In this document: positions 1 to 64,000 of the stretch, in pieces
Layout: every line of letters begins with the position of its first letter
How positions within the stretch are numbered: the first letter of the stretch is position 1
DNA from: Zootoca vivipara
Taxonomy: Eukaryota
Direction of reading: 5' to 3'
DNA: 64,000 nucleotides
Assembly (NCBI RefSeq): GCF_963506605.1
Contig: NC_083288.1
Span: 38,874,001 to 38,938,000, forward strand
Notes under the pieces: model-generated
Database searches by the model: none
What the model was told of the DNA's origin: nothing
Seen by the model: only the letters and a program-made list of their open reading frames with translations
Position numbers and translations under genes: made by a program

Positions 1-363
1 ATTTGAAAATAGCTTGGAACTCTACCATCTTACTCTATAGTTGGCAGAACAGCTACACCCATTGACAAGATTCCGCATGCTCTTACGTACTTGAGTCTGG
101 AAGCAAAATATGGATTGGGTTTTGTGTTGTTGTTGTTTTGAAGGGGAACAATATTTTGACCGTTTCCCATGGATGAAGCATAGTAATTTAAAACAAATAA
201 ATAAATGATAAAATAATATTTTCAAGATTCCAAAAAGCTGCACAAATTGTATAGGGTGCTTCCTCGGCCAATATTCCTTAGTCTTTCTGCTTTGCTGTTC
301 TCCAATTTTGGTGTTTTGGGAAAAGGGTGCAGGAAATAAAGCTCTCTCCTCCTTTCCCTGAAG

Positions 364-3300
364 TTGGGCCTGTGGAGTCATCTTTTTCACCCTCTTGGCT
401 GGCTCTCCTCCTTTTTGGCACCGTAAGCAGATGCTGATGCTTCGGATGATCATGGAAGGGCGATACCAGTTTGGCTCCCCTGAGTGGGATGACCGGTCCG
501 ACACAGTCAAAGATCTGGTAAGATGGTGACAATCCCATCTTTTGTAACACAACTCGAGCTACATGTACATTCAACATCTCCTTTTAGGAAACAGCTGTGC
601 CCAGAAAAAAAGACTTCTGCAATGTGGTATTGTGAAGGATCTTACCAGCTGGGCCCAACTGGGATTTGTCTTCCCACCAGTTTCTTATTAAATCCTACAG
701 GATCCCTGTCTAAAACAGTTTATATACAGTGTTCCTACTTTTTAATTTATAGCTGCCACTATTTAATTCCAGCTGGTTGCTTTAACCTTTTACTACATGG
801 AGTAGCAGATTAGAGGCATGGAACAAATGGAGCTGGAGGCTTGTAATATTAATAGTAATAATAGTAATAATAGTAGTAACAACAACAACAACAATAATTT
901 ATTATTTATACCCTGCCCATCTGGCTGGGTTTCCCCAGCCACTCTGGGTGGCTTCCAACAGAATATTAAAATACAATAATCTATTAAACATTAAAAGCTT
1001 CCCTAAACAAATATGCATTAAAGCTTATTTAATATAAAATCATGGCTTTAATGCAGGTATTTATTTAACAACATAGTTTGATGATTGCCAAAATATGTTA
1101 CTACATGGAGTAGCAGATTAGAGGCATGGAACAAATGGAGCTGGAGCCGGCGTACAGCTTCCAGGTCATGTGGCCAGCATGACTAAGCCGCTTCTGGCGA
1201 ACCAGAGCAGCACATGGAAACGCCGTTTATCTTCCCGCCAGAGTGGTACCTATTTATCTACTTGCACTTTGACGTGCTTTCGAACTGCTAGGTTGGCAGG
1301 AGCTGGGACCCAGCAATGGGAGCTCACCCCATCGCGGCGATTCGAACCGCCAACAGCGACACCCGCGTCCCATCATCATCACCTACATAGTTTGATGATT
1401 GCCAAAATATGTTACCATTACTTTAAATCTGGTGTTGGCTCAAAAAAGGTTGCTACATCATTGTCCTATTTCTCATCCCTATGCCGACCTGATAGCCAGA
1501 TCTCCATTTATCCACTGCTCTGGTCAGGGTATTACTGAAAGAGCACAAGGTAGCTAAGCGTGTCTCAATTGTTAGTCAGACTGAACTCCCATCTCTTGAG
1601 ACTTCTGCTCACCCCCTGATCGGCCTGATTCAGTTTTCTTCAGAAATCTCTTTTCTGGTCTGGCACTTGAAGACTCAGCCATCATGGTGCTGCCTCTGAA
1701 GTCTTTTTCCTTCGTGAGGCCCACTGTCAGCTGCTGGCCGCTCTGGTCAGACACCATCCTGGAAAACTACCTCTCCTGGCTGGCCTCCCTTAGTCCCTGT
1801 CTCCTGTGGTTCTAAGCTCATCTTCCGACTCTTTCTCATCTCCTGACCAACTGCTCCCAAAGAATGCTGTGTCTGCCCTTATATTTACTCCCTCTGGCCA
1901 ATCATTGGGTTCTTTCTGGAGTTCCGAGTCCTCATTGGACCAATCATTCGAACGGAATGCCCACGAAAGGACCTATCACTATTTGACTTTTTCAATTCAC
2001 TTGACCCTAATAAAAGGTAGAGTCCACAGCTAACTGCCATTAACTGTAAACCTAGCAAGTATGGAGCCAAATCTGGTATTTTGAAACTAGCCCTGGCAAG
2101 ACTGCCAGCTGAACCCACATACATTATATATTTTCTGACTTCAGCCAGAAGCAAAATGCTGGGTTTCCCTGCTTCTTCACACAATTAACCATTTTTTAAA
2201 TCAAATACTGCTATTGTAACAACCTTCTTACATTTAATCTCTGCTTTAAAAAAATCCAGTATCTTTACACAATTCAAAACTGTTTGTATATTTTATAGTA
2301 TTCTGGTTTTGGTTATGGGGAGGAGCAAAGAGTAACACAGGGATCCCTGCCCTTTACCTCCTAAAATCCTACGGTATTTGTTTCCCAATTCAAGCGTCAC
2401 ATATTTCAGCAGCCTCTATATTTTCAAAGTGTATCTTCTAGGCCTTGAGAACTAAAAACTTGTTTTTCCCTTTAGAAAGAGAACCAACATTCTCAGGATT
2501 ATTATTTTTCTGATTTACTCAGCTTTAAGATTCATCTCTTGAAATGTGTCAACAGTGGGGTAGAAGAGATCCCAGCAATTGTTGCCCATGTTAATAGATG
2601 ATCGCTTTGTGGTGAACTTGATTCCTGAGGCTTCCAGTACTTTCACCTCTGCCCTAATTGGCAGGTTTAAAAAACAAGATTCCATTGCAGAAAAAAGGCC
2701 CTGATTGGCAGCTAGTGACATGAAGTGTTTGGCAAAGTAGATTGACAGAGGGAGTTGAAGAAGTGAGAGTCTGTGGAAAAACTCACAACTAAGCGATAAA
2801 GTCAACGTGTATTGGTCAGAGAGTATCAGAGTAGGACCGGAGGAGATCCTGGTTCAAATATCCATTTAGCCACAGAACTCATTGGAAGACTTTAACCCTA
2901 TCTCCCAGCCTAACTTAGCTTGCAGAGTGAGAACCGCCCATGCTGTATTGAGCTTCTTGCAGGAAGGGTGGGATGAAACAGATTATTATTATTTGCCCCT
3001 GAATATAATAATTTATAATAATAATTTATTATTTGTACCCCGCCCATCTGGCTGAGTCTCCCCAGCCACTCTCAGCCTTCTACATTGGGCGCCAAATAAA
3101 TGCCCCTCTCCCCCAAATGTCTCTTGCCCAACTGTCTGTGTGTGTTTGGCAGATCTCACGACTGCTGCAGGTGGATCCAGAAGAACGGTTGACAGCTCAG
3201 CAGGCCCTGCAGCACCCCTTCTTCCAGCAGTACGGCGGCCGCAAACGCCAGCTCTTCAATCCGCACCACGCATTCAGGGCAAGTCTCTTGATCCTTCCTC

Positions 3301-4847
3301 CTGCCATGCAAATGTTTCCCGCACAGGAGGAAACATTTATGCTAAGGTGGTCCCTGCTGCAACATGTGCAGGCGTTTTCTAAAAACAATGTGTTCGCCTT
3401 TTTCCTTCATACCATTTTTTTAAAAAACGCAGATGTAATCAGTGAATTGACCAAAACCAGCATGACTGATCAATTAGGGCTTCTTAGTCAGTTTGTGTGC
3501 ATCCCCCTTCCCAATTTGATCGTCTCCTTTCACTGCTGGTGCTTTATAGCTTTCTGGTAATATGCCTGAAACTTTGTGGGTCTTTCCACTTGTTTCTTCC
3601 CTAGTCCGTTGTCACTGATGCATGGAGGATGTCTATCAATAGGTAGTGGTCATGATTGCTTTATGATATGGGATCAGAGGTAGCAGCATGCCTCTCAATA
3701 CCACTTGCTGAGGAGCAGGAGGAGGAGAGAGGGCTGTTGCATTTATGTCCCATTTGTTGACTTCCCAGAAGCACCCGGGAAGCCACACTGGAGAAGTGGT
3801 TGTTTATTTGCTACCAGGCCAGGTTAATTCACAAAGCCCTAAACAACTTGGGTGCAAAGTACGTTCAGGATGGTCTCATGCATTATACTCCCCCTTGATC
3901 ACAGAGATCCTCTTTAACGCAGTTTTCCAAACGTTTCATGTTGGCGACACACTTTTAAGGCGTGCATCATGTTGTGACAGTAATTCAGTTTTACTAGCAA
4001 ACCAGTTGTTAAAAAAACCCCTTTCCAGCCCCAGGACAAGTGTGGAGAGTGTTTGCGTGACACACCTACACACAGCAGCTGATAAACCAATGTGTCGTGA
4101 CTCACGGCACACAGTTTAGAAAAGATCTGCTCTCATCTGGAGGTTGCCCAGGCCCTTGAGTTTCATTTGGCCTTCACTAGAGGCTGTGCCTTTAGACCCT
4201 GCCCTGCTGAACTCCATATTCAGAAGAGGTTTGGCAGGAAAATGCCTTATTTCAGTCTGCTGAAAACTACTGTTTAGACCGCTCTTCACAATAGGAACTT
4301 TTTTTAAAAAAAACCAACCAGTATCTACTGTTGTTTTATTGATACTTATACACTGGTTTTATTATACTTTATCCGTTGTAAGCTACCTTGATATACTTTA
4401 TGAAAGCGTGGATTACAATCATTTAAATTAATGAATTGATAAATAAGAATGCTGGACCAGGTGGGTCTTAGTCTGGCACAGCAAGTGCTGATGTTCTCTC
4501 CTGCTAACCTTCTAGGTCTCGCTTCCCATATTGACACTATTCCCATCTCTTTCCCGCGATAGGTTCTTGCATGGACTGTGCGGGCCTCTATCCGCATCGT
4601 CTCCAACTACCGGCGGGTGCGGCCGGTCACCAAGGAGATGCTCATGTGCGACCCCTATGCGCTCAAGGGGGTGCGCAAGTTGATTGACGCGTGCGCCTTC
4701 CGCATCTATGGGCACTGGGTCAAGAAAGGTGAGCAGCAGAACCGGGCTGCCCTCTTTGAAAATGTCCCCAAGGCCATCCAGCTTGTGTTGCTCAGCACAG
4801 AGGGGGAGGAAGCCCCTGCGTTTGTGGTGGACGACCCTCCCAACTAA
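364..4847 (+). CDS. PHKG2: Phosphorylase kinase catalytic subunit gamma 2, last three coding exons (5' part lies outside the window)
   Basis: Exons 364-517 ([51 protein letters not shown]), 3153-3278 ([24 protein letters not shown]...FR) and 4563-4847 (VLAWTVRA...[38 protein letters not shown]...stop). They splice in frame with AG acceptors; the intron after 3278 has a GC donor. Kinase C-lobe plus calmodulin-binding tail. The WACGV/DDRS residues and adjacency to CFAP119-RNF40 favour PHKG2 over PHKG1. Confidence 0.95.
1144..1350 (-). mobile_element. Sauria SINE internal fragment
   Basis: GAGCCGGCGTACAGCTTCC.GGTCATGTGGCCAGCATGACTAAGCCGCTTCTGGCG...GGTACCTATTTATCTACTTGCAC...TTCGAACTGCTAGGTTGGCAGGAGC, recognised as the antisense Sauria SINE body. 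Confidence 0.75.
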
Positions 4848-5489
4848 ACACCTAGTTGCTGCTCCCTGTGGAACTGTGGAATCACTGGGTCCCTGAGCGA
4901 AGAAAGGAGGCAGAAGCCACTTCAAGAACTGTCCCACCACCTTCCATCTCTTCTTTGGGGATACAGCAAGTACCTCCTGTGGGGGGGGGGAGGTATCCTC
5001 ATCCTTGCATGCGAAGGGGGTCCAATTTCCTGGGGAACAAGGACTTCTTTGCCTTCTGGAAAGAATTCCCGAGTTTGTGGCTGTCGGAAACTAAGGGTCC
5101 CCTAACATACCTGGGAAGGGCCTTGAGATCTGTGTAGGGCAAGAATACAGAGCATCTGAATTGTTAGAAGTGTATGGATTAGGGAGGCTTATCTGTGTGT
5201 TGCCAGAAGAAGGACTTTTTGTCTTTGCATCTCTTCCCACAGTAAGGAGACCTGCTCCTGCTACCTCTTGCCCCTCAAAGCAGCCAATTTGACCATTGCT
5301 GAGGGATCAATCCTTGCATACAGCCAGTATGGGTGGTCTAGGGAGGAAGGGGGTGGATTGGGATTGGAAATTGCAGAGTTCCCTTTCCCTACTAGCAGGA
5401 ACTGGGCTCGACCCTTCTCTGTAGATTATACTGTATTTTATTTTCCACCTGGATGTGCCATCTTTCCACATCCGTGATGTCACAAATAG

Positions 5490-5495
5490 AATAAA
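5490..5495 (+). terminator. Candidate PHKG2 polyadenylation signal
   Basis: AATAAA about 640 nt after the stop codon, followed by a T/GT-rich tract. Confidence 0.5.
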
Positions 5496-6024
5496 AATGG
5501 AATGTGACCAAAACTGACGCCGGACTTTGGCTTTCTTTGCTTCCCAAGAAGCGGCCATATCCTTTCAGTTGGGAGAGGGCACAAAGTTGAATTTCTCCTG
5601 GGAAATATCCAAGGGGTGTTCAATGTTTCGGGGGGTGGGGGTGGGGGTATGCTGTTGCTGCTGGAAGGGTGTGCACCCACGGGAAAAGAGTTCAGCTTGA
5701 GAAGACAGGATTTGCACAGAGTGGGAATCTAAGGGACTCAAGAGAAAATCTGAAGAAAGGCAGTGCATCAGTTTCACTCCAGTAGCTGGTTTAGTGAGGG
5801 AGATAGCATGGATGCATGATGCCTGCAATACTTGTACATCCACAATTCAGACAGCGCCCCCAAAGTGTAGCAGCTCTGCTAGTAGGGTGTGAGGAGACCT
5901 ACTCTATACAATGGTTGGAGTGCTTCTGATGGGGAATGCAGCAGGCTGAGAAAGAGGAGGAGAGACTGCCTGGATCCTACACACAGAAGATGTGCAACAG
6001 TGGTACTGATTATTAGGAAAGCTC

Positions 6025-6030
6025 TTTAAT
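6025..6030 (-). terminator. Candidate CFAP119 polyadenylation signal (ATTAAA)
   Basis: Plus-strand TTTAAT reads ATTAAA on the minus strand, about 230 nt downstream of the stop. Confidence 0.45.
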
Positions 6031-6257
6031 GTCTTAACATCACAGCCACATGGAACCTTCCAGTTCCTAAGCAGTATACTGTAGAAAGTTTCTGAAAAAC
6101 AGGTTTCTAAAAGGCATTTAAAAGTGTGGTCTGTCTACCACCCCTCTTTTAACTATTATTTCCACAATTTCTGAGGCATGAGATACTTTATGGGTGGGCC
6201 CTGATAACCTCTCAACATTCTAATCTATAAAGTTATTTCTCTCGCCTCCCAACCTGC

Positions 6258-11354
<5,097 letters not shown>

Positions 11355-11398
11355 CTCTGGTTGTCGGAGTGTACCGTAGAAGGTTGGGGGAATCACGC

Positions 11399-11412
11399 GT
11401 TGCCATAGCAAT
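11399..11412. promoter_or_regulatory. RFX X-box at the CFAP119 5' end
   Basis: GTTGCCATAGCAAT versus consensus GTTGCCATGGCAAC, about 45 nt upstream of the inferred ATG of a ciliary gene. CCAAT boxes nearby at about 11424, 11450 and 11489. Confidence 0.75.
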
Positions 11413-11580
11413 CCCTGCTTCAGCCAATTGGAATTCCCTCGAAATTCGTCCAATAAGAACGAGGAATACTTGAGAGCGATGCGCTTCGCCAATTGTAGAG
11501 GTTCTCTTTGAAGTGTTCCGGCGATTGGGGGGGGGGAAGTACCAGTAGAGATAGAATAAATAGAGCGACATATTAACATA

Positions 11581-11774
11581 GTGATCCCCGACTCTTCGTG
11601 AACTCATGGACCAGAGCACGCCAGGCACTCCTGTCTTCCACTGCAGTTTGGTCAAGCTACCAACATGAGTTTGACCAAACTGCGGGAGGCAGTGGAAGAC
11701 AGGAGTGCCTGGCGTGCTCTGGTCCATGGGGTCACGAAGAGTCGGACAAGACTAAACGACTAAACAACAACAAC
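11581..11774. mobile_element. BovB 3' end with an inverted 5' segment
   Basis: About 11588-11655 antisense and 11655-11774 sense copies of the BovB tail, ending in (CAA)n; 9-bp TSD ATTAACATA. Confidence 0.85.
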
Positions 11775-11793
11775 ATTAACATATGTGAATTTT

Positions 11794-11922
11794 AGTTACA
11801 GGTAGGTAGCCCTGTTGGTCTGAGTCGAAACAAAATAAAAACATTCCTTCAGTATCACCTTAAAGACCAACTAAGTTTTTATTTTGGTATGAGCTTTCGT
11901 GTGCATGCACACTTCATCAGAT
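11794..11922 (-). mobile_element. Penelope-like element terminal-repeat fragment carrying a hammerhead ribozyme
   Basis: Minus strand reads ATCTGATGAAGTGTGCATGCACACGAAAGCTCATACCAAAATAAAAACTTAGTTGGTCTTTAAGGTG... Flanked by the 13-bp direct repeat ATATGTGAATTTT (11781-11793 and 11923-11935). Same family at 29464 and 48691. Confidence 0.8.
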
Positions 11923-11924
11923 AT
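11886..11924 (-). ncRNA. Minimal type I hammerhead ribozyme motif (PLE-type)
   Basis: CUGAUGA core (11914-11920), palindromic stem II GUGUGCAUGCACAC, GAAA (11895-11898), palindromic AGCU helix III, UC cleavage site between 11891 and 11890, and a 3-bp stem I (UAU/AUA). Confidence 0.7.
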
Positions 11925-12099
11925 ATGTGAATTTTGTTCGTAGAGATAGAAAAGCGCTTTTATTCCTCTATGGACCTCAGTGTTGGGCGCCAAGTAGAAT
12001 CTTACTGGGTTAAAATTTGTATTTTTAGTTTACGTGTAGGATCGAAATCTCCAATTCAAGGGTCTTGAATCACTCTAATTTTGGGAAGTCTACGATAAA

Positions 12100-12470
12100 G
12101 AAAGAGCCAATCACAGATCGCGCTTCCGTTAAGGCGTCTCGAGGAGGTTAAGCAACGCAGCCCTGGTTCGCGCTTTGCCCAATAGCTTGAGGTTGGATTT
12201 GCGCATGCGCACTCGGCAAAGAGGTTCTGGCTTCCGTCGTGGGCGAAGGTTGGGCCTTGAGAATGGTTGCGCGAGAGCATGCGCAGTAGGCGCGCTGGCG
12301 TTTCTCGGCCGGAGTAACGCATGGGGGGCGGGGGGAGAAGGACGAGGCAGCCGCAGCCGGGGGGGAGAGGGGCGCTCAGGCAGGTGAGTGAGAGGAGACC
12401 CCCCTCGACACCAGACCCCCCCTTGCAGCACGCTCCCTGCACGTGCCCCCCCCGCCCCGCTCTCCCCGCC
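12100..12470 (+). promoter_or_regulatory. CpG-island promoter and non-coding first exon of RNF40, bidirectional with CFAP119
   Basis: CpG-rich. CCAAT boxes at about 12107 and 12179, perfect NRF1 palindrome TGCGCATGCGCA at 12200-12211, second GCATGCGCA at about 12277, ETS-like CTTCCG cores, and splice donor CAG/GTGAGT after 12383. Confidence 0.75.
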
Positions 12471-13526
12471 CCCCGGCCTTATTGAGGTCCCCCCCTTGCC
12501 TGTGTGGATTGTTCCTAACTGAACTTTCCCCGGAGCAAGTCTCGCCCGCCTTGCCGGGTATTCCGATGCTGCCCTTTTAAAGGTGGCCTCATCCTTCCCT
12601 TGAATTGCTGTGAGGGGGTCCTGGCGGGGTCGGGGGTCGGGTGGGGAACCTCTGGCTCTGCAGAGGCTCTTGGGACTCTGGAACTGCGACCCCCAGTGTC
12701 TCCCCAAGACTGAGGGTCTGAGGGGAGTCGGAGTCCCGCAGCGTCTGGTTGAGGAAAACGGGACCCCCACCCTCGCACCTGAAAAACATGTCAGAGGGAA
12801 GTAGCAAAGCTGGGGCGAAAGGGGGGGAGGCTTCAGTGCGTCTTTAAAAATAGAGCGTGAAGTGTTTGCCTCCTTCCCATTTTTACTCCCCCCCCCCGCA
12901 GCTCCCCCTCCTTATTTCACTCTTTATTTTGGTTTGTTAACTCTCAATTTAAGAATATTTTTCCATAGTGTAGTTGGCATCCTCTCTCTCTCTTTGGCTA
13001 AGTCTTACCTCTTCTCCAAGCCTATGCTTTCTTTTTATCTGCTTGTCAACACCTCTCCGCCCAGCAGAGATTGGGCTCTTGGTACAGCACCAAGATAGAC
13101 ATCAGTGGTTCAGCAGGTGCCTCTTGCGCGTTAACTGTCTCTGTGCCAGGGGACACCTGTTGGTTTTTGGCCTGGTGTATAACTTTTAAAGTGCACACTG
13201 GGGGGGGAGTTAGCAGCCATATCTGCAACTTTTATTCCCCTTTGTGCCCTCTTATAAAAAATTCCATGATTCCCTTGATAATGTCACTGCATTTCCTTAC
13301 CTACCACACACCTCTTTTGCCCTCTGTGTTTTGCTTCTTTCTGCATCTCTGACCAGATATGGGAAGCAGTACCTGGTCTTGACTATAGGAAGATTAATGT
13401 CACATTAGTCTACTTACGGGCAACTGCAACTCACCCTCTCTCTTTTCCTTTCCCTTTATAGCTGAAGCGCTGCCCCCTTGGCTGACTGCCTGATTCCTCT
13501 GCTCTCACCTGCTGCTCAGAGTCACC

Positions 13527-16500
13527 ATGTCGGGACTTGCGAGCAAGCGGGCAGCTGGGGATGGGGGCTCTGGACCCCCTGAGAAGAAATCCAACAGGGA
13601 GGAGAAGACTACCACTACCCTGATTGAGCCCATCCGCCTGGGGGGCATCTCTTCCACGGTGAGGACCAGGGGATTGAGTGCAGGGTGGAGAAGTACTCAG
13701 GTGGTGGTGGTGGTCAAAGTCTGAAATTCGCTTCTGAAAGGTGTCGTGATGGCTGCCAAATTGGATAGCTTTGAAAGGGGGTTGGACAGATTCATGAAGG
13801 ATAAGGCTGTCAGCAGCCACTAGTTATGACTGTGTTCTGCCTCAACTGTCAGAGGCAGCTTGCACTGAATACCAGCTGCTGGGGAACCTGAGCTTGACAG
13901 TTGTGTTTCCCTCAGGTCCTGCTTGTTGGCTTCCTATGAGCATCTGGTTGCACACTGTGAGAAGAGAACTCTTTCTATATGGCAATTAATTGTTTTGATT
14001 TTTTAAAAATAAAATAAAAAACCCTTCTGGAAATAAATATTGGGAGTTTGGGGCGCAAGTATGCTCCAGATCAGGCTTTTTAAATAGGCAACTCTGCAAA
14101 AAAGAATATATAGGTTGGGACCAGGAAAAAAATTATGCCCAAAATTTTGCCTAGAAACTGGATGTTGGTAGCTGGGTATCTGAAATATCTCTGCAGGACT
14201 GGTGGCATAAAATTAGTTGCTAAGATTTAGGAGTTAGAAATACCTTCCCCTATCACTTTTAGAGGAAAATATTAAGCAGCACCTTCCAGGTTAATTTCCT
14301 GACAGGAACCTTTTCAACAGGGGCACGGGCCCCTGTGGTAGATTTCCGTCTTTTAACCACACCAGTTGTGATTTTAAAGGCAGTGTTTACTTGATCAGAA
14401 CAGCAGCACCTGCTGGGAACTCCCCAAAGTAGAGCTGTGGCCTATAAATGACTCAGGCTTATATAGGGGCCTTCCCTCACCTTAGCTTTGCACATGAGTA
14501 GCAATTAAGTACCATATCAAGGAGAATTGCAGTCGGCCAACTAAGCAATAACCTTATTGGGAGAGCAAAAGTAACATCATAGGCAGGGGCTTGAGAAAGC
14601 GAGGCCATAAGTTTACCTATCAGTGCCAGCAAATTCCTTCTCACTCTTTAATAGGCATATTGACTCTTTTATAACATCTTTCCACATCCTCTTCACACTT
14701 ACTTTTACTGTCTATTTGCTGTCAGTGTAGAGCAGGCATCCCCAAACTGCGGCCCTCCAGATGTTTTGGCCTACAATTCCCATGATCCCTAGCTAACAGG
14801 ACCAGTGGTCAGGGATGATGGGAATTGTAGTCCAAAACATCTGGAGGGCCGAAGTTTGGGGATGCCTGGTGTAGAGTATATACATCAATACATTTATCTA
14901 CTTTTAACTAAAAGAATAGAAAACTACCTTATACTGACTCAGACTGTTTGTTGATTGGTATTGTTGGCAGTGTCTGGCACCAGCTTTCAGCCAGGAGTCC
15001 TTCGCCACCCTCCATGGAGATGTTGGGGTTCAAATCTGAGACTTTTGCAAACAAAGCATGTGTTCTGCCACTGATCTGCACCCTTTAAGGAATTATTGGT
15101 CAATTTAAAAAAGAGAGGGGGACGGAATTCATTCTAGTTGTAGTTCTGTGCCACACTAGGGTAAATGATGATGGACCATATTTTTTTTAGGATGCTGTTG
15201 ATGTGTGTGTATCTATCTAATATAGTAGAAATACCATCAGAACTTGGAGTTGTTGATGGAAACGGCCGAGGATCATGCTGTGATTTACATTCTGATGTGC
15301 TGTTTTATTTCAGGAGGAGATGGACCTCAAGGTGCTCCAGTTCAAGAACAAGAAATTAGCCGAACGCCTGGAGCAGCGGCAGGCCTTTGAGGACGAGCTG
15401 CGTGAGCGCATAGAAAAGCTGGAGAAGAGGCAGGCCACCGACGATGCCACTCTCCTGATTGTCAACCGCTACTGGAAGCAGGTCAGGGCGCCTTCCTGTC
15501 CAATCGTTTCCTTTTCTTAAGTTTATAGTCCTTAAGGTTGACAAGATGAGGTTGATGATCAGTTCAGCAGCTGGTGGAAGCGTTAGGAAACCAGCAGGGT
15601 ATTAAGCAGGGTTTCTAAGTGGTTGGGGAGCGATATTTTGTCATGTTGCTCCTGTGTCACCTTCCTTGTGACAAGCACAAGCCAAATGGAGATAACTGGC
15701 TGGATAGTTTTGGTATTGACTCAGCCCTGCCTGTGGCATCCCCTATCTCTCCCTGTGTCCTTCTCAAGCCGTCTCTCCCCCCCCCCAATTTCTACAGCTA
15801 GATGAGACCGTGCAAGTGCTGCTGAGGCGATGTGACGGAGAATGCGGCCAGGCTCTCGAGGAGCCCAAGTTGGAGATGACGGGAGCCGAGTTGGATGCCG
15901 CTCTCCTGGGGCAGGAGGGGCTGGAGAGGAGAGGTGAGCCCAGCTCTCTCCGATACAGGATGCTGGGAGGAGATGCAGCTCCCGTCCTCAGAGCCAGTAA
16001 CCATTGCTGTTCTTCTGGTCCCCACAGAGGCAGTCCTGTCCCCCGTTACTCCCCCCGCCCCGTGGAAAGCTGGAGCGGGGCTTGTGCTGAACGAGTCAGC
16101 CCTCTCCTTCTTGGCTACCTTGGCCAGCAGCAGCAGCGAAGAGATTGAGCTGCAGCTCCAGGAGAGCATGGAGTTCTCCAAAGCCGCCGTCTCCCGCATC
16201 GTGGAGTTCTCTGACAAGATCCACCGGCGCACCGAGGAACTCTGCCAGAAGATCCACGCCCGGGGTGAGGCCAGGCCCCATGTCAGAGCTGGGCTGAGCA
16301 GGCACCTTTCGAAGCATTATTATTATTATCACATTTATTTCCCACATTTTTCTCCAAGGAGCTCCACGTGTTCTACACGGTTCTGCCCTATATCATTTAA
16401 TCCCCACAACAATCCTATGAGGTAGATTTTGACAGCATTCCCAGGATCATTTACATAACTTTTGTCTCCAAGCATCAGTTAGAAAAGGGAGGTTTGTTTT

Positions 16501-16739
16501 TTAAAATGACATTTTTAATTAAAATTTCAAAAATACATAAAAAAGAATCCATAGAAATGAGCTAGCAAAAGCAACAAAGCAAAAGCAACAGTTATGGATA
16601 AAGCTGTCTACTTTGGCAGTGTTTTTGGGGAAAGGTCCTTTTGGAGTTCAGTTGGGTCACCTCATGGGATCTTTTGTTGATGCCGATATGAATGCTTCTA
16701 TTATTATTATTATTAATTGTGCTTTATTGATTTTCAAGG

Positions 16740-16789
<50 letters not shown>

Positions 16790-29463: not shown

Positions 29464-29687
29464 TTGCAGATAGGTAGCCGTGTTGGTCTGAGTCGAAACA
29501 AAATAAAAAAATTCCTTCAGTAGCACCTTAAAGACCAACTAAGTTTTTATTGTGGTATGAGCTTTCGTGTGCATGCACACTTCTTCAGAAGAAGAATGCA
29601 GAAGAAGAAGAAGTGTGCATACACACGAAAGCTCATACCAAAATAAAAACTTAGTTGGTCTTTAAGGTGCTACTGAAGGAATTTTTT
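29464..29687. mobile_element. Penelope-like inverted terminal-repeat pair with hammerhead motifs
   Basis: Two opposed copies of the repeat (arms about 29505-29586 and 29607-29688). Minus-strand CTGAAGA-stem-GAAAGCTCATACC at 29554-29588. 13-bp TSD TACTCTCAGGATG (29451-29463, 29688-29700). Confidence 0.8.
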
Positions 29688-30032
29688 TACTCTCAGGATG
29701 CTTAGCAAACTACAGTTACAGTACTAGGATTCCTTTGGGGAAGCCATGACTGTTTCACGTGGTATGCTACTACTTTAAATGTACAGTGCGGGGGGGGGGG
29801 AGCCCTTATCAGAGTTTAAGGACACATCCCAGTCAGGAGAAGGCATGGCTGCCCTGAGGAGAATCCCAAGGGCCAGGTAGAAAGGCTTGGAGGGCCACAC
29901 CTATTCCTTGGACTTGAGGTTCTCCTGTCCCAACCTATGCATTCCTATTCACATATTCTGTTTCTCAAACGCAAAGTAAACAATCAATTAATAATACTGT
30001 GTGTCCTTAACAGCTTAGGAGCTGCTTGAGAT

Positions 30033-33000
30033 ATGACCAATTTGGGGGTTCAGCCGCTTTGTATGGAAAGTTATGGCTCCCGCAGTGCTCAGCACTACCG
30101 GGCCTTGCCTGATGGGAGGCTAGACTGCATTCCGGACGGACCTCAAAATCAAGGATTCCGTTCAGTACGGGAGATCTTCATGGTGAGAAAACGGTTTCTG
30201 TTTGTTTGTGTTTCCAAAAGGCTCCTGAATGTTGTATATACAAATTATTATTATTTATTAAATTTATCTCTGTGTGTGTATATGTGTGTGTGTGGTTGTG
30301 GTTGTGGTTGTATATGGACACACACACAGACGTCCATTGTCCCTTTGTGCTTTTGCAGTACAGATTTAGCAGAGTGAATAGAAGGTCTGTTTGATGATAG
30401 TGGTTTAGGAAGAAGATACTGGAGTGATGGGATGAAGGATGCCCAGGGCCGGCTCTAGGTAGACCCCCGGTGGTGCAGTGTGTTAGGGCGCCGGGCCGGT
30501 AGGCTGGGCGCCGCGAAACCGCGCGGAAACTATGCTGCACCCTGTGAGGGCGGGGGCGCCGGAGGGATCTCCACCCCTCAGCACCAGGGCGCACGACCTG
30601 CTCGAGACTGCCCTGAGGATGCCTTGGTGTGTGTCAGGTGTGGGAGCAGAAAGGGATAAGTGATACCATATGCATCATGGATGCTGCATGATTTGTGTTT
30701 TTGAAGAAGGGAAATTGGTTGGGAACAGATGTAGGAGGACAGAATTTGGGTGTGATGTGTTATCTGTCAATGGGAGCCAGTGCTGCATATTATGCCAGGT
30801 TGTGCCTTGGCAAGAAGGAGGGTGAATGAAGAGGAAAAGGATCCCTGACTCTTAAAAGATGTTTTCAAAATGCTCAGCAAGCAACCCCTCTTCCCAGCGA
30901 ACTCTGGTTATTGTAGCTCTGGGAGGGGAATAGGGGGTCTTGTAGCAGCTCTCAGCACCACTAATAAACTACAGTTCCCAGAATAGGATTCTTGGGGGAA
31001 GCCATGACAGTTAAAGGGGTATCATACCGCTTGAAACATATCGTGTGGATGTGGCCTTAAGTGTGGGCATAAAAGGCAACGTATCCCTGGGATGCAAAAA
31101 CAATGCTCTTAAAAAAATCAAAGAGGGGCTGCTGAGCCCACAACCAACTTGGGATGGGGATGAGAGGGGAAACATGTGGCAAGAAGTCTGAAGTACTCCG
31201 ACAGTAAAAACGGATATGTCTCAGTGCGTTGTGAATGTAACAACAACAACCTCTATTCTCTTTCCTGTAGTTGGTCTTCCTACCCCAGGGTTATCCTGAA
31301 AGTGTGAGTTCAGACTACCTGGCCTACCAGATTTGGGACACAGTGCAGGTGAGGGCTCTATTCTCCATCCTGGTGGGTCAGGGGTGGTGGTGGCCTGCTT
31401 TTCAGTGGGATGTTTGGTTTCCAACATCCTGCTCGTCCTCTTCATTATCAGAGGCTGGAAAAAGTGAGGGCATCAGTTCTGTGGAGGGTATTTTTTAAAG
31501 GAAGTCTTTTGGCTTGGATGGAACTGTGTGTGGTTTGAGGCGGGATAGGATAGCGAAGGCTCAAGGGAAGGTCTCAAACGGGTGGTTAAGTGGGGCAAAA
31601 CCCCTCCTCTGTTCTGCCTTAACTGCTCCCCCTCTCTTTCCCCCGCCCCAACCCAGGCCTTTGCCAGTAGCATCACAGGGACTCTGGCCACCCAGGCTGT
31701 GCTGAAAGGGGTGGGAGTCGGGGATGAGGCTTCAACCGTCACAGCTGCTACTGTCACATGGATCCTGAAAGGTGGGATTTGCCCTTCTGTTAATCCTCTG
31801 CGACTTTCCCTCTTCTGATCCTTTCCCACAGTTAAAGGTAGCTCGAGGTGCTTGCTTGGAGCTTTAAATAAATGCTTAGTAAGCGTTTAAACAACACTTA
31901 AATTACTGGTGCCCACAAAATCAAACCCACTTTACTGCCCCACGACATTTAGGAACACCAGAAACGGAAGGGCTAGCAGTATAAAGAGTAAAACTAATGC
32001 AATAGAGCCCATGGCTGAATGTGGCCTCGGTTTCAGCAAGCAGGGGGAAAGAAAAGTGCCATGTAAAACTGCTCCCTCGGAGCCTTTCCCCAAATCTGTT
32101 CATCTTGATTTGAACCCAGAACCACTCAGGTTAAGGTGACCCCCTCATCACTGTTCTCCCTTTTCCAGTGCATTCCTTATCTTGCCGGCAATATAGTCTC
32201 TACCCCACTCCAAAAAGAAGCTCTTGTAACTTGCAGATTCAAACTGTGTTGCGAGCCAGCTTCCTGTATCCTCCATTCTCATGTGGACCAGTTGCCCCTT
32301 TGTGGCAGCCATTGATGTGTGCTCTCTATCCCTTCTTCCTCAGATGGGACTGGGATGCTGGGCCGAATTCTCTTTGCCTGGAGTAAGGGGTGAGTCCTGC
32401 TTCTGTCCTATGTTGTTGGTGCTGGTGGGGGGGGGGGGGGGGAAGGAAACGTGCTAGGGTGGGACTGTTCATATTTTATTTATTCCCTTGTTATAAGAGC
32501 TTAAGAAGCGCATTGCTGGATCAGGCCATAAGCCCCATTTAGCCCCAGATGCCTATGGGGAGCCCAAAAGGAGGACCTGAGGGCTACAAAGGGTTTTCTC
32601 CCCACTTGAGATTTTCTACCTCCCATGAGGCCTCCGGCAGCGGGTGTGGAACATAGCTCTCATGGCTAGAAGCCGTTGCTATCCCACCTTTCCTTCAGGT
32701 GGCATACATGTTTTTACGCCCCCTGCCCCAATTTTATCCCTACAGCAATCGTATGAGGTAGGCTAGGCTGCAAGGAGGGGCTTCGTGGCTGAGTGGGGGT
32801 CTGAACCTTGGTCTTCTGCCCAGTCCTAATCTTTGGAGGTCTTTAAGCGGAGGCTTGACAGCCATCTGTCAGGAATGCTTTGATGGTGTTTCCTGCTTGG
32901 CAGGGGGTTGGACTGGATGGCCCTTGTGGTCTCTTCCAACTCTCTAATTCTATGATTCTATGACATTCTGACCACCGACTGTTTTCCGAGTTTGATCTCT

Positions 33001-33373
33001 AAGGGGCCCTGTCCTTCTTCTCCTTCCCACATTATCCCATTTCCTTTTTATCTTCCAGGAGCAAACTGGACTGCGATGCAAAGCAATGGAGGTAAAGAGG
33101 GGGTGTTTTGACTTCCTCCTCTCTAGCTGCATGTCTAAAATTAGGTACAAATCCAGTACTTTATCACCAACTGTACTTTCTGTAGGACACTTTTAGACAT
33201 ATGTTCCAGTTGGAAGGACGGTTTATGGCTTTGCTTGAGTGCTAGTTTTGGTTTACAGGCACACATATGTGGCCATCCGTGGTATGATAAGAAGCAAGAC
33301 CAATAGTAGCCTTATTTGGTGTGTGTTTACTTATTAATTTCACTGATGGCTCCAATTTTTTTTGAAATACATG

Positions 33374-33410
<37 letters not shown>

Positions 33411-36400
33411 ATATATATGTATTAATATTATTGACTACTGGGGAATACAATAAGGGCAAAATGTGTTTGGGTTTATTTTACTGAGTTGAGTGATTTTAGG
33501 TCATGTTTGTAATTGTTTATACTTGTGATATAAAATGATTTTATAACACCAGTTCCACATTATTTCAACTTGTATTGTTTGGATATTTAGGTTCCAGATT
33601 ACTGACAATTGCATTCTCGTGGGTGTTGTGCTTAGACACTTAATGGGTCACTCTTTGATTGACATTTAATTCCCCCCCCCAAAAAAATACCCCCTTAGGC
33701 TTTTTGCTGATGTCCTGAATGACATGGCCATCTTAATGGAGATCCTGGCCCCAGCATTCCCAGCATGCTTCACTCTCATTGTGTGCATCAGTGGCTTCTT
33801 CAAGGTAAAAATAAACAAATGAGGAGGGATGGGAGTTGGCTTGGTGAGATGTTGGGATAATTGAGATGTGCAACTGGAGTGGAACTTGGCGGGTATAACT
33901 GGGTGAGACATTTATTGTAAGACCACTTTCACACAGTATGTTAAAAGGACTATGGTGCCACTTTAAACAGTCGTGGCTTCCTCCAAAGAATTCTAGGACC
34001 TGAAGTTTACCCTCACAGAACTACAATTTCCAGAGTTCACTGGGGATTGGCTGTTAAACCACCCTGGGTATTCTACTCTGGGAGGAAAATTAGGGGTCTT
34101 TTAAGAACTCTCCACACCCTTAACAAGCTACAGTTCCCAGAATTCTTTGGGTTTGACATGGTATCGCCGTGCTTTAAATGTGCAAATATGGCCTAAGGCT
34201 TCTGTGAGCCAGTATTGGGACAAAACTTGGTGTCCATTTTCATCTTAATTTTCCTGATGGGTTGTGGATACCCCGGGGGGCTGAGGAGGTAATGGTGTCA
34301 TGTTCTGCCGTTTGTTTGGAGGATTATGTAGTTGTGTCTGTGTGTGACCCACAAAGCTTTCTGTTCTCCTTCCATCTCCTTTTTTCTCTCCTCTCTGCTT
34401 CAGTGCATTGTGGGAGTTGCTGGAGGGGCCACTCGGGCAGCCCTCACCATGCACCAGGCCCGGCGGGACAACATGGCCGATGTTTCGGCCAAAGATGGAA
34501 GCCAGGTGAGAACTCTAGGGGGTGTGGAGAGAATGAGGCATGCATTTGCCAACTCTTGTTAGGACTGTGCAGGGACTGCGAAAGGCCTGAGGCCTACCAT
34601 TTGCCCTCTGGTGACGTCCACTCTTGTTTACCCAGGAGACCCTGGTGAACCTAGCTGGCCTCTTCTTCAGTCTTCTCCTCATTCCTCTTGTAGCAGACAA
34701 TCTCCGGTGAGTGGAAGGATCCCTGCCTTGCTGGCCTTTTCCCATCTGTCCTGGGAGAGTGGAGTGCGGACTGACTCCAACTACAGAAGCTGAGGCTGTT
34801 GAACAGATTCTTGGGCTGGAGTATTGTTTTGGGGGGGTTGGGAGAGGTTGTTGCTGTTATTGATATTGTTGTTGTATCTTTAGTTTTAGATCTTATGATT
34901 TACGTGGAAATCGTTTCCATTTGGCTGTGTACTTTTTGATGTGTTTTATTTATTGTTTACGACTTTTGTTACGTTTGTAGTTATGTAAATCTTGTCATGT
35001 TGTAAGCCGCCTTGAGCATGGTTTTAACTATGGAAAGGCGGCATACAAATAAAATGATGGCGATGATGATCCTACCTCTCTCTGTGTCGCGTGGTAGGGA
35101 GTGTGGAAAAGTCAGGTTTTACAAGGATAAAAGGAATGGAAGTGTTTGGCAGGGGCCACTGAAGGGACAGAGGAAAGTCCTTTCTTAGGTGAGACTTTTC
35201 TCTGATTTGTCTGCTTTCTTTCTCTTCAGCCTCACTTATTCCCTCTACGGCCTCTTCACTGCCTTGCATCTCTACGCCAATTATAGGGCGGTACGGTCCG
35301 TCTGCATGGAAACCCTCAACCGTGCCCGGCTCCGCCTGGTCTTGCGGCATTTTTTGCAGCGGGGGAAAGTGCTGGGCCCTGCTCTCGCCAACCCTCAGGA
35401 GCCTCTCGTGCCAGGTAACGAAGGGCTTGTTTGTAGGGGGAAGGAGGAGTGGTGCCGCCTGAGAGCTTTGTCCGTGCTCATGCCTCCATCTCCTCTTCTC
35501 CTCCCTCCCCCCCATCCTTTGGCGGTAGAGGGAGACCATAGAACTGACAGTCACATTACACCCTAGGTCAGAGATGCCCTAGGCCAAATGCAGCCCTCCA
35601 GGTCTCTGTATGGGTCGCTCAGCTCTCCTCAGTGACATCTCCAGTTGTAGATGAGAGCCATAGTCTAAAACAGGCACCCCAAAACGGCGGCCCTCCAGAT
35701 GTTTTGGCCCACAACTCCCATGATCCCTAGCTAACAGGACCAGTGGTTGGGGAAGATGGGAATTGTAGTCCAAAACATTTGGAGGGCCGAAGTTTGGGGG
35801 TGCCTGGCCTAAAACATTTGAAGGGTACAAGGTCAGGGAAGGTTTTGCCAGCATGTCTGTCACGGCGGTGACATACCTTGGTTTCGCCAACATGGTGGGA
35901 CTTCAGCAAAAGGCCCTCAGGGTCGCATCCTTAAAAACCCAGAGGTTTCCTCCCCCGTATCTTGCCTAGGGTTTCAGCAGGAGCTCAGGATGAACCTTGG
36001 GACACCACTCCGCACTGTGGCCTCCAGGTGAGTAAGAACTATCAGGTGCCCCTTTAACCCTCCATTCTCTGGAGGATAATTTGTTCCTAAGCTTGCCGTT
36101 TCTTCGTGAAGTTTTTCAACCCACTTATTATAACTAAAAATGTCCAAGTGCATGACATAAAAATGATGAAAACAATAGCAATAACAATCGAATAAGATTT
36201 CCTAGGAATCTGCTTTAAAAACAAAAAAGTACATATCACAAAACTGAGCAGTGCACAGGACAGAGAATTAAACGTGCAAGAGTCCAGGACAAGCTTGGAT
36301 AAGCGGACTTTTGAAAGTGGTTTTCGAATGTGTCACAAATTCCTTGAGGGGAAGGCATTCCAGAGGGTGGGGGGCGATCACTTCCGCATTGTTGCCATGT

Positions 36401-39400
36401 GACAGTGTGTAAATATAACCTGGAAAACCCCATGCATTTATTCTACTGAAAGGCAGGCTTCTAGATGCAGCCTTTAGTCCCAGGGCCTAAACTATTCTTC
36501 CTGGGTGCAGAGGAGTCCCAGACGTTTGTCTTTCAGATTGAATTTCCCATTCATGAATTTCTCTTCCAACTCCAACCAGAGTTGCAGATTTCCAGAAAGC
36601 CCTTGAAGGGAATTCCACAAATTACTTAATCTTCTTCAACCGAGCAGCAGGTGGGTTGGTGAGAAAGTTGCATCTATGAAGTGTCTGGCTATTAAGAGTG
36701 CAATACTAATTTTGTCTACTCTATTGAATTCAGTGGGGCCTATTCCCACGTAAACGGGGTTAGGATTGCAGCCTGAGGCATGTGTGAAGTTTCCTAGCAA
36801 TGTGGCATGAAAAAGAGAGAGGTTGTAAATGAGTTTGGTTTTTAAAAAAAATCTCATACATACTGTATATCCTTTTTTCACCACATTTTTTGTTCTGTAT
36901 TTCCCCCCCCCCAATTATTAGATTGTTGTATTTTGATTACTGTCAGCCTCAGAGCATATATTAATATAGAAAGGTAGGGTATAAACTGGCGTAGCAGAAG
37001 CAATAACAATTGTTGTTGTTGTTTAGTCGTTTAGTCGTGTCCGACTCTTTGTGACCCCATGGACCATAGGACACCAGGCACTCCTGTCTTCCAGTAACAA
37101 TAGCAATAACAATAGAGATGGATATTTCAAGGGGCAGTGAGGTTTGGACCATGAACTAAAGTTACCTGTTTTAAAAATTGATCCTGAATTCCCAATCCCA
37201 GTTCACGGCTTCACTCTCTGCCAGAGTAAAGGCTGGTCTGGATGCAACCTCTGGCGGCAGATCTGGGGTCCTAGTAGAAAGGTGTGTCAACATGTGAGAT
37301 ACTGAGCACCATCTTGGCTGTGAGTCCTGGAAAACCTGCTGCCTGCCTTACAGGCCTTACAGGACTGACTCCAGCTACAAAAACCGCTGAACATACTCTT
37401 AGGCTGTGGTATTGTTTAAGTTGGGGTTTTTTTGTAGTAAGTTAATGGTATTGATTTCTGTATCTTTATTTTTAGATCTTATTATTTAAGTGGAAATTGT
37501 TTCAATTTGGTTGTGTACTTTTTATGTGTTTCATTTATTGTTTATTACTTTTGTTAGGTTTGCAATGGTGCAAATCTCGTCACCATTGAGCACATTAAGC
37601 CACCTTGAGCACAGTTTTAACTGGTGCTTTTTTTTTCCCCTTAAAAAATGTTTAGGGGCACTCTCATTTTTGACTCAAGAAAATCACCATTTTATAGTTC
37701 AAATAAGGAAAAATAAATACAGTAAATGGACAAAAGTACAAAGATTCACAAAATGCTTAGGGGTATGCATACCCCCGAGTCCCCTCCAGGAAAAAAAAAA
37801 AGCACTGGTTTTAACTATGGAAAGGCGGCATACAAATAAAAGGATGGCGATGGCCTTGCCCCATCTCTCTCCCTCCATCCCCAGGGACTGTCTCCGTTCT
37901 CCTACACCGACTGGCAGGCAGCGTGGATGTAATTAAAGCCTGCACTCATGCCTTCTTCCTGGAAGCCCTGCTGTACCAAGACGTGGCAATGTCTGCCTTG
38001 GAGGAAGAATCTCTCTTGAATCTGCAGCGTCGTCTTCGTGAAGGTGATGAACCAGGAGGGAAGGGGAGTGGGGAGCAACTACAGCTCAGTGGGGGGTGGG
38101 GCACACACCTTTCCCCTTCTATTTCTGGCATCTCCACTTATAAGACGGGTGAAGAATCTTACCCTCCGCTCCTGTGGAGAGTGGCAGCTGGGCCCAGAGC
38201 CAAAAGTGGGCGGGACACCCTTCTTGTGTCTCTTTTCCCACCCCACCCCACCCCCATTTCTGCCCTTTGGGCCACCTGCATGAAATCAGGTTGAGGACTG
38301 TGTGAAATCAGGCAGAGGGGCACGTGGTGGTGTAGTGTAGTGGTGAGAGTGCTGGGCTTGGGGGAGCAGGGTTCAAGTCCCCACTCAGCAAGGAAGCTGA
38401 CTGGGCTACTTTGAGTCAGTTCTTCTCTTGGAGGGTTGTGGATGAGGATGAAATGAGGAGGAGGAGAACCTTGTACACAGCCACATACTTCTTGGAAGAA
38501 AGGGGGGGGGACATAGAAATGTATTAATAAAACGAAATTAAAACAGCTGTCCATCGGAGGCTTAAAGGATATGACTTAAAGGGTTGGGAATGTGCTCTTT
38601 TTTCTGACATTGTACCGCCAGTCAAAATGGATGATGCTGGGTTGTCAGGCAGCATAAAGACAGCTGCTTCCGTCCTTATTTTCCGTCGTGTGTTTTTGTT
38701 TTTTAGAGAGAGATTTTCCCCTTCCTATTGCGCTGATCCTTGATAGTTTATTTTATTTGCATTTATAGCCCACCGTATACTTAGTCCAATACAATACAAG
38801 CAGCATGCTAGGGCACAAGATTCAATCAAGTTTCAATCAAGTATTATTAGTACAAAAAGAAAACAATAAGAGAACCATGTACAAGTGCTGACACAGAAGC
38901 CAAAACCAAACGTCAAGCAGATAGCATATACAAATAAATACCAAAAGGCATCCCCAAACTGCGGCCCTCCAGATGTTTTGGCCTACAACTCCCATGATCC
39001 CTAGCTAACAGGACCGCTATATAGCCTCAAAGACCATAAAGACTGGTTTGCCTTTCGGTATTTATTTGTATATGCTATCTCAGGGGTCCCCAAACTACGG
39101 CCCCCGGGCCGGATGCGGCCCAATCGGCCTCCCAATCCGGCCCGCGACGACCCCTGCCGCCCGCTGCCGCCGCCCGCTCTTACGGCGCGTGGCGCGGCGA
39201 CGATCTTAAAAATCGGCAAAAAATCGCCGAAAATCCTTTGTGCACATGCGTATGGGCCTCTCCCGACCCAGAAGAGGTCATTTCCGATGCACTTCCGGGT
39301 CGGGGGAGGCCCATACGCATGCGCACAAGCAATTTTCGGCGATTTTTTCCCGACCGTGTGCGTGCGCGCATGCGCACGGGCGCGCACTCCCCCGCCCTCC

Positions 39401-40520
39401 GGCCCGCTGCGCGCGCACTCCCCTGCCCTCCGGCCCGCTGCGCGGTAAGTCTGGGGACCCCTGTGCTATCTGCTTGACGTTTGGTTTTGGCTTCTGTGTC
39501 AGCACTTGTACATGGTTCTCTTATTGTTTTCTTTTTGTACTAATAATACTTGATTGAAACTTGATTGAATCTTGTGCCCTTGCGTGCTGCTTGTATTGTA
39601 TTGGACTTTTGAAGAAATTGGCAGCATTAGCCCATTATTTCAGTGTTCACCGTATACTTAGAGCTCAAGTGGGAACAATCTACCCATTTTAATATGCTCT
39701 GCTCTTTTCTTGGTATAGCTCTGTCAGGGAAGATGCTGTGATTTCCTTCCTTTTTTCTTCTTTTTTGGATCATTCAGAACCCGAGAATAAGGACAGCACT
39801 GCGATTTCTGAAACACATCAGCTGTTGGACAAAGTATTTCCCAAATTCCTGGCAGGTATGGTGGGGGTCGTGATATAGATGCTGACCTTTACTTAAAAAA
39901 ATAAAAAAATATTCTGAATGAGAGCGCCGAGCAAAGCTACATTTCCATGACCTGTGTAAGTTATGAAAATTAGGTAAGTTATGAAAATTCAATAGATTTG
40001 CATCTAGCTGCTTGTTTAGCTGTACATAATAATAAGATTAGTATAATAGTATACTAATTAGATCTGGGGAAAGGGAATCACCCCTGTTAGAACCCCTGCT
40101 CAGATCCTCTCTAATTTCAGAACTTTGATATCAGGCTTTTCCCATCACAGATTTTCAACTTAATCCTAGGGGGTAGAAACTTGCTTTCCTTTAAAAAGAC
40201 TGCAGAAGTTTTTATGATTTCTCATGCTGTTTCTGCTTGCAAGAATCCTCACTCCCCCCCCCAAAAAAAACCCCATTCAGTCCTGTTTATATTTCACCCT
40301 TCTGCACTGTCCTGTATCAAGAGCGGTAGGAGCAGGGAAGTGTAGGTTGAGAATGAATTGAATGTATAGCTGTAGCTCAACAAGACTCCCTTCCTTTCAC
40401 TTTGGACCCACCCGTCGCTTCCAAGGATTGACAGCAGCAGGATGGGTAACAGACCGGAACCTTCTGGGCCCTGACGAGTGGCGCATGGATTGGACCATCC
40501 CCGAAAAGAAAACCCTTTAA
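30033..40520 (+). CDS. RUSF1: RUS family member 1 (C16orf58, DUF647), about 448 aa, 14 coding exons
   Basis: Exons 30033-30182, 31271-31348 (LVFLPQGYPESVSSDYLAYQIWDTVQ), 31657-31771 (AFASSITGTLATQAVLKGVGVG), 32344-32389, 33059-33091 (SKLDCDAKQWR), 33699-33804, 34404-34505 (CIVGVAGGATRAALTMHQARRDNMADVSAKDGSQ), 34636-34706, 35230-35414, 35970-36027, 36580-36650, 37885-38043, 39778-39855 and 40426-40520. 1347 nt in frame, GT-AG throughout. Confidence 0.95.
30444..30615. mobile_element. GC-rich non-autonomous hAT element
   Basis: TIRs CAGGGCCGGCTC / GAGACTGCCCTG, perfect 8-bp TSD AGGATGCC. Confidence 0.85.
32830..32962 (+). mobile_element. CR1 LINE 3' end
   Basis: GGGGGTTGGACTGGATGGCC...TTCCAACTCT...ATTCTATGATTCTATGA, the octamer tail typical of CR1. 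Confidence 0.8.
33376..33408. repeat. (TG)n microsatellite
   Basis: Read directly from the sequence. Confidence 0.95.
35671..35806. mobile_element. 136-bp palindromic hAT MITE
   Basis: TIR CAGGCACCCCAAA, TSD G(T/C)CTAAAA. Confidence 0.88.
37010..37093 (-). mobile_element. BovB extreme 3' fragment
   Basis: (TTG)n-TTTAGTCGTTTAGTCGTGTCCGACTC... matches the tail of the 60577 element. Confidence 0.85.
37622..37807. mobile_element. Small DNA transposon nested in a LINE-like 3' tail
   Basis: Ends (T)GGTGCTTTTTTTT / AAAAAAAAGCACTG, 8-bp TSD GTTTTAAC. The host repeat (about 37360-37850) is found uninterrupted at about 34765-35070. Confidence 0.75.
38325..38530 (+). mobile_element. tRNA-derived SINE remnant (similar old copies at about 2805-2990 and 54380-54580)
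   Basis: A-box-like GGTGTAGTGTAGTGG and B-box-like GGTTCAAGTCCC, followed by a core and AT-rich tail. Confidence 0.55.
38785..39647. mobile_element. Long inverted-repeat insertion (PLE-like architecture, different family) with nested hAT elements
   Basis: The 168-bp arm at 38783-38950 is the reverse complement of 39049-39080 plus 39472-39607 (about 3 mismatches). 14-bp TSD CACCGTATACTTAG (38771-38784, 39648-39661). Confidence 0.7.
39081..39463. mobile_element. CpG-rich non-autonomous hAT DNA transposon
   Basis: Terminal inverted repeats (TIRs) CAGGGGTCCCCAAACT / AGTCTGGGGACCCCTG, perfect 8-bp TSD TGCTATCT, internal hairpin at about 39217-39348. Confidence 0.9.
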
Positions 40521-40708
40521 CTCCAAGAGACGTTTAACCTGACGACTTGCTAAAGCCTTGGGAGGAGTGGATCTCAGTTGCCACAGTGGTGCCAGAAGGG
40601 CTGTCTCTGCCTCACGTGGGGTGGTCAGAGTTTTTAATGCCAAAATGGAGGAGAGCCCAGGGTACCTGCTCCCTCCCTGATTTTTTGAGGGTGAGCGGGA
40701 AACACAAA

Positions 40709-40714
40709 AATAAA
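40709..40714 (+). terminator. Candidate RUSF1 polyadenylation signal
   Basis: AATAAA about 190 nt after the stop, with a downstream GT/T-rich element. Confidence 0.6.
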
Positions 40715-40988
40715 CCTTTTTTAAATATATATAAACGTGAAGTTTAAAAGTGTTTCTTCTTTTGCATTTTGTGTGTGAAAATTTTATGTATGTTGAAGTA
40801 GTAGTTTTGCAGTACCGATAACTTCCTTGTGCACTTTTGAGGCCTGTATTTGTCAAATTGAACATTCACGCAGACACATCTCCATTCCTGGCAGAATAAG
40901 TTGCAGTGGGAACTTACCCTCCTTCAGATTCCCCATTTGCCTCCGGCTTAGAACATACAAAAGCACATTGGCCATTTTCACAGTCACA

Positions 40989-40994
40989 TTTATT
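40989..40994 (-). terminator. Candidate SLC5A2 polyadenylation signal
   Basis: Plus-strand TTTATT reads AATAAA on the minus strand, about 1.06 kb after the SLC5A2 stop. Confidence 0.5.
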
Positions 40995-41163
40995 CCCCCA
41001 TTCTTTGGCCTCTCTGTTTTCCACTGGGTCTGGATGCTGCTGGTGCTGTCAGATGTGTAGCTTTCTGGGGGGGGATGGGCAGGCCAGCATTGTCTACCTC
41101 AAACCAAGTAATAAGGGAGGTACCCTTGTGCCTGACTCTCATGACCTCCATGTGGCTCTGGAG

Positions 41164-41299
41164 CAGGCATCCCCAAACTTCGGCCCTCCAGATGTTTTGG
41201 ACTACAATTCCCATCTTCCCCAACCACTGGTCCTGTTAGCTAGGGATCATGGGAGTTGTAGGCCAAAACATCTGGAGGGCCGCAGTTTGGGGATGCCTG
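41164..41299. mobile_element. 136-bp palindromic hAT MITE in the probable SLC5A2 3' UTR
   Basis: TIR CAGGCATCCCCAAACT, TSD CTCTGGAG. Confidence 0.9.
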
Positions 41300-41547
41300 C
41301 TCTGGAGGAACTGAACAACCCCTGCTACATTGACCTTCGTGAAAATGGTGATGACGGCATGAGGGTTACTTGGATTCCAGGGGCCGCACACATTTGATGA
41401 AGGTGAAAAGCATTGAGAGAACGTGTGTGGTTTGGATGACCAGACCTAAGAAAAGCATGGACAAGAAGCTAGAATGTCTTGCTCTAGGGACTTGAATGGG
41501 TGAGGACCCCAGGTGCAAAATCGGTGGGGCCCCCAAGAAGAACATGC

Positions 41548-41549
<2 letters not shown>

Positions 41550-41593
<44 letters not shown>
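41550..41593. repeat. (TAT)n microsatellite
   Basis: Read directly from the sequence. Confidence 0.95.
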
Positions 41594-41596
<3 letters not shown>

Positions 41597-42054
41597 TTGC
41601 AACACCACTAACATTGGCTTCATACCTTTGAGGTGAGGGCTGTGGGAGAGAGGCAGTATATGTGGTATTGCACAGAGGAACTAAGAAGGGCCTTCAAAAT
41701 GGGGCATCTTGCTACAACACGGACGGGGAGCCAGTACCTGTCCCTGATGTTAGACTACAAAGCACATCGTCCCTGGCCATGCTGGTTGAGACTGATGGGA
41801 ACTGGAGTCCAACAACACCTGAAAGGTCACAGCTTCTCCTTCCCTGTGTCGTGTTATGATGCCCCCTTTGACTTGGATTACAAGGGTTGGTCTCTGGTGG
41901 GTTTGGGTGATACTGGCCGGCGGGTTGATGACTGCTCGGTCCCTGACAACTTGTTGATGCCACTGTCCCTCAGAGGCTGAAGTTATGCCCAGATAGGGTT
42001 GGTGGATAAGAGGGTGTCAAGAGGTTTACGGAGAGCTGCCATCTTGGGTGGCGC

Positions 42055-59018
<16,964 letters not shown>

Positions 59019-59050
59019 GGTTCCTCAAGCTCTGGATCTCCCACAGTCAA

Positions 59051-59140
59051 GTAGGCAAAGTCAAGGAACTCTCTGGGGCAGCTCCTCTAGGAGTGGTTAA
59101 TAAAAAGCTCAGTCATGGGTTGGATGTGCGATTAACTTGG
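59051..59140 (-). promoter_or_regulatory. Putative SLC5A2 proximal promoter with HNF4-like and HNF1-like sites
   Basis: GTAGGCAAAGTCA at 59051-59063 (HNF4/DR1-like), GGTTAATAAAAAGC at 59095-59108 and GATTAAC at about 59130 (HNF1-like). HNF1A regulation of mammalian SGLT2 is established; these matches are imperfect. Confidence 0.35.
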
Positions 59141-59597
59141 ACTACGTGGTAGATGGGAAGGAGGGTGATGTGGGGAGAGGGCAACTTCCAGTAACCCTGG
59201 CTCAAGTTGTTAGCTTTTCTTTTACGGACAAAAGTTGTGTGTCTCCGCAGACAGCAATTGACAGATCGTTTCGGATTCCTGGATCTCCCTTCTTGGATAA
59301 GCTTCACCTGTTGGCAGTAGGGATGCCAAGGGGTGGTGATTTCCATTCTTCCCTGTGTTCACCACAATCAGCGCTGCTATAGGTTTGGCTCCTGCTAAAA
59401 CCTATTTTGTTTTCATAAATGATTTTTATTGGTTTTACATATAATCACATTACGTAACATTATACCCTCTTGTTTTATCTCTTTGGCTCAACTGAGCCTA
59501 ATGACTTCCCTCCCTCCCGTCTGATGGTTTACAAAATTAAACTTTACATCTTTACATTTCCCTTCATTTCTTATTCTTGTTATATCATTACCTAAAT

Positions 59598-59758
59598 CAG
59601 GCATCCCCAAACTTCGGCCCTCCAGATGTTTTGGACTACAGGCCCTCCAGATGTTTTGGACTACAATTCCCATCATCCCTGACCACTGGTCCTGTTAGCT
59701 AGTGATCACGGGAGTTGTAGGCCAAAACATTTGGAGGGCCGCAGTTTGGGGATGCCTG
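59598..59758. mobile_element. hAT MITE with an internal 25-bp tandem duplication, nested in an L1 fragment
   Basis: Same TIRs; GGCCCTCCAGATGTTTTGGACTACA occurs twice; degenerate TSD ACCTAAAT/ACGTAAAA. Confidence 0.85.
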
Positions 59759-60167
59759 ACGTAAAATATTATATTACTCAACCTTAATAGGTAGAATTTC
59801 ATCTTACATATCTTCATATAGCCCTGCTAATGATGTTAATTGCTTACCGTTGTCTTTCAAATATAATATAAATTTGTTCGTCCTTTTGGAATGCTTGGTC
59901 TCGCTGGTTCCAGATTCTTTCAATTTCGCTAGTTCTGGAAAGTCCATCAGCTTCACCTGTCACTCTAGTAACTCCTGTTGTTTCCATCTTTGGGCTAACA
60001 AAATTCCTGCTGCAGTTGTTGCATATAAGAACAATATTTAAAATCTTGTCTCAGTATCTCTCTACCAACTATACCCAACATAAAAGCATCTGGTTTTTTT
60101 AACAAAGGTGTTTTTAAACATTTTCTTTAACTTATGATATATCATAAGTTATATATGATATATCATA

Positions 60168-60411
60168 TCAATACTTTGGCCACCTCATGAGAAGAGAAGA
60201 ATCCTTGGAAAAGACCCTGATGTTGGGAAAGATGGAGGGCACTAGGAGAAGGGGACGACAGAGGACAAGATGGTTGGACAGTGTTCTCGAAGCTACGAAC
60301 ATGAGTTTGACCAAACTGCGGGAGGCAGTGCAAGACAGGAGTGCCTGGCGTGCTATGGTCCATGGGGTCACGAAGAGTCGGACACGACTAAACGACTAAA
60401 CAACAACAACA
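60168..60411 (+). mobile_element. BovB 3' fragment inserted in an L1 remnant
   Basis: Encodes MRREESLEKTLMLGK...KSRTRLND followed by (CAA)n. Confidence 0.9.
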
Positions 60412-60576
60412 ATATCATTTCCCAGAAAGCTTTTACCTCTTTACATGTCCACCACATGTGGTAAAAAGTACCCTCCTTTTCCTTACATTTCCAACAGTCA
60501 TTCTTTTGTTCTATACATTTTGGCCAATTTAAATGGTGTTAAATACCACCTATACATCATTTCCATAACATATTCT

Positions 60577-61677
60577 GTTGTTGTTGTTGTTTAGTCGTTT
60601 AGTCGTGTCCGACTCTTCGTGACCCCATGGACCATAGCACGCCAGGCACTCCTGTCTTGCACCGCCTCCCGCAGTTTGGTCAGACTCATGTTGGTAGCTT
60701 CGAGAACACTGTCCAACCATCTCGTCCTCTGTCGTCCCCTTCTCCTTGTGCCCTCAATCTTTCCTAACATCAGGGTCTTTTCCAGGGAGTCTTCTCTTCT
60801 CATGATGTGGCGAAAGTATTGGAGTCTCAGCTTCATGATCTGTCCTTCCAGTGAGCACTCGGGGCTGATTTCATTCAGAATGGATAGGTTTGATCTTCTT
60901 GCAGTCCATGGGACTCTCAAGAGTCTCCTCCAGCACCACAATTCAAAAGCATCAATTCTTCGGCGATCAGCCTTCTTTATGGTCCAGCTCTCACTTCCAT
61001 ACATCACTACTGGGAAAACCATAGCTTTAACTATACGGACCTTTGTAGGCAAGGTGATGTCTCTGCTTTTTAAGATGCTGTCTAGGTTTGTCATTGCTTT
61101 TCTCCCAAGAAGCAGGCGTCTTTTAATTTCGTGACTGCTGTCACCATCTGCAGTGATCAAGGAGCCCAAGAAAGTAAAATCTCTCACTGCCTCCATTTCT
61201 TCCCCTTCTATTTGCCAGGAGGTGATGGGACCAGTGGCCATGATCTTGGTTTTTTTGATGTTGAGCTTCAGACCATATTTTGCGCTCTCCTCTTTCACCC
61301 TCATTAAAAGGTTCTTTAATTCCTCCTCACTTTCTGCCATCAAGGTTGTGTCATCTGCATACCTGAGGTTGTTGATATTTCTTCCGGCAATCTTAATTCC
61401 GGCTTGGGATTCATCTAGTCCAGCCTTTTGCATGATGAATTCTGCATATAAGTTAAATAAGCAGGGAGACAATATACAACCTTGTCGTACTCCTTTCCCA
61501 ATTTTGAACCAATCAGTTGTTCCATATCCAGTTCTAACTGTAGCTTCTTGTCCCACATAGAGATTTCTCAGGAGACAGATGAGATGATCAGGCACTCCCA
61601 TTCTTTTAAGAACTTGCCATAGTTTGCTGTGGTCGACACAGTCAAAGGCTTTTGCATAATCAATGAAGCAGAAGTAG
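60577..61677 (-). mobile_element. BovB (RTE clade) LINE, 5'-truncated, with an open RT-containing ORF (60591-61601, 336 aa)
   Basis: GVRQGCILSPCLFNLYAE, LRYADDTTL, HEIKRRLLLGRK and IDAFELWCWRRLLRVPWTARRSN; (CAA)n tail; about 9-bp TSD ACAT(A/T)TTCT. Confidence 0.95.
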
Positions 61678-62508
61678 ACATTTTCTAGCTAAAACCTATT
61701 TTGTTTGTCTTGCTATCCACTATGGCCGAAGCTAACATAGTTAATTACGTAATTCACTTCGGTGCATATCAGTGGAAGGGAAATATCAAATATCAAAAAC
61801 AATGCAGAAAACAACCTTAATTACTGGGTATTTATGAAATTTTCATGGACCCAAAAAACCCCACAGCCACAGTGATTACTGCTCATATTCATTTGCAGGA
61901 GATCTGTCCCTGACCTTGGGTGAAAATCAGAATTGTGACAATTTCGACACCCATTTGTGCTTCTGATGGAATTCTCTGACATCTCTCCCGGTTGGTTCTT
62001 ACATACTTGTGGGCACCGGAAAGGTTTCCACCTTCATGTTTTAGCCCTGAAAACAAGCTTTCAATACTGTATGTACTGTGATGAATTCTAGCTCGCCCCA
62101 TTCTTTCCCAAAAGGCCTTAGGAGATTTGCCAGGCCTTCTGATCTAAACATGGAACAAAGCTCAGCTACACTCAAAACTCAAAGCTCCTGCCAGGTTTAG
62201 TCTCTTTTTCAAGGTCTCCCAAGAGGAAAGACTAAAATCTAAAATACAGGAACAGAAGCACAAAGGTTGTTCTGGTTGAGTTGGCTTCATCAAGCTCTGT
62301 TCTCAGGCCCCCAGCCAAGCGCTCCCCTCTCCTTGCCTGAGCTGGAGAGAGAACTCCAATTGTTTGCATTTAAAGGTGAACCTACCTAATTCATGCTTTC
62401 AGTACCAAAACAGCCATCCTTTAAATTTGTACAACTCTGAATTTTGCAATTCTGTTCGCCAACCAAGTTATGTGTACTAAAATGCACGTACTGAGGCAAA
62501 GTGGGCAT

Positions 62509-62511
<3 letters not shown>

Positions 62512-62560
<49 letters not shown>
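62512..62560. repeat. (AC)n microsatellite
   Basis: Read directly from the sequence. Confidence 0.95.
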
Positions 62561-62563
<3 letters not shown>

Positions 62564-64000
62564 AAAAATTGGGGCTATACCCCCACCCAACTGTTTGAGC
62601 CCCAATCCGGCATTTCAGATCAGCCCTGACGCTGATCCATCCTTCATTTGGTTTTCACACATCTGATATCTATCCTACACTACACACACAGGCACCACCG
62701 CCAGGGGGCGGTCTATACTCATTTGGCACAACAATGCAACCATTCACTTATAAAAAAAATACCGATGAACAACATTTAAAAATGTTTTTTCCTGCTGTAA
62801 GCCTAAGTGACATGGAAGTGGCGACGAAAGAGCAAACAAGCCCTCAAACATTTAAACCACGTCACTTGTTAAAACAGGGATAGACAGCCTGTGGGCCTCC
62901 CGGCACCCCTGACCATTGGGCATGTGGCTGCAGCTGGTGAGAGTTTGGCGTCCAGCAATCTCTGGTTCCCACCCCTCTTCCAGATGGAAGGTCACAGATT
63001 CTTCAATCTTGTGTTAAAGTCTCCGAAAGACAGCTAATTTAAAACCAGCAGAAGACCTTAGACTCAACAAGAACTGTGAAAGGTTTCTGAAAAAGATAAT
63101 TTCCTAAACTGTGATTTCCCCAGGCTAATAATAATAATAAAAATTTATTATTTATACGCCCATCTGGCTGGGTTTCCCCAGCCACTCTGGGCGGCTTCCA
63201 ACCAAATATTAAAACAGTACAGCATTATTAAAACAGTACAGCATTACTACTCCATAGGGAAAGCTGTTGAAACAAAAACAACAACAGCCTGACCCTGTTG
63301 CAGTTTTCCAGCACTGTAAGTGATGTGGGAGACAGGCCAGCCCACAAAGCCACACAATTCCATTTCAATGTGCGCAACCTTAAGCCAGAGAGGTGGAGTC
63401 CCATAGCATGTGTCTCATCATCTGACTTATGGGGTTTCTTTTATTCTGGAGGTGGTGTGCCATGTGATTGGGTGCTGTGGCAATGGGACTGAGGTGGCTG
63501 TTGAGTAGTCACAGTGACAGAGTAGTCACTGAGGAGATTCATGGTGACAGCTCCAAAATTCCACTGTGGGCAGGGGCGTGTGAGTGCTCCTAAGCCTGTG
63601 CTTCCTTGTTCCACCCACAACTGCACCCCGTTTTATTATTTGTTTCTTCATTTGATTTCTTGAGTTTCCTACATTGCAGGAGGAATTCAAGCTCATAACT
63701 GGGAAATTTAGGCTTGTGCCATTAAAGTGCATTAAAGCGTTCTGTCACCACAGCACAACTAATCCACTTAAAAATAGGAATGAGCACATTTGCAGTTAGG
63801 AAAGTGACAGGGAAATCCCCTGGAAAGGGGTAGGAGGAGCGAATGACTAATAGGAAGATGCTCAAACACCCCACAAGCAAATCAGGATGAACACAAGATG
63901 AATACTCATTGTCCTATGTAACCTTATTGCAAATGGAGTCATACAAATGTTCAATACAGACCAGTTATAATGTAACCTCTGTGCAAGCAAATTAGGGTGG

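What the first reader, a model, noticed from the sequence alone, without database searches (positions are those of the whole stretch)
11781..11935. Intact hammerhead-ribozyme core inserted in the CFAP119/RNF40 bidirectional promoter
Seen: the minus strand reads UAU-CUGAUGA-A-GUGUGCAUGCACAC-GAAA-GC-UC/AUACC. This is a full hammerhead core with a palindromic stem II and a minimal AGCU helix III, inside a 129-bp insertion with a 13-bp TSD. Known: Penelope-like elements carry such minimal type I hammerheads, which cleave as dimers through a palindromic helix III. Inference: it lies on the CFAP119 strand, between the RNF40 CpG island and the CFAP119 first exon. Divergent transcripts from the RNF40 promoter would cross it and could be cut, uncoupling the ciliary gene from the housekeeping promoter. 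Stem I is only 3 bp and partly comes from target DNA, so activity is uncertain.
Basis: partly seen in the sequence, partly recalled or inferred. Interest (0 to 1): 0.75.

Follow-up and report, generated by a model that had tools for sequence, protein, structure and literature searches.

The report
Penelope retroelement stub with hammerhead motif
A self-cutting-RNA motif really lies between the CFAP119 and RNF40 genes, but it is one of about 17,000 copies of the tail of a Penelope-type jumping gene, it lacks one base pair of its closing stem, and three RNA libraries show no transcript across it, so it is likely an inert passenger.

Summary
In detail: a minimal hammerhead core on the minus strand (11923-11886, predicted cut 11891/11890) inside a 129-130-bp insertion with an exact 13-bp duplication, between CFAP119 and RNF40. 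It is the 3' tip of a Neptune-type Penelope-like element: longer copies carry an RT + GIY-YIG frame 192 nt upstream on the same strand. The genome holds 16,971 copies as complete as this one and 15,365 with the fourth stem-I pair that this copy lacks. The regulatory idea is not supported. CFAP119 reads stop at least 436 nt short of the cut site, beside an X-box/CCAAT cluster. Unique flanks carry almost no minus-strand reads, and at most 1 of 1,198 reads over the repeat bears this copy's allele. A native AATAAA lies 40 nt ahead of the element. Neither RNA ends nor genomic copy ends pile up at the cut site. Caveats: three libraries from one study, insensitive to unstable RNA; no orthologous empty site seen. 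The scan met similar stubs before on other DNA. Ordinary.

The parts
11794..11923 (-). 3'-terminal 129-130 bp of a Neptune-type Penelope-like element, 5' end inside hammerhead stem I
   Evidence: 40 of 40 scored genomic candidates match at 93-100%; same fixed left end and continuation into an RT + GIY-YIG frame in L029/L031
11781..11793 (.). target-site duplication, left copy
   Evidence: 13/13 identical; junction contig in DNA run X1, 0 differences
11923..11935 (.). target-site duplication, right copy (first base shared with the element)
   Evidence: junction contigs in X1, X5, X6
11886..11923 (-). minimal type I hammerhead: 3-bp stem I, CUGAUGA, extra A, palindromic stem II, GAAA, GC spacer, UC cut triplet end; predicted cut 11891/11890
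   Evidence: sequence, numbering and folding
11878..11883 (-). AATAAA inside the element, just after the cut site (another on the + strand at 11834-11839)
   Evidence: motif scan; function not tested
11959..11964 (-). native AATAAA that a divergent RNF40 transcript would meet before the element
   Evidence: motif scan; function inferred from PMC4085477 passages
11581..11774 (+). neighbouring RTE/BovB-type LINE 3' stub with inverted 5' arm; duplication 11572-11580 / 11775-11783 overlaps the Penelope duplication by 3 nt
   Evidence: inverted arms; 95-96% to RT-frame ends in L014 and L031; the name BovB is recalled
11331..11454 (-). CFAP119 first exon region (donor after 11331, ATG 11354; upstream edge known only to the bin 11298-11454)
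   Evidence: strand-biased reads, depth 3.78 in X23, 0.09 in the next bin; donor and ATG from sequence
11399..11528 (.). CFAP119-proximal promoter-like cluster: X-box-like site 11399-11412, five CCAAT boxes
   Evidence: only X-box-like match in the 64-kb window; 4 sites in 369,800 sampled bases; consensus recalled; X-box near start sites per PMC5838959 passages
12051..12383 (+). RNF40 promoter-like CpG-rich stretch (CCAAT, NRF1-like, GC box) and predicted first exon
   Evidence: CpG o/e 1.18 at 12101-12300 and motifs; no reads here, so predicted only
13462..13658 (+). RNF40 first coding exon (ATG 13527)
   Evidence: BRE1B residues 1-44, E 2.3e-17; reads depth 22.9 in X23

Best explanation
The insertion is the last 130 bases of a very abundant Penelope-like retroelement, likely pasted by the element's own endonuclease and reverse transcriptase into the AT-rich spacer between two likely separate promoters, and its hammerhead is likely silent here. 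Shown: identity with the family, copy number, the duplication, the lost fourth stem-I pair, the gene order, and the lack of reads from this copy in three libraries. Inferred: staggered nicks in AT-rich DNA, copying from the family's fixed 3' start on uncut RNA, and a stop at the 5' edge of stem I, where many copies stop. Inferred: CFAP119 starts near 11400-11450 from its own RFX/CCAAT promoter, so its mRNA never contains the ribozyme; any divergent RNF40 RNA would meet a poly(A) signal at 11964 first and, if it read through, would carry a lone minimal hammerhead with a 3-bp all-A-U stem I and no partner.
For: 21,088 exact copies of the 30-nt core, control 0; 16,971 as complete as this one, 15,365 with the fourth pair. 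RT E 4.3e-11 and GIY-YIG E 4e-05 in a frame ending 192 nt upstream of the same motif in L031. 30 of 77 sampled cores end within 15 nt 5' of the core. Loss of matches across the cut site is 3.6% per 4 nt against 3.5% for the 4 nt before it (15,341 to 14,800 to 14,263): no genomic trace of cut RNA as template. RNA: minus-strand-RNA depth 0, 0, 0 in 11926-12082; 0.09 in 11455-11611 against 3.78 in 11298-11454 (X23); this copy's allele in at most 1 of 1,198 reads at 11812 and 5 of 2,072 at 11855; no begin/end pile at 11890/11891. Stem I pair probability 0.02 and the active-like fold is 1.6 kcal/mol worse than stem II alone, whereas the 4-bp family form is 1.3 better. Single minimal hammerheads showed no cleavage (PMC4209133); the Anolis one needed protein and no RNA-seq reads ended at its cut site (PMC11167929).
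Against: The RNA test is weak for unstable RNA: three runs of one study, about 6% of each read, tissues and genotypes unknown, CFAP119 well expressed in only one, and the predicted RNF40 first exon also has no reads. X21 shows depth 1.43 in 11455-11611 with 20 molecules beginning at 11605, inside the RTE stub, most simply reads of other copies but not proven so. The insertion junction is in DNA runs of three studies of the same organism (X1, X5, X6), so it may be fixed, which drift or selection could both give. The core has no damaging change. Three of four 4-bp family copies folded also had low stem-I probability (0.005-0.10) in their own context, so folding alone does not single this copy out. 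No empty orthologous site was seen.
Confidence: 0.82

Rival explanations
1. The insertion matters as DNA or as a terminator, not as a ribozyme: together with the neighbouring LINE stub it adds about 345 bp to the spacer and brings AATAAA signals on both strands, which would weaken read-through or cross-talk between the two promoters.
For: Two insertions hit the same AT-rich site; AATAAA at 11883 (-) and 11834 (+); poly(A) signals end upstream antisense RNA in mammals (PMC4085477 passages); junction present in three studies' DNA.
Against: A native minus-strand AATAAA already lies at 11964; both AATAAA are ordinary family sequence found in thousands of copies; no 3' ends were seen there.
Confidence: 0.08
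2. The motif does cut now and then, when rare antisense RNA reads through and is helped by Penelope protein or pairs in trans with one of the many other transcribed copies, but with no effect on either gene.
For: Core intact; family copies are abundant in RNA, 377-1,596 reads deep at 11879; protein-assisted cleavage shown for the Anolis element (PMC11167929); dimers give low activity.
Against: No pile of RNA ends at the cut site even for the family as a whole; two copies of this core are predicted to pair through the 14-nt stem II palindrome without forming stem I; no reads from this copy.
Confidence: 0.06
3. One reading: divergent RNF40 transcripts cross the motif, are cut at 11891/11890, and this uncouples CFAP119 from the housekeeping promoter.
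For: Right strand and position between the genes; expression differs between the genes' strands and samples.
Against: All points under the best explanation; a cut 3' product would cover 11455-11890 and does not; mouse Ccdc189 is testis-predominant (PMC10437088, start of abstract) although mammals lack such hammerhead families.
Confidence: 0.04

Closest known systems
Minimal hammerheads (min-HHR) of metazoan Penelope-like elements (Cervera and de la Pena 2014, PMC4209133; parts 1-2 of 4 read)
   Same: Type I core, extra nucleotide between 9 and 10.1, G10.1-C11.1 pair, palindromic 15.2-16.2, long stem II, mostly dispersed single motifs from truncated elements; reported in fish Neptune/Poseidon elements, turtle and snakes.
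   Different: Stem I is 3 bp here against 4-5 bp described for the Schistosoma families and 4 bp in this family. Their supplement (not seen) may already list this reptile family.
Neptune clade of EN+ Penelope-like elements (Craig et al. 2021, PMC8557442; passages)
   Same: RT then C-terminal GIY-YIG, CX4CxxC linker fitting their CX2-5CxxC motif, 5'-truncated and inverted copies, hammerhead in the terminal repeat.
   Different: This copy is a solo 130-bp stub with no frame; no tree was built, so Neptune against Nematis rests on the linker and on vertebrate distribution.
Poseidon element of Anolis carolinensis, PAc (Frangieh et al. 2024, PMC11167929; parts 1-2 of 4 read)
   Same: Lizard PLE, AT-rich targets, fixed internal start of reverse transcription, uncut RNA as template, no RNA-seq ends at the cut site.
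   Different: Other clade; in PAc the frame starts in stem II, whereas here the reading from the ATG in the stem II loop stops after 8 codons (read).
Non-LTR retrozymes (Li, Clavereau, Pollet 2026, 10.64898/2026.07.22.740005; part 1 of 5 and passages)
   Same: Non-coding, hammerhead-bearing, PLE-derived.
   Different: Defined as tandem arrays with at least two complete hammerheads; this is a single copy.

Membership tests
PLE minimal hammerhead (min-HHR) | Catalytic boxes CUGANGA, GAAA, UH | tested here: met
   11920-11914, 11898-11895, 11892-11891
PLE minimal hammerhead (min-HHR) | Extra nucleotide between 9 and 10.1 and G10.1-C11.1 pair | tested here: met
   A 11913; G 11912 with C 11899; features
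PLE minimal hammerhead (min-HHR) | Palindromic 15.2-16.2, no stable helix III | tested here: met
   GC at 11894-11893
PLE minimal hammerhead (min-HHR) | Helix I of 4-5 bp | tested here: not met
   3 bp here; family form has 4 bp in 15,365 of 16,971 copies. So a truncated copy of a member family
PLE minimal hammerhead (min-HHR) | Self-cleavage (as dimer or with protein) | not testable with these tools
   Indirect only: no RNA or genomic ends at the cut site
Penelope-like element, Neptune clade | RT plus C-terminal GIY-YIG in one frame, in longer copies of the family | tested here: met
   L031:5777-7234, RVT_1 E 4.3e-11, GIY-YIG E 4e-05
Penelope-like element, Neptune clade | CX2-5CxxC zinc-finger-like linker between RT and endonuclease | tested here: met
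   CX4CxxC in the L031 frame; criterion
Penelope-like element, Neptune clade | 5'-truncated, inverted and partial-tandem insertions with the hammerhead in the terminal repeat | tested here: met
   L031 inverted pair; 17 fold-backs among 32 short copies; L129 tandem
Penelope-like element, Neptune clade | RT phylogeny inside the clade | not tested
   No reference PLE proteins were on hand; no tree built
Non-LTR retrozyme | Tandem array with two or more complete hammerheads | tested here: not met
   Single copy; nearest other family core in the window is at 29463-29689
Domesticated cis-regulatory ribozyme of a host gene | Lies in a host transcript | tested here: not met
   No reads from this copy in 3 of 3 libraries; weak for unstable RNA
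Domesticated cis-regulatory ribozyme of a host gene | Conserved at the orthologous site across species | tested here: inconclusive
   Present in three studies' DNA of the same organism; other organisms' runs did not cover the site informatively

The most novel reading that the evidence does not exclude
The roughly 17,000 identical palindromic cores form a dispersed, trans-acting ribozyme network: any host RNA that reads through one copy can be cut by pairing with another transcribed copy or with help from Penelope protein, and at this locus that cut removes RNF40 antisense RNA before it reaches the CFAP119 promoter.
Probability: 0.04. Interest if true: 0.7.

Novelty: new member of a known kind. 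Interest (0 to 1): 0.12.

Why it matters
As found, it matters little: it is one ordinary copy of a known class. Its use is as a baseline. With about 12 complete cores per Mb, some 240 would fall within 1 kb upstream of gene starts if insertion were uniform (assuming 20,000 genes), so a hammerhead in a lizard promoter is expected. The family-level counts add a small point to an open question, what PLE hammerheads do: copies do not end at the cut site but often end at the 5' edge of stem I. If the regulatory reading were true, it would be a transposon ribozyme co-opted to insulate a bidirectional promoter; two searches listed no paper on such a case or on this locus.

Tried and rejected
Rfam scan of 8000-16000: no hammerhead family at E<=10. 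Whole-element fold: z -1.22, not unusual, hammerhead fold not formed. The look-up of sequencing runs: no RNA holder listed; only raw-read runs of the same species label were informative. Empty-site test in other organisms: X13 has no cover at 11266-11570 or 11998-12302; X11 has one contig ending 3 bases inside the element with no differences from the window, too little and too alike to count as another species. BRE1 Pfam search did not ring in the window, so RNF40 was named from solved-structure matches instead. The 25-codon stretch at the CFAP119 first exon matched nothing (it is in the frame of ATG 11354). Lunse et al. 2016 (PMC5785218) was not held; its dimer result is known here only through a review (PMC6765202 passages). 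The cattle CCDC189 preprint does not mention RNF40 or PHKG2, so the head-to-head order in mammals is recalled, not checked. The ungapped 5'-end count mis-scored subfamilies and was replaced. Tandem Repeats Finder missed the 598-bp unit of L129 (period limit 500). Rejected: chance motif; retrozyme (not tandem); ribozyme inside CFAP119 mRNA.

Full report
Observation. The minus strand from 11923 to 11886 holds a minimal type I hammerhead exactly as described, with the predicted cut between 11891 and 11890. The 13-bp direct repeat at 11781-11793 and 11923-11935 is exact and encloses 129 bp. A relaxed descriptor finds only this site in the window and three sites, all of the same repeat, in 37 sampled stretches of 369,800 bases. 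Rfam does not report it. The flanking genes are CFAP119 on the minus strand and RNF40 on the plus strand.

What it is. The insert matches 40 of 40 scored genomic candidates at 93-100%, out of 493. The 30-nt core occurs exactly 21,088 times in the 1.44-Gb genome, control 0. Two more loci of the family lie in the window, both fold-backs. In longer copies the same motif lies 192 nt downstream of a frame with RT (E 4.3e-11) and GIY-YIG (E 4e-05) domains and a CX4CxxC linker (L031). By the criteria in PMC8557442 (passages) this is a Neptune-type Penelope-like element; no tree was built. The insert is the element's last 130 bases, oriented on the minus strand.

The ribozyme in this copy. The catalytic boxes, the extra nucleotide before stem II, the G10.1-C11.1 pair and the palindromic 15.2-16.2 match the min-HHR consensus of PMC4209133 (parts 1-2 of 4). 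The family's stem I has four pairs: of 16,971 copies as complete as this one, 15,365 have the fourth G; 23 of 25 other close copies in which the core was located show it (four of 30 loci were not scored). This copy lacks it. Its stem I pairs have probability about 0.02, and the active-like monomer fold (-3.9 kcal/mol) is worse than stem II alone (-5.5), while the 4-bp form is better (-6.8); but three of four family copies folded also had low stem-I probability in their own context. Two copies of the core are predicted to pair through the stem II palindrome, not into the active dimer. Published single min-HHRs did not cut, dimers cut poorly, and the Anolis Poseidon hammerhead cut only with protein (PMC11167929, parts 1-2 of 4).

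How it got there (inferred). Copies share one fixed 3' end, as expected from the internal start of reverse transcription shown for the Anolis element. The target is about 70% AT. Of 77 cores from the first 60 stretches taken along contig C1, 45 reach the upstream repeat sequence, 32 stop before it, and 30 of those stop within 15 nt of the core; 17 fold back (both arms of inverted pairs are counted). Genome-wide, matches fall by 9.5% at the single fourth stem-I position (part of this may be subfamily variation), but by only 3.6% over the four bases across the cut site, the same as the 3.5% over the four bases before it (15,341, 14,800, 14,263). So insertions come from uncut RNA and often end at the 5' edge of stem I. 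This copy is a typical product. An RTE-type LINE stub sits at the same site, with a duplication that overlaps this one by 3 nt.

Is it transcribed? Three raw RNA runs of one study, about 6% of each, were laid on 9100-13800. CFAP119 exons are read on the expected strand, best in X23 (38.1 and 18.9; 3.78 in the bin 11298-11454), with 0.09 in the next bin. The unique bin 11926-12082 has no minus-strand-RNA depth in any run. The many reads over the repeat come from other copies: this copy's allele is in at most 1 of 1,198 reads at 11812 and 5 of 2,072 at 11855, and none of the 29 closest copies has all three diagnostic alleles. No molecules pile up at the cut site. Against this: the predicted RNF40 first exon has no reads either although its second exon has 22.9, the donors' genotypes are unknown, and standard RNA-seq misses unstable antisense RNA. 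X21 has 20 molecules beginning at 11605 inside the LINE stub, most simply from other copies.

Promoter layout. The spacer has two motif clusters: an X-box-like site at 11399-11412 with five CCAAT boxes next to the CFAP119 first exon, and CCAAT, NRF1-like and GC-box sites in the CpG-rich stretch from 12051 (consensus motifs recalled). The X-box-like match is the only one in the window, against 4 sites in 369,800 sampled bases (the pattern was relaxed after seeing the site). Functional X-boxes lie close to start sites (PMC5838959 passages). A native minus-strand AATAAA at 11964 comes before the element for any divergent RNF40 RNA; such signals end upstream antisense RNA in mammals (PMC4085477 passages). 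Mouse Ccdc189 is testis-predominant (PMC10437088, start of abstract) and mammals lack these hammerhead families, so restricted expression needs no ribozyme.

Age. The right junction is in DNA runs X1, X5 and X6 from three studies of the same organism, and X1 also has the left junction at single-copy depth. Other organisms' runs were not informative, so no empty site was seen.

Chance of the position. 11.8 complete cores per Mb give about 1% for any 900-bp stretch and about 240 within 1 kb upstream of an assumed 20,000 gene starts.

Comparison and verdict. It works like, and is a truncated copy from, a known class: the minimal hammerheads of Penelope-like elements. It is not a retrozyme as defined in 10.64898/2026.07.22.740005 (part 1 of 5 and passages), being single. 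PMC3846280 (passages) describes the same duplications, tails and inverted repeats. PMC5785218 was not held; supplements of PMC4209133 were not seen and may list this family. Searches listed no paper on this locus or on a PLE hammerhead acting in a host promoter. Earlier notes of this scan describe similar stubs and fold-backs in other genomes; none by place or sequence. Verdict: observation confirmed, regulatory inference unsupported, interest 0.12.

Noticed in passing
window 11572-11783: RTE/BovB-type LINE 3' stub with an inverted 5' arm (66-nt arms, 91%), whose 9-bp duplication overlaps the Penelope duplication by 3 nt: two independent insertions into one AT-rich promoter spacer.
   Followed up: partly
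L129:320-2742 (G000:C1:2777319-2779741): Tandem of four 598-bp units, 99.9% alike, each a Penelope 3' end with a complete hammerhead: a retrozyme-like array and a better candidate for dimer cleavage than the window copy.
   Followed up: partly
L070-L129; L004, L005: Copy 5' ends cluster 9-13 nt upstream of the core, where several subfamilies show a pyrimidine tract ending in CAG, like a splice acceptor; PMC4209133 reports an intron ending at helix I in Drosophila virilis. Could mark an RNA start, a splice joint or an RT stop.
   Followed up: partly
window 29463-29689 and 48688-48850: Two more Penelope stubs of the same family, each a fold-back pair; the second turns round at the hammerhead's cut region.
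   Followed up: partly
window 11545-11556 and 11940-11951: An exact 12-nt direct repeat flanking both insertions at a distance, unexplained; perhaps an older local duplication.
   Followed up: no
window 14752-14849: Near-perfect hairpin in an RNF40 intron with sub-threshold miRNA-family hits on both strands, most likely a MITE-like repeat.
   Followed up: no
window about 3000-5100: Kinase-like exons on the plus strand ending near the CFAP119 3' end (Pkinase E 0.002); by recall this is PHKG2, as in mammals.
   Followed up: no
window 11769-11925, run X21: Family-derived reads are abundant in all three RNA runs, and X21 has 83 reads with a strand-switching joint 11841/11909, that is, a transcribed fold-back copy elsewhere.
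   Followed up: no
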